Shown here: piece by piece, positions 1 through 64,000 of the stretch
Position numbering within the stretch: position 1 is the stretch's first letter
Layout of the letters: every line of letters begins with the position of its first letter
NCBI GenBank assembly: GCA_030652755.1
Contig: JAUSPV010000224.1
Location: 14,770-78,769, forward strand
Direction of reading: 5' to 3'
DNA length: 64,000 bases
Source of the DNA: Caulobacter sp.
GTDB taxonomy: Bacteria; Pseudomonadota; Alphaproteobacteria; Caulobacterales; Caulobacteraceae
Translations under genes and position numbers: made by a program
The notes under the pieces: generated by a model
Database searches by the model: none
Told to the model about the DNA's origin: nothing
Seen by the model: only the letters and a program-made list of their open reading frames with translations

Positions 1-152
1 TCTGGACCGACAGCCTGCCGGCCGGCGGCCAGGCCAACCCGATGGTCTACGAGCAGGACGGCAAGCAGTATCTGGTGATCATGGCCGGAGGGCACCACTT
101 CATGGAAACCCCCAACGGCGACTATGTGATCGCCTACGCCCTGCCGGGCTGA
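1..152 (+). CDS. C-terminal fragment of membrane-bound PQQ-dependent dehydrogenase (glucose/quinate/shikimate family), partial
   Basis: Frame from nt 3 reads WTDSLPAGGQANPMVYEQDGKQYLVIMAGGHHFMETPNGDYVIAYALPG*, the typical C-terminus of this family; TGA overlaps next ATG (TGATG). Confidence 0.85.
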   Translation, partial: WTDSLPAGGQANPMVYEQDGKQYLVIMAGGHHFMETPNGDYVIAYALPG

Positions 153-892
153 TGGGCGGCGTGGATCCCGACATCTGGACGCCCTACTGCGGCGTCGCCC
201 CGGCGCCGGCGAATTACCTTGAGCGCTGGAACCTCGACCCGCTGCTCCTGGGCGCGCTGCTGGGCTTGCTGCTCCTGCTTGTCTGGCGAGGGGATCCGGC
301 GCGCCGCGGGCTCGCGGCGGCGGCCGTCGCCGTGCTGGTCGTGAGTTTCGTCTCGCCGCTGTGCGCCCTGAGTTCGGCATTGTTCTCGGCGCGGACCGTG
401 CATCACGTCCTGCTGGTCGCCGCCGCGGCGCCCTTGCTGGCGTGGAGCCTGCCTGGGCGCAGGGTGGGGCCCCTGACCGTCGCCACCCTCGTCCCGGCGG
501 CGGTGTTCTGGTTCTGGCATGCGCCAGACGCCTATGCGGCCGCCCTGTCGAGCGACGGGCTGTACTGGGTGATGCAGCTCAGCCTGCTCGGCTCGGCTGT
601 CTGGTTCTGGATGGCGGTGAGGGCGGCGTCGGCGCCCGCCGCGATCGCCGCGCTTCTGGTCAGCATGGTCCTGATGGGCCTGCTCGGCGCCCTGCTCACC
701 TTCGCGGGCGCGCCGCTGTACGCGCCGCACCTGCTGACGTCCCGCGCGTTTGGTCTGGAGCCGCTGGAAGATCAGCAGATCGCCGGCCTTACCATGTGGG
801 CCCCGGCGGCGGCGGTCTACATGATCGCGGCCCTGACCGTGCTGGGTCATCGCCTTGGCCGGGATCGGAGCGGCGCGGGCAGGACCGCATGA
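152..892 (+). CDS. ctaG: Cytochrome c oxidase assembly protein, Caa3_CtaG family
   Basis: Multi-TM protein with HHVLLV, FWFWHAPDAY and DQQIAGLTMW motifs; lies in oxidase cluster. Confidence 0.8.
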   Translation: MGGVDPDIWTPYCGVAPAPANYLERWNLDPLLLGALLGLLLLLVWRGDPARRGLAAAAVAVLVVSFVSPLCALSSALFSARTVHHVLLVAAAAPLLAWSLPGRRVGPLTVATLVPAAVFWFWHAPDAYAAALSSDGLYWVMQLSLLGSAVWFWMAVRAASAPAAIAALLVSMVLMGLLGALLTFAGAPLYAPHLLTSRAFGLEPLEDQQIAGLTMWAPAAAVYMIAALTVLGHRLGRDRSGAGRTA

Positions 893-1623
893 TCGACAAG
901 CTTGTCGTCAGGGTCCTTGAGTGGGCCGCGGGCCACGCGGACGAGGGGCGTTTCTCGCCGGTCGCCATCGCCTTTCACTGGACCATGGCGGCGCTGGTGC
1001 TCTTCCAGCTGGGCTGGGGCTGGTGGATGGGTCGACTGCCGGTGGGCGGCGACAAGGTCGCGGCCTACGAGCTGCACTTTCTGATCGGCATTCTGATGCT
1101 GCTGCTGGTCGCCGGTCGCGCGGGCTGGCGGTTGCTGGCGCCCGAGGTGATCAACGACGCCGACAAACCGGGCTGGGAAAGCACGGCCGCCCGGATCACC
1201 CACTACGTCTTCTACACCTGCCTCTTCGGGCTTCCGCTCTCGGGCTGGGCGATGGTCTCGGCCACCGCCCGCGAGCAGGAGCTGACGGTTCTGGGCCTCA
1301 TCACCTGGCCGCTGCTGCCGTTCCAGACCCTGTCCAACCCCGGACTCTGGCAGGTCGAGGCCATCGCCGAGTGGCTGCACTGGGGGCTTGTCGTCAGTCT
1401 GCTGCTTATGATCCCTCTCCACATCGTCGGGGCCCTGAAGCACCAGTTCATCGACCGGGACGATGTATTCCATGGGATGCTGCCAATCGTGCCGAAGCCG
1501 CCTCGGCGGCGGACACGCTGGCAACGTCGATATCGGGCCGTGGAGAAGAAGGCAGCGTCTCTAGCCAGACGGCTATGGCGTCTATTTCCGGTTCGGTCAG
1601 GGGCGCGGCCGCGGCGGTCATGA
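889..1623 (+). CDS. Di-heme cytochrome b (cytochrome b561-like)
   Basis: Four TM helices with His ligand motifs AFHW, YELHFLIG, WLHWGL, LHIVGALKHQF; ATG at 889 overlaps ctaG stop (ATGA). Confidence 0.85.
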   Translation: MIDKLVVRVLEWAAGHADEGRFSPVAIAFHWTMAALVLFQLGWGWWMGRLPVGGDKVAAYELHFLIGILMLLLVAGRAGWRLLAPEVINDADKPGWESTAARITHYVFYTCLFGLPLSGWAMVSATAREQELTVLGLITWPLLPFQTLSNPGLWQVEAIAEWLHWGLVVSLLLMIPLHIVGALKHQFIDRDDVFHGMLPIVPKPPRRRTRWQRRYRAVEKKAASLARRLWRLFPVRSGARPRRS

Positions 1624-2185
1624 TGCCGCGCGGATCGTTGCGCCGTTCCGAGCGAAGCCAGCGCCGCAGCTGCTCGACCGTGTAGCCGGCGGGCTGTCCC
1701 GCGAGGGCGGGGTTGGCGGGGCCGACGCCCTGACCGGCCGGGCCGTGACAGACGGCGCAGGCGACCAGACCCCTGGCCGGATCTCCGGTCAGATACAGCG
1801 CCGGCCCCGGCGTCGGCGACCCGGTCGAATCCGTCACAGGGAGCGCCGCGTAGTAGGCCGCGACCGCGCGTCGGTCGTCGTGGCCAAGGCGTCTGGCGAT
1901 GGGCGTCATGATCTCGTCATGGCGCAGGTCGGCGGCATAGTCGTCGAGCTGCTTCTGCAGATAGCCCGCGTCCAGGCCGGTCAGGCGGGGCGCCCCAATG
2001 CCGTCCCCCTGGCCGTCCATGCCGTGACAACTGAAGCAGGCCTTGGCCGCCCCCGCTTCGCCACCGCTCAGGGCGATCAACTCGCCAGTGGCGGTGAAGG
2101 GGTCTCCGGTCCGGTCGGCGTCCGGATGGCAGCCAGCGGCGAGGCCGGCGGCGAGGAGCAGGAGAATGGCGGCGCGCACACCCAT
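1448..2185 (-). CDS. Di-heme cytochrome c4-like protein, probable lipoprotein
   Basis: Two CxxCH motifs (CFSCH, CAVCH), P-x-L-x-G and YL-x-x-QL c4 patterns, N-terminal signal ending LAAGC. Start may be GTG at 2179. Confidence 0.85.
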   Translation of the reverse strand: MGVRAAILLLLAAGLAAGCHPDADRTGDPFTATGELIALSGGEAGAAKACFSCHGMDGQGDGIGAPRLTGLDAGYLQKQLDDYAADLRHDEIMTPIARRLGHDDRRAVAAYYAALPVTDSTGSPTPGPALYLTGDPARGLVACAVCHGPAGQGVGPANPALAGQPAGYTVEQLRRWLRSERRNDPRGIMTAAAAPLTEPEIDAIAVWLETLPSSPRPDIDVASVSAAEAASARLAASHGIHRPGR

Positions 2186-2187
2186 TC

Positions 2188-2244
2188 AACCCTGATCAAC
2201 GCCGACGGTTCCGGCGCGGGAACCGAGGGCGGGGCCAACGGGTT
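2188..2244. promoter_or_regulatory. Back-to-back sigma-EcfG/SigT-like promoters
   Basis: Minus strand GGAAC (2212-2208)-N16-GGTT (2191-2188); plus strand GGAAC (2219-2223)-N17-GGTT (2241-2244). Each is one base off the GGAAC-N16/17-CGTT consensus. Confidence 0.5.
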
Positions 2245-2312
2245 GAGATTCAACGGCAGGCGGGGAGGCGCGAAGCCCCATCGGACAGGCGGAGCAGAGC
2301 ACCAGGACGGCT

Positions 2313-2666
2313 GTGATCGCGGCCTTGAGCCTTGTCGGCGCCTGCGCCGACAAGACCAATACTCCGCGCCTGATCGCCGGCGGCGATCCTTCGCGGGGCC
2401 TTGCCGTCATCGAGGAGGTCGGGTGCGGCGCCTGCCACGATATCCCCGGCGTCGGCTGGCCGCGCGGAACGGTAGGGGGGCCTCTGAAGGGTTTCGCCGT
2501 TCGCCCCCTCATCGCGGGCCGGTTTGCCAACCAGCCGGACACGCTGGTGACCTGGCTGAAGGACGCCCCCTCGCTGTCGCCCGCCAGCGGAATGCCGACG
2601 ATGCCGATCGCAGAGGACCAAGCCCGCGACGTCGCGGCCTACCTGTACACGCTCGATGACCATTGA
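2313..2666 (+). CDS. Mono-heme cytochrome c, probable lipoprotein
   Basis: CGACH, distal MP motif, lipobox VGAC. Start uncertain. Confidence 0.8.
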   Translation: MIAALSLVGACADKTNTPRLIAGGDPSRGLAVIEEVGCGACHDIPGVGWPRGTVGGPLKGFAVRPLIAGRFANQPDTLVTWLKDAPSLSPASGMPTMPIAEDQARDVAAYLYTLDDH

Positions 2667-3615
2667 ACGCGCCCCTGAAGGCTTCGCCGGCTGGCCGCCG
2701 CCGATCCTCGATCCGGCCGGCCCTTTCGCGGGGCCGGTCAACATCCTGTCGTGGATCCTGTTCGCCATGAGCGCGGTCGTGCTGGTTGTCGTGCTGGCGG
2801 CGCTGGCGGTGGCGTTGTTCGGACCAAAGCGCTGGCGGGTCCGGCTGGGCGGCGAGCGGCTCGTCTGGATCGGCGGTCTGGCGTTTCCGGTCGTGGTGCT
2901 CAGCGCGCTGCTGATCTATGGCCTGGGTCTCACCAGTCATCTGACCGACGATCCGCGCCCCGGCGAGGTCCGCATCAGGGTCACCGGAGAGATGTGGTGG
3001 TGGCGGGTGGCCTATCTCGACGGCGGCGGCCGCGAGGTGCTGCAGGACGCCAATGAAATCCACATCCCCGCCGGCCAGCCCGTCGTGTTCGAGCTGGAGT
3101 CGGCGGACGTCATTCACAGCTTCTGGGTGCCGCGCCTGGGCGGCAAGAAGGACATGATCCCCGGCCGGCGCAACATTTTGCGGCTGCAGGCCGATGCGCC
3201 GGGCGTGTTTGGCGGCCAGTGCGCCGAGTACTGCGGCGGGCCGCATGCGCTGATGGGTCTGGTCGTCGTCGCCCACCCGCCGGCCGAGTTCGAGGCCTGG
3301 AAGCGAAGACGGCTGGCGCCATCCCTGGCCGCCGGCCTGCCGTCACGCGGGACCGAGGTGTTCGACGCCTCGGGCTGCGGAGCCTGCCATACCGTGCGCG
3401 GGACCGCGGCCAACGGCCTCGCCGGTCCCGACCTCAGCCATGTCGGCGACCGTCGAACCCTCGGCGGCGGCATTCTTCCGACCAATCAGGGGACCCTGGC
3501 CGGCTGGATTTCCGACAGCCAGGCGATCAAGCCCGGCAACCGCATGCCCGCCTATCCCGTGCTGTCCGGCGAGGATCTGCGCGCGGTCGCGGCCTATCTC
3601 GAGAGCCTGAAATGA
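2656..3615 (+). CDS. coxB: Cytochrome c oxidase subunit II with fused C-terminal cytochrome c (caa3 type)
   Basis: MWWW loop, DVIHSFW, CuA motif CAEYCGGPHALM, C-terminal CGACH and NRMP. Confidence 0.95.
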   Translation: MTIERAPEGFAGWPPPILDPAGPFAGPVNILSWILFAMSAVVLVVVLAALAVALFGPKRWRVRLGGERLVWIGGLAFPVVVLSALLIYGLGLTSHLTDDPRPGEVRIRVTGEMWWWRVAYLDGGGREVLQDANEIHIPAGQPVVFELESADVIHSFWVPRLGGKKDMIPGRRNILRLQADAPGVFGGQCAEYCGGPHALMGLVVVAHPPAEFEAWKRRRLAPSLAAGLPSRGTEVFDASGCGACHTVRGTAANGLAGPDLSHVGDRRTLGGGILPTNQGTLAGWISDSQAIKPGNRMPAYPVLSGEDLRAVAAYLESLK

Positions 3616-6152
3616 CGTCCGAAACCGGCTTCGACCGGACGCTGTACGAGCGCTTCCCGACCACGGAGCCGCGCCCGCGGGACGAGCTGGACGAGCTCGA
3701 GGCGGTCTGGTGTCGGCCTCGCTCGACCTGGCAGTGGATGACCGCGATCAACAACAACTTCGTCGGGGTCTACTACGTCGGCGCGGCCATGCTGTTCTTC
3801 GTTCTGGCGGGGCTTCTGGCCCTGCTGATGCGGACCCAGCTGGCGTTGCCGCTGAACGGTTTCCTGCCGCAGGAGACCTACAACCAGATGTTCACCGTGC
3901 ACGGGACGGCGATGATGTTCCTGTTCGCGGTGCCGGCGGTGGAGGCGCTGGGCGTCCTGCTGTTGCCGCAGATGCTGGGCGCGAGGGATCTGCCGTTCCC
4001 GAGGCTCAGCGCCTATGCCTTCTGGGCCTATCTGATCGGCGGCCTGGCCTTCTTCTGCTCGCTGCTGTTCGGGCTGGCGCCGAGCGGCGGCTGGTTCATG
4101 TATCCGCCGCTTAGCAACATCACCTACTCGCCAGGGATCAACGCCGACTTCTGGCTGCTGGGGATCGGTTTCATCGAGATCTCGGCCATCGCCGGCGCCA
4201 TCGAGATCATCGTTGGCGTGCTGCGGACCCGCGCGCCGGGCATGACGCTCGACAAGCTGCCGGTGTTTGCCTGGGCGATGCTGATCTTCGCCTGCATGAT
4301 CATCATCGCCTTCCCGTCCATCATCCTGGCGACCACCCTGATGGAGCTGGAGCGCGCGCTCGGCTGGCCCTTCTTCGATCCGGCCCGGGGCGGGGATCCG
4401 ATGCTGTGGCAGCACCTGTTCTGGTTCTTCGGACACCCGGAGGTCTACATCATCTTCCTGCCGGCGGCGGGCGCGATGTCGACCATCGTGCCGGTGGTGG
4501 CCCAGACGCCGCTGGTCGGCCACCGGCTGGTGGTGCTGGCCATGCTCGCGACGGGCTTCATCAGCTTCGGCGTCTGGGCGCACCACATGTTCACGACCGG
4601 CATGCCGACCATCTCGACCAGCTTCTTCTCTGCGGCGTCGGCTGCAGTCTCGATCCCGGCCGGCATCCAGGTCTTCAGCTGGATCGCGACGGTCGGCTCG
4701 GGAAGGATGCGCTTCAACACGCCCGGACTGTTCGTGCTCGGCAGTCTTGTCATCTTCACCATGGGTGGTCTGACCGGGGTCATGGCCGCCATGGTCCCGT
4801 TCGACTGGCAGGTTCACGACACCTACTTCATCGTTGCGCATCTGCATTACGTGCTGATCGGCGGCATGGTCTTTCCGCTGTTCGCCGCGATCTATCACTG
4901 GATGCCCATGGTCAGCAGTCGCCCGCTCAGCGACCGGCTGGGCAAGTGGGCGTTCTGGCTGATGTTCACCGGGATGCATGCGACCTTCTTCACCATGCAC
5001 CTGACCGGCCTGATGGGCATGCCGCGGCGGGTCTATACCTACCTGCCGGGACGCGGGCTGGACCTGCCCAACCTGATATCGACGATCGGCGCCTTCCTGT
5101 TCGCGGCCGGCGTGCTGATCTGGGTGATCGACATGATCCGCAACTTCCGGCCGTTCGGCGCCCGCAACGCCGGCAATATCCATGACGCGCCCGGCCTGGA
5201 GTGGTTGCCGAACGGACTCTACTCGGTGCGCTCGATCCCGGTGGTCTCCAGCCTCTACCCCCTCTGGGACCAGAAGGGACTCGCCGGCGACGTGGAGGCC
5301 GGGCGCTACTTCCTGCCGCGCACGGCGACGGGGCATCGCGAAACCATCCTGACCAGCACCCTGAACGCCGAGCCGATCGCCCTGATGCGCCTGCCGCAAC
5401 CGTCGGGCTGGCCGCTGTGGGCGGCGCTGTTCACCGCGGGATTCTTCCTGCTGCTGACCGTGCAGGCCTACTGGCCATCGGTGGTCAGCGGCGTGCTCGC
5501 CATCTACTGCATCATGACCTGGGCATGGTCGCTCGACCGGCCCCTGCCGCAGAAGACGGTCGACATCGGGGCCGGCATCCGCGCGCCGACCTACGTGAGC
5601 GGCCCGGCGAGTCACGGCTGGTGGGCGATGGTCATCACCCTCGTTGTCGGCGGCATGGTGCTGGCCATGAGCGCCTTCAGCTATGTCTTCCTGTGGAGCC
5701 GCAACCCGCAGAGCTGGGCGCCCCCGCCGGAGGTCGCCTCGCTGGCGATGCTGCTGGCCATGAACGCCGCGGGGGTGCTGCTGGCCTGGGGCGCCTGTCG
5801 AATATTGCGAAGGGGGGGGCGAGTGCGTGCGGCGCTGGCGACCCTGCTCATGCTGCTCGCGGTCGGTCTGGTCGGCGGCGCCTGGGGCCTGGATCTGAGC
5901 GCCTGGCTTGCAACGGGCCTCGATCCCACCGTCAACGCCCAGGGGGCCACCGTCTACGCCTTCATGGCCTGGCAGGGCTTCTTCGTCTCGGTGGCGGGCC
6001 TGATGGGGCTCTTCCTGCTCCTGCGGTGGATGGCCGGCCTTGTGCGCGCCGACTGCCCCTCCACCGTCGATCTGATCGCGCTGTTCGTCGCCTACACCGC
6101 CGGGCAGGGGGCCTTCGCGGGGCTGCTGCTGCGCCTGTTCCCGGGCTCCTGA
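3612..6152 (+). CDS. ctaD: Heme-copper oxidase subunit I fused to a subunit III-like C-terminal domain
   Basis: 846 aa from ATG 3612 (ATGA overlap); TVHG, WFFGHPEVY, VWAHHMF, HDTY, AHLHY, MPRR; about 250 extra hydrophobic C-terminal residues. Confidence 0.95.
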   Translation: MTSETGFDRTLYERFPTTEPRPRDELDELEAVWCRPRSTWQWMTAINNNFVGVYYVGAAMLFFVLAGLLALLMRTQLALPLNGFLPQETYNQMFTVHGTAMMFLFAVPAVEALGVLLLPQMLGARDLPFPRLSAYAFWAYLIGGLAFFCSLLFGLAPSGGWFMYPPLSNITYSPGINADFWLLGIGFIEISAIAGAIEIIVGVLRTRAPGMTLDKLPVFAWAMLIFACMIIIAFPSIILATTLMELERALGWPFFDPARGGDPMLWQHLFWFFGHPEVYIIFLPAAGAMSTIVPVVAQTPLVGHRLVVLAMLATGFISFGVWAHHMFTTGMPTISTSFFSAASAAVSIPAGIQVFSWIATVGSGRMRFNTPGLFVLGSLVIFTMGGLTGVMAAMVPFDWQVHDTYFIVAHLHYVLIGGMVFPLFAAIYHWMPMVSSRPLSDRLGKWAFWLMFTGMHATFFTMHLTGLMGMPRRVYTYLPGRGLDLPNLISTIGAFLFAAGVLIWVIDMIRNFRPFGARNAGNIHDAPGLEWLPNGLYSVRSIPVVSSLYPLWDQKGLAGDVEAGRYFLPRTATGHRETILTSTLNAEPIALMRLPQPSGWPLWAALFTAGFFLLLTVQAYWPSVVSGVLAIYCIMTWAWSLDRPLPQKTVDIGAGIRAPTYVSGPASHGWWAMVITLVVGGMVLAMSAFSYVFLWSRNPQSWAPPPEVASLAMLLAMNAAGVLLAWGACRILRRGGRVRAALATLLMLLAVGLVGGAWGLDLSAWLATGLDPTVNAQGATVYAFMAWQGFFVSVAGLMGLFLLLRWMAGLVRADCPSTVDLIALFVAYTAGQGAFAGLLLRLFPGS

Positions 6153-6153
6153 C

Positions 6154-6468
6154 ATGCGACGCTGGATATTCACCCTGGGCGGTCTGCTTCTCTGGGCGGT
6201 CCACTTCGTCGGCGTCTACGCCATCGCCAGCCTGGCCGACACCGTCAGCACCGCCGACGCGGTCGGCTGGCGCATGGCGGCGCTGGCCTTCAGCGGCCTG
6301 TGCCTGCTGGCCGTTCTCCTGCACCTGCTCCTGGCGGTCAGGCGCCTGGCGTCGCCCTCCGCAAGCGGAGCCGCCGATCATTTCATGAGCCAGGTGGCCG
6401 CCATGGGCTCGGCCTTGGCGCTTCTGGCCATACTCTGGCAGACCTTGCCGACGCTGATCGGCTACTGA
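6154..6468 (+). CDS. Small membrane protein, probable accessory oxidase subunit
   Basis: 104 aa, three hydrophobic segments, begins 1 nt after subunit I stop. Confidence 0.65.
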   Translation: MRRWIFTLGGLLLWAVHFVGVYAIASLADTVSTADAVGWRMAALAFSGLCLLAVLLHLLLAVRRLASPSASGAADHFMSQVAAMGSALALLAILWQTLPTLIGY

Positions 6469-6643
6469 CCAGCGTCGCGGGGATCGAGCGAGACGCGGGC
6501 CTCGCAGCGCCGAGGCCAGTCGCGCCCGACCCTTCCCTCGGGCCCGTCACGGCGGCAGGCGCCGGATGTCGTCAGACGCGCTGTCGTCGCGGGGCGAACC
6601 CGCATAGGGTTGGCCCGATCAACCGTTCGACAGGAGTACCCCC

Positions 6644-8464
6644 ATGCGGCTTTCGCGGCGCGACTTCGGATTTGGACTTGCGGCGACGGCGGTCGCGGCC
6701 CCGGCCGCCCGGGCGGCGACCCCCGCCGCCGGCCATGACCAGCAGCTTACCGCCTACCTCGACCAGGCCTTCGAGCAGGAGCTGGCGATGGAGCCGGAGC
6801 GGCTCACCCGGCTGGGCCGCAAGACGCTGAACGACCGCTTCACGGATCGATCAGACGCCGGCCGGCTGCAAAGGCTTGAGTGGCGTCGGCGCAACGTGGC
6901 CGAGATGAAGCGTCGGTTCGATCCGGCGAAGCTCGGCGAGGACGCCCGGACCTCCTGGGACATGTGGGTTCTGGAGCTTGAGCGCGAAGAGGCCGACTAC
7001 CGCTGGCGGGATCACGCCTACGTCTTCGGGCGGAACGGCGCGCATACCGCGCTGCCCGGCTTCATGATCAACACCCACAAGGTGGACAGTCTGGCCGACA
7101 TGGAGGCCTACATCGTCCGCGTCGCGGCGATCGGCCCGACGCTGGATGGGGAGCGCGGCAGGGCCGAGCGCGCCGCCGCCGCCGGGGTGCGGATGCCGCG
7201 CTTCGCCTATGATCAGTCCATCGAGGAAGTGCGGCGGCTGGGCGTCGGCGCGCCGTTCGGCGAGGCGCCTGACGCGGCGCTGTTCGCGGACGCCAAGGGC
7301 AAGATCGCGGCGCTGCGCGCCGCGGGCGCGATCGACGACGCGCAGGCCACGCGGCTGACGGACGCTGTCGCCGGCGCCATGACCGCCAGGATGAAGCCCG
7401 CCTACGACCGGCTGGGCGCCTGGCTGGTCGCCGACCGGGAGAAGGCGTCGGCCGAGCCCCAGGGCGCGGGGGCGCTGCCCGACGGCGCGGCCTTCTACAA
7501 CGCCATGCTGCGGCTGCAGACCACCACGGACATGTCGGCCGACGAGATCCATGCGCTGGGCCTTGCCGAGGTGACGCGGATCCGCGCCGAGATGGAGACG
7601 CTCAAAGGCAAGATCGGGTTTGCCGGCACGCTGGAGGAGTTCTTCGTCTTCATGCGCACCGACGACCGCTTCTACGTGTCCGACGACGACGCCGGCCGGG
7701 CGCGCTACCTCAAGCTGGCCGAGGACTATCTGGCGGCGATGAAAGCCAGGCTGCCGCAGTACTTCGGTCGGGTGCCCCGGTCGGACCTGGTCGTCAAGGC
7801 GGTGGAGGCCTATCGCGCCGAGCCGGGCGGGGCGGCGCACTACAACTCCGGCTCCCTGGCGGCGGGACGCCCGGGCGTCTTCTACGTCCATCTGGCTGAC
7901 ACCCGCGCGACGCCGACCTATGAGATCGAGGGCACGGCCTATCACGAGGGCTGGCCGGGCCATCACATGCAGATTTCGCTGGCCCAGGAGATGACCGGGC
8001 TCCCGACCTTCCGCACGCAGTCGGGCTACGGGGCCTATGTCGAGGGCTGGGGTCTGTACGTCGAGCGGCTGGCCAAGGAGATCGGCTTCTACGAGGACGA
8101 GTACAGCGACTTCGGCCGGCTGGGGCGCGAGATCTGGCGGGCGATCCGACTGGTGGTCGACACCGGCATTCACGCCAAGGGCTGGAGCGAGGCGCAGGCC
8201 CTGGCCTTCTACACCGCCAACTCGCCGCAACCGGTCGCCAAGATCCGGTCCGAAATCCGCCGGTACTTCGTCATGCCGGGGCAGGCCACGTCCTACAAGG
8301 TGGGCATGGTCAGGATCCTGGCCCTGCGCGAGCAGGCGCGTGAGGCGCTGGGCGCCCGGTTCGATCTGCGCGCGTTCCACGATGTGGTGCTGGGAGCCGG
8401 GGCGCTGCCGCTGCCTGTGCTGCAGGCCCGCGTCGATCGTTGGGTGGCCCGGCAGGCGGCCTGA
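6644..8464 (+). CDS. DUF885 family protein with Tat signal, probable metallopeptidase
   Basis: SRRDF twin-arginine signal; YHEGWPGHHMQ, EGWGLY, RAIRLVVDTG and PGQATSYKVG motifs; SD AGGAG upstream. Confidence 0.9.
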   Translation: MRLSRRDFGFGLAATAVAAPAARAATPAAGHDQQLTAYLDQAFEQELAMEPERLTRLGRKTLNDRFTDRSDAGRLQRLEWRRRNVAEMKRRFDPAKLGEDARTSWDMWVLELEREEADYRWRDHAYVFGRNGAHTALPGFMINTHKVDSLADMEAYIVRVAAIGPTLDGERGRAERAAAAGVRMPRFAYDQSIEEVRRLGVGAPFGEAPDAALFADAKGKIAALRAAGAIDDAQATRLTDAVAGAMTARMKPAYDRLGAWLVADREKASAEPQGAGALPDGAAFYNAMLRLQTTTDMSADEIHALGLAEVTRIRAEMETLKGKIGFAGTLEEFFVFMRTDDRFYVSDDDAGRARYLKLAEDYLAAMKARLPQYFGRVPRSDLVVKAVEAYRAEPGGAAHYNSGSLAAGRPGVFYVHLADTRATPTYEIEGTAYHEGWPGHHMQISLAQEMTGLPTFRTQSGYGAYVEGWGLYVERLAKEIGFYEDEYSDFGRLGREIWRAIRLVVDTGIHAKGWSEAQALAFYTANSPQPVAKIRSEIRRYFVMPGQATSYKVGMVRILALREQAREALGARFDLRAFHDVVLGAGALPLPVLQARVDRWVARQAA

Positions 8465-8520
8465 GGCGGCGTCAGTGAGCGTGGCGCGCGAGGCTTTGAG
8501 GGCCACGCGCGCCACCCCAG

Positions 8521-10941
8521 CTAGAACTCGCCCTTGAGTGTCACGCCCCAGGTGCGTTCGTCGCCGGGCTGGCCCACGATCAGGCCGGTGTTACCCGGGC
8601 CGAGCGCCAGTTGTTCGAAGTACTCTTCGTCGAAGGCGTTGCGCACCCAGCCGAAGATGTCGAAGCCTTCGTCCGTCCGGAAGCCGGCCCGGAAGTTGGC
8701 CAGCGAGTAGCCCTTGATGTTGGTGTAGATCGAAGGCGACGCGTTCGAGGAGAAGTCCGAGCGATAGCTGGCCTCGAAGCCGATGTAGCCGGAACCTTCG
8801 CGGCCCAGGAACGTCACCGGCCGGCTGGCTTCCGCGCCGTAGGAGAAGGCCCACTTCGACACCCCGGGCAGGCGGCCGCCGGAGATGTCGCAGTTTGCGG
8901 GGCTGAGACCGCCGGGCGTTCCCGGCGCGGACGGAGTCTGACCGGCCCCGACGGTGGTTCCACCCGCCAGTTCGGGCGGGCAGGGGGCGTCGACGAACTT
9001 CACGTACCTGGCGTCGGTGTAGGCGCCGTTGACATAGGCCGACAGCCATTCGCTGGGCCGAACGGAGAAGTCGAACTCAACGCCCTGACTCCGGACCTGC
9101 TCGGCGTTGGCCAGATAGCCGCGCAGCACGCCGAACTGGCCGTTGGTGACGGTGGCCTGGAAGTCCTCGATGTCGGTGCGGAAGATCGAGAGGTTGAGGA
9201 TGGCGCGACCGTTCCAGAATTCGGTCTTCAGACCGCCCTCGAGGTGCGTCACGTCTTCCGGTTTGATCGTGCCCGCCGACAGGATCGGGTTGCCGGCGGC
9301 GTCGGTCGGCAGGCCGTTCTGGTTGACGCCACCGGTCTTGAAGGTCTTGGCGACCGTGGCGTAGCCCAGAACGTCCGGCGTGAACCGGTAGCTTCCCGTC
9401 AGATCATAGCTGAAGTTGGTGTCGCTGAACTTGGGCGCGCTGAGCTGCGGCGCGAGAATGCCGCGCTGGGCGACCTTGATCGGGTCGGTCTGGCCGAACA
9501 GCACCGGATTGCCCTGGCCGTCGAAGACCTTGCGCTCGTAAAAGCCTTCCTTCTTGTCGTAGTTGATCCGGATCCCGGGCTGGATCGTGAAGGCATCGGT
9601 CAGCTTCCAGCTGAGCTGTCCATACAGCGCGGCACTGGTGTTCTTCAGGTACTGGGTGTTGAGCGCCGTCAGGCCATCGAGGACCGCCGGGTTGTTCGCC
9701 AGGGCGCCGGTAAGGCTCCAGCGGCTGGCGTTGGCGCCGTTCTGCTCGATCCCCTGGGTGTCGATCCGCTGATAGAAACCGAAGGCGCCGAGCACGAAGT
9801 CGAGACGGTCGCCTGAGTAGGCGTAACGCACCTCCTGGCTGTACTGGTCCTGCTGGGACGGGTTGTTCGACTTCGAAACGATCGACAGGCCGATGAAGTC
9901 GCGATCGTTTTCGGGCTTCCAGTCCCAGAACCGCCAGGCGGTCACGGCGGTCAGGACGCCCGGGCCGACGTTCCACACCACGCGCGCCGAAGCGCCGCCA
10001 ATCTCGTTGCCGGCGTTGAGATTGGCGTCGACATCGGTGATGCGGTCAAACGGATTGGTGCTGGGAACAGCGTAGCCCTGGGCCGCGGCCAGGGCGGCGT
10101 ACTGGCGGGCCAGCGGGCGCTGGGTGGCGCCGGTGCGGACGTAGATCTGCGCGCAGCATTCCGGGTTCTGGTCGCTGTAGTCGGCGCTCAGGGTGATCCG
10201 CAGGTCCTCGTTCGGACGGAACAGCAGCTGGGCGCGGAGGCCCAGGTTGTCCTGCTCGTTGATCCTGTTCCCGGTCGTCACATTGTAGATCGTTCCGTTG
10301 CGGCTCGTGGACGAGATGGCGAGGCGACCCGCGAGGGTCTCGGTCAGAGGTCCGGACACCACGCCTTTGGCCTGCCTGAAGCCCAGGTTGCCAACCGTCA
10401 GTTCGGCCCTTCCTTCAAAGTCGAAGGTCGGCGCGTTGCTGGTGATGTTGACCGCGCCGGCCGTGGTGTTCTTGCCGTACAGCGTGCCTTGGGGGCCGCG
10501 CAGCACCTCGACCTGGGAGATGTCGAGGAAGTCGAATGTCGCGGCCGCTGCGCGGGCGTAATAGACGTCGTCGACATAGATGCCGACGCCCTGTTCGAAA
10601 CCGTCGCTGGTCAAGCCGAACGGAACGCCCAGGCCACGGATGTTGACCGTCGTGTTCCGCGGGTTGGACGAATAGTACTGGAAGGTCGGAGTCAGCTGCT
10701 GCAGCCGGCCGACCGTGAACACGCCGGCGTTCTCGACCGCGGCGGCGCTGAGCACCGAAATGGCGACCGGCACCTCCTGCACGCTTTCGGAACGGCGGCG
10801 CGCGGTCACGATCAGCGCATCGACCGTGGACTCCGCCTCGGCGGTGGTCGTCGTGGCCGCGACTTCTGTTTCGGCATAGGCGACGGTGGCCGCGCCGCAC
10901 AGCAGGGCGGTCAACAGACCGCGATGGAAGACCTTGTACAC
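8521..10941 (-). CDS. TonB-dependent receptor
   Basis: Signal peptide, TonB box region LIVTARRR, plug motif LRGPQGTLYGKNTTAGAVN, C-terminal aromatic residue (KGEF). Confidence 0.95.
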   Translation of the reverse strand: MYKVFHRGLLTALLCGAATVAYAETEVAATTTTAEAESTVDALIVTARRRSESVQEVPVAISVLSAAAVENAGVFTVGRLQQLTPTFQYYSSNPRNTTVNIRGLGVPFGLTSDGFEQGVGIYVDDVYYARAAAATFDFLDISQVEVLRGPQGTLYGKNTTAGAVNITSNAPTFDFEGRAELTVGNLGFRQAKGVVSGPLTETLAGRLAISSTSRNGTIYNVTTGNRINEQDNLGLRAQLLFRPNEDLRITLSADYSDQNPECCAQIYVRTGATQRPLARQYAALAAAQGYAVPSTNPFDRITDVDANLNAGNEIGGASARVVWNVGPGVLTAVTAWRFWDWKPENDRDFIGLSIVSKSNNPSQQDQYSQEVRYAYSGDRLDFVLGAFGFYQRIDTQGIEQNGANASRWSLTGALANNPAVLDGLTALNTQYLKNTSAALYGQLSWKLTDAFTIQPGIRINYDKKEGFYERKVFDGQGNPVLFGQTDPIKVAQRGILAPQLSAPKFSDTNFSYDLTGSYRFTPDVLGYATVAKTFKTGGVNQNGLPTDAAGNPILSAGTIKPEDVTHLEGGLKTEFWNGRAILNLSIFRTDIEDFQATVTNGQFGVLRGYLANAEQVRSQGVEFDFSVRPSEWLSAYVNGAYTDARYVKFVDAPCPPELAGGTTVGAGQTPSAPGTPGGLSPANCDISGGRLPGVSKWAFSYGAEASRPVTFLGREGSGYIGFEASYRSDFSSNASPSIYTNIKGYSLANFRAGFRTDEGFDIFGWVRNAFDEEYFEQLALGPGNTGLIVGQPGDERTWGVTLKGEF

Positions 10942-11106
10942 CTAGCTACCCCCAGTGCTTTTTTGCTTGGAGGTCGTGGTATAGGCTTCAAAGCCCATCG
11001 GAACGATAGGGATTTAAATTGGGCCTCTATCAGCTTTTCTGGGGAGAGTTCGCCCGGCGGCGGCCCCGGCTGGCCGCAGGAGGCAGGATGGGCTACGCCG
11101 GCAATC

Positions 11107-12471
11107 ATGACGGCGAAGAAGGCTCCAGCCTCGGCCCGGCGACTGACGGCGGCCAATCTCGAAGCGCTCGGCGCCGAAAGCCTCGCCGCGCTACTGCTGG
11201 AACTCAGCGACAGCCAGCCGGCGCTCAAGCGACGACTGCGCATGGAGCTGGCGGCGCGGGTCGGCGCTCCGCATCTGGCCGAGGAGATCGACAAGCGACT
11301 GGCCATGATCGGGGGCAGCAAGGCCAAGGTCTCCTGGCGCAAGCGGCCTGAGCTGATTCTCGATCTGCATGTCCTGCGCCGGATGATCGCCGGGCGTCTG
11401 GCCGATCTGGACGCCGGGCTGGCCATGCGACGACTGTGGACCTTCCTCGACCTCGCCGATGGCCTGTCCCTGCGGGTCAAGGACCCCAAGGGCGAGCTGG
11501 CGCAGGTCTTCGTGGCGGCGGCGGAGGATATGGCCGGCCTGGCGGGGAGGGCGCCGGCGGATATCGCCCTGGCCGGCGAAGTCGCCGACATGCTGTTCCG
11601 CGGCTCGGCGTCGTGGGCCGAGCGACTGGGCCCGGCCCTCGCCGGTTTCGGACAGGTCTTCGGCGCTGCCGTTCAGGCCGAGCTCAAGGCCCGTATCGCA
11701 GCCCGGCCGGCGTTCAAGCCCTCGGCCCGGGTGCTGCGCGCCGTGGCCGACGCGGCCGGCGACGTCGACGCCTTTCTGGAGACCGTGCCCTCCACCCTGC
11801 GTCACGATCCCGGCACGGCGGCGGCGGTCGGGCGTCGGTTGCTCGGCGCCGGGCGCATCGAGGAGGCGCTGGCGACCCTGCAGGCGGCCGATCCGCGCAA
11901 CCGGGCCCGCGCCCTGGACGGCCGCCCCGATCCGGCCGCCGAGCCCTGGTATGAGGCCTGGATCGAGGTGCTGGAAAGGTCCGGCGAGACCTCGGCGGCG
12001 CACGAAGAGCGCTGGGCGACGTTCGAGCGGACGCTGTCGACAGATCAGCTCCGTCGGTTCCTCAAGGGGCTGCCGGACTTCGATGACGTCGAGGCGAGCG
12101 ACCGCGCGTTCGAAGTCGCGGCGCGATACCCCGCTTTCGCCGAAGGGCTGGCCTTCCTGATCGCCTGGCCGGCGCTGCCAGAAGCGGCGGCGATGGTGCT
12201 GGCGCGGCGGGACGAGGTGGGCGGCGACGCAGGAGCGCTGGCCGAATGGTCCGCCCGGCTGGACGCCCGCTACCCTCGCGCGGCTCTGGTGCTGCTACGG
12301 GCCGCCATCAGCAGCCTGTGGTCCCGCCCTGCCACGCGCGCCGACGCCGAGCCGCTGGCGGACGAGGCCGAGGCGCTTGCCCGGCGCATCGACGACCTGG
12401 GCGGCCTGGAGAGCCACGAGGCCTTCGTAACCCGTCTGACCGCCCGCCGGCAGTTTCCGACCCGGCGGTAG
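11107..12471 (+). CDS. Conserved hypothetical helical protein (DUF6880-like)
   Basis: 454 aa from ATG 11107; N-terminal NLEALGAESLAALLLEL and C-terminal RYPRAALVLLRA/HEAFV patterns resemble this family from memory. Confidence 0.65.
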   Translation: MTAKKAPASARRLTAANLEALGAESLAALLLELSDSQPALKRRLRMELAARVGAPHLAEEIDKRLAMIGGSKAKVSWRKRPELILDLHVLRRMIAGRLADLDAGLAMRRLWTFLDLADGLSLRVKDPKGELAQVFVAAAEDMAGLAGRAPADIALAGEVADMLFRGSASWAERLGPALAGFGQVFGAAVQAELKARIAARPAFKPSARVLRAVADAAGDVDAFLETVPSTLRHDPGTAAAVGRRLLGAGRIEEALATLQAADPRNRARALDGRPDPAAEPWYEAWIEVLERSGETSAAHEERWATFERTLSTDQLRRFLKGLPDFDDVEASDRAFEVAARYPAFAEGLAFLIAWPALPEAAAMVLARRDEVGGDAGALAEWSARLDARYPRAALVLLRAAISSLWSRPATRADAEPLADEAEALARRIDDLGGLESHEAFVTRLTARRQFPTRR

Positions 12472-12581
12472 CGGTCGCCGCACGGCGAAACTGTTTCGCC
12501 CGTCTCGCGAAGCGGCTCATACTAAAGGCGTGGTTCGCGCGTTGTAGCCATTGATCCAGCGAACCCGAGGGCGCCCGTCAG

Positions 12582-13655
12582 ATGTCGGACAGTGAAGACA
12601 AGCCGGCGGTGGGCAATCTGCTCGATACGCCAAACCTGGCCGAGGCGCTGGAAAGCGACCGTTTCAAGCAGTTCCTCGACCACATGCCGCTGGCGGTGGC
12701 GGTCGCCGAACTGCACCCGTCCGAACGGGTGACCTACGCCAACCTCGAGTTCGAGCGCCTTACCGGACAGGCCGCCACCTCGGTCCAGGGGCGGCCCTGG
12801 GGCGTCCTGAACACGATCGCCTCCGCCGCGGCGGGCCGCAATCTCAGCGACGCCATAGCCGCCGACGAGGACTACATCGGCGCCTTCAACCTTGACGGCG
12901 AAGGCGGCGAGATCGCCGTCGATGCCTGGTCGAACATCATCCAGGACGACGACGGTCGCCCGATGTTCCGGCTGGTCGCCTTGGCGGAGATCGCGCCGCG
13001 CGACCGCGCCGATCTGGAACTGCTTGTCCAGGAGAAGGATATCCTGCTGCAGGAGTTGCAGCACCGCGTGAAGAACAATCTCCAGATGATCACCGCCCTG
13101 ATCCGGCTGGAGGCTCGCAACACGCACGACGGCGCCAGCGGTGAGCCGTTCGATCGACTCGCCGGCCGCGTCGGCGCTCTGGCCATCCTCTACCAGACCC
13201 TGTCGGCCGACTCCTTTGGCGAGAGCGTCGACCTGGGCGTCTACCTCAGCCAGATCGCCTCGGCGGTGATGCAGGCCCACGCGGTCGAGGGCATCCACCT
13301 GAATCTGCAGGTCGATACCTGGCCGGTGTCGATCAATGTCGCCATGCCGGCCGGTCTGGTGGTCAACGAGGTGCTGACTAACTCGCTGAAGCACGCCTTC
13401 ATCGGCCGGGAGGGCGGCACGATCAGCCTGCACAGCCTGATCGACGAGACCGGCTGCAAGGTGATCATCGCCGACGACGGCAACGGCCTGGCCGACGGCG
13501 CGATCTGGCCCAAGCCCGGCCGTCTGGGCGTGCTGATCGTCCAGTCGCTTCGGCAGAACGCCCAGGCGACGGTCGAGGTCGAGTCCCGCCCCGGGAAGGG
13601 CATGAAAGTGACCGTCTTTTTCGCCCGCGCCGACGCGGCCCCCGATACAAACTGA
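12582..13655 (+). CDS. PAS-domain sensor histidine kinase (HisKA_2 type)
   Basis: H-box ELQHRVKNNLQ, N-box NEVLTNSLKHAF, D-box DDGNG; N-terminal PAS-like region; no TM. Confidence 0.9.
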   Translation: MSDSEDKPAVGNLLDTPNLAEALESDRFKQFLDHMPLAVAVAELHPSERVTYANLEFERLTGQAATSVQGRPWGVLNTIASAAAGRNLSDAIAADEDYIGAFNLDGEGGEIAVDAWSNIIQDDDGRPMFRLVALAEIAPRDRADLELLVQEKDILLQELQHRVKNNLQMITALIRLEARNTHDGASGEPFDRLAGRVGALAILYQTLSADSFGESVDLGVYLSQIASAVMQAHAVEGIHLNLQVDTWPVSINVAMPAGLVVNEVLTNSLKHAFIGREGGTISLHSLIDETGCKVIIADDGNGLADGAIWPKPGRLGVLIVQSLRQNAQATVEVESRPGKGMKVTVFFARADAAPDTN

Positions 13656-13677
13656 CCGGCCGGTGCTAGGGCGGGCC

Positions 13678-14139
13678 ATGACCTGCCTCCAGCACGCGCA
13701 TCTTCTGACCCTGACGCTGACCGTCGATTTCCGCGGCATGACCACGATCGGCCAGACGCCGGCCGGGCTGCGCAGGATCGCGCCGGTCACAGGCGGGAGC
13801 TTCATGGGCGAACGCCTGAACGGAACGGTGATCGGCGGCGCCGACTGGGTGATCAATCGTCCGGACGGGGTCATGCTCATCGATGTGCGCCTGACGCTCA
13901 AGACCGACGACGGCGCGATGATCTATCTGACCTACCAGGGCCGGTTCCTGGCCGCGGCGGAGGTCATGGCGCGGTTCGCCAAGGGCGCGGTGCTTGATCC
14001 TTCGGACTACTCGCTGGCCGTCTCCGCCCGGTTCGAGTGTGGCGATGAGCGCTATCGCTGGCTCAACGACGCCATCGTTGTCGGCACGGGCGAGCAGACG
14101 GCCTCCGGGCCGATCTATACCCTCCACACCATCGGCTGA
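13678..14139 (+). CDS. DUF3237 (UPF0311) family protein
   Basis: GGADW, DVRLTLKTDDGAMIY and RFECGDERYRWLN motifs. Confidence 0.85.
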   Translation: MTCLQHAHLLTLTLTVDFRGMTTIGQTPAGLRRIAPVTGGSFMGERLNGTVIGGADWVINRPDGVMLIDVRLTLKTDDGAMIYLTYQGRFLAAAEVMARFAKGAVLDPSDYSLAVSARFECGDERYRWLNDAIVVGTGEQTASGPIYTLHTIG

Positions 14140-14146
14140 GGCGCCC

Positions 14147-14500
14147 ATGACCCGCTCCGTCACCCTGCACGGCATCAAGGCCTGCGACACCATGAAGAAG
14201 GCCCGGACCTGGCTGGACGGGCAGGGGATCGCCTACGCCTTCCACGACTACAAGGCCGTCGGCATCGACGCGGCGACGCTGAAGGCCTGGGCCGCCAAGG
14301 TCGGCTGGGAAGTCCTGCTGAACCGCTCGGGAACGACGTTCCGGTCGCTGCCCGACGCCGAGAAGCAGGGGCTCAACGAAGACAGGGCCATCGCGCTGAT
14401 GGTCGCCCAGCCGTCGATGATCAAGCGTCCGGTGCTGGACGTGGACGGCGCGTTGGTGGTCGGATTCTCTCCGGACCGGTACGCGGCCGCGTTCGCCTGA
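14147..14500 (+). CDS. ArsC/Spx family protein (YffB-like)
   Basis: GIKACDTMKKA, LLNRSGTTFR and PSMIKRPVL motifs. Confidence 0.9.
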   Translation: MTRSVTLHGIKACDTMKKARTWLDGQGIAYAFHDYKAVGIDAATLKAWAAKVGWEVLLNRSGTTFRSLPDAEKQGLNEDRAIALMVAQPSMIKRPVLDVDGALVVGFSPDRYAAAFA

Positions 14501-14649
14501 CGGCCCCGGCGGGCGGCCTGCCCGCCAGCGGATTTCGCGTTACGAACATTTCATGTCGGAAAACGCATCCGTAGGCGATGCTCCGCGCCTCTATCCCTCA
14601 GAAGGCGGACGCAACGACGCTCCGCCCCGACATCGAGGACATAACTCCC

Positions 14650-15042
14650 ATGGAAGATCTCATCCCGCTTTTCGCGGTCAGCATGCCCTTCATCATGGTC
14701 ATCGCGATCGTCGTTGTTCCCGCCTGGCTGAAGAGCAAGGAGCGCCGCGAGATGCAGGCGACCCTGCGCGCGGCCATCGAGAAGGGGCAGCCCGTGCCGG
14801 CCGAAATGATCGACGCCATGACCAGGAACGTGAAGGTCGCGCCGACCGCGCTCAGCGATATCCGCACCGGCATCATCTGGATCGCCGTGGGTCTGGGCGT
14901 CTGCATGTTCGGTTTCGTGATCGGCTTTGAGGAAGCAGACGCCTTCCACCCGATGCTGGCCCTGGGCGGCATCCCGATCATCATCGGCGCGGCCTACGTC
15001 GTGCTCAGCTTCTTCAACCCGAACAAGGCGAAGCAACCCTGA
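14650..15042 (+). CDS. Membrane protein preceding ECF sigma (DUF6249-like)
   Basis: Three TM segments plus AIEKGQPVP linker; SD GAGG upstream of ATG 14650. Confidence 0.7.
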   Translation: MEDLIPLFAVSMPFIMVIAIVVVPAWLKSKERREMQATLRAAIEKGQPVPAEMIDAMTRNVKVAPTALSDIRTGIIWIAVGLGVCMFGFVIGFEEADAFHPMLALGGIPIIIGAAYVVLSFFNPNKAKQP

Positions 15043-15075
15043 TCCGTCAGGCGGCTTGAAGGGGAGCGCGCGCAC

Positions 15076-15654
15076 ATGGCCGGGGCACGACCACCCGCCA
15101 GTCTGCACGATGTCGAACTCGCCGCCCTCGCGGCGGTGGGCGACCGGCCGGCCTTCGGCGAACTGGTTCGCCGTCACGGGTCGGCCGTGCGGGGACTTCT
15201 GCGGCGCATGGGCGCCGAAGCCTCCATCGCCGACGACATCGCCCAGGACGCCTTCCTCGCTGCCTTCGAGCGGATCGCGGAGTACCGCGGCGAGGGCGCC
15301 TTCTCGGCCTGGGTCCGCAAGATCGCGGCCCGGCTGTACGTGCGACGCTGGAAGAAGGAGTCCCGCTTCGACCTGGAGGCGGAACCCGCGGACGAAGGGC
15401 ATGGCGGCGAAAGCGTCGTCGCCTCGCGGATCGATCTGGACGAGGCCATGAAGGCCCTCTCGCCGGCCGAGCGCATGTGTGTGTCGCTCTGCTACGGGGC
15501 CGGCGTTTCTCACGTCGAGGCGGCCGATGCCTTGAACCTGCCACTTGGAACGGTCAAATCTCATGTCAAACGTGGTCTGGATAAGCTCCGGCTACGACTT
15601 GCGCCTGCGACAGGCGCGGAAGGCGAGCCGGCGGGGAGCGTGGGTCATGTCTGA
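15076..15654 (+). CDS. ECF RNA polymerase sigma-70 factor
   Basis: Region 2 ADDIAQDAFL/FSAWVRKIA; region 4 LPLGTVKSHVKRG. Confidence 0.93.
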   Translation: MAGARPPASLHDVELAALAAVGDRPAFGELVRRHGSAVRGLLRRMGAEASIADDIAQDAFLAAFERIAEYRGEGAFSAWVRKIAARLYVRRWKKESRFDLEAEPADEGHGGESVVASRIDLDEAMKALSPAERMCVSLCYGAGVSHVEAADALNLPLGTVKSHVKRGLDKLRLRLAPATGAEGEPAGSVGHV

Positions 15655-16033
15655 CCTCGATTTCGAAATGAAGCTGGACCGGCTGTTCAACGAGCCGCCG
15701 GCCATGCCTGACAGCGAAGCCTTCGCGCGGCTTGTCGAGCTGAGGCTTGATCGCGGCTGGAGCGTCCGCCAGGTGGCGCTGGGCGCGGCGGGACTGGTCG
15801 CCGGCCTGGTCGGCGTCGTCCAGGTGCTGGGCTCGCGCTTGGTGCTGGAGACGGCCGCGGCCGCCACCGGTCGCCAGGCCGAGGCGCTCGGCGGCTCGCT
15901 CCTGAGCCTGCTGGAGGTCGGCGAGGCCGCCTCGGCGCTGCCCTACGGCGGACAGGTGATCTGGATGGGCGCGGCTCTGGGTGTTATGGCCCTCGCCTTC
16001 GCCGTCACCCGGGCGGTCGAGGAGCTCAAGTAA
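15647..16033 (+). CDS. Putative membrane anti-sigma factor
   Basis: Overlaps sigma stop by 8 nt; short soluble N-terminus and two TM segments. Confidence 0.6.
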   Translation: MSDLDFEMKLDRLFNEPPAMPDSEAFARLVELRLDRGWSVRQVALGAAGLVAGLVGVVQVLGSRLVLETAAAATGRQAEALGGSLLSLLEVGEAASALPYGGQVIWMGAALGVMALAFAVTRAVEELK

Positions 16034-16054
16034 CCTCACAGGGGAGACACCGCC

Positions 16055-16882
16055 CTGTCCGCTCACCGCAACGATTCCGTCCGCCGGCTCGCCGCGCCGG
16101 ACATCGCCGCCCGCAAGGGGGGCGAGCCCGTCGTCTGCCTGACCGCCTATACCGCGCCGGTCGCCGCCATCCTCGACGAGGCCTGCGACCTGCTGCTGGT
16201 CGGCGACTCGGTGGGCATGGTGGTGCATGGCTTGCCCAACACCGTCGGCGTCACGCTGGAGATGATGATCCTGCACGGCCAGGCGGTGATGCGCGGCTCC
16301 CGCAAGGCCATGGTGGTCGTCGACATGCCCTTCGGCTCCTATGAAGGCGACCCCAGCGTGGCCTATGACAACGCCGCCCGGATCATGAAGGAGACCGGCT
16401 GTCAGGCGGTGAAGGTCGAGAGCGGCCCGACGGTGCCGGCGACGATCGACTATCTGGTCAAGCGCGGCATTCCGGTGATGGGCCATGTCGGCCTGCGGCC
16501 CCAGGCCGTGCTGGTCGACGGCGGCTTCAAGGCCAAGGGGCGAACCGACGCCGAGCGCGAGCGCATCCTGGCCGAGGCCCGCGCCACCGCCGACGCCGGC
16601 GCCTTCGCCGTCGTCGTCGAAGGGGTCGCCGAGCCGCTGGCCCGCGACATCACCGCCGCCATCGCCGCCCCGACCATCGGCATCGGGGCCAGCGCGGGCT
16701 GCGATGGACAGATCCTGGTCACCGACGACATGCTGGGCCTGTTCGACTGGACGCCCAAGTTCGTGCGCCGCTACGCCGACCTGAGGGGCGAGATCGCCGC
16801 CGCGGCCGCGTCCTACGCCGCCGACGTGCGGGCCCGGACCTTCCCCGGCGAGGCCGAGACCTACTTCTCGAAGAAGCCCTGA
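16055..16882 (+). CDS. panB: 3-methyl-2-oxobutanoate hydroxymethyltransferase
   Basis: [32 protein letters not shown] and TIGIGA motifs. Conserved N-terminus lies upstream of the first ATG/GTG, so CTG at 16055 is the proposed start. Confidence 0.93.
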
Positions 16883-16966
16883 CGTCCAGCCGTTGCGCCG
16901 CGTTGCAGCGGCGCGGCTGACCCTATAGGTTCCCGGCCTTATCGCCGGAATTCGGAGCGTCTGTAC

Positions 16967-17734
16967 GTGGTCGATGTATTTGAAGAGGTCGAGGAGCAAA
17001 TCCGGACCGAGCGCTACAAGGCGCTGGGCCTGAAGCTTCTGCCCTGGGCCATCGGCGTGGGTGTCGCCGCGGTGATCTTCGCCGGAGGCCTGTGGGGCTG
17101 GGACGCGTGGAGCACCAGCCAGGGCGACAAGGCCGCCATGACCTACATCGAGGCGATGAAGGCGCGCGAGCAGGGCGACGAGACCAAGGCCTTCACCCTG
17201 CTGGGCGAAGTGGCCAAGGCCCCGGTGAAGGGCTACCCGGCCATGGCCCTGATGTCGCAGGCCGGCATGCGCCTGACCGCGGGCAAGACCGACGAGGCCG
17301 TGGCCTTGCTGGATGAGGCCGCCAAGGTCGCCAAGGACCCTGTGCTGGCCGACGAAGCCCGCCTCAAATCCGCCTTGGCGCTTCTCGATACCGCTCCCTA
17401 CGCGGATCTGGAGGCGAGGCTGACCCCCCTGATGGAAGACAAGCGGCCGTTCCGCCTGGAGGCGCGCGAGGCGCTGGCCTTCGCCAAGATCATGGCGGGC
17501 AAGCCGGCCGATGCGAAGGCTGATTTCGTGGTCCTGTCGCAGGTGCTCGACGCGTCCGATGGTATGCGCCAGCGCGCCCAGGCGGCCATCGCACTGATCG
17601 ACTCCGGCTCCGCCGCCACCATCCCCGCGGCCGTCAAGGCCGCCGCCGCCCTTCCGCCGCCCGCTCCGACGCTGCCCGCGGGCATGCCGCCGCAGGGCGC
17701 CGAACCCCAAGTCCAGCAGGGACCCGCCCAATGA
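16967..17734 (+). CDS. YfgM-like TPR membrane protein
   Basis: MVDVFEEVEEQIR start, single TM, helical periplasmic domain; precedes bamB-der. Confidence 0.85.
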   Translation: MVDVFEEVEEQIRTERYKALGLKLLPWAIGVGVAAVIFAGGLWGWDAWSTSQGDKAAMTYIEAMKAREQGDETKAFTLLGEVAKAPVKGYPAMALMSQAGMRLTAGKTDEAVALLDEAAKVAKDPVLADEARLKSALALLDTAPYADLEARLTPLMEDKRPFRLEAREALAFAKIMAGKPADAKADFVVLSQVLDASDGMRQRAQAAIALIDSGSAATIPAAVKAAAALPPPAPTLPAGMPPQGAEPQVQQGPAQ

Positions 17735-19122
17735 ACAAGCGTATCGGCGGCGTCGCCGTCCTCGCCGCCAGCGCGCTCGCGCTGGCCGGTTGCTCGACCC
17801 TCAGCGCGGTCGGCAACCTCAACCCGTTCAAGAAGGACGAGCCGAAGGAAGTGGCCGGCGATGGCCGCCGCATCTCGATCGTCGCCTTCGACCAGAAGGT
17901 CGAGACGACCGAGAGCCTGAAGGGCCTGGACTTCTACCTCCCCGTCGCCACGGCGACCGCCAACTGGCCTCAGCCCGGCGGCGATCCGGCCGTAAAGGTC
18001 GACCACGTCGAGGCCGCGCCGGCCTTCGAGGTCGTCTGGCGCAAGAGTTTCGGCAAGGCGTCAAACCGCCACTTCCACGTCACCGCTCCGCCGATCCTCG
18101 TCGACGGCCGACTGTACGTGATGGACGCCGAGTCCGATGTGGCCGCCGTCGACGCGCGCACCGGTGCGGTGATCTGGCGCAAGCCCATTCACGCCCGCAC
18201 CAAGCGCGACAAGCGCGGCTTCGGCGGCGGCGTCGCCTGGTCGGGCGGCAAGCTCTATGTCTCGTCCGGCTTCCGCTTTGTCGCGCAGGTCGACCCGGCC
18301 TCCGGCGAAGTGGGCTGGCGGCGCGACACCGCCTCGCCGATCCATGGCGCGCCGATCGTGACCAGCGGCCGGGTGTTCGTGATCAGCACCGACAACGAGC
18401 TGCTGACCTTTGAAGCCGCCACGGGCACGCCGGGGTGGACCTATCAGGCGCTGGTCGAGCCGGCCAGGATCCTCGCCTCATCGAGCCCCGCCGCGGCCGG
18501 CGACACGGTGATCGGCGCCTTCGCCTCGGGTGAAGTCGTCGCCCTGCGCGCCGCCAACGGCAACGACCTGTGGAACACCACCCTGGCCAAGGCCAGCCGG
18601 ACTAGCGCGCTGTCGGAGATTCGCGACGTCGCCGGCCGCCCGGTGGTCTACGAAGGCGACATCTACGCCGCCAGCCACTCCGGCGTGTTCGCCGCCACCG
18701 ACCTGCGCACCGGACAGGCGCGCTGGTCGCTTCCGGTCGCCTCGATCAGCAGCCCCTGGCCGGCGGGCGACGTCGTCTACATCGTCTCCCAGGCCGGCGA
18801 GCTCATCTGCGCCTCCCGGACGAATGGCGAGGTCTACTGGATCCGGGACCTCAATGAGGGTCAGGTGATCAAGAAGACCAACTTCTTCGGCATGGGCCGC
18901 AAGGAGGACAAGGGCGGCCGCACGCTGTGGACCGGGCCGGTGCTTGCGTCCGACCGGCTGATCCTCGCCTCCAGCGATGGTCGCGCCGTGGCGGTGAACG
19001 CCAAGACCGGCGAGATCATCAAGACCATCAACGTCGGCGCCCCGGTGCTGGTCTCGCCGATCGCGGCGGGTGGAATGGTCTACCTGGTCACCGACGACGC
19101 CCAGCTGGTGGCCATCCGCTAA
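17731..19122 (+). CDS. bamB: PQQ-like beta-propeller lipoprotein (BamB-like)
   Basis: Lipobox LAGC; repeated A-x-D-x-x-T-G-x-x-x-W blades; yfgM-bamB-der synteny. Confidence 0.85.
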   Translation: MNKRIGGVAVLAASALALAGCSTLSAVGNLNPFKKDEPKEVAGDGRRISIVAFDQKVETTESLKGLDFYLPVATATANWPQPGGDPAVKVDHVEAAPAFEVVWRKSFGKASNRHFHVTAPPILVDGRLYVMDAESDVAAVDARTGAVIWRKPIHARTKRDKRGFGGGVAWSGGKLYVSSGFRFVAQVDPASGEVGWRRDTASPIHGAPIVTSGRVFVISTDNELLTFEAATGTPGWTYQALVEPARILASSSPAAAGDTVIGAFASGEVVALRAANGNDLWNTTLAKASRTSALSEIRDVAGRPVVYEGDIYAASHSGVFAATDLRTGQARWSLPVASISSPWPAGDVVYIVSQAGELICASRTNGEVYWIRDLNEGQVIKKTNFFGMGRKEDKGGRTLWTGPVLASDRLILASSDGRAVAVNAKTGEIIKTINVGAPVLVSPIAAGGMVYLVTDDAQLVAIR

Positions 19123-19231
19123 GCTTCCGTGGTAAAGGCGCGGCCCCGCAGGCCGCGTCCCTTCCACTCCGCGCAATTCTGCTATTCTCCGACGGCGACC
19201 ATCCGGGCGCCGTCTCAAGGCCGTTTCCACC

Positions 19232-20887
19232 ATGCCTCTCAAGCTCGCCATCGTCGGCCGGCCGAACGTCGGCAAGTCCACGCTGTTCAATCGTCTGGCC
19301 GGCAAGAAGCTCGCCATTGTCGACGATCAGCCCGGCGTCACCCGTGATCGCCGCTTCGCGCGCGGCAGCCTGGGCGACCTCGAACTGACCCTGATCGACA
19401 CCGCCGGCTTCGAGGACGTCAGCGACGAGAGCCTGGAGGCGCGGATGCGCGCCCAGACCGAGTTGGCGATCGACGAGTCCGATGTCGTCCTGTTCCTGAT
19501 CGACGCCCGCGAGGGCATCACGCCGGGCGACGAGATCTTCGCCCAGATCCTGCGCCTGACCGAAAAGCCCGTCATCCTCGGCGCCAACAAGGCCGAGGGC
19601 AAACAGGGGGACGGCGGCATCGCCGAAGCCTGGTCGCTGGGCTTCGGCGAGCCGCTGGCGCTGTCCGGCGAGCACGGCGACGGCATGGCCGACCTCTACC
19701 AACAGCTGGTCCTGCGCGAGGAGCTGGCCGGTCCCGCCGATGACGAGGACGAAGAGAACAAGCCGATCCACATCGCCATCGTCGGCCGCCCCAACGCGGG
19801 GAAGTCGACCCTGGTCAACCGCCTGATCGGCGAAGACCGCATGCTGACCGGCCCCGAGGCGGGCATCACCCGCGATTCGATCTCCATCGAATGGGAACAC
19901 GAGGGCCGCAAGGTCCGTCTGGTCGACACCGCCGGCCTGCGCCGCAAGGCCAAGGTCCAGGAGAAGCTGGAGAAGCTGTCCACCTCGGACTCCATCCGGG
20001 CGATCAACTTCGCCGAGGTGGTGCTGCTGGTCATGGACGCCACCCACCCGTTCGAGATCCAGGATCTGCAGATCGCCGACCTGGTCGAGCGGGAAGGCCG
20101 CTGCCTGGTCTTCGTGCTGGCCAAGTGGGACCTGGTCGAGGATCCGGCCGGTCAGCTCAAGGCCTTCCGCGAACACGCCGAGCGCATGCTGCCCCAGGTG
20201 CGCGGCGCGCCGGTCGTGGCCCTGTCGGCCGAGACCGGCTACGGCATCGGCAAGCTGATGCCGGCGATCCTGAAGACCTACACCGACTGGTCGACCAAGG
20301 TGAAAACCCGCGACCTGAACGACTGGCTGGCCATGGCCATTCAGCGGCACCCGCCCCCCTCGGTCGGCGGCAAGCGCATCAAGCCCAAGTACATGGCCCA
20401 GACCAAGGCCCGTCCGCCCACGTTCGTGCTGTTCTCTAGCCGCGCCGAGCAGATGCCCGAGCAGTATCGGCGCTATCTCGTGAACAGCCTTCGCGAGAGC
20501 TTCGACATGCCCGGGGTGCCGATCCGCGTGTCTCTGAAGAGCAACAAGAATCCCTATGCCGAGGGCGGGGCCAAGTCCGGCGCCCCGTCGTTCCAGCAGG
20601 GCGGCGAGGCCAAGAAGGAAAAGGCGATGTCGCTGGCCGCCGAGGCCCGCGCCGAGAAGGCCGCCGCGGCCGCCGAGGCCAGTGGCGAGCCGGCGCCCAA
20701 GCCGGTGAAGAAGACGGTGGTCAAGCTGACCGGCGTCAAGGCCGCCAAGGCCCGCGCCGCCACCGCCCTGAAGTTCACCAAGGCCAAGGGCGCCAAGGGC
20801 TCGCGCCCCGGCATCCAGAAGCTGCGCGGCGGCGGCTCGGTCAAGGGCCGTCCGCCAAGGCCGACGACGCGGACGGGCAAGAAGTAG
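19232..20887 (+). CDS. der: Ribosome biogenesis GTPase Der (EngA)
   Basis: Two G domains ([20 protein letters not shown]), KH-like domain, long basic tail. Confidence 0.97.
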
Positions 20888-20897
20888 GCGGCAAGGG

Positions 20898-20947
20898 TCG
20901 GGGACAGTTTAGGGTGTCCCTGCAGGGACATCCTAAACTGTCCCCGA
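20898..20947. repeat. 50-bp near-perfect loopless palindrome at convergent gene junction
   Basis: 25-bp arms TCGGGGACAGTTTAGGGTGTCCCTG and CAGGGACATCCTAAACTGTCCCCGA with one mismatch. Confidence 0.9.
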
Positions 20948-21670
20948 GGCCTTCCAGTCGTTGAACACCACCGTCGGCGCCGTGGGGCCGAGGTCGGCCT
21001 GGGCCAGCTGGACGACCAGCGGCGCGATCTCGGACGGTTCGGGAAGGGTCAGCGGGTCCTCGCCGGGATAGGCCTCGGCCCGCATGCGGGTGCGCATGGT
21101 CGAGGGGTCGAGCAGCACGGCCTGGACGGAGGTGTTCTCCACCTCGTCGGCCCAGCAGCGCACCAGCGCCTCCATCCCCGCCTTGCTGGCCGCGTAGGCC
21201 GCCCAGAAGGCCTTGGGGCGCACCACGCGGCCGCTGGTCAGGAAGATGGCCCGCCCACGGTCAGAGGCCTTCAGCAGCGGCTCCATGGACCGGATCAGCC
21301 GCCAGCTGGCGGTCAGGTTCACGGCCAGCGTCTCGTCCCATTTCTTCGGCTCGATGTGGCCGGTCGGCGTGATGCCGCCCAGCACGGCGGCGGCGTGGAC
21401 CATGATGTCCAGTTTCCCCCAGCGCTCGTGGATCGTCGCGCCGAGCGCATCCAGGCCCTCGGGCTGGCGCAGGTCTATCGGCACGAGCGTGGCGTGGGCG
21501 CCGGTCTCGGCGAAGATCTGGTCGTCGAGCGCCTCGAGCCCGCCCTGTGTGCGCCCCAGCGCGATGACGTGGGCGCCGGCGCGGGCGAGGCCCAGCGCGG
21601 CGGCCTGGCCGATGCCGCGCGTGGCGCCGGTGACGAGGGCGATGCGGTTGTGGAGGGGTCTGGAATCCAT
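20933..21670 (-). CDS. SDR family oxidoreductase (YciK-like)
   Basis: TGATRGIG and YAASK motifs. Confidence 0.9.
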   Translation of the reverse strand: MDSRPLHNRIALVTGATRGIGQAAALGLARAGAHVIALGRTQGGLEALDDQIFAETGAHATLVPIDLRQPEGLDALGATIHERWGKLDIMVHAAAVLGGITPTGHIEPKKWDETLAVNLTASWRLIRSMEPLLKASDRGRAIFLTSGRVVRPKAFWAAYAASKAGMEALVRCWADEVENTSVQAVLLDPSTMRTRMRAEAYPGEDPLTLPEPSEIAPLVVQLAQADLGPTAPTVVFNDWKASGTV

Positions 21671-21721
21671 GCGCCTCCCTTTAGCGAGGCTTGCGCGGCT
21701 TGTCCTGCCCCGAGGTGGTGA

Positions 21722-22558
21722 TCATGCCGGTACGGCCAGCACCGCCCGCCCGGAATTGCGAAGCACCTGCTCGGTGGTGCTGCCGCGCAGGGCGTCGAGC
21801 AGGCTGTCGTGCCCGCGGGTGGCCATGACGATCAGGTCGGCTTCGACCTCGGCCGCCGCGTCGATGATCCCTTCCACCACGGCGCCGGCTTGCTGGCGGA
21901 TGCGAACGCGGGTGGCGATGGCCTCGGGAACCGGCGTTTCGGGGAAGCTGTCGCCGACGTGGAGCAGGTGGAAGACGGCTTCGCCGGCGCCGAGCATGGC
22001 CGTCAGGTTCGCCACCGTCGCCAGCGCCCGGGCGGCGCTGGGGCGATGATCCACCGCGACCAGCACGTTCCGCAAGCTGACGGCGCCCGTGGCGGGATCG
22101 ACAAAGCCCCGCGCTGTCGGCGGCAGGGTCAGGCTCGGCGTGTGAGCCTCCCGCGAGATCGGCTCGGCGAGCGAGGGGTGCAGCCAGCGATCAACGCCCT
22201 GGCGCGCCTGACTGGCCAGCACCACAAGATCGCACGGGCGATGCTCAAGCACATCCTTCACACCACGAAGCGGGTCAAGCTCGGGGATATCGATCTTGCG
22301 GATCCGCAGGTCGAGCAGCGCCTCGACCGCCGAAGCGGGCGCACCGAACTCCAGGAAGCCCCAGCCCGCGAGGCTGGCCCGCACGCGCGGGAATTGCTCC
22401 CATTCCTTGCCGACCTGTTCGCGTGTGGCGACATGCACGATCGCCAGCTCCCCCTTGCCGGCGAGCGCAATGCGCAGAGCGTGGGCAAAGGCGAGGTCGC
22501 CGTCATGCGACAGGTCGGTTGCGAACAGCACGCGGCTGAGCGGGGGTCTGGCTTGCAC
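21722..22558 (-). CDS. Universal stress protein (two USP domains)
   Basis: VLFATDLS, VLVAVD and DLIVMATRGH...GSTTEQVLR motifs; GTG start after AGGAGG. Confidence 0.88.
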   Translation of the reverse strand: MQARPPLSRVLFATDLSHDGDLAFAHALRIALAGKGELAIVHVATREQVGKEWEQFPRVRASLAGWGFLEFGAPASAVEALLDLRIRKIDIPELDPLRGVKDVLEHRPCDLVVLASQARQGVDRWLHPSLAEPISREAHTPSLTLPPTARGFVDPATGAVSLRNVLVAVDHRPSAARALATVANLTAMLGAGEAVFHLLHVGDSFPETPVPEAIATRVRIRQQAGAVVEGIIDAAAEVEADLIVMATRGHDSLLDALRGSTTEQVLRNSGRAVLAVPA

Positions 22559-22629
22559 GGTCACCTCCTTTGGGTCACCGGAGCCTAGAGAGCGGCGACG
22601 CGCGCGCCTTGATCCAGCGCAAGAGCCCG

Positions 22630-23616
22630 TCAGTCGGTACGCGCCCCATATCTCTGCGCGATCACCGCGCAGGCCATCAGCTGGAGCTGGTGGAACAGCA
22701 TGATCGGCAGGACGATGAAGCCGACCGTGGCGGCCGGGAACAGGATGCTGGCCATGGGTACGCCGGTGGCCAGGCCTTTCTTGGAGCCGCAGAAGACCAC
22801 GACGATCTCGTCGGCCTTGCTGAACTTCAGCGCCCGCGCCGCCAGCAGGCTGGCGGTCAGCACCACGGCCAGCAGCACGCCGCAGATGACCAGGAGCACG
22901 GTCAGTTCGAGTGCGCTGACCTGCTTCCAGAGGCCGCCCACGACAGCGGCGCTGAACGCGCCGTAGACAACCAGCAGGATCGAGCCCCGGTCGGTGTAGC
23001 TGACCAGCCTGGCGTTGCGCGTCACCCAGGCCGCGATCCAGGGGCGGGCCACCTGGCCCAGGATGAAGGGCAGCAGGATCTGCACCGCGACGTCCTGCAC
23101 CGCCTTCAGCGACAGGCCGCCCGTCGTGGTGTGCAGGAACAGCCCGACCAGCAGCGGCGTCAGGATCACCCCGATCAGGTTGGAGGCCGAGGCGGCCACC
23201 ACGGCGGCGGCGACATTGCCACGCGCCTGCGAGGTGAAGGCGATCGACGACTGCACCGTCGAGGGCAGCAGGCAGAGGTACAGCACTCCGGCCGCCAGCG
23301 GGGCCGGCAGCAGCCACTCCGGCAGCTGGATCAGGCCCAGGCCGAGCACCGGGAACAGCACGAAGGTGAAGGCCAGCACGGTCAGATGCAGCCGCCAGTG
23401 GATCAGGCCCGCCACGACCTGCTCGCGCGGCAGCCGCGCGCCGTGCAGGAAGAACAGCAGCGCGATGGCCGCCTTGGTCAGCCATCCGAACCACACGGCG
23501 CCCTGGCCGCTGACCGGCAACAGGCTGGCCAGCACCACCATCAGCATGATGGCGATGATGTAGGCGTCGGGCTTGAGGGACTTCAGCCAGCCGGCTTTCG
23601 CCGACGGCTGACTCAC
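22630..23616 (-). CDS. Bile acid:sodium symporter family protein (YfeH-like)
   Basis: FFLHGARL, LPSTVQSSIAFT and FCGSKK motifs; GTG start overlaps purF stop. Confidence 0.9.
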   Translation of the reverse strand: MSQPSAKAGWLKSLKPDAYIIAIMLMVVLASLLPVSGQGAVWFGWLTKAAIALLFFLHGARLPREQVVAGLIHWRLHLTVLAFTFVLFPVLGLGLIQLPEWLLPAPLAAGVLYLCLLPSTVQSSIAFTSQARGNVAAAVVAASASNLIGVILTPLLVGLFLHTTTGGLSLKAVQDVAVQILLPFILGQVARPWIAAWVTRNARLVSYTDRGSILLVVYGAFSAAVVGGLWKQVSALELTVLLVICGVLLAVVLTASLLAARALKFSKADEIVVVFCGSKKGLATGVPMASILFPAATVGFIVLPIMLFHQLQLMACAVIAQRYGARTD

Positions 23617-25112
23617 GCGCTCACCAGGAAGGACAGCTGCTTGCCGCCGTCGGCCTGGCCCTCGGCGATCTCGCGGTCGAGCAGCCGGGTCGGGTAGTCG
23701 CCGGTGAAGTAGTGGTCGGTGAACTGCGGCGCGGCCGGATCGCGCGGACCGGCCTCCAGCGCCCAGTAGAGGCCCTCGACCGACAGGAAGCCCAGCGAGT
23801 CCACCTCGAGGAACCGCGTCATCTCGGCCAGCGACTTGCGGGCGGCGAGCAGTTTGTCGCGGTCGGGCATGTCGATGCCGTAGAAGTCCGGCCACATGAT
23901 CGGCGGGCTGGCCGATCGCAGATGCACCTCCGTCGCGCCGGCCTCGCGGACCATCCGGACAATCTTGCGGCTGGTCGTGCCGCGCACGACCGAGTCGTCG
24001 ATCAGCACCACCCGCTTGCCGGCCAGAACGGCGCGGTTGGGGCTGTGCTTCATGCGCACGCCCAGTTCGCGCACGCCCTGGGTCGGCTGGATGAAGGTGC
24101 GGCCGATGAAGTGGCTGCGGATGATGCCCAGTTCGTAGGGCACGCCGCTGGCCTGGGCGTAGCCGAGGGCGGCCGGCACGCCGCTGTCGGGCACCGGCAC
24201 GACCACGTCGGCCTCGGCGGGGGTCTCTTCGGCCAGCCGCATGCCCATGCGCTTGCGAACGTCATAGACCGAGCGGCCGTTCACGACGCTGTCGGGACGG
24301 GCGAAGTAGACGTACTCGAACACGCAGGGCCGCGCGCGCTGGGGCGGGAAGGGCTTGAGGCTGGTGACGCCGGCCTCGTCGATGATCACCATCTCGCCGT
24401 TGTCGATGTCGCGCACGAAGCGGGCGCCGATCATGTCCAGGGCGCAGGTCTCCGACGCCAGGACCGGATTGCCGTTAAGGTCGCCCAGCACCAGCGGGCG
24501 GATGCCCAGGGGATCGCGGACGCCGATCATCTTCTTGTTGGTCAGGGCGACCAGGGCGTAACCGCCCTCGATCTGGCCGATGGCGTCGATGAAGCGGTCG
24601 ACGACGCGAGCCTTCCGCGAACGGGCTATCAGGTGAAGGATCACCTCGCTGTCGCTGGTCGACTGGAAGATGGCGCCTTCGCTGACCAGCCGCTCGCGCA
24701 GGGCCAGGAAATTGGTCAGGTTGCCGTTGTGGGCCAGGGCGACGCCGCCGGCCTCGAGGTCGGCGAACATCGGCTGGACGTTGCGGATGCCTGAGCCGCC
24801 GGCCGTGGCGTAGCGGGTGTGACCTATGGCCTGGCTGCCCGGCAGCCGCTCGATCAGGTCATCTCCGCCGAAGGCGTCGCCGACGTGACCCAGGTGTCGT
24901 TCGGTGTGGAAGCTCCTGCCGTCAAAGGCCGCGATGCCGCAGGCCTCCTGTCCGCGATGCTGCAGGGCGTGGAGGCCGAGGGCGGCGACGGCGGCCGCGT
25001 CGCGAACGCCGAAGACGCCGAAGACGCCACATTCGAGCCGCAGGGCATCATCGTCGGGATCACGCTGGGCGAGATGGGAGTAGGTGTCCGTCGTCCGGCC
25101 CAGGCGGCTCAT
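23613..25112 (-). CDS. purF: Amidophosphoribosyltransferase
   Basis: ECGVFG, LQHRGQE, GHTRY and PRPP-binding VLIDDSVVRGTTS motifs. Confidence 0.97.
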   Translation of the reverse strand: MSRLGRTTDTYSHLAQRDPDDDALRLECGVFGVFGVRDAAAVAALGLHALQHRGQEACGIAAFDGRSFHTERHLGHVGDAFGGDDLIERLPGSQAIGHTRYATAGGSGIRNVQPMFADLEAGGVALAHNGNLTNFLALRERLVSEGAIFQSTSDSEVILHLIARSRKARVVDRFIDAIGQIEGGYALVALTNKKMIGVRDPLGIRPLVLGDLNGNPVLASETCALDMIGARFVRDIDNGEMVIIDEAGVTSLKPFPPQRARPCVFEYVYFARPDSVVNGRSVYDVRKRMGMRLAEETPAEADVVVPVPDSGVPAALGYAQASGVPYELGIIRSHFIGRTFIQPTQGVRELGVRMKHSPNRAVLAGKRVVLIDDSVVRGTTSRKIVRMVREAGATEVHLRSASPPIMWPDFYGIDMPDRDKLLAARKSLAEMTRFLEVDSLGFLSVEGLYWALEAGPRDPAAPQFTDHYFTGDYPTRLLDREIAEGQADGGKQLSFLVSA

Positions 25113-25720
25113 CGCGTCTTCTCCACTAGGTCGTCCATGGCGTCGCGCTCGCCTTCGCCGTAACCCGTTCCGTCGCCCTTCGGCGCGGCCACTCCCGCCT
25201 CGACCGCCCTTTCCAGGGTGGGCGCGACGGCGCGAACCGCGTCGAATCCTTCCGGCGCGAAGGCCTTGAGGACCTGTCCCGACGCCTCCGCCAGCGGATA
25301 GGTGAGGGCGCCCGTGACCCATTTCGGCGCGGTCTCGGTCGTGCTGGCCATCTGGAACAGAAGGCTGAACACCCCGAGCAGCACCATCGCCCGGACAAAC
25401 CCGAACCCGGCGCCGACGCCGCGATCGAGAATTCCCAGGGCTTGGGTCTCGTGCACCCGCCGCTGGAGACCCGCGCCGAGCATTCGCAGCGCGATATAGG
25501 TCAGACCAAAGACAAACAGAAGGGCAATCCCGACACCGGCCCAGTCCGGCTCGACGATCGAGCGGCCGATCGGGGCGGTGAATCGCAGCGCGAACACGGC
25601 CGTGATGGCCGCGACGAGGAAGGCGACGACCGTCATGAGTTCCTTCGTCGCACCCCGGCTGAAGCCGATCAGGGCGGAGACGATCAGCAACGGCCCGGCG
25701 ATGAAGTCGAACTGGGTCAT
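25109..25720 (-). CDS. cvpA: CvpA family membrane protein
   Basis: Four TM, RGATKE and DRGVGAGFG motifs; directly upstream of purF. Confidence 0.9.
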   Translation of the reverse strand: MTQFDFIAGPLLIVSALIGFSRGATKELMTVVAFLVAAITAVFALRFTAPIGRSIVEPDWAGVGIALLFVFGLTYIALRMLGAGLQRRVHETQALGILDRGVGAGFGFVRAMVLLGVFSLLFQMASTTETAPKWVTGALTYPLAEASGQVLKAFAPEGFDAVRAVAPTLERAVEAGVAAPKGDGTGYGEGERDAMDDLVEKTR

Positions 25721-25727
25721 GCGCGCA

Positions 25728-27089
25728 TCAACTCCAATCCTGTTCGCCGATCCGGCGGACCGCGTCCGCCAGCCGCGACACGCCGGTCACGGCCAGCGCA
25801 TCGCCGGCCCCGACGGGACCCAAGGCCCGCTTGAACCCCAGTTTCGCGGCTTCCTTGAGGCGGGACTCCATCCGGCCGACGGGCCGCACCTCGCCCGAGA
25901 GGCTGACCTCGCCGAACACCACGCAGTCCTGGGGCAGAGCCTCGTCCAGCGCCGAGGACGCCAGGGCCGCCGCCGCCGCCAGGTCGGCCGCAGGCTCGCT
26001 GATCCGCAGGCCGCCGGCGACATTGAGGTAGACGTCGCGGTTGCCGAGGCCCAGGCCGCAGCGCGACTCCAGCACCGCCAGCACCATGGCGAGCCGCCCG
26101 TTGTCCCAGCCAACCACCGCACGACGGGGCGTGCCATAGGCGCTGGGGGCGACAAGGGCCTGGAACTCGACCAGCACCGGGCGGCTGCCCTCGATGCCGG
26201 CGAACACCGCGGCCCCCGCCGCCCGCTCGCCGCCCTCGTTGAGGAACAGGGCCGAAGGGTTGCGGACCTCGCTCAGGCCGATATCGCCCATCTCGAAGAC
26301 CCCGATCTCGTCGGTGGCCCCGAAGCGGTTCTTGGCCCCGCGCAGGATGCGGAACGGATAGCCGCGCTCACCCTCGAAGGCGAGGACGGCGTCGACCATG
26401 TGCTCGACCACGCGCGGACCGGCGATCTGGCCGTCCTTGGTGACATGCCCGACGAGGATCATGGCAATGCCGCGCTTCTTGGCCAGCCGGACCAGCTCGG
26501 CGGCGCAGCTGCGCACCTGGGTGACCGACCCGGGGCCAGCCTCGTGGGCGTCGCTCCACATGGTCTGGATCGAATCGATGACCACCAGGTCGAACTGTTC
26601 GCGCTTCAGGCCGTCCAGGATGTCGCGCAGGGCGGTCTCGGCGGCCAGTTTCACCGGCGCCTGGGCCAGACCCATGCGGCCGGCGCGCCCGCGGATCTGC
26701 TCGACGGCCTCCTCGCCGGAGATGTAGGCGCAGCGGGCTCCGCGCAGGGCGGCGTTGGCCACCACCTGCAGCAGCAGGGTGGACTTTCCGACGCCCGGGT
26801 CCCCGCCCAGCAGAATGGCGCTGCCCGGCACCACGCCGCCGCCGCAGACGCGGTCGAACTCGTCGACGCCGGTGACAATGCGCGGCGGTTCGGGATTCTC
26901 GCTTTCGAGGCCCTCGAAGGCCAGGCCGCGGGTCTTGCTGGCCCTGGTCGGCGCCAGCGCGCCTGGCGGGCGCGAGGTGACCTCCTCGACCAGGCTGTTC
27001 CAGGCGTTACAGGCCGGGCACTGGCCCGCCCACTTCGACTGAGCCGCGCCGCAGGACTGGCAGACATAAACGGCGCCGTCGCGGGCCAT
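25728..27089 (-). CDS. radA: DNA repair protein RadA/Sms
   Basis: C4 zinc finger, GDPGVGKST, KNRFG motif. Confidence 0.97.
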   Translation of the reverse strand: MARDGAVYVCQSCGAAQSKWAGQCPACNAWNSLVEEVTSRPPGALAPTRASKTRGLAFEGLESENPEPPRIVTGVDEFDRVCGGGVVPGSAILLGGDPGVGKSTLLLQVVANAALRGARCAYISGEEAVEQIRGRAGRMGLAQAPVKLAAETALRDILDGLKREQFDLVVIDSIQTMWSDAHEAGPGSVTQVRSCAAELVRLAKKRGIAMILVGHVTKDGQIAGPRVVEHMVDAVLAFEGERGYPFRILRGAKNRFGATDEIGVFEMGDIGLSEVRNPSALFLNEGGERAAGAAVFAGIEGSRPVLVEFQALVAPSAYGTPRRAVVGWDNGRLAMVLAVLESRCGLGLGNRDVYLNVAGGLRISEPAADLAAAAALASSALDEALPQDCVVFGEVSLSGEVRPVGRMESRLKEAAKLGFKRALGPVGAGDALAVTGVSRLADAVRRIGEQDWS

Positions 27090-27249
27090 GCGCTCTCCTG
27101 ATTCGCGGACCAAGGGACCATAGCGACAAAACGGGAACGCCGCCTGACCAATCCGCGCCGGCCTGCTCCCGGAACCGTGTCTCGCCAAAGGCCGCGACTC
27201 CGGTACGCTTCCGCGGTGAAAGCGATCCATGCGGCCTGGGAGGCGACAG

Positions 27250-27870
27250 ATGAGCGTTGTTGACGGAGGATCCTCGTCGGGTCTGGTTCAGAGGGTTCAG
27301 GACATCCTGCTGCGGCCCAAGCCGACCTGGGACGTCATCGCGGGCGAACCGGCCACGGTGAAAGGACTCTTCACCGGCTACATCATGATCCTTGCGGCGA
27401 TCGGACCGGTTTGCCAGGTCCTGGGCGCGACCCTGTTCGGCGGCTTCCTGTTCGCGCCGTTCATGCTGGTTGGCGCGGTGGTCGGTTACGCCCTGTCGCT
27501 GGCGGGGGTCTACATCATGGCCCTGGTGATCGATGGCCTGGCCCCCAGCTTCGGCGGCGAGAAGAACCAGATCCAGGCGCTGAAGGTCGCGGCCTACGGC
27601 AGCACCGCCGCCTGGCTGGCGGGGATCTTCAACCTTGTCCCCATGCTGGCCTTTCTCGGCATCCTGGGTCTCTACAGCCTCTATCTGTTCTATCTGGGAC
27701 TGCCGAAGCTGATGAAGGCGCCCGCCGACAAGGCTGTCGGCTACACGGCCGTCGTGGTGGTCGTGATGCTGGTCGTCTACATGGTGATCGGCATGATCGT
27801 CGGGTCGATCATCGCCATGGGCGCCCTGGGGGCGGTCGGCGCGGCGGCTGCGGCCGGAGCGCTCAGCTAG
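27250..27870 (+). CDS. Yip1 family membrane protein
   Basis: [21 protein letters not shown] and [12 protein letters not shown] patterns. Confidence 0.8.
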
Positions 27871-28913
27871 CCGATCCAGCGCCGCTCTGCGCGGGGCGAC
27901 AGGCGGGTCAGCAGCTCATAGGACGTCGTGCCCGCCGCCGCCGCCGCCTCGTCGACCAGCCGGTTGGCGCCCAGGATCTCGACCATCGCGCCGGGCCGGG
28001 CGGCGATGCAGCCGGTCACATCGACGGCGATCATGTCCATGGAGACGCGGCCCAGCATCCGGCGCAAGGCGCCGTCGAACCAGACCGCGCCGGCGGGATG
28101 GCTGCCGCGCGGCACGCCGTCGGCATAGCCGGCCGCCACGATCGCCACCCGCGTCGGCCCGTTGGCCTGGAAGGCGCCGCCATAGCCGATGGTCTCGCCG
28201 GCCGCCACGTCGCGGATCTGAAGGATCGGGGCCTCCAGCGTCGCCACCGGCGCGATGCGGTCGTCGGCGACGTCGCGCGGGCCGCCGCCGAACAGGCTGA
28301 CGCCGGGCCGCACCTGGTCGAAGGCGTAGTCGGGTCCCAGAAAGATGCCGCCCGAGGAGGCCAGGCCGGCCCGCGCGGTCGGGAACAGCTCACGCGCCTC
28401 GCGGAAGACGGCCAGCTGCCGGCCGTTCATCGGATGCTCCGGCAGCTGGCCGCAGGCCAGGTGGCTGATGACCAACTCGACGCCGCCCCAGCCCGCCAGC
28501 CCCCGCGCCTCGGCCAGGGTGACGCCCAGCCGGTTCATGCCGGTATCGACGTGCAGGGTGACCGGCCGTCCGCGCCCCTCGGTCCGCCAGCGGCCGGCCT
28601 GCTCCAGGCTGTTGACCACCGGCGTCAGGTCGGCCGCCAGCAGCCGCGCGACCGAGCCGGCCGTCGGGCCGTCCAGAACCTGGATCACCGGTCCGCCGCC
28701 CAGCGCCGCGCGCAGCGCCTCGCCCTCGGCCAGCCGGGCCACGTAGAAGGTCCGGGCGCCCTCGGCCAGCAGCCGGCGCGACACCTCCAGGGCGCCAAGG
28801 CCGTAGCCGTCCGCCTTCACCGCCGGCGCCGCCTCCACGCCGGCCGTGTCGCGCAGGAACCGGAAGTTCCGCGCCAGGGCGTCGAGGTCGATGGTCAGCA
28901 GGGCCGCGGTCAT
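27867..28913 (-). CDS. alr: Alanine racemase
   Basis: [24 protein letters not shown] and GRVSMD motifs. Confidence 0.96.
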
Positions 28914-28982
28914 GCCGCCCGGCTAAGGGCAGGGCGGGGCAGGGTCAAGCATGGGGAGGTGCGAGGGGTATAGCCGGGGGCT

Positions 28983-30473
28983 CTACCGCACGTCGAAGCG
29001 GCCCTCCCGGGCGAGGTTGCCGAACTTGGTGGTGTCGGAGTGGAAGTGCAGCTTCACGGTGCCGATGGGGCCGTGGCGCTGCTTGCCGATGATCACCTCG
29101 GCGAGGTTGGCGATCTTGTCCATCTCCTCCTGCCAGGTCATGTGCTCGGGCGTGCCCTCGCGCGGCTCGGTGCGGCCCAGGTAGTAGGCCTCGCGATAGA
29201 CGAACATGACGGCGTCGGCGTCCTGCTCGATCGAGCCCGATTCCCGCAGGTCGGAGAGCTGGGGCTTCTTGTCCTCGCGGTTCTCGACCTGGCGACTGAG
29301 CTGCGACAGCGCCAGAACCGGCACGTTCAGCTCTTTGGCCAGGGCCTTGAGACCGCCGGTGATGGCGGACACTTCCTGCACGCGGTTGGAATCGCGGCCG
29401 CCGTTGTCGGTGGTGACCAGCTGCAGGTAGTCGATGACGATCAGGTCCAGGCCGACCGAGCGCTTCAGGCGGCGGGCCCGTGCGGTCAGCTTGGCGATGG
29501 ACAGGCCGCCGGTGGCGTCGACATAGAGCGGCGCTTCCTGGATCTCGATAGCCGCGTCGCGCAGCCGGCCGAACTCGCTGGCGTCGATCTCGCCCTTGCG
29601 CAGCTTGTCGCCTGACACGCCCGAGGCGTCGGCCAGGATCCGCATGGCCAGCTGCTCGGCGCTCATTTCGAGCGAGAAGAAGGCCACGACCCCGCCGCTG
29701 GCGGTCTTGCGCGAGCCGTCCGGCTGCGGCTCCCAGGCGTAGCTGCGGGCGACGTTGAAGGCGATGTTGGTGGCCAGCGCCGTCTTGCCCATCGAGGGGC
29801 GGCCGGCGAGGATCAGCAGGTCCGACGGGTGCAGGCCGCCCAGCTGGCGGTCCAGGTCCATCAGGCCGGTGGACAGACCGGCCAGCCCGCCGTCACGACT
29901 GTAGGCCTCGGCCGCCATCTGCACCGCGCCGGTGAGGGCGCTGGAGAAGGGGATGAAGCCGCCCGACGACGTTCCGCTCTCGGCCAGGCCGTACAGCTTC
30001 TGCTCGGCCTGTTCGATCTGGTCGCGGGCGGTGATGTCGGGGTCGGCGGCCTGGGCCTCGACCATGATCTCGCCGCCGATGCGGATGAGGTCGCGGCGCA
30101 GGGCCAGGTCATAGATGGCCCGACCGTAGTCGGCGGCGTTGGCGGCCGGCGGCGCGCGCTCGAACAGGTCGGCCAGGTAGCGGATGCCGCCCAGCTCCTC
30201 GAACGCGGCGTCCTTCTTGAACTCCTCGGCCAGCAGGATCGGCTCGGCCAGCTGGCCCTTGCGAATGTGCGACTCGATGGCGCTGTAGAGCCGCTGGTGG
30301 AAGGGCTCGTAGAAGTGCCGGCCGCTCAGCTGGTCGCTCAGCCGCTCATAGGCGGCGTTGTCGTACATCAGGATGCCCAGCAGCGCCTGCTCGGCCTCGA
30401 TGTTCGAGGGCGCAGCGTGGATCTGCGGATCAGCGTCGACGGGACGCAGGTCGAGGGCGGGGACGATGGCCAT
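28983..30473 (-). CDS. dnaB: Replicative DNA helicase
   Basis: EAEQALLG, GRPSMGKT, DYLQL and LSDLRESGSIEQDAD motifs. Confidence 0.98.
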   Translation of the reverse strand: MAIVPALDLRPVDADPQIHAAPSNIEAEQALLGILMYDNAAYERLSDQLSGRHFYEPFHQRLYSAIESHIRKGQLAEPILLAEEFKKDAAFEELGGIRYLADLFERAPPAANAADYGRAIYDLALRRDLIRIGGEIMVEAQAADPDITARDQIEQAEQKLYGLAESGTSSGGFIPFSSALTGAVQMAAEAYSRDGGLAGLSTGLMDLDRQLGGLHPSDLLILAGRPSMGKTALATNIAFNVARSYAWEPQPDGSRKTASGGVVAFFSLEMSAEQLAMRILADASGVSGDKLRKGEIDASEFGRLRDAAIEIQEAPLYVDATGGLSIAKLTARARRLKRSVGLDLIVIDYLQLVTTDNGGRDSNRVQEVSAITGGLKALAKELNVPVLALSQLSRQVENREDKKPQLSDLRESGSIEQDADAVMFVYREAYYLGRTEPREGTPEHMTWQEEMDKIANLAEVIIGKQRHGPIGTVKLHFHSDTTKFGNLAREGRFDVR

Positions 30474-30606
30474 TTACCTAGATTAACGCGACGGCTGTCG
30501 GCTGACTGCGACCGTATGGCCGCAGGTCCGATTCAGTTGTGGAGTTCCATGTATGTTCGAGCCGGGCGTCACAGGTCGCAAGGCGTGAGCCCGGGAGCCC
30601 TGCACG

Positions 30607-30637
30607 AAAAAGGGCGGCCCGGATGTCCAGGCCGCCC
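30607..30637 (-). terminator. Intrinsic terminator after rplI
   Basis: 8-bp GC stem GGGCGGCC/GGCCGCCC followed by TTTTT on the minus strand. Confidence 0.8.
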
Positions 30638-30662
30638 GATCTCATTCAGCAGAGAGACGAGC

Positions 30663-31247
30663 CTAGTACTCGTCGCCCAGACCGTCCTGCTTGCCGGCGC
30701 CGCCTTCGAGCATGTCGGCCGCCGCTTCCGCCGCGAGGGCCGCATCTTCGTCGAACTGCGAGGTGATGACGTTTTCACCGCGCGCCTGGCGCTCGGCTTC
30801 GTCCTGGCTGCGGGCGATGTTGATGCTCACCGTGACGACGACCTCCGAGTGGAGCTTCACCTTCACGTCGTGCACGCCGAGGGTCTTGATCGGCTTGTCG
30901 AGGACGACCATCGAGCGATCGACCTTGCCGCCGGCGCCGTTGATGATGTCGGCGACGTCACGACCCGCGACCGAGCCGTACAGTTGCCCGCTTTCGCCGG
31001 CCTGACGGATCAGGATGTAGGCGGTTCCGTCCAGCGATTCCCCGGCGGTCGCCGCGGCTTCCTTGGCCTTGGCGTTGCGAGCTTCGATCTCGGCGCGCTG
31101 GGCGTCGAAGACCTTCAGGTTCGCGGCCGTGGCGCGGAGCGCCTTGGAGCGGGGCAGGAGGTAGTTGCGGGCGAAGCCGTCCTTGACGGTGACGACATCG
31201 CCAAGGGCGCCGCGGCCCTCGACGCGTTCGAGCAGAATGACTTTCAT
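30663..31247 (-). CDS. rplI: 50S ribosomal protein L9
   Basis: MKVILLERV, VKDGFARNYLLP and LYGSV motifs. Confidence 0.98.
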   Translation of the reverse strand: MKVILLERVEGRGALGDVVTVKDGFARNYLLPRSKALRATAANLKVFDAQRAEIEARNAKAKEAAATAGESLDGTAYILIRQAGESGQLYGSVAGRDVADIINGAGGKVDRSMVVLDKPIKTLGVHDVKVKLHSEVVVTVSINIARSQDEAERQARGENVITSQFDEDAALAAEAAADMLEGGAGKQDGLGDEY

Positions 31248-31257
31248 GGTCGTTCTC

Positions 31258-31533
31258 CTACTTCACGACGTAGGGCAGCAGGGCCAGGAAGCGGGCGCGC
31301 TTGATGGCCTTGGCCAGTTCGCGTTGCTTCTTGGCCGAGACCGCGGTGATGCGCGACGGCACGATCTTGCCGCGTTCGGAGACGTAGCGCTGCAGCAGCT
31401 TCACGTCCTTGTAGTCGATCTTCGGGGCGTTGGCGCCGGAGAACGGGCAGACCTTGCGGCGACGGTAGAACGGGCGGCGGGCGCCGCTCGCGGCCGGGGC
31501 CGAGGCTGCTTCGGGAGCGGTGGTGTCGGTCAT
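31258..31533 (-). CDS. rpsR: 30S ribosomal protein S18
   Basis: IDYKDVKLL and [13 protein letters not shown] motifs. Confidence 0.98.
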
Positions 31534-31547
31534 GATCCTTGTCTCCC

Positions 31548-31946
31548 TTAAGCCGCGAAGTCTTCGCGGGGCCGGTCGGGCCGGTCGGGCCGCTCGGGAC
31601 GATCCGAACGCTCGCGGTCACGATCACGACGGGCCAGAACCGGGGACAGCTCGAGGTCGAGCTCTTCCATGCGGATGGTCATGTAGCGCAGCACGTCTTC
31701 GTTGATCGACAGCTGGCGCTCCATTTCCTTGACGGCGTCCGACGGAGCGTCGATCGCCAGCAGGGAGTAGTGACCCTTGCGGTTCTTCTTGATGCGGTAG
31801 GTGAGGTTGCGGAGGCCCCAATACTCGATCTTGGCGATGTGACCGCCCAGACCTTCGATGATTGCCTTCATTTCCTCGTTGAGGGCTTCGGCCTGCTGCG
31901 GCGAGATATCCTGCCGCGCGATGACCACGTGCTCGTAGAGCGCCAT
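31548..31946 (-). CDS. rpsF: 30S ribosomal protein S6
   Basis: MALYEHV and [20 protein letters not shown] motifs. Confidence 0.98.
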
Positions 31947-32090
31947 AGGTTTCCTTCTTCCGGCTTGGAAGGCGGCGCGGCCAGGGAGGGAAGAGTCCCC
32001 GGTCACGATGGCTCTGGTCGCGGCGGACGGGAGTTTCCCGACCCTTTCAAGGCTCCGCGACAGACCGCCTTCCGTGAAGAGGCGCGCTAG
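31947..32090 (-). promoter_or_regulatory. Structured rpsF 5' leader, candidate S6:S18 autoregulatory element
   Basis: Minus-strand GTCGCGG/CCGCGAC stem and CCTTC/GAAGG pairing over the SD region. Confidence 0.35.
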
Positions 32091-32144
32091 TACGCGAGAA
32101 CCGGCGGAAAGGCAAGCACGGGAGGCGGTTGCTCGAGGCCGCGC

Positions 32145-32684
32145 CTACTTCGCCTGCGCCATCTTCCACGCCTTCACCGCCGCCTTGGTGCGGGTGATGT
32201 GCTCGATCGGGTTGGTCAGGTTTGAATAGGCGAACAGCACCTTGCCGTCGGGGGCGATGACGTAGCTGGTCCGGCCCGACAGATCGGGCTTGATCGCCAG
32301 GGTGGCGTCGAAGGCCTTGATGGTGTCCTTCGAGACCGCCGCCACAGCGAACTGGTCGCGGCATTCGCTCTTCGAGAACTCCGCCAGCCGCTCGGTGTTG
32401 CCGGCCGTGACGCCGATCACCGTGGCGCCCATGGCCTTGAATTCCGGCGAGGCGAGCGCGAACTCGCGCGCCTCGATGGTGCAGCCGTCGGTGAAGGCGG
32501 CCGGGAAGAAGTAGAGCACCACCGGCCCCTTCCTCAGCGCCTCCGACAGTCTGAAGGGCACTGGCTTGCCGTCCAGGTAGGCGGTGCTGGCGAAGTCCGG
32601 CGCCCTGGCGCCCGGCTGCAGGGCCGCGAAAGCGGGGGCGGCGAGGGCGGCGCTGAGCGCGATGGCGACGAGCAGGCGTTTCAT
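32145..32684 (-). CDS. Exported peroxiredoxin (BCP/PrxQ-like)
   Basis: Signal peptide; YFFPAAFTDGCTIEA peroxidatic motif. Confidence 0.88.
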   Translation of the reverse strand: MKRLLVAIALSAALAAPAFAALQPGARAPDFASTAYLDGKPVPFRLSEALRKGPVVLYFFPAAFTDGCTIEAREFALASPEFKAMGATVIGVTAGNTERLAEFSKSECRDQFAVAAVSKDTIKAFDATLAIKPDLSGRTSYVIAPDGKVLFAYSNLTNPIEHITRTKAAVKAWKMAQAK

Positions 32685-32739
32685 GTCGGGTCTCCCGGTT
32701 GCCGGGATAGTTAGCCCGTCCGGCCGCCGGGTCCAGCGG

Positions 32740-33687
32740 TCAGGGCGCGCGGACCGGCGTCTCTCCGTCCCATGTCCACCGCACGTGAGCGCACGGCTTC
32801 TCTTCCCGGAAGGCGCAATCGGCGACGCCCTCGACGGTCATGAAGGTCGGCGTCGGCGCCAGGTCGATGCCCCAGTTGGCCTCCGGCGCCTCGAACGCCA
32901 CCTCGAAGTCGCCGCCCTTGCTCACCAGGATCACCGTCGGGACCGGGGGACTGTTCTTCCCCGTCTCGGCCATCTCGCAATAGTCGTAGTAGGTCCCCAC
33001 GACCCAGTCGCGGACGCCGTCGTTGTTCAGGTCGGGCAGATCGTTGAACGCGCTGTCCTCGCCCTCCGGCGCCGTGCCGCCCGCCGCGGCGCAGAAGGCG
33101 GCGCGACGCGCGAGTTGGGCGCGCACCGCCGGCGGCGCCGCCGACAGCGGCGTGGCGACCAGGGGGGAGGGGCCGCCTTCCAGCCAGGTTCCGCGCTTGG
33201 CGTTCGGACGCTCGATGAACCGGCCCAGGGCCTCGTTCCAGGCGTAGCCGCGCGGACAGTCCTCGACGCCCGCCTTGCCGCAGGTGCTGCCATGGAAGTC
33301 CAGGTCCAGCAGGCGCTGGCCCTCGGCCTTGCGAAGCTTGAACTGGCGGATCACCCGGTCAAAGGCCAGCACATAGCCGCCGTCGCGGGAGACGTAGACC
33401 TGCCGTCGGCAGCCGCCGGCGCCGCAGAAGAGGGAGGGGTTCTGGGCGGCTTCGTAGTCGACCATCCAGTCCGCGACGCCGTCGCCGTTGACGTCGACCT
33501 TCGAGAACAGTGCGGACGGCATACGGATCTTGAAGCCGTCTGGCTCGTCCGGATCGACCATGGCCTGGTGGGCGTCGGTGTAGAAGGCCTCGACCGGCTT
33601 GCGGACGGCCTCCGGCAGGGCCGCCGCCGCCGCGATCGCGCAGGCGGACACGGCCGCCGCGACCAGACCCATGATAATGCGCTTCAC
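32740..33687 (-). CDS. Secreted hypothetical protein with two homologous Cys-containing domains
   Basis: Signal peptide; DVNGDGVADW and DLNNDGVRDW repeats. Confidence 0.7.
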   Translation of the reverse strand: MKRIIMGLVAAAVSACAIAAAAALPEAVRKPVEAFYTDAHQAMVDPDEPDGFKIRMPSALFSKVDVNGDGVADWMVDYEAAQNPSLFCGAGGCRRQVYVSRDGGYVLAFDRVIRQFKLRKAEGQRLLDLDFHGSTCGKAGVEDCPRGYAWNEALGRFIERPNAKRGTWLEGGPSPLVATPLSAAPPAVRAQLARRAAFCAAAGGTAPEGEDSAFNDLPDLNNDGVRDWVVGTYYDYCEMAETGKNSPPVPTVILVSKGGDFEVAFEAPEANWGIDLAPTPTFMTVEGVADCAFREEKPCAHVRWTWDGETPVRAP

Positions 33688-33795
33688 GAAGACACCCGTC
33701 GTTGCGGGCCGCACCGGCCCGGACGTCGACGTCCCTACGCCGACGGTCGAACCCTGAACGCCTTCAACGACCGCCTCGCCCCCCAATGAGGGGGC

Positions 33796-34872
33796 TCAGA
33801 TCGACGGATCGACCAGAATCTTCACGTTGCTCTCGGGATTGCCGAGATCGACGAAGGCCTGCGCCACGCCGTCCAGGCCCACCGTGCCGGTGACCATGGG
33901 TTCGAGGTTGATCTTGCCCTCGGCGATGTTGTGCAGCGTCTGGGCGAACTCGTCGGGCTGGTAGCCGAGCACGAACCGCAGATCGAGCTGCTTGTTGATG
34001 GCCAGAGAGGGCTCGATCTTGTCGGGCTCCATGCAGACGCCGGCGACGATGATCTGCGCCTTCGTCGGGCAGCCCTCGATCACGCTCTGCAGCACGCCGG
34101 GCGCGCCGACACACTCGAACACGACGGGCCGGCCGGACTGGGCGCCGGAGAACAGCGCCGCGCGCATGGCCTCGCTGGTCATCGGCACGCCGAAGTCAGC
34201 CCATTTGCTGTGCGGGCCGGTCTCCTTGGGATCGATAACGACGTCGGCGCCCATGGCCTCGGCGGCGGCGCGGCGGCGGGGTGAGAAGTCGGCGGCGATG
34301 ACCGGGCCGTGGCCGCGCACCTTCAGGGCCGCGATCACCGCCAGGCCGACGGGGCCGCAGCCGATCACCAGGGCGACCGAGTCCTTGTCCAGCGCCGCGC
34401 TGGCCACGGCGTGCTCGCCCACCGCCATTGGCTCGGTGAGCGCCGCATGCTCCGTGGAGAGGCCGTTGGGGACCTCCAGCAGCAGCATCTCGGTGAGGAT
34501 CATCCGTTCGGCGAAGCCGCCGGGATAGAGGTTCGAATAGCCGACCGCGTCGAAACGGGTCGGGCTCATGTTCACCGGCATCGAGACCACCCGTGTGCCG
34601 GGCTTCAGCCGCGTCGCGCCCGGGCCGCCCTCCAGAACCTCGGCGCAGAACTCATGGCCGAACACGATGTCCGCCGCCGGATCGAGGTCGCCGCCGCCGC
34701 CGCCCGAGCGCCGGCCCATCTCGACCATGTGGTCCAGGTGGTGCAGCGCGTGCAGGTCGGAGCCACAGATGCCGCACAGAAGCGTCTTGACCCGGACCTG
34801 GCCGGGTCCCGGATCCAGCTCGTCGATGTCATCGCAGATCAGCTTGCCAGCCCGACGCACGACCGCCCGCAT
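33796..34872 (-). CDS. Zinc-binding (MDR) dehydrogenase
   Basis: GICGSDLH, GHEF, TEP and GCGPVG motifs; no structural-Zn cysteine cluster. Confidence 0.92.
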   Translation of the reverse strand: MRAVVRRAGKLICDDIDELDPGPGQVRVKTLLCGICGSDLHALHHLDHMVEMGRRSGGGGGDLDPAADIVFGHEFCAEVLEGGPGATRLKPGTRVVSMPVNMSPTRFDAVGYSNLYPGGFAERMILTEMLLLEVPNGLSTEHAALTEPMAVGEHAVASAALDKDSVALVIGCGPVGLAVIAALKVRGHGPVIAADFSPRRRAAAEAMGADVVIDPKETGPHSKWADFGVPMTSEAMRAALFSGAQSGRPVVFECVGAPGVLQSVIEGCPTKAQIIVAGVCMEPDKIEPSLAINKQLDLRFVLGYQPDEFAQTLHNIAEGKINLEPMVTGTVGLDGVAQAFVDLGNPESNVKILVDPSI

Positions 34873-34944
34873 CGTAGTCCTCCCTTATCGTTGGCGGCAG
34901 GCTAGGCGATGACGCGGGGGCAACGCCAGAGGCGAACTGGGGCG

Positions 34945-35574
34945 TCAGGCGACGACGGCGGGAATGTCCAGAACCGTCTCGAGAACGTGGGTCGGACCAT
35001 AGGCTTTCAGCGCCTCGGCATTGGTGTAGCCCCAGCAGACGGCCCCGGTGGCCATGCCGATCTCGCGCGCCGCGTCGATGTCGCGTGTCTCGTCGCCGAT
35101 GCTGAGGGCCTCTGCGGGCTTGGTGCTCATCGCGGCGAGGACCTTCCTGAACTTCGTGGCCTTGCCGAACACCGACGCTCCGCAGCTGAACCGCGAGACC
35201 AGGGCGCAGAGCTCCGGCCCCAGCACGATGCGGATGTTTTCCTCGGAGTTGGAGCTGACGATGGCGATCTTCGCGCCCGACTCGTGAACGGCCTTCAGCA
35301 TCTCGGGCACGCCGTCGAACAGGCGGATGTTTCCGGCGTCGGCCTTCATCATCTTCTGGAAGTGTGCGGCCAGCATCGGCAGCTTCAGCACCGAGACCTT
35401 CTGGAGCTTCATCAACTCGCGCGCGCTCTTGCGGCGCAGGTTGTCGAGGTCGCCGCGGTCGATCGGCAGATAGCCGAAACGACTGGCCATGGCGTCGGAC
35501 GCGTCGAGGAACCAGCCCATCGTGTCACCGAGGGTTCCGTCGAAATCGAAGATGATCAGCTTGTAGGCGGGCAA
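34945..35574 (-). CDS. HAD-superfamily hydrolase (phosphoglycolate phosphatase-like)
   Basis: FDFDGT, VSSN and IGDETRD motifs. Start uncertain (TTG 35574 or ATG 35604). Confidence 0.88.
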   Translation of the reverse strand: MPAYKLIIFDFDGTLGDTMGWFLDASDAMASRFGYLPIDRGDLDNLRRKSARELMKLQKVSVLKLPMLAAHFQKMMKADAGNIRLFDGVPEMLKAVHESGAKIAIVSSNSEENIRIVLGPELCALVSRFSCGASVFGKATKFRKVLAAMSTKPAEALSIGDETRDIDAAREIGMATGAVCWGYTNAEALKAYGPTHVLETVLDIPAVVA

Positions 35575-35679
35575 GATTTCATCCTGACACGGATTCAGCG
35601 GCAAATCGCGAAACTTGCCCGCTGTTACCCTTTCCCCTAACCGTGCGCGCCGGATTCGTCACTTTCCGAGAGGGTTTCC

Positions 35680-36624
35680 ATGAGCCTCGCGTTCATTTTT
35701 CCCGGCCAGGGCAGCCAGGCCGTCGGCATGGGCGCCGAGCTGGCCGAGGCGTTCGCCAGCGCCCGCGAGGTGTTTCAGGAGGTCGATGACGCCCTGGGGC
35801 AGAAGCTGTTCAAGCTGATGAAGGAAGGCCCCGAAGCCGACCTGACCCTGACCGAGAACGCCCAGCCGGCCCTGATGGCGGTCAGCCTGGCGGTGTCGCG
35901 CACCCTGGAAAAGGAGTTCGGCGTCGCCATCGAGAGGGCCGCCTTCGTCGCCGGCCACTCGCTGGGTGAATACGCCGCCCTGGCCGCCGCCGGCGCGATC
36001 AGCCTGTCCGACACCGCCCGACTGCTGAAGCTGCGCGGACAGGCGATGCAGCGCGCCGTGCCGGTCGGCGCCGGCGCCATGGCCTCGCTGATCGGGCCCA
36101 AGACCGACGTCGCCCTGGCCGAGGCCGCCGCCGCGGCGGGCGCTGAAGTCGGCGTCTGCGTCGTGGCCAACGACAACAACAACGGCAACGTGGTGATCTC
36201 CGGCGACCGGGCCGGCGTCGACCGCGCCATCGAGAAGGCCAAGGAACTGGGCGCGCGCGCCATTCCGCTGAACGTGTCGGCCCCCTTCCACTGCCCGCTG
36301 ATGCAACCGGCGGCCGACGAGATGGCCGAGGCCCTGGGAAAGGCGACGATCATCGCCCCGCGCGCGCCGCTGGTCGCCAACGTCACCGCCCGCCCGACCT
36401 TGGACCCCGAGGCCATCCGCCGAATGCTGGTCGAACAGGTCACCGGCCGCGTGCGCTGGCGCGAGAGCATGGAGTGGATGGCCGGTGCGGGCGGCGTCAC
36501 CCGCTTCGCCGAGGCCGGATCGGGCAAGGTGCTGTCGGGCATGGCCAAGCGCATCGCCCCGGATGCGGAGGCGACCCCGCTGAACACGCCCGCCGATCTG
36601 GAAGCGTTCGCCGCGTCGCTGTGA
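35680..36624 (+). CDS. fabD: Malonyl-CoA:ACP transacylase
   Basis: FPGQGSQ, GHSLGE and SAPFH motifs. Confidence 0.97.
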   Translation: MSLAFIFPGQGSQAVGMGAELAEAFASAREVFQEVDDALGQKLFKLMKEGPEADLTLTENAQPALMAVSLAVSRTLEKEFGVAIERAAFVAGHSLGEYAALAAAGAISLSDTARLLKLRGQAMQRAVPVGAGAMASLIGPKTDVALAEAAAAAGAEVGVCVVANDNNNGNVVISGDRAGVDRAIEKAKELGARAIPLNVSAPFHCPLMQPAADEMAEALGKATIIAPRAPLVANVTARPTLDPEAIRRMLVEQVTGRVRWRESMEWMAGAGGVTRFAEAGSGKVLSGMAKRIAPDAEATPLNTPADLEAFAASL

Positions 36625-36630
36625 GTTCAT

Positions 36631-36740
36631 TGCGTCCTTCGACACGCGCCTTGCGGCGCTGCTCAGGATGACGTGCACTACGGGCCATCAACAGAATACG
36701 TCATCCTGAGCAGGCCCGAAGGGCCGTGTCGAAGGACGCA
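36631..36740. repeat. REP-like palindromic element, family 1, copy A
   Basis: Perfect 16-bp terminal IR TGCGTCCTTCGACACG and perfect inner IR GCTCAGGATGACGT. Confidence 0.85.
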
Positions 36741-36758
36741 CCAAGGGAAATGCCAGAC

Positions 36759-37499
36759 ATGTTCGACCTCACCGGCAAGACCGCCCTCGTCACCGGCGCC
36801 ACGGGCGGCATCGGCGGCGCCATCGCCCGCTCGCTGCACCAGCGGGGCGCGCACGTCGTGCTCTCTGGGACGCGCGAGGAGGCCCTGAAGGTCCTGGCCG
36901 GCGAGCTGGGCGCCCGGGTCTCGATCGCGTCGGCCAACCTCTCTGATTCGGCCAGCGTCGACGGCCTGGTCGCCAAGGCCGAGGAAGCCGCCGGCGCGCC
37001 GCTGGACATCCTGGTCGCCAACGCCGGCATCACCCGCGACGGGCTGATGCTGCGGATGAAGGACGACGACTGGGAGCAGGTCATCAAGGTGAACCTCGAA
37101 TCCTACTTCCGACTCTCCCGCGCCGCCCTGAAGGGCATGATGAAGCGCCGCTGGGGCCGGATCATCGGAATCACCTCGGTCGTCGGCGTGACCGGAAACC
37201 CCGGCCAGGCCAACTACGCCGCCTCCAAGGCCGGCATGATCGGCTTCTCCAAGGCGCTGGCCCAGGAAGTGGCGTCTCGTAACGTGACGGTGAACACCGT
37301 TGCGCCGGGCTTCATCGCCAGCCCGATGACCGACGGCCTCAACGACACGCAACGTGAGGCAATCCTTGGGAAAATCCCCTCCGGCCGCCTGGGTTCGGGC
37401 GAAGACGTCGCGGCGGCCTGCGTCTATCTGGCCAGCGAGGAGGGGGCCTACGTCACCGGTCAGACCTTGCACGTCAACGGCGGCATGGCGATGATCTAG
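36759..37499 (+). CDS. fabG: 3-oxoacyl-ACP reductase
   Basis: TGATGGIG, NAGITRD and NYAASK motifs. Confidence 0.97.
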   Translation: MFDLTGKTALVTGATGGIGGAIARSLHQRGAHVVLSGTREEALKVLAGELGARVSIASANLSDSASVDGLVAKAEEAAGAPLDILVANAGITRDGLMLRMKDDDWEQVIKVNLESYFRLSRAALKGMMKRRWGRIIGITSVVGVTGNPGQANYAASKAGMIGFSKALAQEVASRNVTVNTVAPGFIASPMTDGLNDTQREAILGKIPSGRLGSGEDVAAACVYLASEEGAYVTGQTLHVNGGMAMI

Positions 37500-37624
37500 A
37501 GGAAGCCTTCCTGTTCGTCGGCTGGCCGCTGGCCACCCCGAAAGGAACATGGTAGGCGGAGCGCGATTTCCGGTGTCCAGCCTTGGCTGGCGCGGCCACG
37601 ACAATACCAAAGAGGACCTACAGA

Positions 37625-37864
37625 ATGTCCGACATTCTCGAGCGTGTGCGTAAGATCGTCATCGAGCATCTCGATGCCGATCCCGAAAAGGTCACCGAGA
37701 AGGCCAGCTTCATCGATGACCTGGGCGCTGACAGCCTCGACAACGTCGAGCTGGTCATGGCCTTCGAAGAGGAATTCGACATCGAGATTCCCGACGACGC
37801 CGCCGAACATATCCAGACGGTCGGCGACGCCGTGAAGTTCATCACGGAGAAGGTGGGCGGTTGA
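37625..37864 (+). CDS. acpP: Acyl carrier protein
   Basis: DLGADSLD phosphopantetheine site; [10 protein letters not shown]. Confidence 0.98.
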
Positions 37865-37891
37865 TCCGTCGACCCTAGTCCGTACGATCAG

Positions 37892-37935
37892 CCGCCGCGC
37901 TACCGGGAAACCGGTATGCGCGGCGGTCTTCGTTT
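37892..37935 (+). terminator. Terminator/attenuator hairpin between acpP and fabF
   Basis: CCGCCGCGC-TACCGG-GAAA-CCGGTA-T-GCGCGGCGG stem followed by TCTTCGTTT. Confidence 0.7.
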
Positions 37936-37973
37936 GAGCGGTCCGTAGTTTCGGACCCGGGAGGAGTAGATCC

Positions 37974-39254
37974 ATGCGTCGCGTCGTCGTCACCGGCCTC
38001 GGCCTCTTGACCCCGCTCGGGCAGGGCGTGGACATCACCTGGAAGAACGTGCTGGCCGGAAAGTCCGGCGCCGGACGGATCTCGAGCTTCGATCCCGAGG
38101 AGTACGGCTGCCAGATCGCCTGCGAAGTGCCGCGGGTCGACGGTCGCGGCGGCGGTGGTCCCGACGTCGAGGGTTCGTTCGATCCCAATGGCACCATGGC
38201 GCCCAAGGACCAGCGCAAGGTCGACGACTTCATCCTCTACGCCATGGCCGCCGCCGACGAGGCCGTCCGCGACGCGGGCCTGACCGAGATCGACGGCGAG
38301 ATGGCCTTCCGCGCCGGGGTGATCATCGGCTCGGGCATCGGCGGGCTGAACACCATCGCCGAGACGGCCATCGAGCTGCGTGACAAGGGGCCGCGCCGCA
38401 TCAGCCCCTTCTTCATTCCGTCGGCCCTGATCAACCTCGCCTCGGGCCAGGTTTCGATCCGCTACGGCTTCAAGGGCCCCAACCACTCGGTGGTCACCGC
38501 CTGCGCCACGGGGGCCCACGCCATCGGCGACGCGGCCCGGCTGATCAAGTACGGCGACGCCGACATCATGATCGCCGGCGGGGCCGAGGCCTCCATCTGC
38601 CCGATCGGCGTCGCCGGCTTCGTCGCCTGCCGCGCCATGGCCACCGACTTCAACGATCGCCCGGAGGCCGCCTCGCGCCCCTATGACAAGGATCGCGGCG
38701 GCTTCGTCATGGGCGAGGGCGCCGGCATCCTCGTGCTCGAGGAATACGAACACGCCAAGGCGCGCGGCGCGAAGATCTACGCCGAGGTGGCCGGCTACGG
38801 CCTGTCGGGCGACGCCTACCACATCACCGCCCCGTCCGAGGACGGCGACGGCGGCTTCCGGGCCATGGCCGCGGCGCTGAAGGACTCCGGCCTGGAGGCG
38901 TCCGACATCGGCTACGTCAACGCCCACGGCACCTCGACCATGGCCGATGGCCTGGAGCTGGGCGCGGTCACTCGTCTGCTCGGCGACAGCGCCAAGGACA
39001 CCAAGATGTCCTCGACCAAGTCGATGACCGGTCACCTGCTGGGCGCCGCCGGGGCTGTGGAGTCCATCTTCACCATCCTGGCCCTGCGCGACCAGATCGT
39101 GCCGCCGACCATCAACCTGGACAACTGCGAGTTCGAGACCGAGATCGATCTCGTCCCGCACAAGGCGAAGCCGGTTGAGATGCATGCCGCGATGTCCAAC
39201 AGCTTCGGCTTCGGGGGCACCAACGCCTGCGTGATCTTCAAGAAGGCGCCGTGA
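37974..39254 (+). CDS. fabF: Beta-ketoacyl-ACP synthase II
   Basis: [21 protein letters not shown] and SNSFGFGG motifs. Confidence 0.97.
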
Positions 39255-40279
39255 GCAAGAAAGCCGTACGTTCCGAGGGGCTGCCGTTGATGCGGCGACT
39301 CGTCATCATGGGCATGAGCGGCTTTGCCGTGCTCTCGCTGGCGGTGATGGTGCTGGGCCTGTGGGCCGTCTGGACCTATCGCGGCCCCGGTCCCGAGACG
39401 GCATCGGGCCAGATCAGTTCGGTCGTCCTGCGCCGTGGCGCGGGCCTCAACGAGATCGCCTCGTCCCTGGAGCGGGCCGGCGTCATCCGCTCCGGCGCCA
39501 TCTTCAAGGCCGCCGCCCAGGTGACCGGCGTCGCCCGCGACCTGAAGGCCGGCGAGTACGAGTTCGCCTCCGGCGCCTCGATGGCCCGGGTGCTGGACGA
39601 TATCCGCGCCGGCCGCGTGGTGCGCCACCAGGTGACCATCCCCGAGGGCGCGACCTCGGAGACGGTCATCGAGCTGCTCAACGCCGAGGAGGCGCTGACG
39701 GGTATCGCCCCGACCCCGCCGGAGGGCACGGTGCTGCCGGAGACCTACGACTTCCAGCGGGGCGAGGACCGCGCCGCCGTGCTGCAGCGGATGATGGACG
39801 CGCGGGACAAGCTGCTGGCCGCCCTGTGGGCCCAGCGCCAGCCGGGTCTGCCGGTCACCACGCCCGAGGAGGCGGTGATCCTGGCCTCCATCGTCGAGAA
39901 GGAGACCGGCGTCGCCAGCGAGCGCCCGCAGGTCGCCTCGGTGTTCACCAACCGCCTGCGCAAGGGCATGCGGCTGGAGAGCGACCCGACGATCATCTAC
40001 TTCATCACCAAGGGCAAACCGCTGGGCCGCCGGATCCTGAAGTCCGAGCTCGAGAACCCGGCCAACAACTACAACACCTACATCATCGACGGCCTGCCGC
40101 CGACGCCGATCGCCAACCCGGGCCGCGCGGCCCTGGCGGCGGTGCTCGACCCGCCGCCCAGCGACTACCTATTCTTCGTCGCCGACGGCACCGGCGGTCA
40201 CGCCTTCGCCGTCACCTACGAGGAGCACAGGCGCAACGTCGAGAAGTGGCGCGAGTACCGCGCGCGGACAGGAAAATAG
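39251..40279 (+). CDS. mltG: Endolytic transglycosylase MltG
   Basis: TM anchor; LASIVEKETG, LESDPT, YNTY and GLPPTPIANPG motifs. Confidence 0.95.
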   Translation: MSKKAVRSEGLPLMRRLVIMGMSGFAVLSLAVMVLGLWAVWTYRGPGPETASGQISSVVLRRGAGLNEIASSLERAGVIRSGAIFKAAAQVTGVARDLKAGEYEFASGASMARVLDDIRAGRVVRHQVTIPEGATSETVIELLNAEEALTGIAPTPPEGTVLPETYDFQRGEDRAAVLQRMMDARDKLLAALWAQRQPGLPVTTPEEAVILASIVEKETGVASERPQVASVFTNRLRKGMRLESDPTIIYFITKGKPLGRRILKSELENPANNYNTYIIDGLPPTPIANPGRAALAAVLDPPPSDYLFFVADGTGGHAFAVTYEEHRRNVEKWREYRARTGK

Positions 40280-41161
40280 ATGGCCCTTTCGGGAATGACC
40301 GGCTTTGGCCGGGCCGAAGGCGCGCTCGGCGACTGGACCTGGGCCATCGAGGCCCGCTCGGTCAACGGCCGCAACCTCGAGACCCGCTTCAAGGCCCCGC
40401 CGGGCTTCGAGGCGCTCGAGAAAGCGATCCGCGACGGATCCCAAGCCCGCTTCCAGCGCGGTCAGGTCAACGTCAGCGTCCAGGCTCGCCGGGCCGAGAG
40501 CGCCGGCGCCGCCAGCGTCAACATCGACCAGCTTGAGCGCTACCTCGCCGCCGTCACGCCCTATGTGAAGGCCAAGCGGGTCAAGCGGCCCACCGCCGAC
40601 GGCCTGCTGGCCCTGCGGGGGGTCATCGAGGTGACCGAAGCCGCCGAGGACCCGGAGGCGCGGGCCGCCCTGGAACAGGCCATCGCCGCCTCCATCGGCC
40701 AGGCCCTCGACGCGCTGAAGGCGGCGCGGCTGGAGGAAGGCGCGGCCCTGACGCCGGTGCTGACCGGCATGATCGATCGGGTCGAGTCGCTGGTCGCCGC
40801 CGCCGGGACGGAAGCGGCCGCCCATCCGGTCCTCATCAAGGAGCGGTTCGCCGGACGCATGGCCGAACTGCTCGGCCAGGCCGCCAGCGAGGAACGCATT
40901 GTCCAGGAAGCCGCCGCCATGGCCACCCGCGCCGACGTGCGCGAGGAGCTGGACCGCCTGGCCGGCCACATCGCAGCGGCCCGCACGCTGATCGCGTCCG
41001 AGGCCGCCGCCGGCCGCCGGCTGGACTTTCTCACGCAGGAGTTCATGCGCGAGGCCAACACCCTGTGTTCGAAATCGGCGACCCCGGCCTTGACCGCCAT
41101 CGGTCTCGACCTCAAAGCGGTGATCGAGCAGTTCCGCGAGCAGGTGCAGAATGTCGAGTGA
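40280..41161 (+). CDS. YicC/YloC family endoribonuclease
   Basis: SGMTGFG, SVNGRNLE and GRRLDFLTQEFMREANTLCSK motifs. Confidence 0.93.
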   Translation: MALSGMTGFGRAEGALGDWTWAIEARSVNGRNLETRFKAPPGFEALEKAIRDGSQARFQRGQVNVSVQARRAESAGAASVNIDQLERYLAAVTPYVKAKRVKRPTADGLLALRGVIEVTEAAEDPEARAALEQAIAASIGQALDALKAARLEEGAALTPVLTGMIDRVESLVAAAGTEAAAHPVLIKERFAGRMAELLGQAASEERIVQEAAAMATRADVREELDRLAGHIAAARTLIASEAAAGRRLDFLTQEFMREANTLCSKSATPALTAIGLDLKAVIEQFREQVQNVE

Positions 41162-41813
41162 CGAGGCCCGGCCGACGCGGGGCCTGATGCTGATGGTCGT
41201 GGCGCCGTCCGGGGTGGGCAAGACCTCGCTGACGCGGCGGCTGGTCGCTGACCACTCCGACCTGCACCTGTCGATCTCGGCGACCACCCGCGCGCCGCGC
41301 CCGGGCGAGCACGACGGCCGCGACTACCACTTCGTCGACCGCCCGACCTTCGACGCCATGGTCGAGCGCGGCGAGTTCCTGGAGTGGGCCGAGGTCTACG
41401 GCAACCGTTACGGCAGCCCGAAGATCCCGATCATGGAGGCCCTGTCCAAGGGCCAGAGCACCCTGTTCGACATCGACTTCCAGGGCGCCATGAAGATCTG
41501 CGGCCAGGCGCGCCAGGATTGCGTGCTGGTCTACATCCTGCCGCCGTCGCTGGCCGAGATGCACCGCCGGCTACACGCCCGCTCGCAGGACAGCGAAGAG
41601 GTCATCCGCGAGCGCATCGCCCGCGCCAAGGAGGAGGTCTCCAACTGGAAGACCTTCGACTATGTGGTCATGAACGACGACTTCGACCGCGCCTACGCCG
41701 AACTGGCCCACATCTACCACGCCGAACGCCGCAAGGCCTCGCGCAACCTCTGGATCGAGCCGCTGGTCGAGGACCTGCTGGCCGAGGCGATCCCGGAGGC
41801 GGGGGAGGGGTAG
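41151..41813 (+). CDS. gmk: Guanylate kinase
   Basis: APSGVGKT, SATTRAPRPGE and DGRDYHF motifs. Confidence 0.96.
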   Translation: MSSDEARPTRGLMLMVVAPSGVGKTSLTRRLVADHSDLHLSISATTRAPRPGEHDGRDYHFVDRPTFDAMVERGEFLEWAEVYGNRYGSPKIPIMEALSKGQSTLFDIDFQGAMKICGQARQDCVLVYILPPSLAEMHRRLHARSQDSEEVIRERIARAKEEVSNWKTFDYVVMNDDFDRAYAELAHIYHAERRKASRNLWIEPLVEDLLAEAIPEAGEG

Positions 41814-41815
41814 GG

Positions 41816-42631
41816 CTAAAGCGCCCTAGCCAGCCGCAGAAACCCTTCCACCGGCACCGTCTCGGCCCGCACGTTCGGGTCGATCCCTGCCTTCTCGCAC
41901 AGGGCTTCGCCGCCCAGCAGCCGCAGGCTTGAGCGCAGCATCTTCCGCCGCTGGCCGAACGCGGCGGCCGTCACCTTCTCCAGCGCGGCGATCAGGTCGG
42001 CCGGCGGGGCGTCGGCCAGCGGGTCGAGGCGCACCACGGCCGAGGCGACCTTCGGCGGCGGGGTGAAGGCTCTCGCGGGGAGGTCCATGACCACCTTCGC
42101 CCTCGCCAGCGCCTGGGAGACCACGCTCAGCCGGCCGTAGGCGTCGGCGCCCGCCGGGGCGGCGATACGGTCGGCGACTTCCTTCTGGAACATCAGGGTC
42201 ATGGAGACCGGCCGCCACGGGCCGGTCAGCCACTTGATCAGCAGCGGCGTGCCGACGTTGTAGGGCAGGTTGGAGACCACATGCCCCGGCCCGCCCGCCA
42301 GCGCCGCCTCGTCGACCTTCAGCGCGTCGGCCTCGACCAGGGTCAGGCGGCCGTCCGAGACCGCCGCCAGCTCGTTCAGCAGCGGCAGGAAGCGGGCGTC
42401 CTTCTCGACGGCGATGACGTTCGCGCCGGCCTCGACCAGCGCGCGGGTCAGGCCGCCGGGACCGGGCCCGACCTCGATCACCGTCTGGCCCTCCAGCGGG
42501 CCGGCCAGACGGGCGATCTTCCGCGTGATGTTGAGGTCGAGCAGGAAGTGCTGGCCGAAGCTCTTGTCGGCCAGCAGGCCGTGATCGGCCAGGCTCTCGC
42601 GGAGCGGGGGGAGGGTGTCCAGCTGGCTCAT
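41816..42631 (-). CDS. rsmA: 16S rRNA dimethyltransferase RsmA/KsgA
   Basis: GQHFL, EVGPGPG, NLPYN and FGQRRKMLR motifs. Confidence 0.97.
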   Translation of the reverse strand: MSQLDTLPPLRESLADHGLLADKSFGQHFLLDLNITRKIARLAGPLEGQTVIEVGPGPGGLTRALVEAGANVIAVEKDARFLPLLNELAAVSDGRLTLVEADALKVDEAALAGGPGHVVSNLPYNVGTPLLIKWLTGPWRPVSMTLMFQKEVADRIAAPAGADAYGRLSVVSQALARAKVVMDLPARAFTPPPKVASAVVRLDPLADAPPADLIAALEKVTAAAFGQRRKMLRSSLRLLGGEALCEKAGIDPNVRAETVPVEGFLRLARAL

Positions 42632-42660
42632 GGCCGATCACTACGCGTGACCATCTCCAC

Positions 42661-42760
42661 TGTCATCCCGGCCGTAGCGCGCAGCGCGCAGAGCCGGGAC
42701 CCAGGGGCGGGTGCGCGGCATTGGCTGGGTCCCGGATCGGCTGCGCCTTCCGGGATGACA
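42661..42760. repeat. REP-like palindromic element, family 2
   Basis: 11-bp terminal IR TGTCATCCCGG/CCGGGATGACA and 11-bp inner IR CCGGGACCCAG/CTGGGTCCCGG. Confidence 0.8.
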
Positions 42761-42781
42761 ACGGGGGGAGGAGGGCGCTCG

Positions 42782-43783
42782 CTACCCCCGCCGCGCCGCG
42801 ATCTCCGCCGCCAGGCGGATGGCGGCGATCAGGCTGTCGGGGCGGGCCAGGCCTCGGCCGGCGATGTCGAAGCCGGTGCCGTGGTCGGGCGAGGTGCGGA
42901 CGATGGGCAGGCCCAGGGTGACGTTCACCCCGCCCCAGAAGTCGAGCATCTTCACCGGGATCAGCGCCTGGTCATGGTACATGCAGAGCACCGCGTCGTA
43001 GCGGGCCCGGGCCTCCGGGTGGAACAGGCTGTCGGCGGGCGAGGGGCCGGTCGCCTCGACGCCGAGCTCGCGCAGCGCCCGGACGGCCGGAGCGATGACC
43101 TCGATCTCCTCGCGGCCCAGCGATCCCGATTCGCCGGCGTGCGGGTTCAGGCCGGCGACGGCCAGGCGCGGGGCGGCGATCCCGAAGTCACGGCGCAGGG
43201 CCTGGGCGGTGACCAGTCCGGCGTTGACGATCTTCTCGACCGTCAGCAGCCCCGACACCCTCGCCAGCGGCTCGTGGATGGTCACCAGCGCCACGCGCAG
43301 GTCGGCGGCGGTCAGCATCATCACCGGTCCGCGCGCGCCGTCGTGGCGGCTGGCGGCGGTCAGCTCGGCGAGGAACTCGGTGTGGCCCGGAAAGCCGAAG
43401 CCGGCGGCGTAGAGCGGGGCCTTGGCGATGGGGGCGGTGACCAGGCCGCTGGCCGCGCCGGTCAGGGCCAGGGCGACGCCGGTCTCGATCCAGCGGATCA
43501 CGGCGGCGGCGTTGGCGGGGTTGGGCTGGCCGGCCACCACCGAGGTGGTCAGCGGGATATCCAGCACCGGCAGGGCGTCGGCGAACACCAGCGCCGCGTC
43601 CTCCGGCCGGGTGACGGCCTGAACGGGGACGGAGCCGCCCGGCGCCGACTCCAGCGCCTGGCGGTCGCCGATGACCATGAAGGCGGGACCGCTCTCGCGG
43701 AGGGCCCGCCAGGCTCTGGCCGTGATTTCCGGTCCCGTGCCGGCGGGATCGCCGAGACTCAGCGCTAGAGGCGCCGGCGTCAC
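42782..43783 (-). CDS. pdxA: 4-hydroxythreonine-4-phosphate dehydrogenase
   Basis: GDPAGTGPE, GHTEFL, GLNPHAGE, MYHDQ and RTSPDHGT motifs. Confidence 0.96.
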   Translation of the reverse strand: MTPAPLALSLGDPAGTGPEITARAWRALRESGPAFMVIGDRQALESAPGGSVPVQAVTRPEDAALVFADALPVLDIPLTTSVVAGQPNPANAAAVIRWIETGVALALTGAASGLVTAPIAKAPLYAAGFGFPGHTEFLAELTAASRHDGARGPVMMLTAADLRVALVTIHEPLARVSGLLTVEKIVNAGLVTAQALRRDFGIAAPRLAVAGLNPHAGESGSLGREEIEVIAPAVRALRELGVEATGPSPADSLFHPEARARYDAVLCMYHDQALIPVKMLDFWGGVNVTLGLPIVRTSPDHGTGFDIAGRGLARPDSLIAAIRLAAEIAARRG

Positions 43784-45120
43784 CGCTGCTCGATGGTCGC
43801 CGTGCCGCGCAGGTCGCGGAGCAGGCGACGGGAGATCATCGACAGCTGCTGGCCGACGAGACGGCTTTCGATCTGCTGCGCGGTCGGGATCTGGGCCCCG
43901 CTCTGGCGGCGACCGCAGACCATGATCAGGTGCAGGCCGGCGTTGGTGCGGATGGCTTGCGACAGCTTGCCGTCGGGCGTGGTCGCCACGGCGGCCTGGA
44001 AGCCCTCGATCAGGCCCGCCACTTCGGCTTCGCCCAGATCACCGGCCATGACGCCCTGGACGTCGGCGGCCTTGGCTTCGAGATCGGCGCAGCCTGTGAC
44101 CAGCGGGCGCAGGGCCTCGAGCTGGGCGGTGGCGGCCTGAACCTGTTCGGCCGTCGCGTCGGCGGCGAGCGGCACGGCCGCCTGCTTGAGGCTGACCAGC
44201 GAGACATTGGAGCCGGCCCGCTTGTCGCGCAGCGCGATGATGTAGACGCCGTCGTCGGTGACGATGGGGCGGGAGATCTGGCCAGGGCGCAGCTGTTCGA
44301 GTGCCTGCTCGACCTGGGCCGGCATCTCACCGGCGCCGACCCAGCCGGCGTCGCCGCCGTTGGCGGCGGTGGCGGCGGAGGAGAACTGCCGGGCGACCGC
44401 CGGGAAGGGCGCGCCCTGCTGGATCTGGACGATGAGCTGGCTGGCGCCCTGGACAGCATTGTCGAGCCCGCCGACGCGAACCGGATCGATGACGACTTCG
44501 CTGATCTGGTACTGCGGCTTGCCCGCCGAGCTGGTCAGCTGCTCCTGGACGGCCTTGATCTGATCCTGGCCGATGCGCAGGCGGCTGCCGAAGCGGCCGC
44601 GGATGTAGCCCTGCCAGCTGACCTCGGCGCGAATCTGTTCGCGAAGGGTCTCCGGACCGACTCCGGCGCTGCGGAGCTGGGACAGCATCTGGTCGGCCGT
44701 CATGTTGTTGCCCTTGGCAACCTCGGCCAGTTCGGCATCGACGTCCTCGTCCGACGCGACGATGTCGGTCTTGTGCTCTTTCTCGACCTTGCGAAGCTCC
44801 TGGATCTGAAGGCGCTCCTCGGTCAGCGAGCGCATGGCTTCGCGCTGCAGCTGCGGCAGGGTGTTCTCGTCCGGCTGGATCCCGGCGGTGATCGACAACA
44901 GCCGCATCCGCTGGACCAGATCATAGGTCGAGATGATATCGTCGTTGACGACCGCGGCGACGCTTTCGCTGATAGACGACAAAGGCAGTTCGGCCAGGGC
45001 CGCGCCCGTTGTGCCGGGGACCGGCGCTTCCTGCGCATGGACCATGGGGGCGAAACCGAGGCTCAGAGCGGACGCCGCCGCCAGTGCCAGCCTCGTCACG
45101 CTACGCGTCGACGTATTCAA
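43780..45120 (-). CDS. surA: SurA-like peptidyl-prolyl isomerase chaperone
   Basis: AAVVNDDIIST, ARQFS and GGDAGW rotamase motifs; lptD-surA-pdxA-rsmA synteny. Start TTG 45120 tentative. Confidence 0.88.
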   Translation of the reverse strand: MNTSTRSVTRLALAAASALSLGFAPMVHAQEAPVPGTTGAALAELPLSSISESVAAVVNDDIISTYDLVQRMRLLSITAGIQPDENTLPQLQREAMRSLTEERLQIQELRKVEKEHKTDIVASDEDVDAELAEVAKGNNMTADQMLSQLRSAGVGPETLREQIRAEVSWQGYIRGRFGSRLRIGQDQIKAVQEQLTSSAGKPQYQISEVVIDPVRVGGLDNAVQGASQLIVQIQQGAPFPAVARQFSSAATAANGGDAGWVGAGEMPAQVEQALEQLRPGQISRPIVTDDGVYIIALRDKRAGSNVSLVSLKQAAVPLAADATAEQVQAATAQLEALRPLVTGCADLEAKAADVQGVMAGDLGEAEVAGLIEGFQAAVATTPDGKLSQAIRTNAGLHLIMVCGRRQSGAQIPTAQQIESRLVGQQLSMISRRLLRDLRGTATIEQR

Positions 45121-45176
45121 TCTTGTCGTTCCCCTGAATGCTTCGACGGGCGGATAGGCGTGGTCCCGGCCGTTCG

Positions 45177-47453
45177 TCACTGGCTGTAGCCTTTATCGCC
45201 CAATGTGGCGAGCGTTAGGCGCAGGATCACCGAGTCCGACGGGCCCAGCGAGCGGTTATAGGTTTCTTCGTGCACCCAGACGACGGCGATATCGAGGCAG
45301 TCGTCGCGATACAGCCCGCCGAACTCCTGGCGACGCCACACGCCATTCTCGATATCCCGCACACCCGCGAAGGTGACGCCCCAGTTGCCGGAGATCATCA
45401 CGTCGCCCGCGAAGTCGAGATCCTCGCGCTTGACGCCGGTGATGTCCTGGTTGTCCCGCAGGTAGCGAACAAAGCCGCGAGCGCGCGTGGTGTCGACGTC
45501 GACGCCTGCTTCGAAGCGTCGCACGTCGCCCTTGTCCTCGCTGAACCGGGCGCGGGTGAAGAAGCTGACGCTTTCGAGCGGCCGGCCCTCCGCCGCCACG
45601 ATCCAGTCCGATTTCCTGGTCTGCAGGCCGCTCCGCGTCGGAAACTGCGGGTCTGGCTCGGAGCGATAGCTCCGGCCCACAAGAATGCTGCCGCCGCGGC
45701 CGTCATCATACATGACGCTGGCGCGGGCCCCGACGTTCACCCGCTGGCCGCCCTCGTAGCGGTCGAAGCCGGGAAACTTGTTGGCCCGCAGCAGGTTGGT
45801 CTCGTCGAACTCCAGGACGCCGCTGTCCTCGTTCGGAATGGACGTGTCCAGGTCGACGTCCGGCGACAGGGCCACCTGGAGCAGTGGCTCCAGCACGATG
45901 GTTCGGGCGCCGTCCCTGCGGACCAGCGGGAAGCTGATGTCGACGCCGGCCACGCCAACGGCGCGGCTGACCGTGTCGTCGGCGGGGCCTGGGGGCGGCA
46001 GTTCGTCGAGGCTGTAGACATCTGCGCGCACCTGCGCGAACGGCGAAACGCGAAGGCCGTTGGCGAAGGTCCAGGTGTCGCGCCAGTCGGCCAGGGCGCT
46101 GACCCGTCGGCTGTCCGTGCCCGGCTGGGCGGCGACGAACTGCGACTGTTCGCGGGTCAGGGCGACCGCGGAGCCCTGGAGCCGCAACCGGCCCCCGAGC
46201 ACCGGGCCCTCAGGCTCCCAGCGTCCCTCGATCAGTGGCGCGATCGTCGGGAAGGCCCGGTCGTTGTCGATCGGGCGCAGGCCCTGGATGCTGAGCGCCG
46301 AGACCGAGAGCCAGGAGCGGTCGTCCTGGCGCACGGCATAAACCTGCGAAGTCAGGCGGAGATCGTCGGACGGCATCAGCCCGCGTTGATTGTAGACATC
46401 GGAGATGTCGTACTTGTCGAACAGCAGGTCGTCGGAGGTGCGCTCGGCCGCGAAGCCCCAGCGCCAGTTCTCGTCGATCTTGAAGGCGCCGTCGGCCAGG
46501 ATGTAGCTGCGCGACGTGGGGTCGCCGAAGCGGTCGCCGTCGCCGTCCAGGTCGCGTTCGTAGGTGTAGCCGAGGCGGGCGTTGATCTGGCCCGACGAGA
46601 AGCGCTTGCGCCACTGCAGGTTCAGGAAGGGGTTCACCTTCGTGTTGATCTGCGGGCTGATCACCAGGTCCTCGGAGGGCGAGATGATCAGGGCGTAGGG
46701 TTGCTCGTAGGACAGGCCCCGGCGGGCGGAGCCAATGACCTTGGGGGCCAGCAAGCCGCTCTTGCGTTCGGCGTCGGGATCAGGGTGCCAGAAGACCGGC
46801 GCATAGAAGACCGGCACGCCCCACATTTCGATGACGGCGTTGCGGTAGTAGATGATCTGCTTCTCGCGGTCCTGGACCACCTTCTCCGCCCGGATCGACC
46901 AGGTCGGCGTCTTGCTCTTGTCCCCGGCGCAGATCTCGCAGGGCGTGTAGATCGCCTGGGTGAGTTCGTTGATCAGGTCGCTCCGGCGCACCGCGGTGCT
47001 GGCGGCGAGCTTGGCGTTGTCCTGCAGGCGGGCCGAGAATCCGCGCGCCACGCCCGAACGCATTTCCTCGTCCAGCACCATCTCGTCGGCGAAGCTGATC
47101 GCGCCGGAGGGGTCGATGATCACCACGTCGCCGCGTGCGGTGATCAGGCCGCCGCGGATGTCATAGACCAGGGAGCGCGCCCGCAGGGTGCGGCCGCGAT
47201 AGCGGACTTCGACATCACCTTCGGCGGTGACCCTCTGGGCGCCGTCATCCTGAATGAGGCTGTCGGACTCGAGGTAGAATCCCGCCTCGCCCAGACCGTC
47301 GTCGGCCGGCGCGGCGGCGATCGGAGCGGTCGCGATGGCCGGGAAGTCCTGGGCGAGGGCCGGCGCGGTGGCCGCCATCGCCGCGAGGGCGACGCCGGCC
47401 AGCAGAAGGCCACGGCCCCTGGGCCGTTGCAGGGCTCGACTGGCGGTCGTCAT
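45177..47453 (-). CDS. lptD: LPS assembly protein LptD
   Basis: YTPCEIC, PVFYAP, SGLLAP, PNEDS and YRDDC motifs. Confidence 0.93.
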   Translation of the reverse strand: MTTASRALQRPRGRGLLLAGVALAAMAATAPALAQDFPAIATAPIAAAPADDGLGEAGFYLESDSLIQDDGAQRVTAEGDVEVRYRGRTLRARSLVYDIRGGLITARGDVVIIDPSGAISFADEMVLDEEMRSGVARGFSARLQDNAKLAASTAVRRSDLINELTQAIYTPCEICAGDKSKTPTWSIRAEKVVQDREKQIIYYRNAVIEMWGVPVFYAPVFWHPDPDAERKSGLLAPKVIGSARRGLSYEQPYALIISPSEDLVISPQINTKVNPFLNLQWRKRFSSGQINARLGYTYERDLDGDGDRFGDPTSRSYILADGAFKIDENWRWGFAAERTSDDLLFDKYDISDVYNQRGLMPSDDLRLTSQVYAVRQDDRSWLSVSALSIQGLRPIDNDRAFPTIAPLIEGRWEPEGPVLGGRLRLQGSAVALTREQSQFVAAQPGTDSRRVSALADWRDTWTFANGLRVSPFAQVRADVYSLDELPPPGPADDTVSRAVGVAGVDISFPLVRRDGARTIVLEPLLQVALSPDVDLDTSIPNEDSGVLEFDETNLLRANKFPGFDRYEGGQRVNVGARASVMYDDGRGGSILVGRSYRSEPDPQFPTRSGLQTRKSDWIVAAEGRPLESVSFFTRARFSEDKGDVRRFEAGVDVDTTRARGFVRYLRDNQDITGVKREDLDFAGDVMISGNWGVTFAGVRDIENGVWRRQEFGGLYRDDCLDIAVVWVHEETYNRSLGPSDSVILRLTLATLGDKGYSQ

Positions 47454-48598
47454 GTGACGGTCTTCCTCCCGGCGACGCGCCCCCGCACGATTCCGCCGTC
47501 TTCCGTATAGCAAAGCAAAGTCAGTCCCGATAACAGCGCCAGCAACGGCGGCGCCCAGGCGGCGGCGAAGGCCGGCACGATCTCGGCCTTGCCCAACGCG
47601 CCACAGAACTGGTTGAAGAAGAAGAAGACGAAGCCCAGCGCCACGCCGGACCCGGCCAGCGCCGCAAGGCCGCCCAGCCGCATCAGCCGCAGCGAGAAGG
47701 CGGCCGCCAACAGCGACATGGCCGCGAACAGGATCGGCATGGCCAGCAACTGGTGCAGTCTCAGGCGATAGGGCAGCGCGGAGAATCCCGCTGACTCCGT
47801 GCCGCGAATCGTCGCCGGCAGACGCCAGAAGGCGATGGCTTCGGGTGTGGTGAACCGTTCGATCGCCGCCTGCTCATCCAGGGTCGAGGGGATGGACAGG
47901 GTCTCGGAGCGGACCGATCCAGCGCCCGGCGCCGCCTCGCGCACGCCCCTCAGCTGCCAGTAGCCGGGCATGAGCCGGGCTTCCTCGGCCTCGATCCGTC
48001 GCGTGAACTCCAGCCCTCCGCTGGCGTTCACACGGTAGACGAACATCGACACGTCCTTGAGCCGAACGGTGCCGTCGATCTGGTCATGGGACCGGGCCCG
48101 TATGACCACCTGCGAGGTGTCATCGCCCTGGCGCAGCCATGTGTCCTTGGGCGTCGATGTCTGGAATTCCTCCAGCACGGCGTCACGCGACTGTTCGAAC
48201 TGCGCGCCGAGCATGGCCGCCAGCGGGTTCAGGGCGGCGACCGTCACCGCGCCGACCATGAAGGCGGCGGCGGTCGCCGGGAGAATGAAACGCCAGGCGG
48301 AGACGCCGGCCGCGCGCATGGCGATCAGCTCGCTGCGGCGATTCAGGCCCACGAACGCCGCCAGCGTTCCGAACAGGAAGGTGAACGGCAGCAGCGTCAG
48401 AATCGTCGACGGCGCCTTGAGCAGGGTCAGCCACAGCAGACGGGGAAAGCCCGCGTCGCCCCGTCCGCCGACCGTGCGGGACACCTCAACGAAGTCGATC
48501 AACAGGATGACCGAGCCGATCACGGCCAGGGCGCCCGCCACGCCCATCAGCGTGCGCGCCAGCACGTACCGTTCGAGGCGTCCGATCCCGAGATTCAC
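47450..48598 (-). CDS. lptG: LPS export permease LptG
   Basis: RSELIAMRAAGVSAW motif; six TM; follows lptF. Confidence 0.92.
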   Translation of the reverse strand: MNLGIGRLERYVLARTLMGVAGALAVIGSVILLIDFVEVSRTVGGRGDAGFPRLLWLTLLKAPSTILTLLPFTFLFGTLAAFVGLNRRSELIAMRAAGVSAWRFILPATAAAFMVGAVTVAALNPLAAMLGAQFEQSRDAVLEEFQTSTPKDTWLRQGDDTSQVVIRARSHDQIDGTVRLKDVSMFVYRVNASGGLEFTRRIEAEEARLMPGYWQLRGVREAAPGAGSVRSETLSIPSTLDEQAAIERFTTPEAIAFWRLPATIRGTESAGFSALPYRLRLHQLLAMPILFAAMSLLAAAFSLRLMRLGGLAALAGSGVALGFVFFFFNQFCGALGKAEIVPAFAAAWAPPLLALLSGLTLLCYTEDGGIVRGRVAGRKTVT

Positions 48599-49755
48599 GC
48601 GGCCACCCCCGCCACCGGCTTCTTGCGTGACTCGCTCAATCCCATGGGCAGCCATTCGCGCCAGCCGTGCCGGCGCCGGACGGGTCGGTACAGCTGACCA
48701 AAGCCCCAGGCCATGGTGGCGAGCGGGATCAGATACTGAACGACGTTGAGGGCCGGCGTGTCTTCACAGGCAGCCTGGACGGCGAAGCCGACGATCCGCA
48801 CCGTCGCCGCCGCCGCACCGACGACAGCGATGCGTCTGCCATAGCCCAGGCGACTGAAGCTGGAGCCCAGGACCGCGGCCAGCGCCAGGGCCATAAAGGC
48901 CAGGCTGTAGAGCGGCGAGGCCAGGCGCGAATGCCCCTCGGCCAGCAATTTCCCCCGGTTCTTCTTCTCGTAAGCCTGGGAGAGGTCCGGATTGAGCAGC
49001 TCATGCAGATAGCGGTCGGAGGCCTTGTAAGTGACGACCTCCGACGTGCTCAGGAAGGGCGCGAGCTCAAGCGCGTATTCCTCGAAAGACAGATAGTTCA
49101 ACACGCCGGTGGTGGAGAACTCCTGGTTCGAGCCGTTGCGCATGACCAGCACCGGCTTGCCGCCCCGCTCGGTGATGCGGCCCTCCCGGGCCGTATAGGT
49201 GGTGGCGCCGCCGTCCAGCTTGCGGTGGTGGATGAACAGGTTGCGGATCTCGCCGTTGGGGTCGACGCTCTGGCCATAGACGGTGAGCCTGGGGGCCGGT
49301 TCGGAGAACTCGCCTTCACGGATCAGGGTCGCCGCCACGTCGCTACGCGCCGCCGAGACGATCTCGCGCATCGCCCGGTAGGACGTGGGCTGGACCCAGA
49401 GGTTCACCGTCAGCCCGACCAGCACCGCCAGCGTGGCCAGCCGCACGGCCGGCGAGATCAGCCGCCAACGGCTCATGCCGCCCGCCTGGCAGACCACAAG
49501 CTCGTGATCGGTCTGCAGCCGGTTCAGCGCAACGAGGGCGGCGACGAAGATGGCGATGGGCAGGATCAGGTTCATCAGCTGCGGCATCGCCAGCAGGATG
49601 ACCTGCAGATAGATCCAGGCGGTCTGGCGCTGCTCGATGATGATGTCGAGGCGACCCAGGCTCTGGCTCAGCAGTCCGACGGCGCCCAGCGCGGCGGTGG
49701 CCAGCAGGGTCGGCGTCAGCAGCTGGCGAAAAAGGTAGCGCTCGATCAGACGCAT
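48595..49755 (-). CDS. lptF: LPS export permease LptF
   Basis: IERYLFRQ and DHELVVCQAGGMS motifs. Confidence 0.92.
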   Translation of the reverse strand: MRLIERYLFRQLLTPTLLATAALGAVGLLSQSLGRLDIIIEQRQTAWIYLQVILLAMPQLMNLILPIAIFVAALVALNRLQTDHELVVCQAGGMSRWRLISPAVRLATLAVLVGLTVNLWVQPTSYRAMREIVSAARSDVAATLIREGEFSEPAPRLTVYGQSVDPNGEIRNLFIHHRKLDGGATTYTAREGRITERGGKPVLVMRNGSNQEFSTTGVLNYLSFEEYALELAPFLSTSEVVTYKASDRYLHELLNPDLSQAYEKKNRGKLLAEGHSRLASPLYSLAFMALALAAVLGSSFSRLGYGRRIAVVGAAAATVRIVGFAVQAACEDTPALNVVQYLIPLATMAWGFGQLYRPVRRRHGWREWLPMGLSESRKKPVAGVAA

Positions 49756-49906
49756 GAAGGGAAGCTGGGCCCGTTAGGCGGCAGGGGAAAACCCCAAATC
49801 AGGAGTGGACCGTTCTATACCCCCCCCGACGTCGGAAACAACCGCCCGCGCTTCCCTCCGGGCCCGGGTTGGACTATGCCGCGCGGACCACTTTCAGGAG
49901 CGTTCC

Positions 49907-51391
49907 ATGCGCATCGAGTTCGTCGCCTTCGACGTTGGCCAGTCCCCTTCGGGCGGCGCCGCCGCGGTCATGGTCTTCGAGAACGGCAAGATGTCCACCG
50001 CCGCCGAGGCCATGGACAAGGCGACCTCCGGGGCGTTGTCCCGCGCCCTGGCGGCCGCGCCGCGCTTCGCCGGCAAGCCGGGCCAGACCGTTGAGCTCGT
50101 TGCTCCGGCAGGCCTGGACGTCCAGCGGCTGCTCGCCGTCGGCGCGGGGCCGGCCGATGGCCCGGGCGGCGACACGGCCGAGCGTTTCGCGGCCCAGGCC
50201 TATGGCGCGGTCAAACTGTCGGGCGCCAAGGTGCTGCACGTCTTCACGCCGGGAGCCCGGGCCGAGGACTCGGCCCGGGCCGCCTTCGGCGCCACGCTGG
50301 CCGCCTACCGCTTCGACAAGTACCTGACCACCGAGAAGGCCGAGAAGAAGCCCTCCATCGAGGTGGTGCGGGTGATCACTGACGACGTCGCCGCCGCCGA
50401 GGCCGCCTTCGCGCCGCTCAAGGCGCTGGCCGAGGGCGTCTACTTCTCGCGCGATCTGGTCTCCGAGCCGCCGAACGTCCTGTTCCCCGCCGAGTACGCT
50501 CGCCGGATCAAGGACCTGGAGTCGCTCGGCCTCGAGGTCGAGGTCCTGGGCGAGGCCGAGATGGCCAAGCTCGGCATGGGCAGCCTGCTCGGCGTCGGCC
50601 AGGGCAGCATCCGCGACAGCCAGCTGGTCGTCATCCAGTGGAAGAACGGCGGCGATACTCAGCCGATCGCCTTCGTCGGCAAGGGCGTCACCTTCGACAC
50701 CGGCGGCATCAGCATCAAGCCCGCCGACGGCATGGAGGACATGAAGTGGGACATGGGCGGGTCGGCCGCCGTGGCCGGTCTCATGCACGTGCTCGCCGGC
50801 CGCAAGGCCAAGGTCAACGCCATCGGCATCCTGGGCCTCGTCGAGAATATGCCGGACGGCAACGCCCAGCGCCCGGGCGACGTGGTCACCTCGATGTCCG
50901 GCCAGACCATCGAGATCATCAACACCGACGCCGAGGGCCGCCTCGTGCTGGCCGACGCCCTCTGGTACTGCCAGGACCGCTTCAAGCCCCGGTTCATGGT
51001 CGATCTCGCCACCCTGACCGGCGCGATCATCATCTCACTGGGCAACGACTACGCCGGATTGTTCAGCAATGACGATGCGTTGTCGGAGAATCTTCTGGCG
51101 GCGTCGAAGGCCTCCGGCGAGACGCTTTGGCGGATGCCGCTTCCGGACGCCTACAACAAGCAGATCGAGAGCATGATCGCCGATGTGAAGAACACCGGCG
51201 GTCGGCCGGGCGGCTCGATCACCGCCGCGCTGTTCCTGCAGAAGTTCGTCAACGGCGTGCCCTGGGCCCACCTCGACATCGCCGGCACCGCCTGGAAGAA
51301 GCCCTCGACGGTTCCGACCATCCCGGATGGCGCCGTCGGCTTCGGCGTGCGGCTGCTCAACCAGCTGGTCGCCGACAAGTACGAGGTCTGA
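49907..51391 (+). CDS. pepA: Leucyl aminopeptidase (M17)
   Basis: GKGVTFDTGG, MKWDMGG and NTDAEGRL motifs. Confidence 0.97.
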   Translation: MRIEFVAFDVGQSPSGGAAAVMVFENGKMSTAAEAMDKATSGALSRALAAAPRFAGKPGQTVELVAPAGLDVQRLLAVGAGPADGPGGDTAERFAAQAYGAVKLSGAKVLHVFTPGARAEDSARAAFGATLAAYRFDKYLTTEKAEKKPSIEVVRVITDDVAAAEAAFAPLKALAEGVYFSRDLVSEPPNVLFPAEYARRIKDLESLGLEVEVLGEAEMAKLGMGSLLGVGQGSIRDSQLVVIQWKNGGDTQPIAFVGKGVTFDTGGISIKPADGMEDMKWDMGGSAAVAGLMHVLAGRKAKVNAIGILGLVENMPDGNAQRPGDVVTSMSGQTIEIINTDAEGRLVLADALWYCQDRFKPRFMVDLATLTGAIIISLGNDYAGLFSNDDALSENLLAASKASGETLWRMPLPDAYNKQIESMIADVKNTGGRPGGSITAALFLQKFVNGVPWAHLDIAGTAWKKPSTVPTIPDGAVGFGVRLLNQLVADKYEV

Positions 51392-51406
51392 CGGGACGCA
51401 ACGCGC

Positions 51407-51865
51407 TTGAGCAATCCACCCTGCGAGGTCTGGTTCTACCACCTGGAGCGCTCGTCGCTCGACCAGGTGCTGCCTGATCTGCTGGACAAGACGCTCAAGC
51501 GCGGCTGGCGGGCGCTGGTCCGCACGCCCGAGCCGGAGCGTATTGACCACCTCGACGGCTGGCTGTGGAGCTATCGCGACGACAGCTTCCTGGCCCACGG
51601 GGCGGCGGATGAGCCGTTCGCCGATCACCAGCCGATCCTGCTGACGACTGGCCAGGACAATCCCAACGGGGCGCACGCCCTGTTCCTGATCGACAACGCC
51701 GAGCCGGGCGATCTTTCGCCGCACGAGCGGTGCATCGTATTGTTCGACGGTCGGGACGAGGCGGCGCTGGCCGCCGCCCGCGGTCGATGGAAGACGTTCA
51801 AGGCGCAGGGCCTGCCGGTCAGCTACTGGCAGCAGGCCGAGCGCGGATGGGAGAAGAAGGCATGA
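51407..51865 (+). CDS. holC: DNA polymerase III subunit chi
   Basis: VWFYHL, LWSYRDDSFLAHG and PILLT motifs; pepA-holC synteny. Confidence 0.93.
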   Translation: MSNPPCEVWFYHLERSSLDQVLPDLLDKTLKRGWRALVRTPEPERIDHLDGWLWSYRDDSFLAHGAADEPFADHQPILLTTGQDNPNGAHALFLIDNAEPGDLSPHERCIVLFDGRDEAALAAARGRWKTFKAQGLPVSYWQQAERGWEKKA

Positions 51866-52188
51866 TCCGCAAGCTGGCCACGCTCGCCGCAGTGCTGACC
51901 CTGTCAGCCTGCGCCTCGACGCCCGCGCCCCCGACGGCGCCCGCTTCGCCCATCACCGCGGGGCCGACCATGCCCCTGCCGCCGCCGCCGCCCGAGGACT
52001 CCTGCAAGTCGGGCGAGCTCCAGTATCTGGTCGGCCGCAACCGCAGCGAAATCCCGGTGCCCAACGACCCGTCGAAGCGCCGCGTGGCCTGCACGAGCTG
52101 CCCGGTGACCATGGACTACCGCCCCGACCGGCTGAACATCTTCTTCGACGCCGAGACCGGGATCGTCAAAGAGGTGAAGTGCGGGTAG
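51862..52188 (+). CDS. Lipoprotein, peptidase inhibitor I78 family
   Basis: Lipobox LSAC, Pro-rich linker, VTMDYRPDRLNI...VKCG. Confidence 0.8.
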   Translation: MIRKLATLAAVLTLSACASTPAPPTAPASPITAGPTMPLPPPPPEDSCKSGELQYLVGRNRSEIPVPNDPSKRRVACTSCPVTMDYRPDRLNIFFDAETGIVKEVKCG

Positions 52189-52192
52189 GCGG

Positions 52193-52297
52193 TGCGTGGT
52201 TCGACACGCGCCGTCGGCGCTGCTCAGCATGACTTTGGTGGGTAGACCTCTTTCTCAGTCATCCTGAGCGCCGCGCAGCGGCGTGTCGAGGAACGCA
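52193..52297. repeat. REP-like palindromic element, family 1, copy B
   Basis: TGCGTGGTTCGACACGC...GCGTGTCGAGGAACGCA; inner IR GCTCAGCATGACT/AGTCATCCTGAGC; between convergent genes. Confidence 0.8.
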
Positions 52298-52301
52298 TGC
52301 C

Positions 52302-52769
52302 TCACATGGTCTTCACGAGCGCGTTCAGCTGATCGGCGACCTGACCCCAGCCCTCGTGGAAGCCCATCTGCTCGTGCTGCGCCCTGGTCTCGGCGGTCCA
52401 GTGCCGGGCCCGGGCGGTGTAGCGGGTGCGACCGTCGCCGAAGTCTTCCAGTTCGATGATGGCGACCATGAACGGCTGACCGGTCGGGACCCAGCCCGGC
52501 AGGAAAGCGTCGGTCGTGACGATGCGCCGATTGGGGACCAGCTCTAGATAGACGCCGGGGTTGGGGAAGTCCTCGCCCTCGGGACTGCGCATGACGATGC
52601 CCGCGGAGCCACCGACCCGCAGGTCGCAATCGGCGGAGACGATGCTCCACGGCGCCGGCGCGAACCACTGCTTCATCAGCTCCGGCGTTGTCCAGGCCTT
52701 GAAGACCTTGTCGGGCGTCGCGTCGAGGATGCGTTCCAGGACCAATTCGTGTTCGGCGGTCGGGGTCAT
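52302..52769 (-). CDS. SRPBCC/AHSA1 domain protein
   Basis: VFKAWT, DLRVGG and HEQMGFHEGW motifs. Confidence 0.88.
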   Translation of the reverse strand: MTPTAEHELVLERILDATPDKVFKAWTTPELMKQWFAPAPWSIVSADCDLRVGGSAGIVMRSPEGEDFPNPGVYLELVPNRRIVTTDAFLPGWVPTGQPFMVAIIELEDFGDGRTRYTARARHWTAETRAQHEQMGFHEGWGQVADQLNALVKTM

Positions 52770-52962
52770 CAGGCGTTCCTCGTGTGAAGGTCGGTCGGTT
52801 CGGCGAGCGGAGCCGTGGTCGTTCCCAGGACGGACGGGGGCGAACGATCCCGACAGGCGGGCGAAAATTCCAGCGGAATTTGATACAGATCATCACTGGC
52901 CGGTCCGGCGAGGCGCCTCATCGCGGTCGCGGCGGACGGGCCGAGCTTCGGAGACCGGGACC

Positions 52963-53349
52963 ATGCGAAACGCGCTGATCGTCAGCCTTCTGTTCGTCGC
53001 GGCCTGCGCGGGCGGACCGCCAGTCGAGCCCGCACGGACCCAAGCGCCACAGCCCCCGGGCGACGTCTTCTACGGCAAACAGGTCGCCGAGCGGTACTGT
53101 GGGGGCTGTCACGCGGTCTCCCACGGGCCCAGCCGGATGGAGAGCGCGCCCGCCTTCACCGGTCTTCACCGACGCTACGACGAGGGCGGTTTGCGGCGGC
53201 TGCTGGAGGAGGGCTTGATCCTGCCCTCGGACCGGATGCAGGAGGAGGGCTCTCGCTACACCCACCCTCGCATGCCCGCCGTGGTCCTGGGCGCGGATGA
53301 AGCCTCCGCCCTGATTGCCTACCTGCGCAGTCTGGAGCCCGCTCGCTGA
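52963..53349 (+). CDS. Mono-heme cytochrome c lipoprotein
   Basis: Signal ending VAAC; CGGCH; HPRMP distal Met. Confidence 0.82.
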   Translation: MRNALIVSLLFVAACAGGPPVEPARTQAPQPPGDVFYGKQVAERYCGGCHAVSHGPSRMESAPAFTGLHRRYDEGGLRRLLEEGLILPSDRMQEEGSRYTHPRMPAVVLGADEASALIAYLRSLEPAR

Positions 53350-53353
53350 GCCC

Positions 53354-55237
53354 TCAGGCCTCCACCCCGGCTAGCTGCTCGGCGATCTCCATCCATTCGG
53401 CCTCGGCCTTGTCGACGGCGGCCTGCGCCTTCAGGCGCTTCTGGCCGAAGTCGGCGGCCTTGCGGGGGTCCTTCACGTAGATCGCCGGGTCGGCGAGGAT
53501 CGTATCGATCTCTTCCAAGGCCTTGGTGGTCCGGGCGACGACGGCCTCGGCGGCTTCCAGCCGGCGCTTGAGCGGTCCTGCCATCCCGGCGGCCGGGCGC
53601 GGCGCGGGCGGCGGCGGCGGGGGAGCGGCCGGTTCCTCGCGCTTGACCTGCGAGGGCGCCCGGGCGGCGACGCGGGCCCGGTCGATGACGAATTTGGCGT
53701 AGTCGTCCATGTCGCCGTCGAACGGCTTGATCGAGCCGTCGGCGGCCAGCCACAGCCGGTCGGCGACCAGCTCCATAAGCGAGCGGTCGTGGGTGATCAG
53801 GATCACCGCCCCCTCGTACTCGTTCAACGCGTCGAGCAGCGACCGGCGCGAGTCGATGTCCAGGTGGTTGGTCGGCTCGTCGAGGATCAGCATGTGCGGC
53901 GCGTCCATCGCCACCAGGTTGAGCAGCAGACGGGCGCGCTCGCCGCCCGACAGGTTCTCGACGGTGGTCTCCTGCTTTTCAAACGGCAGGCCGAACTGGG
54001 CCAGACGTGAGCGGCGCGACGACTCGCTGGCCTCGGGCATGGCGCGGCGGATGATCTCCAGCGCCGTGTCCTCGGGATCCATGGCCTCGATCTGGTGCTG
54101 GTGGAACCAGCCGACCCGCATCTTGCGGTCACGGTGGAACTCGCCGGTCTGGACGCCGAGCGCCCCGGCAATCAGCTTGGCGAAGGTCGACTTGCCGGCG
54201 CCGTTGACGCCCAGCAGGCCGATGCGGTCGTCGAGATCCATCCGCAGATTCAGGTTCTTGAGGATGGGCCGCCCCTCCTCGTAGCCGACGTTGGCCCGCT
54301 CCAGCCGGATCAGCGGCGGGGCAAGAGGGCGTGGCGGCGAGGGCAGGGTGAAGGGGGCGACGCGCTCCTCGATCGTCGTGGCCACCGGCTCCATCTTGGC
54401 CAGCCGCTTCATCCGCGACTGGGCCTGGGCGGCCTTGGAGGCCTTGGCCTTGAAGCGGTCGACGAAGGACTGCAGGTGGGCGCGCTCGGCCTCCTGCTTG
54501 GCCTTGGCCGACAGCTGAAGCCGCGACTTCTCGGCGCGCATCTTCTCGAAGTCGTCGTAGCCGCCGGTGTAGATTTCCAGCTTGGCGGCCGCCAGGTGCA
54601 GGATGTGGGTGCAGCTGTTGTTCAGAAGCTCGCGGTCGTGGCTGATGATCAGCGCCGTGTGGGGATACTTCTTCAGCCGCGCCTCGAGCCACATGGCGCC
54701 TTCGAGGTCGAGGTAGTTGGTTGGTTCGTCGAGCAGCAGCAGGTCCGGTTCGCTGAACAGCGCCGCGGCCAGGGCCACGCGCATCCGCCAGCCGCCGGAG
54801 AACTCGGCCATCGGCCGCTCGAGGTCCTCGGTGCTGAAGCCGAGACCGGCGAGGATTTCGGCGGCCTTGGCCGGGGCCGCGTCGGAGTCGATCTCGATCA
54901 GGCGGGTCCAGATGTCGCCCATTTCCTCGGGGTCGGCGGTCTCAAGCCGGGTCAGCAGCGTGTGGCGCTCCTCGTCGGCTTCGAGGATCGTGTCGATCAG
55001 CGACACCGGCGTCGCGGGATGCTCCTGCGCCACCTGGCCAATGCGGGTGCTCTTGGGCAGCACGATCTCGTCGCCGCCCGCGACCAGCTCGCCCATGATC
55101 AGTTTGAACAGCGTCGACTTGCCCACGCCGTTGCGCCCGACCAGGCCCACCTTGGAGCCAGGCGGCAGCGAGACGCCGGCCTTCTCGAAGAAGCGCCGCC
55201 CCCAGGCGTCGAAGGTGAGGTCATTGATCTGAAGCAT
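53354..55237 (-). CDS. ABC-F family ATPase
   Basis: Two NBDs (GRNGVGKST/FSGGW; GVNGAGKST/LSGGE), no TM, C-terminal coiled coil. Confidence 0.95.
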   Translation of the reverse strand: MLQINDLTFDAWGRRFFEKAGVSLPPGSKVGLVGRNGVGKSTLFKLIMGELVAGGDEIVLPKSTRIGQVAQEHPATPVSLIDTILEADEERHTLLTRLETADPEEMGDIWTRLIEIDSDAAPAKAAEILAGLGFSTEDLERPMAEFSGGWRMRVALAAALFSEPDLLLLDEPTNYLDLEGAMWLEARLKKYPHTALIISHDRELLNNSCTHILHLAAAKLEIYTGGYDDFEKMRAEKSRLQLSAKAKQEAERAHLQSFVDRFKAKASKAAQAQSRMKRLAKMEPVATTIEERVAPFTLPSPPRPLAPPLIRLERANVGYEEGRPILKNLNLRMDLDDRIGLLGVNGAGKSTFAKLIAGALGVQTGEFHRDRKMRVGWFHQHQIEAMDPEDTALEIIRRAMPEASESSRRSRLAQFGLPFEKQETTVENLSGGERARLLLNLVAMDAPHMLILDEPTNHLDIDSRRSLLDALNEYEGAVILITHDRSLMELVADRLWLAADGSIKPFDGDMDDYAKFVIDRARVAARAPSQVKREEPAAPPPPPPAPRPAAGMAGPLKRRLEAAEAVVARTTKALEEIDTILADPAIYVKDPRKAADFGQKRLKAQAAVDKAEAEWMEIAEQLAGVEA

Positions 55238-55338
55238 GAAACAGTTAGGTCGTCACAAAGGTTGGCGGATCGAGGGCCCGCCGCTATAAGCCCGCGACCC
55301 TCAAAACACCAACTCTGTGTAAGGCTCCCAGACTAGCC

Positions 55339-55758
55339 ATGACCGAACGCACCTTCTCGATCATCAAACCCGACGCCACGCGCCGCAACCTGACCGGCAA
55401 GATCAACGCCGTCATCGAAGACGCCGGCCTGCGCATCGTCGCCCAGCGCCGCGTCCGCCTGAGCGACGCCCAGGCGAAGAAGTTCTACGAAGTTCACGCC
55501 GAGCGCCCTTTCTACGGCGAGCTGGTCGGTCAGATGACCGCCGAGCCGGTCGTCGTGCAGGTTCTGGAAGGCGACAACGCCGTGGCCCGCTACCGCGAAG
55601 TCATGGGCGCCACCAACCCGGAGCAGGCCGCCGACGGCACGATCCGCAAGTTGTTCGCGCTCTCGATCGGCGAGAACTCGGTCCACGGTTCGGATTCCAT
55701 CGAGAACGCCGGCATCGAGATCGCCCAGTTCTTCACTGACGCCGACATCGTCGGCTAA
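55339..55758 (+). CDS. ndk: Nucleoside diphosphate kinase
   Basis: TFSIIKPDA and NSVHGSDS motifs. Confidence 0.98.
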
Positions 55759-55770
55759 GGCATAGCGATC

Positions 55771-56412
55771 ATGCGCCGCTACAGCAGACCTGCTCTGTTG
55801 CTGGCGGCGCTGCTGGCCGCGCTGGCCGGCTACATTGACGCCGTCGGGTTTCTGCAACTCGGCGGCTTCTTCGTTTCCTTCATGAGCGGCAACTCGACCC
55901 GCCTCGGCGTCGGCGCGGCGCTGGGGGATCTGACCATCGTCGCCACGGCGGGCGGGCTGATTGCCCTGTTCGTGGTCGGGGTGATCGGCGGGGTGCTGGT
56001 CGCGCCCGAGTGGTGGCGCTGGCGACGTGTGTCGGTGCTGACTCTGGTCACCGCCCTGTTGGCGGCCGCCGCCTGGCTGGCCGGGCAGGGCAGTCCCGCC
56101 TCCGCCGCTTTCGCCGCCCTGGCCATGGGCGCGCTCAATGCCGTGTTCCAGCGCGATGGCGATATCGCCATCGGCGTCACTTACATGACCGGCGCCCTGG
56201 TCCGCATGGGCCAGCGGATCGCGATGGCCCTGCGCGGCGGACCGGTCTGGGACTTCGCGCCATTTCTGATGCTGTGGATGTCGCTGACCACCGGGGCGGT
56301 GCTTGGCGCGCTGAGCTACGGCAGGATCGGCGGCGCGGCCCTGTGGGTGGGGGCCGCCGTCAGCGCGGCGGTCGCGGCGCTGCTGGCGGCGCGGGACGGG
56401 AGACGCGGCTAG
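55771..56412 (+). CDS. YoaK/DUF1275 family membrane protein
   Basis: AGYIDAVGF, FVSFMSGN and TYMTG motifs. Confidence 0.88.
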   Translation: MRRYSRPALLLAALLAALAGYIDAVGFLQLGGFFVSFMSGNSTRLGVGAALGDLTIVATAGGLIALFVVGVIGGVLVAPEWWRWRRVSVLTLVTALLAAAAWLAGQGSPASAAFAALAMGALNAVFQRDGDIAIGVTYMTGALVRMGQRIAMALRGGPVWDFAPFLMLWMSLTTGAVLGALSYGRIGGAALWVGAAVSAAVAALLAARDGRRG

Positions 56413-56621
56413 GATCGCAGCCCGGCCAGATCCGGATAGCTCTCGCGGGCCTCCTCGCCCGTGATCACCTGCGTGCCGCGCGGGGTCTCCTCCCACCAGG
56501 CCTGGCAGGCGTCGCAGCGGTAGAGCACCGCCCCGCCGGCGTTCGCGCCCAGACGGTTGGGCAGGTGGCCGTCGATTAGCCACTGGCGGCGGCAGGTCTC
56601 GCAGCCGCGCAGGCGGGCCAT
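56409..56621 (-). CDS. Small hypothetical protein with two CxxC pairs
   Basis: 70 aa; CETC and CDAC; ATG overlaps purN stop (TGATG). Confidence 0.55.
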   Translation of the reverse strand: MARLRGCETCRRQWLIDGHLPNRLGANAGGAVLYRCDACQAWWEETPRGTQVITGEEARESYPDLAGLRS

Positions 56622-57199
56622 CAGCCGGCCACCAGGCGAGCCAGCGCCGCGGGGTAGAGGTCGTGCTCGGCCTCCAGCACGCGGGCGGCCAGGGCCTCCG
56701 GTGTGTCGCCCTTCAGGACCGGCACGCGGGACTGATCGAGGATCGGGCCCTCATCGACCCCCGCCGTGACCAGATGAACCGTGCAGCCGGCCTCCGCATC
56801 CCCGGCCTCGATCGCCCGGCGATGGGTGTCGAGCCCGGGATACTTCGGCAGCAGGGAAGGGTGGATGTTGATCATCCGGCCGGCCCAGGCCTCGACCAGC
56901 CAGGGCGTCAGCACGCGCATGTAGCCGGCCAGGGCCACGTACTCCGCCCCGGCCGCGCGCAGGGCGGCGTCGAGGGCGCGTTCGTGGGCCTCGCGGTCAG
57001 TCCCGAACGGCCGGTGGTCGATGCCCAGGGTCGGCACCCCGGCCGCGGCGGCGAGCGCGAGGCCCTGGGCGTCCGGCCTGTTGGACAGCACCAGCACCAC
57101 CTCATAGGGGCAATCGGGGGCTTTGGCCGCGTCGACGAGGGCCGTCATGTTCGAGCCGCGGCCGCTGATCAGAACGGCGACTTTGGCGCGGTCCGTCAT
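56621..57199 (-). CDS. purN: Phosphoribosylglycinamide formyltransferase
   Basis: VLISGRGSN, LAGYMR, INIHPSLLP and GCTVH motifs. Confidence 0.97.
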   Translation of the reverse strand: MTDRAKVAVLISGRGSNMTALVDAAKAPDCPYEVVLVLSNRPDAQGLALAAAAGVPTLGIDHRPFGTDREAHERALDAALRAAGAEYVALAGYMRVLTPWLVEAWAGRMINIHPSLLPKYPGLDTHRRAIEAGDAEAGCTVHLVTAGVDEGPILDQSRVPVLKGDTPEALAARVLEAEHDLYPAALARLVAG

Positions 57200-57312
57200 T
57201 GCGTGGTTCGCGACGCTCACTGCATTCGCTCCTCACCATGACGAAGACGGGGGCGTTCCACTGAATTCGTCATCCTGAGGAGCGGGCCTTGGCCCGCGTC
57301 GCGAAGGACGCA
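57200..57312. repeat. REP-like palindromic element, family 1, copy C
   Basis: TGCGTGGTTCGCGACGC...GCGTCGCGAAGGACGCA; inner IR GCTCCTCACCATGACGAA/TTCGTCATCCTGAGGAGC. Confidence 0.8.
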
Positions 57313-57326
57313 AGGCCACGCCGCCA

Positions 57327-58352
57327 TCATCCGTTGGCCAGCTCGCCGCAGACGAAGGCGTCCTCGCCGGCTTCGAGCAGAGCGGCCAGCACCTCCGGCG
57401 CGGCGTCCTTGCCGACGATCAGCAGCAGGCCGACGCCGCAGTTGAAGGTGCGGCGCATCTCGTGCTCGGAGATGCCGCCGGTCGCCTGCAGCCACTGGAA
57501 CACGGCCGGCATCTCCCAGGCGTTCCAGTCGAAGCGCGGGACCAGGCCGTCGGCGATGGCGCGGGGCGGGTTCTCGATGAGGCCGCCGCCGGTGATGTGG
57601 GCCAGACCCTTGATCTGGCCGGCCTTGATCAGGGCCATGGTCGACTTCACGTAGATGCGGGTCGGGGCCATCAGCGCCTGGGCCAGGGTCAGGCCTTCGG
57701 CGAACGGGCAGGGGGCGTCCCAAGCCAGGCCCGAGCGCTCCACCACCTTGCGGACCATCGAATAGCCGTTGCTGTGCGGACCGCTGGAGGCCAGGCCGAT
57801 CAGCACGTCGCCGGCCCGCTGGGTCTCCAGCTTGGGCAGCACGCCGTCGCGGTTCACGGCGCCGACGTTGAAGCCGGCCAGGTCGTACTCGCCGTCGGCG
57901 TACATGCCCGGCATCTCGGCCGTCTCGCCGCCGACCAGCGCGCAGCCGGCCAGCTTGCAGCCCTCGGCGATGCCCGCCACGACCCGCGTCGCGATGGCCA
58001 CGTCCAGCTTGCCGGTGGCGAAATAGTCGAGGAACAGCAGCGGCTCGGCGCCCTGGGCCAGCAGGTCGTTGACGCACATGGCGACCAGGTCGATCCCGAC
58101 CGTGTCGTGCAGGCCCGTCTCGATGGCGATCTTCAGCTTGGTGCCGACGCCGTCGGTCGTGGAGACCAGCAGCGGATCCTCGTAGCCGGCGGCCTTGAGG
58201 TCGAACAGGGCGCCAAAGCCGCCCAGGCCGCTGGCCACGCCGGGGCGCGCGGTGGCCCTGGCCAGCGGCTTGATGGCCTCGACGAGGGCATTGCCGGCGT
58301 CGATGTCGACGCCCGCCTGGGCGTAGGTGAGGCCGTTCGGCCGATCGGTCAT
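57327..58352 (-). CDS. purM: Phosphoribosylformylglycinamidine cyclo-ligase
   Basis: [24 protein letters not shown] and HSNGYS motifs. Confidence 0.97.
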
Positions 58353-58445
58353 GGGGCGTCTTCGCGGTGAGTTAGGGTATGAAAATGCAGCGGAAATGGC
58401 CTTGCCTCTTGCAGACTCGGCCCCGCGCGGGGCTATAGCTAGCCG

Positions 58446-59624
58446 ATGCAGCCGATTACGACCACCGCCGAACTGGCGGATTTCTGCAAGTCCTTGAAAG
58501 GCCAGCCCTTTATCGCCGTGGACACCGAGTTCATGCGCGAGACGACGTACTGGCCCAAGCTTTGCCTCATCCAGGTCGCCGCCCCCAACGGCGTGGAAGC
58601 CTGTATCGATCCCATGGCCGAGGGCCTGGATCTCAACCCGCTTCTGGACGTCCTGCGCGACGAGACCGTGCTCAAGGTCTTCCACGCCGCCCGTCAGGAC
58701 GTCGAGATCTTCAACAACCTGGGCGCCATGCCCCGGCCGTTGTTCGACACCCAGATCGCCGGCATGGCGGCCGGCTTCGGCGAGCAGATCGCCTATGACG
58801 CCCTGGTCCGCCAGATGCTGAAGATCGAGCTCGACAAGTCCAGCCGCTTCACCGACTGGGCTCGCCGGCCGCTGGCCGACAGCCAGCTGACCTACGCGCT
58901 GGCCGACGTGACGCATCTGGCGAAGCTGTTCCCGATGCTGCGCGAGCGGCTTGAGAAGGGCGGCCGCATGGCCTGGGTCGAGGAGGAGATGCTCGCCCTC
59001 ACCGATCCGGCCCTCTACGACGTCGACCCGGAGAACGCCTGGAAGCGTCTGAAGCCGCGCAAGCACACCGCGAAGTATCTGGCCGTGTTCAAGGCCGTCG
59101 CCGCCTGGCGCGAGCGCACCGCCCAGCAGCGCGACCAGCCGCGCGGCCGCATCCTGAAGGATGACGCCATCGACGAACTGGCCGCCCAGGCGCCGACCGA
59201 CGCGGCGGCCATCGACCGTCTGCGCGGCGTGCCCAAGGGCTTTTCCGGCAGCAAGTTCGGCCCCGACCTCATCGCCGCCATCAAGGAGGCGCTGAAGGAT
59301 CCCGAAGGTTACGCCCCGAAGATCGACCGCGAGCGCGGCCCGCAGAACGTCGCCGCCGGCGCCATCGTCGAGCTCCTCAAGGTGCTGCTGAAGGCCCGGT
59401 CGGAAGACGCCGGCGTGGCCTCCAAGCTGATCGCCACCGTCTCGGACCTGGAAAAGATCGCCAACGACGACAACGCCGACGTCGGCGCCCTGACCGGCTG
59501 GCGCAAGGACGCCTTCGGGGCCGACGCCCTGAAGCTCAAGCGCGGCGAACTGGCCCTGGTGCTGGACGGCGCCCGCGTGCGGGTGGTCGAGGTGCGCCGG
59601 GCGCCGAAGGCGGCGGCGGAGTAG
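58446..59624 (+). CDS. rnd: Ribonuclease D
   Basis: AVDTEF, FHAARQD, DTQ and YALADV exonuclease motifs; HRDC region. Confidence 0.95.
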
Positions 59625-59630
59625 CTGCGA

Positions 59631-60473
59631 ATGGCGCCCGTCCGCACCACCGCCATCATCTATGACTTCGACGGCACCCTGGCGCGGGGCAACATGCAGG
59701 AGACCAGCTTCATCCCGGCCCTGGGGATGACGCCGGCCGAGTTCTGGAACGACACCGTCAAGCCGCAGACCATCAAGGCCGATGGCGACGACATCCTGAT
59801 GTACATGCAGCTGATGCTGCAGACCGCCCGCGAGAAGGGCATCGACGTCACGCGCCAGATGCTCCGGGGCCACGGCAAGGACGTGGCGCTGTTCGACGGG
59901 CTGCGCGACGGCAGCTGGTTTGACCGCATCAACGCCTTCGGGGCCGACTACGGCCTGACGGTGCAGCACTTCATCCTGTCGTCGGGCCTGGCCGAGATGA
60001 TCGAGGGCTGCCCGATCCGCGACCGGTTCGAGCACGTCTTCGCCAGCAAGTACGTCTATGACGCCGATGACCGGGCTGTGTGGCCGGCCGTGGGCATCAA
60101 CTACACGACCAAGACCCAGTACCTGTTCCGCATCAACAAGGGCGTGCACAACAACTGGGAGCATGAGCGCATCAACCGCTACGTCCCCGACGAGGACCGC
60201 CCCGTCCCCTTCGAGCGGATGATCTTCATCGGCGACGGCGACACCGACGTGCCGACCATGAAGATGATGCACACCAAGGGCGGCCACTCGATCGCCGCCT
60301 ATGACCCGCGCACCGAGCCCAACGACCAGACCAAGCTCCACCGCCTGATCAGCGACGACCGCGTCAACTTCGTCGCCGCCGCCGACTACCGCGAGGGCCA
60401 GCCGATGGACCTGATCGTCAAGGGCATCCTGGGCCGCATCGCCGTGCGCGAGCGGACGATGCCGGCGGGGTAG
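59631..60473 (+). CDS. HAD-superfamily hydrolase of unknown substrate
   Basis: YDFDGTL, ILSSG, K in TTKTQY and IGDGDTD motifs. Confidence 0.85.
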
Positions 60474-60957
60474 CCGGGCGGCGGAAGTCGGCGAGATCCG
60501 GCGAGATCCCGCGTGAGTTCGACGAATTTTCCGCGAGATCCGGCGATAAGCCGCCAATTGTCCCCAGTGTCTCGCATTGCCTTTCGCCGACGCTGAAGCG
60601 TTCGCTTCACGCTGCGCGGCAGGGGGATGGATTTCGCCTACGGGCTGGACGACGCCCCGCGCGGTGTCCTGGCCGCCGGGGCGGGCGGGCTGCGGGCCCC
60701 TTGCGGCGCGGGGGTTTGAAGGGCGGCTCAGCCGGCGCATGACCCATTGTGCGCCCGTTCAGAGGGGCGGGGATGGCGGCCGGGCGCCGGGCGCGCGGGG
60801 AGGGGGTCGATTGTCCCGCAATGTCTCTGTTTGTCTTCAGAGTATAGGTCCCGAGAGTCTTCATCGGGGGCGCACAAGGGGGCGGCCTTGCCGGAGCGAT
60901 TCCGGTACGCGCCGGCCTGTCCCCCGCGATTTCCTGCCGGACCCGCCTATGCTAGGC

Positions 60958-60992
60958 TGACATCTGCGGTTCCGGCCTTGAGGCAGACGTCA
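60958..60992 (+). promoter_or_regulatory. Inverted repeat over the TA operon leader, candidate operator
   Basis: TGACATCTGC-N15-GCAGACGTCA (9/10 match), just downstream of TATGCT (60948-60953). Confidence 0.45.
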
Positions 60993-61195
60993 TGGGCGCC
61001 TTCGATCCCAAAATCCTGATCGACAAGATCACCGCGCTGCCGGTCGAGTTGATGGCCGAGGTCGAGCAGTTCGTCGACCAGGTCCGGGAGCGGGAGCAGG
61101 ACCGCGCGCTCGCCCGCGCGGCGGCGGCTGCGAGCGTCCCCGCCTTCGCCGCTGTGTGGAACAATCCGGAAGACGACGCCTACGATGCCCTCTGA
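60992..61195 (+). CDS. Antitoxin (DUF2281-like)
   Basis: 67 aa acidic protein ending WNNPEDDAYDAL; overlaps toxin start. Confidence 0.7.
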   Translation: MGAFDPKILIDKITALPVELMAEVEQFVDQVREREQDRALARAAAAASVPAFAAVWNNPEDDAYDAL

Positions 61196-61535
61196 GGCGC
61201 GAGCGTTCGCGTTCGGCGACATCGTCCTCGTCCCGTTTCCCTTCACCAACCAGACGGCGATCAAGCAGCGTCCCGCCGTGGTGATCAGCGGCAGGTCCTA
61301 CAATCAGGCGAGGCCTGACCTGCTGATGATGGCCGTCACGAGCCAGTTGCGGCCCGCGGCGACGCTTGGTGAGGTCTGGCTCTCCGACTGGCGGGCTGCT
61401 GGCCTGCTTAAGCCCTCTGCCGTGAAGCCGGTGATCGCGACGCTCGAACAGGGCTTGGTGATCAGGCGGCTGGGAGCCGTGTCCAAGCAGGACCAGGCCG
61501 CCCTGCGACGGGCGCTTCAAGAGATCATCGGCTGA
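61185..61535 (+). CDS. PemK/MazF family toxin
   Basis: GDIVLVPFPFT, KQRPAVVIS and AVTS motifs. Confidence 0.9.
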   Translation: MPSEARAFAFGDIVLVPFPFTNQTAIKQRPAVVISGRSYNQARPDLLMMAVTSQLRPAATLGEVWLSDWRAAGLLKPSAVKPVIATLEQGLVIRRLGAVSKQDQAALRRALQEIIG

Positions 61536-61542
61536 AGTCCGC

Positions 61543-61567
61543 TGCGTGCTTCGACACGCGGCCCTTG
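61543..61567. repeat. Truncated arm of family 1 REP-like element (copy D)
   Basis: TGCGTGCTTCGACACGCGGCCCTTG matches the arm start of copies A-C. Confidence 0.55.
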
Positions 61568-61571
61568 ACCG

Positions 61572-62810
61572 CTACCGCCCGTAGCCCACGGCCGCGCCGC
61601 CGGTCCCGCCGCCGCTGCGCGCCGCCTCCGTCGCCCAGTCGAGGTCGGCCAGGTACTGGTCGGCGACCGAGAGGTGGACCGGCGACAGCATCAGGTGCAG
61701 GCCGCGTGGCTCGGTGACGGCGCTGGTCACCCAGCCGCGCTGGTAGAGCTGGCCCAGGATGGCCAGACCGTCGACGTCCGGATGGGTGAAGGCGGTGATG
61801 CCCAGCTGCGGCGCGCCGATGACCTGGAAGCCGCGCTCGCGGACACCGGCCTCGATCTGTTCGCGGGCCCTGGTGACCATGCCGTGGCGCTGGCGATAGC
61901 CCTCCACGCCCAGGTAGTTCATCACCGCCCAGGCCGCCGCGATGGCCCCGCCCGGCCGGGTGCCGGCCAGGGTCGGGGTGGTCATCTTGCCGGCCGGCCA
62001 GTCGCTGACCGTGAAGATCATGTGCTTGCGCAGCGCCTCGCTGCGGAAGAACACCGTCGAGGCGCCCTTGGCGCAGTAGCCGTACTTGTGCAGGTCGGCC
62101 GACATCGAGGAGACGCCGGGAACCTCGAAGTCGAACGGAGGGACGTCGCCGCCGTTCATGCGCACGAACGGCGCGATGTAGCCGCCGACGCAGGCGTCGA
62201 CGTGCAGCCACAGGCCGCGCCGCTCCGCCAGCGCGCCCAGCGCCTCGATCGGATCGATCAGGCCGAATGGAAAGCAGGGGGCCGAGCCGACGATCATGAT
62301 CGTGGCCTCGTCGACCGCCGCCTCCATGGCCTCCGGATCGGCCAGGAAGGCCTTAAGCGGCGTGCGCCGGATCTCGATCTCCATGACCAGGCAGGCCTTG
62401 TCGAAGGCCGGGTGGGCCGAGCGCGGCAGCACGATGTTCAGCTGTCCGGTCAGGCCCCGTTCCTTGCGGGCGAAGTCGCGGGCGGCCTTCACGGCCATCA
62501 GGATGGAATCGGTGCCGCCGCTGGTCATGGCGCCCGCAGCGCCTTCCGGCGCGTGTAGCAGGCCAAGGCCGAAGCCGAGCACCTCCTGCTCCATCCGCGC
62601 CAGACTGGGGAAGGCGGCCGGGCCCAGACCGTTCTCCGAGGCGAAGAGGGCGTAGGCCTCCTTCTGCACCCGGTCCAGGTCCTCGCCGGCGTTGAACACA
62701 TAGACCGCCGCCTTGCCGTCCCGCCATTTGACGTCACCGCCGGCCATGTCGGTCATCCGGGCGCGCACGGCGTCCCAGGGCTGGCCCTGGGCGGGAAGGG
62801 GTTGGGTCAT
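61572..62810 (-). CDS. PLP-dependent group II decarboxylase/lyase, sphingosine-1-phosphate lyase-like
   Basis: TSGGTDSI, HPAFDKA, GSAPCFPFG, HVDACVGG, SADLHKYGY and GTRPG motifs. Confidence 0.85.
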   Translation of the reverse strand: MTQPLPAQGQPWDAVRARMTDMAGGDVKWRDGKAAVYVFNAGEDLDRVQKEAYALFASENGLGPAAFPSLARMEQEVLGFGLGLLHAPEGAAGAMTSGGTDSILMAVKAARDFARKERGLTGQLNIVLPRSAHPAFDKACLVMEIEIRRTPLKAFLADPEAMEAAVDEATIMIVGSAPCFPFGLIDPIEALGALAERRGLWLHVDACVGGYIAPFVRMNGGDVPPFDFEVPGVSSMSADLHKYGYCAKGASTVFFRSEALRKHMIFTVSDWPAGKMTTPTLAGTRPGGAIAAAWAVMNYLGVEGYRQRHGMVTRAREQIEAGVRERGFQVIGAPQLGITAFTHPDVDGLAILGQLYQRGWVTSAVTEPRGLHLMLSPVHLSVADQYLADLDWATEAARSGGGTGGAAVGYGR

Positions 62811-62887
62811 GGCGGCCTCCGATGGTCTTTTGGCCAGCCTAGCCGCCCCGGCCGCCGCGCCAAAGGCCAAAGGGATGCGGGGGCGAA

Positions 62888-63568
62888 CTACCCCTTCGCC
62901 CGGTAGATGGTGCAGCGCGAGGTTCCGCCGGTCATCGGGTTGGGGAACGGGACCTCGACGGCGTCGACGGTCGCGAACACGGCCGAGAGGCGCGCCAGGA
63001 AGGCCGGGTCGGGGCCGTCGTCGGACCAGAGGGCGAAGACGCCGCCCGGGGCCAGGGCGTCGCGCAGCCGGGCCAGCGCCGCCTCGCCGTAGAAGTCGGC
63101 GTGACCGGGCGCCAGCCAGCGGTCGGGGGCGTGGTCGATGTCGAGCAGGATGGCGTCCCAGCGCTGGTCGGGCGCGGCGACCAGCGCGAAGAAGTCGATG
63201 TGCCGGAACGTGCAGCGCGGATCGGCGCTGAGCGTCGCGCCCAGAGGGGTGAGGCCCCGGCGGTGCCAGTCGATGACCGGCGCCAGATATTCGGCCACCT
63301 CGACGCTGGCGACCCGGGCGTCGGCCAGGGCGGCGTGGGCCGTGTAGCCAAGGCCCAGGCCCCCGACCAGAACCTTCAGCGCCGCGCCGACGGCCCACTC
63401 GAGCCCCAGCTCCGCAAGCCGCGTCTCACCGACCGTGAACAGGCTCGACATCAGGTGCTCGTCGCCGAGCATCACCTCGAAGACGTCGGTCTCGATGGCC
63501 GGGATCCAGCGCCGGCGCAGCGACACCGGCCCGATGGGGGTGGGCTGGTAGTCCAGCTCTTCCAGCAT
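62888..63568 (-). CDS. Spermidine-synthase-like SAM-dependent methyltransferase
   Basis: VGGLGLGYT and ILLDIDH motifs. Confidence 0.82.
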   Translation of the reverse strand: MLEELDYQPTPIGPVSLRRRWIPAIETDVFEVMLGDEHLMSSLFTVGETRLAELGLEWAVGAALKVLVGGLGLGYTAHAALADARVASVEVAEYLAPVIDWHRRGLTPLGATLSADPRCTFRHIDFFALVAAPDQRWDAILLDIDHAPDRWLAPGHADFYGEAALARLRDALAPGGVFALWSDDGPDPAFLARLSAVFATVDAVEVPFPNPMTGGTSRCTIYRAKG

Positions 63569-63629
63569 CCGCCGGGGGGGGCGAACGGGCCCGGTCATCG
63601 GCGGGTCAGAGGGGCGAGGCCGCGCATCG

Positions 63630-64000
63630 TCATATCCGGCGCACTTCCAGCGGCAGGCCCAGCAGGCCGGCGACCGTGGTCGCCCGGCGGGTGGTCTGTT
63701 CGCCCAGCAGCATGTCCGACCAGCCGTCCAGGGCGGTGAGCACCAGCCGGCCGTCGTGCAGGCCGAGGCGCGACCGGGTGAGCAGGGCGGAGCTGCGGCC
63801 CGACAGGTCGCTGCCCAGGCGGATGGCGGCGCCCAGGGCCCGGGCGCGGCGGCGCTGGGCGTCGGTCAGCAGGCGCGAAATGGTGGCGCCCTCCGGCACC
63901 GACGAGGCCGAGCTGTGGCGGGCGAAAGCCGCGACGGCCAGGAAGGCGCGCTCGGCATGGCGCAGGCCGGCGATCGGCGCGCGCAGCACCTGCTCGAAGA
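63630..64000 (-). CDS. ppx: Ppx/GppA exopolyphosphatase C-terminal region, partial
   Basis: FEQVLRAP...RAFLAVA...ARH...LGAAIRLGSDLSGR resembles alphaproteobacterial Ppx/GppA C-termini; runs off the window. Confidence 0.7.
   Translation of the reverse strand, partial: FEQVLRAPIAGLRHAERAFLAVAAFARHSSASSVPEGATISRLLTDAQRRRARALGAAIRLGSDLSGRSSALLTRSRLGLHDGRLVLTALDGWSDMLLGEQTTRRATTVAGLLGLPLEVRRI

Follow-up and report, generated by a model that had tools for sequence, protein, structure and literature searches.

A conserved, mobile seven-gene caa3 oxidase module of Caulobacterales and Sphingomonadales and its possible link to periplasmic PQQ-dependent oxidation

A caa3-type oxidase cluster of Caulobacter sp. 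contains a seven-gene core that is a conserved, horizontally mobile module carrying its own cytochromes and CtaG. The core comprises CtaG, a cytochrome b561, a c4-like cytochrome, a monohaem cytochrome c, CoxII with a fused cytochrome c domain (CoxII-c), CoxI with a C-terminal extension (CoxI/III) and a small membrane protein, and it recurs in about 90 loci of Caulobacterales and Sphingomonadales. It was analysed within a window of 64,000 nucleotides (contig JAUSPV010000224.1, positions 14,770 to 78,769). Judged from sequence, the core may act as a plug-in respiratory branch that bypasses the bc1 complex, with electrons passing from a PQQ dehydrogenase through quinol, b561 and the c-type cytochromes to the oxidase, a reading that we regard as plausible but short of probable.

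All eight genes of the original prediction are present at the stated coordinates (Table 1). The genes are tightly packed. The CtaG start lies over the dehydrogenase stop (TGATG), the b561 start over the CtaG stop (ATGA), the cytochrome c and CoxII genes overlap by 11 nt, CoxII and CoxI are joined by ATGA, and the gap from CoxI/III to the small gene is 1 nt. The c4 gene is antisense to the other cluster genes and converges on b561, their 3' ends overlapping by 176 nt; the cluster must therefore hold at least three transcription units, not one operon. At least 80 of 89 loci show this antisense overlap, with a length of 137-188 nt. Within it, variability of the b561 tail is about equal at the three codon positions (0.25, 0.30 and 0.32), and neither frame is dominant. 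The divergent intergenic region is presumed to be a bidirectional promoter region; a consensus sigma-70 scan found no promoter match in it, and sigma-70 promoter and terminator scans gave no signal above shuffled sequences. A search of RNA runs turned up none containing this sequence.

Table 1. Features of the oxidase cluster, with positions in the window.
Feature	Position	Strand	Basis
PQQ dehydrogenase, membrane-bound glucose/quinate/shikimate family, 3' end (49 codons + stop)	3..152	+	TIGR03074 tail match, E 4.6e-20
CtaG, Caa3-type (Bacillus-type CuB insertion/assembly factor)	152..892	+	PF09678, E 6.3e-25
CybB-like dihaem cytochrome b561, 244 aa	889..1623	+	PF01292, E 1.4e-26
Dihaem c4-like cytochrome c lipoprotein, 245 aa	1448..2185	-	Two CxxCH, lipobox LAAGC
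Divergent intergenic region, 127 bp, between c4 and cytochrome c/oxidase genes	2186..2312	.	Gene positions
Monohaem class I cytochrome c, 117 aa, probably lipoprotein	2313..2666	+	PF00034, E 3e-4; one CxxCH
CoxII, CuA + fused C-terminal cytochrome c domain	2656..3615	+	PF00116 + PF00034; TIGR02866
CoxI with C-terminal extension (CoxI/III), 846 aa	3612..6152	+	PF00115, E 6e-145
Small membrane protein, 104 aa, about three TM helices	6154..6468	+	Family-less; hydropathy

Conservation was assessed from a genome scan with b561, of which the best 80 of 202 matches, all from Caulobacterales, were used. The locus scan relied on a closer b561 alignment, a 16-sequence alignment being too diverse, and distant contexts came from plasmid tblastn and from exact-protein look-ups of distant b561 matches. 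The seven genes keep one order and orientation in practically every one of the 80 Caulobacterales loci (best 80 of 202 matches). The core is also found on Sphingomonadales plasmids and chromosomes; one of the plasmids, pSYA3-1, is conjugative, and on sphingomonad plasmids the core lies amid metal-homeostasis genes (CDF transporters, P-type ATPase, DUF411, CorA). Homologous oxidase clusters without b561 occur in Sinorhizobium, Bosea, Azospirillum, Sulfitobacter and on Sphingobium pKN1. A TM-anchored trihaem c stands in place of b561 in Sinorhizobium, and a c-type cytochrome gene of similar size occupies its position in Bosea. Since these homologous clusters work without b561, the oxidase family does not require it. 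The parts had been expected to occur together across genomes; this is true of the seven-gene core, whereas the PQQ dehydrogenase is optional. The description of the cluster as self-contained was overstated in one sense: it lacks ctaA/ctaB (haem A synthesis), pqq and Sco/PCuAC genes, and a scan of 30 larger ORFs in the remainder of the window, mostly housekeeping genes, found none of them either.

By its motifs, the oxidase is classed as an A-family haem-copper cytochrome c oxidase of the caa3 subtype. CoxII scores 152.7 against TIGR02866 (cut-off 147.7), and its translation shows two TM helices, a CuA site H...CAEYCGGPHALM and a C-terminal CGACH, which is the caa3 arrangement; one CxxCH is present in 85/85 orthologues. 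CoxI matches PF00115 over its full length, aligns lengthwise with Paracoccus 1AR1, and carries the haem/CuB motifs TVHG, GHPEVY, AHHMF and VAHLHYV (read from the translation). Its best-scoring solved relative is mycobacterial CtaD. In the alignment to 1AR1, the K-pathway Lys (Paracoccus K354) is replaced by Gln353 and T351 by Ala. Of 78 orthologues examined, 77 gave a match to the motif, and every one of these has the Gln, as do type-a oxidases of Rhizobiales, Azospirillum and Sulfitobacter. A-family COX1 without a K-channel has been described earlier (bioRxiv 10.1101/2020.03.01.968255). The D-pathway Asp (in GARDLPFPR) and the gating Glu (in GHPEVY) are both present; an N-terminal 'NNNFVG' was considered as the position of the D-channel Asp and dropped, the Asp sitting in GARDLPFPR. 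The equivalent of R. sphaeroides N139, as assigned from the motif, is Ser.

CoxI carries a C-terminal extension of roughly 290 aa, in which some seven hydrophobic segments are seen. Long CoxI proteins of this kind are named 'COX1-3' fusions in the literature, where COX1-3 proteins are also said to be 'inexplicably annotated as cytochrome B561' (PMC4986455). The length of 846 aa and the extra segments agree with a COX1-COX3 fusion, with COX3 similarity undetected in the sequence: the last 286 aa gave no Pfam match (including COX3) and no PDB sequence match even at E <=10. CtaG is conserved in 88 loci, and its position ahead of the catalytic genes is kept. The 104-aa protein has no family match in profile searches; at least 60 loci have it after CoxI/III, and it may be a small, subunit IV-like subunit of the oxidase.

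The four CxxCH motifs predicted across three proteins were confirmed, each being present in all of the 85-87 orthologues per protein. The c4-like protein has two CxxCH in 87/87 orthologues and a lipobox in 76/87. PF00034 matches it in two stretches (two class I domains), no equivalog model scores above its cut-off (best PdsA, 42.9 versus 330), and a weak QcrC match was seen. The monohaem cytochrome c has one CxxCH in 85/85 orthologues.

Cytochrome b561 is the pivotal component of the proposed path. Besides four TM helices, it has one helix at the N-terminus (residues 2-18) and another, basic in character, at the C-terminus (210-231); its AF2 model has a pLDDT of 85.9. Among solved structures, CybB, the superoxide oxidase of E. 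coli (PDB 5OC0; Foldseek TMt 0.82), is nearest, with hydrogenase-1 (Hyd-1) cytochrome b as the runner-up fold match. Hydrogenase-1 cytochrome b trades electrons with a periplasmic partner. Fold and four His haem ligands are common to CybB and b561, but sequence identity is only 25%, and b561 differs in its extra cytoplasmic N- and C-terminal helices and in being encoded inside an oxidase cluster. The ligands H30, H63, H164 and H178 are invariant among 89 orthologues. The CybB quinone site (R63, H87, H158, D164) corresponds to R81, H105, H185 and D191, kept in 84-88 of 89 orthologues (at least 94%). The superoxide-collecting cations of CybB (R30/R35/R38/R108/K134) correspond to M47, G53, K56, T126 and A160; the sole equivalent that is still basic, at the R38 position (K56), is so in 62/89 orthologues. 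The roles of these CybB residues follow PMC11869295, and ubiquinol rapidly reduces the CybB haems (bioRxiv 10.1101/2021.12.23.473985). Conserved haem and quinone sites together with a lost superoxide patch are compatible with b561 as a quinol-to-cytochrome-c feeder, without being proof. The ctaG gene always adjoins b561, through an ATGA overlap in architectures A and B and a convergent 3' overlap in C; with this constant neighbour an assembly role fits equally well, which tells against a bypass.

The window takes in no more of the PQQ dehydrogenase gene than its final 49 codons. The complete gene, encoding 798 aa, lies on an overlapping public contig (L001:5423-7819). Its full-length product matches TIGR03074 end to end (964.9 bits, cut-off 832.65), shares 39% identity with E. 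coli Gcd along the whole length including the N-terminal membrane domain, and begins with hydrophobic segments by hydropathy, as for a membrane anchor. It is thus assigned to the membrane glucose/quinate/shikimate family, and family membership suggests ubiquinone as its acceptor. Gcd of E. coli reduces ubiquinone, and the resulting quinol goes to quinol oxidases; unlike here, E. coli Gcd has no linked cytochrome c oxidase gene.

The dehydrogenase adjoins the core in 20/80 Caulobacterales loci (best 80 of 202 matches) and in 5/11 other b561-type contexts. It is missing from the remaining 60/80 and 6/11, which contradicts its placing as an obligate part, and plasmid-borne core copies have none adjacent. 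Three arrangements occur (co-directional upstream, divergent upstream and downstream of the core), so common descent of one arrangement cannot account for the adjacency. Adjoining enzymes are 66-73% identical to that of the window, and CoxI/III in the same comparison is 64-68% identical. The adjacency in 25/91 b561-containing clusters greatly exceeds a chance rate of about 1%, a rough estimate that assumes between one and three copies per genome of ~4 Mb and a distance within 10 kb either side. It compares with 0/5 b561-less clusters, a sample too small for significance. Homologues of 60-67% identity also occur in unrelated contexts without an oxidase. A commoner neighbour is a GSDH/sorbosone-dehydrogenase-like lipoprotein (PQQ-type) with DUF2231, in 39/80 loci (best 80 of 202); the GSDH-like gene lies within 3 kb of the core in four different placements. 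A PQQ-type dehydrogenase gene of some kind is near the core in 58/80 loci (best 80 of 202 matches). GSDH and DUF2231 also stand beside b561-less clusters, and the neighbour of the Sulfitobacter type a cluster is a FAD gluconate-dehydrogenase-like set.

In the proposed bypass, the membrane dehydrogenase would oxidise a periplasmic sugar or polyol and reduce ubiquinone. Cytochrome b561 would take ubiquinol electrons at a CybB-type site near the cytoplasmic face and relay them through the membrane to the two lipoprotein cytochromes, c4-like and monohaem. From these, electrons would pass to the CoxII haem c, CuA, haem a and a3-CuB, the site of O2 reduction. In loci that have them, GSDH-like lipoprotein dehydrogenases could feed the same c-type cytochromes directly. 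The energy yield of such a bc1-free branch would probably be below that of the bc1-aa3 route. The cluster contains no Rieske protein, bc-type cytochrome b or ActABCDEF, and the scan of 30 larger ORFs from the rest of the window revealed none either. Some points count against the bypass, among them the b561-less homologous clusters and the many loci that lack the dehydrogenase. The CybB quinone site is on the cytoplasmic side, so that quinol oxidation there would be partly dissipative. Caulobacterales possess bc1, and a bypass is therefore not needed. We know of no PF01292 protein shown to be a quinol:cytochrome c reductase. The original interpretation is partly supported as a whole, its b561 bridge and bc1 independence being putative. 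The bolder proposal, that b561 and the c4-like and monohaem lipoproteins might form a third, minimal quinol:cytochrome c oxidoreductase, spread by plasmids and serving as a dedicated outlet of periplasmic PQQ sugar oxidation in Caulobacterales and Sphingomonadales, is doubtful.

The cluster might instead encode an ordinary alternative caa3 oxidase fed by bc1, which we consider somewhat unlikely. The lipoproteins would then be tethered carriers between bc1 and the oxidase, b561 would be an accessory of CtaG (e.g. a quinol-driven periplasmic cupric reductase supplying Cu(I) for CuA/CuB), and the dehydrogenases would be co-located only for co-regulation. It is well established for Bacillus and Paracoccus that cytochromes c anchored in the membrane link bc complexes to caa3, which favours this explanation, as do the constant pairing of b561 with ctaG and the metal-homeostasis genes around the sphingomonad plasmid cores. 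Met47 and Met122 of b561, conserved and predicted near the periplasmic face, point the same way, and the conserved quinone site would suit a quinol-driven reductase of any periplasmic acceptor. However, Sinorhizobium, Bosea, Sulfitobacter and Sphingobium pKN1 have a homologous CtaG that manages without b561, the periplasmic loops of b561 have no His/Cys/Met-rich metal site, and the linkage of the PQQ dehydrogenase through three rearrangements is left unexplained. That linkage could itself be functionally meaningless, due to chance or lineage-specific synteny, as the absence of the dehydrogenase from most Caulobacterales loci in the set (60 of the best 80 of 202 matches) and from plasmid copies, and the similar enzymes in unrelated contexts, might suggest. 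Adjacency in three arrangements and distant lineages, at a frequency well above the chance estimate and with dehydrogenase identity near that of CoxI/III, makes this quite improbable.

Two further explanations concern b561 itself. It might run in reverse, from GSDH-like dehydrogenases through c4 and b561 to ubiquinone, as an entry into the quinone pool and not an exit. The cytochromes b of hydrogenase and formate dehydrogenase share Pfam family PF01292, and that of Hyd-1 reduces quinone; family membership and fold match thus lend this direction some weight, as do the forward reaction of CybB, which is quinone reduction, and the GSDH-like lipoprotein as most frequent neighbour. Yet electrons normally have to move uphill to get from class I c-type cytochromes to ubiquinone, reduced c4 has a far better acceptor in the cytochrome c oxidase of the same cluster, the membrane PQQ dehydrogenase reduces quinone on its own, and b561-less clusters carry GSDH and DUF2231 too, all of which renders reversal improbable. 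Very improbable is a role outside the main electron path, with b561 as a CybB-type superoxide oxidase or LcoA-type radical detoxifier guarding the membrane near the oxidase. The nearest solved structure is indeed the E. coli superoxide oxidase, and b561 relatives at <=41% identity lie beside YceI lipocalins, like the LcoA/BcnA system (PMC9113575). Those relatives (L090, L091), with YceI genes as neighbours, were treated as another functional group and left out. Against such a role, the superoxide-collecting cation cluster is lost across the orthologue group, the cluster has no YceI gene, and the orthologues (at least 41% identity) occur only beside CtaG, c4 and oxidase in the contexts examined.

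The oxidase part has known counterparts. 'COX operon type a' (PMC4013037; Degli Esposti 2014, PMC4986455) shares the CoxII-cytochrome c fusion and a CoxI of about 840-860 aa, together with a Bacillus-type Caa3_CtaG before the catalytic genes and a small hydrophobic protein after them. The passages retrieved on it make no mention of b561, an antisense c4 or a glucose-type membrane PQQ dehydrogenase (PMC4013037, PMC4986455). The cluster is a variant of a known oxidase cluster. A literature search found no paper describing the seven-gene module. Chain A of Thermus thermophilus caa3 (PDB 2YEV) aligns over CoxI residues 39-611. The window's CoxI, with GHPEVY, is A1-like. The Thermus caa3 is of the A2 type.

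Other known chains follow a similar logic with different parts. Alternative complex III (ACIII), an Nrf/PSR-like assembly of many subunits (ActABCDEF), is large. Here, in contrast, there are no Act genes, and the sole candidate is a 244-aa four-helix dihaem b with two small lipoprotein cytochromes c. In 'COX operon type a-I', alternative complex III lies by caa3 genes (PMC4013037), a bc1-independent quinol:cytochrome c link of the same logic as the original prediction. In methanol/ethanol dehydrogenase → cytochrome cL/c550 → aa3 chains, PQQ dehydrogenase and oxidase genes are clustered, with dedicated c cytochromes and no bc1; 'COX operon type a-II' has MxaF-like genes and a COX1-COX4 fusion (PMC4013037). 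Those dehydrogenases are soluble and reduce cytochrome c directly, whereas the enzyme here belongs to the quinone-reducing membrane type, so that an extra quinol-oxidising step would be needed. The comparison also extends to Actinobacteria. In the actinobacterial bcc-aa3 supercomplex (PDB 6ADQ, 6HWH), a dihaem c bridges the b-containing quinol-oxidising unit and aa3 with no soluble carrier. The present cluster differs in having no Rieske protein and no bc-type cytochrome b, its b561 being of an unrelated family.

To our knowledge, electron transfer from quinol to cytochrome c is the work of just two classes of enzyme, namely bc1/b6f-type complexes and alternative complex III. If the bypass is real, this step would be achieved far more simply, by a four-helix dihaem b and a pair of small lipoprotein cytochromes. 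Such an arrangement would also account for the way in which a cytochrome c oxidase moved by plasmids still finds electrons in new hosts, and periplasmic PQQ oxidation would gain an outlet other than quinol oxidases beyond acetic acid bacteria and enterobacteria. Even if b561 should be an assembly factor, the type a oxidases, which are K-channel-less and little studied, lie repeatedly beside genes for periplasm-facing sugar dehydrogenases of several kinds (membrane PQQ, GSDH-like with DUF2231, and FAD gluconate-dehydrogenase-like in Sulfitobacter), and this offers a new lead on their purpose.

The oxidase module is real: it is conserved and mobile and brings cytochromes of both the b and the c type, and its linkage to PQQ-type dehydrogenases is non-random. 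All eight genes foreseen by the original prediction are present at positions 1-6468, with overlapping stop and start codons (TGATG, ATGA, 11 nt and ATGA junctions) and four CxxCH motifs for c-type haem. This observation was confirmed, although two points needed correcting. The gene for c4, a dihaem lipoprotein cytochrome c, is antisense to the other cluster genes and converges on the gene for the dihaem cytochrome b561 with a 176-nt overlap; the region is therefore not a single operon. The membrane PQQ dehydrogenase gene exists, but nearly all of it lies outside the window. The full protein (798 aa), taken from the overlapping public contig L001, passes the curated TIGR03074 cut-off (964.9 vs 832.65) and is 39% identical to Escherichia coli Gcd end to end, membrane domain included. 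The window has a G+C content of about 70%, and its sequence, from a Caulobacter-like organism, originates from groundwater and soil metagenomes.

At least 80 of the 89 loci share the overlap of the b561 and c4 3' ends, with a length of 137-188 nt. The stretch of the b561 tail that falls within it (RRRTRWQRRYRAVE...) is conserved and predicted to be helical (pLDDT about 85), and codon-position variability across the overlap shows neither frame to be dominant.

Elsewhere in the window the 30 larger ORFs were scanned; most are housekeeping genes, and no pqq, ctaA/ctaB or bc1 genes are among them. The module does not cover cofactor synthesis, and in this respect the description 'self-contained' goes too far. 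Of the DUF885, TonB-dependent receptor and DUF6880 genes downstream of the cluster, none is kept beside it in the other loci, and the similarity of the receptor to PqqU is weak (46 bits vs a cut-off of 1200).

Features of the cluster, its surroundings and the compared loci
Feature	Location	Strand	Remark
Membrane-bound PQQ dehydrogenase	window 3..152	+	last 49 codons
Caa3-type CtaG	window 152..892	+	
Prokaryotic cytochrome b561	window 889..1623	+	
c4-like lipoprotein	window 1448..2185	minus	dihaem
b561/c4 overlap	window 1448-1623		3' ends
Cytochrome c	window 2313..2666	+	monohaem
CoxII	window 2656..3615	+	CuA site, fused cytochrome c domain
CoxI	window 3612..6152	+	846 aa, hydrophobic C-terminal extension
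CoxI K-pathway segment	window 4659-4685		residues 350-358, IPAGIQVFSW
Membrane protein	window 6154..6468	+	104 aa, without family
DUF885 gene	window 6644..8464		downstream of cluster
TonB-dependent receptor	window 8521..10941	minus	downstream of cluster
DUF6880 protein gene	within window 6644-12471		downstream of cluster
DUF2231/GSDH pair	L001:2076-3796		3.6 kb upstream of ctaG
Ferric-reductase-like flavocytochrome	L001:540-1925	minus	Ferric_reduct, FAD and NAD binding domains
Replacement c-type cytochrome	L086:5817-6941		S. meliloti pSymB; TM-anchored trihaem, three CxxCH
Replacement c-type cytochrome	L087:6864-8012		Bosea; similar size, same position
Gluconate-2-dehydrogenase-like set	L098:1936-5160		Sulfitobacter pontiacus plasmid; FAD-type, three genes
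Sodium:calcium antiporter family	L086:7925-8998		
Sodium:calcium antiporter family	L088:4626-5666		
Sodium:calcium antiporter family	L101:14595-15635		
Truncated architecture-C cluster	L093:12281-14694		

One scan of species-representative genomes anchored on b561 gave 202 matches, of which the best 80 were used; these are all Caulobacterales (Brevundimonas, Caulobacter and Phenylobacterium). Essentially all of these best 80 loci carry CtaG, b561, c4 (minus strand), cytochrome c, CoxII-c, CoxI/III and the small gene in constant order and orientation. Orthologues of b561 at a greater distance (41-54% identity) were examined in their own contigs. The seven-gene core lies amid metal-transporter genes on pSYA3-1, a conjugative plasmid from Sphingobium yanoikuyae, and is also plasmid-borne in Sphingobium, Novosphingobium, Sphingorhabdus and Aurantiacibacter; it therefore moves as a unit. 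Metal-homeostasis genes (CDF transporters, P-type ATPase, CorA, DUF411) surround the sphingomonad plasmid cores (loci L084, L100, L101, L102 and L105). A copper connection of the plasmid-borne core is possible.

This survey was the check suggested with the original prediction. The seven-gene core is essentially constant among the Caulobacterales loci; the membrane PQQ dehydrogenase is optional, lying directly upstream in 20 of the best 80 of 202 matches. In 57 of the other 60 loci the sequence reaches 2.6 kb or more upstream, and the genes upstream of ctaG are variable there. The dehydrogenase adjoins 5 of the 11 non-Caulobacterales b561-type contexts examined; in the look-ups of distant b561 genes, a homologue with 66-73% identity to the window's adjoins every untruncated cluster, in differing arrangements. 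It is upstream of ctaG and co-directional in this window (architecture A) and divergent from ctaG in Sphingosinicella (L088), L094 and L095 (architecture B). In L089 and L092 (architecture C), b561 is forward, CtaG and c4 are reverse, and CoxII, CoxI/III, the small gene and the PQQ dehydrogenase are forward; here b561 overlaps the ctaG 3' end, not c4. A further architecture-C cluster, in L093, has a phage-type integrase and an ArdA-containing island in place of the genes after coxII, and its oxidase is truncated. The link is optional both ways: homologues with 60-67% identity also occur in unrelated places, such as a 62%-identical membrane PQQ dehydrogenase about 80 kb from the oxidase core of the Aurantiacibacter plasmid, in a copper-resistance island with CopA/CopB, a multicopper oxidase and RND efflux.

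The dehydrogenase partner as originally described was incomplete, for a second, GSDH-like partner had been missed. On the window's contig, outside the window itself, a translationally coupled pair encodes a DUF2231 membrane protein of 143 aa and a lipoprotein of 430 aa that is GSDH/TrAA12-like ('sorbosone dehydrogenase family'). The loci compared for this pair were L001, the 80 Caulobacterales loci (L004-L083), L086, L087, L099, L101 and L102. Among the best 80 of 202 matches, 39 have a GSDH-like gene 30-2921 nt from the oxidase core, nearly always accompanied by a DUF2231 gene. Its four placements comprise both sides of the core and both strands. Only one of the 80 loci holds it together with the membrane PQQ dehydrogenase, so that the two are almost mutually exclusive; in total, a PQQ-type dehydrogenase adjoins the core in 58 of these best 80. 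The pair also adjoins the core on S. xenophagum and Aurantiacibacter plasmids, and stands beside oxidase clusters that lack b561 on Sinorhizobium meliloti pSymB and Sphingobium pKN1; in the b561-less cluster of Bosea, the dehydrogenase gene of the pair is annotated alongside, alone. On the Sulfitobacter plasmid, the three-gene FAD gluconate-2-dehydrogenase-like set just upstream of a b561-less type-a cluster comprises a subunit 3 family protein, a GMC oxidoreductase and a c-type cytochrome. A periplasm-facing sugar dehydrogenase beside the type-a oxidase family is a recurrent theme.

Several other neighbours were observed. Sodium:calcium antiporter-family genes lie beside or inside oxidase clusters, that of S. 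meliloti between coxII and coxI, and DedA genes (L085, L098, L102) and ExoD-like genes (L089, L101) recur nearby. PQQ enzymes bind Ca2+, so a role in calcium supply is conceivable for such neighbours. Just upstream of the DUF2231/GSDH pair on L001 lies a ferric-reductase-like membrane flavocytochrome gene, which was not found in the other loci compared.

The oxidase cluster type is already known. It corresponds to the 'COX operon type a' described by Degli Esposti and colleagues, for which the passages retrieved give a fusion of CoxII with cytochrome c, a CoxI some 850 aa long that is termed a COX1-COX3 fusion, a Caa3_CtaG gene and a subtype with ctaG prepended; they place PQQ (MxaF-like) dehydrogenases in another operon type, a-II, and say nothing of a b561 gene (PMC4013037, PMC4986455). 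Literature searches turned up no description of the added b561 and c4 or of the recurring dehydrogenase partners. In CoxI the metal ligands are the usual ones, and both the D-pathway Asp and the Glu of GHPEVY are present. At the K-pathway, the Lys (Paracoccus K354) is Gln353 and T351 is Ala, as in every motif-matched orthologue and in the b561-less type-a oxidases; the K-entry Glu position of CoxII seems non-acidic in a by-eye reading without a computed alignment. A-family COX1 proteins without a K-channel have already been reported (bioRxiv 10.1101/2020.03.01.968255). The C-terminal extension of CoxI has about seven hydrophobic segments and no subunit III similarity detectable by sequence.

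Cytochrome b561 belongs to PF01292; among solved structures, its closest relative is CybB of E. coli, a superoxide:ubiquinone oxidoreductase. Its AF2 model (mean pLDDT 85.9) matches 5OC0 with a Foldseek TM-score of 0.82; hydrogenase-1 cytochrome b is the next fold match. In 89 orthologues compared with CybB (residue roles from PMC11869295), the four haem histidines are invariant and each of the quinone-site residues R63, H87, H158 and D164 is found in 84-88 sequences, whereas the superoxide-collecting periplasmic cations R30, R35, R108 and K134 are here Met, Gly, Thr and Ala. The CybB haems (-23 and +48 mV) are rapidly reduced by ubiquinol (bioRxiv 10.1101/2021.12.23.473985). Taken together, these features make it very probable that b561 has kept its reaction with the quinone pool at the cytoplasmic side, with a periplasmic partner different from that of CybB. 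Such a pattern is compatible with quinol-to-cytochrome-c transfer, and equally with b561 using quinol to reduce some other periplasmic acceptor.

That b561 passes quinol electrons to cytochrome c, linking the two without bc1, is a tentative reading, with somewhat less than even chances. It would suit a portable module that brings three c-type haems together with a quinone-reactive cytochrome b, and a quinone-reducing membrane PQQ dehydrogenase that stays linked through three rearrangements. This dehydrogenase adjoins b561 clusters only (25/91 vs 0/5 b561-less clusters), a difference that is statistically not meaningful. Against it, b561-less clusters exist, so the oxidase family does not need b561. 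In the Rhizobiales relatives, b561, c4 and the monohaem cytochrome c are replaced by one gene for a c-type cytochrome, about 375-380 codons long, and the trihaem protein of S. meliloti supplies as many extra c haems as c4 and the monohaem protein combined. The b561 gene is always beside ctaG, a position that would fit a part in assembly, for instance in reducing copper, and several plasmid copies lie amid metal-homeostasis genes. A quinol site on the cytoplasmic side would also make the step partly dissipative, and we know of no PF01292 protein with proven quinol:cytochrome c reductase activity, which counts against such transfer as well.

An ordinary oxidase fed by bc1, with b561 as an accessory, appears unlikely, if not greatly so. 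Less probable than either of these readings is b561 running in the reverse direction. The same holds for b561 as a superoxide oxidase, against which a quinone-reactive protein with a changed periplasmic partner argues, and for adjacency of dehydrogenase and oxidase by chance: PQQ dehydrogenase adjacency was observed in 25 of 91 contexts against a roughly estimated chance rate of about 1%, and its survival through the rearrangements argues against both chance and a single inherited synteny.

The original interpretation holds in part: the module and its non-random dehydrogenase link stand, but the membrane PQQ dehydrogenase is not an obligate member and 'self-contained' does not extend to cofactor synthesis. 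From the sequences we infer that the module may bypass bc1 through b561 and its cytochromes c, and it yields a concrete, testable hypothesis.

Follow-up and report, generated by a model that had tools for sequence, protein, structure and literature searches.

Organization of the oxidase locus

We analysed a 64,000-nt stretch of a Caulobacter sp. contig (JAUSPV010000224.1, positions 14,770 to 78,769; hereafter the window), near one end of which lies a haem-copper oxidase operon in the order cytochrome c, CoxII–cytochrome c, CoxI+III and small membrane protein, with a Caa3_CtaG-type assembly factor nearby (Table 1). The monohaem cytochrome c gene overlaps the start of coxII by 11 nt, and the ATG of coxI+III overlaps the coxII stop codon in an ATGA sequence, consistent with translational coupling of the fused gene to its neighbours. 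An earlier reading of the window, made from the sequence alone, had ended this gene at 5200, a boundary that spans only the COX1 domain; the open reading frame (ORF) runs on to 6152.

Table 1 Features of the oxidase locus (window coordinates; residues numbered from the start of the fused subunit I+III)
Feature	Coordinates	Strand	Evidence or conservation
Caa3_CtaG-type oxidase assembly factor	152..892	+	PF09678, E 6e-25
Cytochrome b561 family membrane protein	889..1623	+	PF01292, E 1.4e-26
Dihaem cytochrome c, lipobox LAAGC	1448..2185	-	PF00034 x2, CFSCH and CAVCH motifs
Monohaem cytochrome c, lipobox VGAC, first gene of the operon	2313..2666	+	PF00034, CGACH motif
Subunit II, CuA domain and C-terminal cytochrome c domain (caa3-type)	2656..3615	+	
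Subunit II segment GGERLVWIGG at the K-channel entrance Glu site, Glu absent	2848..2877	+	
Fused subunit I+III, 846 aa	3612..6152	+	ORF and translation
E111 codon, helix II, bovine G76	3942..3944	+	E in 93% of clade vs 0% of Lys-type relatives
V115 codon, bovine N80, R. sphaeroides N121	3954..3956	+	I/V/M in clade vs N in 98% of relatives
D126 codon, bovine D91, R. sphaeroides D132, D-channel entrance	3987..3989	+	Clade D 71%, E 18%, N 10%
S133 codon, bovine N98, R. sphaeroides N139	4008..4010	+	S/N/G in clade vs N in 99% of relatives
E189 codon, helix IV, bovine G154	4176..4178	+	E in 120/120 and 119/119; G in 91% of relatives
E198 codon, helix IV, bovine N163, R. sphaeroides N207	4203..4205	+	E in 120/120 and 119/119; N in 100% of relatives
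H275-P-E277-V-Y279, A1-type HPEVY: CuB ligand, D-channel terminal Glu, cross-link Tyr	4434..4448	+	Invariant, 120/120
A350-G-I-Q353 (bovine T316...K319), K-channel Thr and Lys positions	4659..4670	+	Q in every member
Very divergent 7-helix COX3 domain	5337..6149	+	Profile and fold matches
Conserved small three-helix membrane protein, putative extra subunit	6154..6468	+	

The Caa3_CtaG family also adjoins the oxidase in distant members of the clade described below, as judged by neighbourhood comparison. The cytochrome b561 gene accompanies the operon in the Sphingopyxis locus L002 and lies outside the conserved core. The dihaem cytochrome c gene is oriented divergently from the operon, and its homologues occur near the oxidase in L002, L004–L006 and L009–L011. 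No FNR/FixK box was found upstream of the operon between 2185 and 2313, and no ctaA or ctaB was seen in the annotated stretches of the window.

Subunit II (TIGR02866, 152.7 bits against a cut-off of 147.7; also PF00116 and PF00034) has a complete CuA motif (H154...C189-x-E-x-C193...H197..M200) and a complete haem c motif (C241GACH), the combination of CuA domain and fused C-terminal cytochrome c that marks the caa3 type. Its best PDB match is subunit II of Thermus caa3 (2yev_B, E 1.9e-51). The C-terminal 296 residues of the fused subunit I+III gave no direct Pfam or PDB sequence match; a 12-sequence profile of this domain aligns end to end with COX3 chains (E 3e-22), its AF2 model (pLDDT 85) matches bovine COX3 with TM-scores of 0.66–0.69, and the homologue P0126 carries PF00510. 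The small membrane protein, for which a search returned no Pfam family, sits 3′ of coxI+III in nearly all clade loci and features a W-A-x-H-F motif and invariant W14, F18 and Y22.

Catalytic core and family placement

To assign residues, we aligned subunit I jointly with 120 homologues and a bovine COX1 reference verified to be identical to PDB 1occ_A. The alignments are gap-free around each site and were reproduced with HMMER and MAFFT; the gap-free HMMER alignment to mycobacterial CtaD, for example, sets 'ipagiqvf' against 'vptgikff', 'prlsayafw' against 'prlnafsfw' and 'aieii' against 'avnmi'. All residue assignments of the sequence-only reading, which had relied on a manual alignment to bovine COX1, were reproduced: the intact ligands and core residues, Gln and Ala at the K-channel Lys and Thr positions (Q353 and A350), V115, S133 and E198 in place of the three D-channel Asn residues, and an additional Glu in helix IV (E189).

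The COX1 domain (PF00115, residues 51–496, E 6e-145) matches the fold of COX1 chains and retains all six His ligands, H97 (bovine H61), H275, H324, H325, H410 and H412, which serve the low-spin haem (two), the high-spin haem (one) and CuB (three) and are invariant. E277 and Y279 are intact within the type A1 helix VI motif, and the haem-propionate Arg pair (R472/R473), the Mg-site (H402/D403) and W161 are also conserved in the clade. Matches to aa3/caa3 subunit I reach E 1e-124, as against 1e-14 for ba3, placing the protein in the A family, and subunit I clusters beside caa3-type relatives in the tree. The AF2 model of the full-length I+III chain has a pLDDT of 82 and a pTM of 0.88. Two hallmarks of type A1 depart from the canonical form: the D-channel keeps its entrance Asp while the Asn residues (N80, N98 and N163) are replaced, and the K-channel lacks both the helix VIII Lys and the entrance Glu of subunit II.

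R125 and Q400 were considered as clade-specific residues and dropped, as ordinary caa3-type relatives carry both. We also rejected a nitric oxide reductase (NOR) of the haem-copper superfamily: in NORs the active site is changed (the cross-link Tyr is missing, FeB has a Glu ligand or other differences occur) and no subunit bears CuA (PMC11214002), whereas the present enzyme retains the Tyr, all three CuB His and a CuA-bearing subunit II.

Loss of K-channel residues

In the model-oxidase view, the reductive half-cycle of A-type enzymes depends on the K-channel Lys, and in model enzymes loss of this residue nearly abolishes turnover. Here, the position of bovine K319 is occupied by Q353 and that of T316 by A350; position 350 is divided among Ser, Thr and Ala across the clade, with Ala in this lineage. 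The entrance Glu (R. sphaeroides E101, P. denitrificans E78) is gone from subunit II, where canonical relatives carry HGNxxLE(I/V)xWT. A hydrophobic residue takes its place in all signature-positive loci as well as in the Q353-only loci L021 and L029, such that loss of the entrance Glu co-varies with Q353 in every member. The sequence-only reading had overlooked both this loss and E111.

Other K-channel lining residues drift. S255 is conserved in just 72% of the clade and is Ala in 118 of the 119 sequences of one branch, position 322 (S322) is Ala, Cys or Val, position 256 is Met, Thr or Ala, and an invariant Phe (F282) stands in for bovine I247, one turn below the Tyr. Nowhere in the K-channel region does a polar residue arise to compensate. 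Such mosaic erosion is the pattern of relaxed constraint and fits a K-channel that was dismantled rather than rebuilt. The earlier suggestion that both channels had been rebuilt needs correcting for the K-channel.

These residues also bear on an alternative, which we consider unlikely, in which both routes work, the K-pathway acting as a neutral hydrogen-bonded water wire with Gln for Lys and the glutamates tuning the D-pathway only. The complete invariance of Q353, which suggests that this position keeps a role, would suit such a wire, as would the 98% conservation of Ser at S343 (bovine T309) and the retention of Y279; B-family enzymes, moreover, still use this region without the Lys, the ba3 rows of one survey showing Thr in the K354 column (PMC8239418 Table S7). 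Set against this are the absence of the subunit II Glu in all members, the drift at positions 255, 256 and 322, the Ala at T316 in this lineage and the invariant F282.

Residue replacements in the D-channel

The Asn neck of the D-channel is viewed, in model oxidases, as setting the pKa of the gating Glu and keeping pumping coupled. In the clade, the neck Asn and several hydroxyls have become hydrophobic or small (N80 to I/V, S101 to G/A, S157 to A), and clade-specific polar changes are limited to E111, E189, E198, E245 and Q353. In the AF2 model, E111, E189 and E198 lie inside predicted transmembrane helices II and IV (pLDDT 82–94), E111 within helix 87–122 and E189 within helix 180–205. Bovine N163, the position of E198, lines the D-channel, and the sites of E111 and E189 adjoin N80 and S156/S157. 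Because these are the sole new protonatable groups particular to the clade, a proton route through E189, E198 and E111 is a natural reading, and we infer that the three glutamates line the channel and carry protons. E189 may not share a lumen with E198, as an ideal helix would place positions 154 and 163 roughly 180 degrees apart.

In some clade members, D126 is replaced by Asn while E198 is kept. This combination fits published mutant behaviour: N139D and N207D enzymes are active but uncoupled and D132N/N139D is recoupled, indicating that full turnover is possible with an acid at the Asn neck and that such an acid can stand in for the entrance Asp (PMC7196763).

Three buried, invariant carboxylates amid hydrophobic replacements could instead form an ion site, the channel having been remodelled for cation (Na+) transport or binding, or the enzyme having turned to NO or peroxide as substrate; NOR families, indeed, arose repeatedly from oxygen reductases (PMC11214002). 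We regard such a change of function as very improbable, given a standard O2-reducing site (three CuB His, cross-link Tyr, HPEVY) where every described NOR family alters its active site (PMC11214002), an intact electron entry through CuA and cytochrome c, and a conserved neighbourhood in which we found no denitrification or Na+-cycle genes.

Conservation and distribution of the clade

E189, E198 and Q353 occur in 120 of 120 homologues at at least 69% identity and in all 119 sequences of a second branch, which also carry E111 throughout; none of 99 related Lys-containing oxidases has any of the four residues. Chance could hardly produce such a pattern. The signature occurs in Pseudomonadota, Planctomycetota, Gemmatimonadota, Acidobacteriota, Chloroflexota and other phyla, and in a neighbour-joining distance tree all Q353 sequences form one multi-phylum clade. 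Its basal members have the Asn residues of a canonical D-channel alongside Q353; the K-channel Lys was therefore lost before the D-channel was remodelled.

The sequence-only reading had named a misplaced Lys and lineage-specific decay as outcomes that would undo its proposal, and both are removed by coordinated substitutions kept in hundreds of sequences from several phyla. We give almost no credence to an alignment artefact or to decay of an oxidase gene made redundant: the reading frame is uninterrupted and coupled in translation to the adjoining genes, the signature is invariant in roughly 240 close homologues and recurs in many phyla, and two alignment programs agree at each site. After these tests nothing favours decay beyond a few derived paralogues within the clade that have lost CuB ligands.

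The clade is widespread in soil, water and plant-associated bacteria. When we looked for a model organism among the carriers, the search yielded only Aurantimonas, Fulvimarina, Aureimonas, Skermanella, Methylopila, Ancylobacter, Brevundimonas and some Caulobacter species; Bradyrhizobium bll4479-4481 may be a homologue. A sequence-run search returned DNA metagenome runs only (groundwater and soil) and no RNA runs. This subclade is deep and multi-phylum, and our literature search found no biochemical study of its enzyme, either for the clade as a whole or in these carriers.

Comparison with related oxidases

The system closest in architecture is Thermus thermophilus caa3 (PDB 2YEV), which shares the fused I+III chain and the subunit II–cytochrome c fusion and is further resembled in the caa3-type CtaG encoded near the present operon; its catalytic chain, 2yev_A, is the best match to our full-length AF2 model (TM-score 0.84/0.90 over 823 columns). 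Sequence identity, however, is merely 30%. Thermus caa3 is A2-type: a YS motif replaces its helix VI Glu, and the K-channel Lys is retained. Its subunit II likewise keeps the Glu, in an RLEVVW segment, whereas the present HPEVY-type enzyme lacks both K-channel residues and has the Glu triad.

Nearest among solved catalytic subunits are those of actinobacterial aa3 (CtaD; PDB 9wcx, 8hcr and 6adq; E ~1e-124, 39–40% identity). These and Bacillus caa3/aa3-600 share R125 and Q400 with the present protein but have the canonical Lys, Thr, Asn triad and subunit II Glu, and are unfused to COX3.

The operon type itself is already in published surveys, as 'A1 subtype a, COX13 fused' or COX operon type a (Degli Esposti 2014, 2021; PMC4013037, PMC8239418), in line with the statement in the sequence-only reading that similar fused operons had been surveyed but were not known to be characterised biochemically. 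The surveys place it in Proteobacteria and a few Chloroflexi on long, fast-evolving branches, and name Sphingomonadales and Caulobacterales as carriers (PMC4013037; PMC8239418). Our locus has its COX1–COX3 fusion (by profile and fold), its COX2–cytochrome c fusion and a Caa3_CtaG gene in the cluster. For this type, Table S1 of the later survey scores the K-channel as 'yes', Table S7 holds no Lys-to-Gln entry, and one tree of 78 bacterial COX1/FixN sequences (Fig. S9 legend) is reported to reveal no significant change in D-channel composition (PMC8239418). In contrast, Q353 and loss of the subunit II Glu are clade-wide here, with Lys, COX2 Glu and Asn neck alike replaced.

Loss of both the Lys and the COX2 Glu has precedent in Acidithiobacillus rus-operon CoxA, Aeropyrum and Ferroplasma, whose K-channels are termed 'modified' (PMC8239418 Table S7) and for which the same survey flags no D-channel changes. 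Those acidophile and archaeal A-family oxidases, known or presumed to be active, carry a hydrophobic residue (I/V/L/M/F/A) at the Lys position, often with two extra N-terminal helices, whereas in our clade that position is an invariant Gln, the Glu triad is present and the tree separates the clade from these oxidases. Engineered R. sphaeroides, P. denitrificans and yeast mutants (N139D, N207D, N99D, D132N/N139D and K362M) carry the same types of change at the same positions, both sets including an acid at N207 (E198 in our protein) and a missing Lys. The mutants, however, are single laboratory substitutions in an otherwise canonical channel, whereas the changes in the clade are natural, multiple, conserved and co-adapted (hydroxyls out, three Glu in).

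A candidate single-channel mechanism

The residue pattern argues, by a modest balance of probability, that the fused protein is the catalytic subunit of a functional caa3-type oxidase in which every proton is taken up by a D-type route lined with glutamates. More tentatively, it may be a natural D-only A-family oxidase that performs the full O2 cycle, possibly with pumping, using a five-carboxylate ladder and no K-pathway. In this model, the K-pathway would have been abandoned as the Lys became an invariant Gln, the subunit II Glu became hydrophobic and the lining Ser/Thr residues drifted. The D-pathway would have been re-lined by E198, which occupies the site of N163/N207, by E111, a helical turn above N80, and by E189 beside the upper serines, with D126 and E277 retained at entrance and terminus. 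All protons, chemical and any pumped, would then enter by the relay D126, E198, E111, E189, E277. Such an enzyme would mirror the B and C families, in which a K-type channel alone is kept; B-family (ba3) enzymes are, likewise, single-channel haem-copper oxygen reductases without the Lys, but in the opposite arrangement, with the K-type route kept and the D route missing. By analogy with these families and with the uncoupled Asn-to-Asp mutants, pumping would be expected to fall below 1 H+/e-. The proposal requires E277 to serve the reductive half-cycle as well, which counts against it given the near-loss of turnover in model enzymes lacking the Lys.

Alternatively, the enzyme could be uncoupled by nature and not pump at all, moving chemical protons only and serving as an accessory sink for electrons or scavenger of O2. 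Mutants with neck carboxylates (N139D, N207D and yeast N99D) no longer pump, yet turn over at a normal or raised rate (PMC7196763), the operon is not among the four C. vibrioides oxidases described (PMC12617631) and looks accessory in the order, and subunit I scores just under the NCBIfam CtaD equivalog cut-off (TIGR02891 CtaD_CoxA, 659.8 against 670.75 bits). We nonetheless doubt this explanation: E277, D126, the haem-propionate Arg pair, the Mg-site and the COX3 domain are strongly conserved, more than a pure scavenger needs, and D132N/N139D shows that extra acids need not uncouple (PMC7196763). It overlaps the favoured D-route reading, from which it differs solely in stoichiometry.

The clade breaks both rules of the model-oxidase view, the need for the Lys and the Asn neck, in a conserved and co-adapted manner. 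If active, its enzymes would offer a natural test of whether Glu-286-type chemistry can serve all four chemical protons and of whether D-channel carboxylates are compatible with pumping, along with sequence solutions bearing on the origin of single-channel oxidases. If the D-only reading is true, the two-channel design of A-type oxidases would not be mechanistically obligatory. There are consequences for annotation and for metabolic inference from metagenomes, as one survey scores the K-channel of the clade as present (PMC8239418) and the genes, at present labelled 'cbb3-type' or simply 'subunit I', are treated as ordinary high-yield aa3 oxidases. The cbb3-type name found on many NCBI homologue records is a misnomer: the protein scores 29.8 bits against the TIGR00780 cut-off of 583.

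Domain organization of the fused oxidase gene

The fused oxidase subunit is encoded by a single 846-aa reading frame, coxI+III, whose ATG overlaps the stop codon of the upstream gene in the sequence ATGA. The sequence-only reading had ended this gene at 5200, which covers only the first domain; the frame continues to 6152, and the protein is a COX1–COX3 fusion, a point that reading had missed. The COX1 domain (residues 51–496; PF00115, E = 6e-145) scores 659.8 bits against the NCBIfam CtaD/CoxA equivalog, slightly below its cut-off of 670.75, and 29.8 bits against the cbb3 (CcoN) model, with a cut-off of 583. Many homologue records in NCBI and UniRef are named ‘cbb3-type cytochrome c oxidase subunit I’ or ‘cytochrome ubiquinol oxidase subunit I’, and one ‘cytochrome B561’; these names are wrong, given the CcoN score and a subunit II that combines CuA with cytochrome c.

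The C-terminal roughly 290 residues gave no direct match in Pfam and PDB sequence searches. A profile of 12 homologous tails matched COX3 chains end to end (E = 3e-22), and the AF2 model of the domain (pLDDT 85) comprises seven helices that superpose on bovine COX3 with a TM score of 0.66–0.69; one homologue carries PF00510. The closest fold to the full-length model (pLDDT 82, pTM 0.88) is that of Thermus caa3 (2yev_A; TM 0.84/0.90), which likewise has a fused subunit I+III, and the best PDB match of subunit II is Thermus caa3 subunit II (E = 1.9e-51). The sequence originates from a groundwater metagenome, and its nearest relatives are Brevundimonas/Caulobacter.

State of the proton channels

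Bovine COX1, confirmed to be identical to PDB 1occ_A, was aligned with the query and 120 homologues from Brevundimonas, Caulobacter and Phenylobacterium (69–98% identity). Every residue assignment of the sequence-only reading was reproduced, and HMMER alignments with mycobacterial CtaD gave the same placements without gaps. Conservation among orthologues, which that reading had proposed to check, is complete for Q353, A350, E189 and E198 (120/120), and V115 is kept in 119/120. Decay, considered as an explanation, is refuted. Two features had escaped notice: a third glutamate specific to the clade, E111, on helix II one turn above bovine N80, and the loss from subunit II of the Glu at the entrance to the K-channel. 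In canonical caa3-type relatives the segment reads HGNxxLE(I/V)xWT; its Glu position is hydrophobic at every locus with the E189/E198/Q353 signature and at two actinobacterial loci with Q353 only. The AF2 model places E111 in helix II (87–122) and E189 and E198 in helix IV (180–205), with pLDDT 82–94.

Catalytic and channel residues in the query, the signature clade and relatives that keep the K-channel Lys (Lys-type)
Site	Bovine	Query	Clade	Lys-type relatives
Haem and CuB ligands		H97, H275, H324, H325, H410, H412		
Tyr	Y244	Y279		
D	E242	E277	E 92%, D 6%	E
D	D91	D126	D/E 89%, N 10%	D
D	N80	V115	I/V	N
D	N98	S133		
D	N163	E198	E fixed	N
D	G154	E189	E fixed	G
D	G76	E111	E fixed	G/A
D	S101		G/A	S
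D	S157		A	S
K	K319	Q353	invariant Gln	invariant Lys
K	T316	A350	S/T/A	96–100% conserved
K	S255		S 72%; Ala in 118/119 of second branch	96–100% conserved
K	S322		A/C/V/S	N or S
K	256		M/T/A	E
K	I247, one turn below Tyr	F282	invariant Phe	I

We set 51 signature sequences against 99 relatives of the Lys type. Positions 189, 198 and 353 stand at 100% because they define the groups; the further clade-specific positions are M102, A106, E111, M229, E245, F282, P332, F397 and P422, and the glutamates are therefore the sole new protonatable groups. The claim that both channels had been rebuilt holds for one of them: the D-channel is re-lined, its water-holding Asn and Ser residues replaced and three Glu fixed, whereas the K-channel is lost, its lining eroding. 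Judged from the aligned sequences, this mosaic erosion has the look of relaxed constraint on a disused path. A rival explanation would retain a neutral K-type water wire through the Gln, which is itself invariant amid the eroding lining. On the exit side, R472/R473, H402/D403, D398 and W161 are all conserved. The comparisons reveal a conserved alternative proton arrangement.

Distribution and history of the signature

Representatives at 50% identity were searched exhaustively and one genome of each species was scanned; together these traced the signature down to about 40% identity, in carriers that include Alpha-, Beta- and Gammaproteobacteria, Planctomycetota, Gemmatimonadota, Rhodothermales, Chloroflexota, Acidobacteriota and Rokubacteria. 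In a second branch (Aurantimonas, Fulvimarina, Aureimonas, Skermanella, Methylopila and others), E111, E189, E198, Q353, E245 and F282 are present in 119/119 sequences. A neighbour-joining tree built blind to the signature, which is a quick distance tree rather than a rigorous phylogeny, groups every sequence with Q353 into a single 65-tip clade. Its basal members carry Q353 alongside Gly at 189 and a D-channel of the canonical Asn/Asn/Asn kind; on this quick tree, K-channel loss therefore came first and D-channel remodelling afterwards.

As the sequence-only reading had stated, such fused operons appear in surveys: those of Degli Esposti describe a ‘COX operon type a’ with COX1–3 fusions, naming Sphingomonadales and Caulobacterales as carriers (PMC4013037), and an ‘A1 subtype a COX13 fused’, listed as having Caa3_CtaG and long branches (PMC8239418). 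The latter survey scores the K-channel of this subtype as ‘yes’, in contrast to the Lys-to-Gln replacement and loss of the subunit II Glu here; no replacement of Lys by Gln appears in its residue table, and the legend of one supplementary tree describes the D-channel as without significant change among that tree's 78 proteins. Acidophile and archaeal A-type oxidases without the K-channel Lys are already documented (PMC8239418), so Lys loss by itself is not new. The census of haem-copper oxidase families by Murali et al. does not mention the clade, and for C. vibrioides, the model species of the order, the four oxidases described are others than this one (PMC12617631). We found no biochemical work on any clade member in the literature, in line with the sequence-only reading.

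A proposed proton route

We propose that the enzyme would be a functional caa3-type O2 reductase taking all its protons through one carboxylate-lined D-type route, in the relay order D126, E198, E111, E189 and E277. Published mutants make such a route chemically plausible by analogy. Neck Asn-to-Asp substitutions (N139D, N207D and yeast N99D) leave turnover normal or faster and uncouple pumping (PMC7196763), a phenotype resembling the rival explanation of a fully uncoupled O2 sink; pumping is restored in D132N/N139D (PMC7196763), so a neck acid can stand in for the entrance Asp. Among the loci compared, some clade members have Asn at the D126 position yet keep E198, which fits the D132N/N139D observation. 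By helical periodicity, position 154 (E189) lies roughly opposite position 163 (E198), a weak point of the proposed relay; another is the reductive half-cycle, which the relay would have to serve in the absence of the Lys. A further rival invokes a cation site or another substrate. For the single D-type route we would expect a pumping stoichiometry below 1 H+/e−, by analogy with the single-channel B and C families and the uncoupled mutants. The role of the arrangement in proton transfer is putative, and the earlier interpretation, a different proton route or a poorly pumping O2 sink, is partly supported. In this clade nature offers an experiment on what the K-channel and the Asn neck do, which makes it of real interest to oxidase specialists.

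Variants within and beside the clade

At five loci (L022, L023, L025, L027 and L039) the D-channel entrance Asp is replaced by Asn; four keep both E189 and E198, and L027 keeps E189 with N at 198. At L020 the entrance residue is Ser, and of the two glutamates only E189 is kept. The proteins of these six loci are about 650 aa long and so have at most a short C-terminal extension, not a full COX3 domain. Inside the Q353 clade, the full-length (700–900 aa) derived paralogues P0143, P0146, P0175, P0254 and P0151 no longer have ligands of CuB, haem or both (H275A, H324A/G and H325R/Q are examples) and look like non-catalytic oxidase-like membrane proteins. A neighbouring group (P0137, P0153, P0160, P0171, P0187, P0224 and P0258) has HPWVY for HPEVY, with Trp at the gating Glu position, A/V/L/Q/S in place of the K-channel Lys and a canonical Asn D-channel; by its residues it is another channel variant.

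Gene neighbourhood

Features in and around the oxidase operon
Feature	Position	Strand	Remark
Caa3_CtaG assembly factor	152–892	+	upstream of oxidase operon
Cytochrome b561	about 889–1623	+	upstream of oxidase operon
Dihaem cytochrome c	1448–2185	−	divergent
Monohaem cytochrome c	2313–2666	+	first in operon
Subunit II	2656–3615	+	complete CuA motif; C-terminal CGACH cytochrome c domain
coxI+III	3612–6152	+	
Small three-helix protein, 104 aa	6154–6468	+	downstream of coxI+III
DUF885 protein	6644–8464	+	downstream of operon
TonB-dependent receptor	8521–10941	−	Plug + beta-barrel

If read to their stops, the cytochrome b561 and dihaem cytochrome c frames overlap convergently at their 3′ ends by about 176 nt (1448–1623), and one of the two C termini may really be shorter. 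In C. vibrioides the TonB-dependent receptor TccA is required to supply copper to the aa3 oxidase (PMC12617631); that the receptor here is tied to this oxidase is only a suggestion by analogy. A window-wide scan for TTGAT-N4-ATCAA with up to 2 mismatches gave 14 matches, with 4.7 expected by shuffling. The best, with 1 mismatch, is at 52880–52893, and none lies in the oxidase promoter region. Elsewhere the window has the gene content of an ordinary chromosome (BamB, Der, PurF, DnaB, LptD and PurL).

The small three-helix protein matches no family in a Pfam search. Its homologues lie directly 3′ of coxI+III at L001–L006, L008–L012, L014, L016 and L018, and none was found at L013, L017 and L033 among the clade loci examined; L081 and L082 have unannotated frames of similar size in the same place. 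W14, F18 and Y22 are invariant, within a W-A-x-H-F...Y motif. A Cys after helix 1 and a C-terminal Cys, probably a periplasmic pair, occur in 12/15 sequences, and both are absent from the window copy and its closest relatives. The protein may be an extra subunit specific to the clade. At L082, a distant member, the oxidase genes are followed (12484–15298) by genes for a small cytochrome c, a gluconate 2-dehydrogenase subunit 3-like protein and a GMC oxidoreductase, and then Caa3_CtaG, a gene order that may point to a dedicated chain in this organism's periplasm, leading from dehydrogenase to oxidase.
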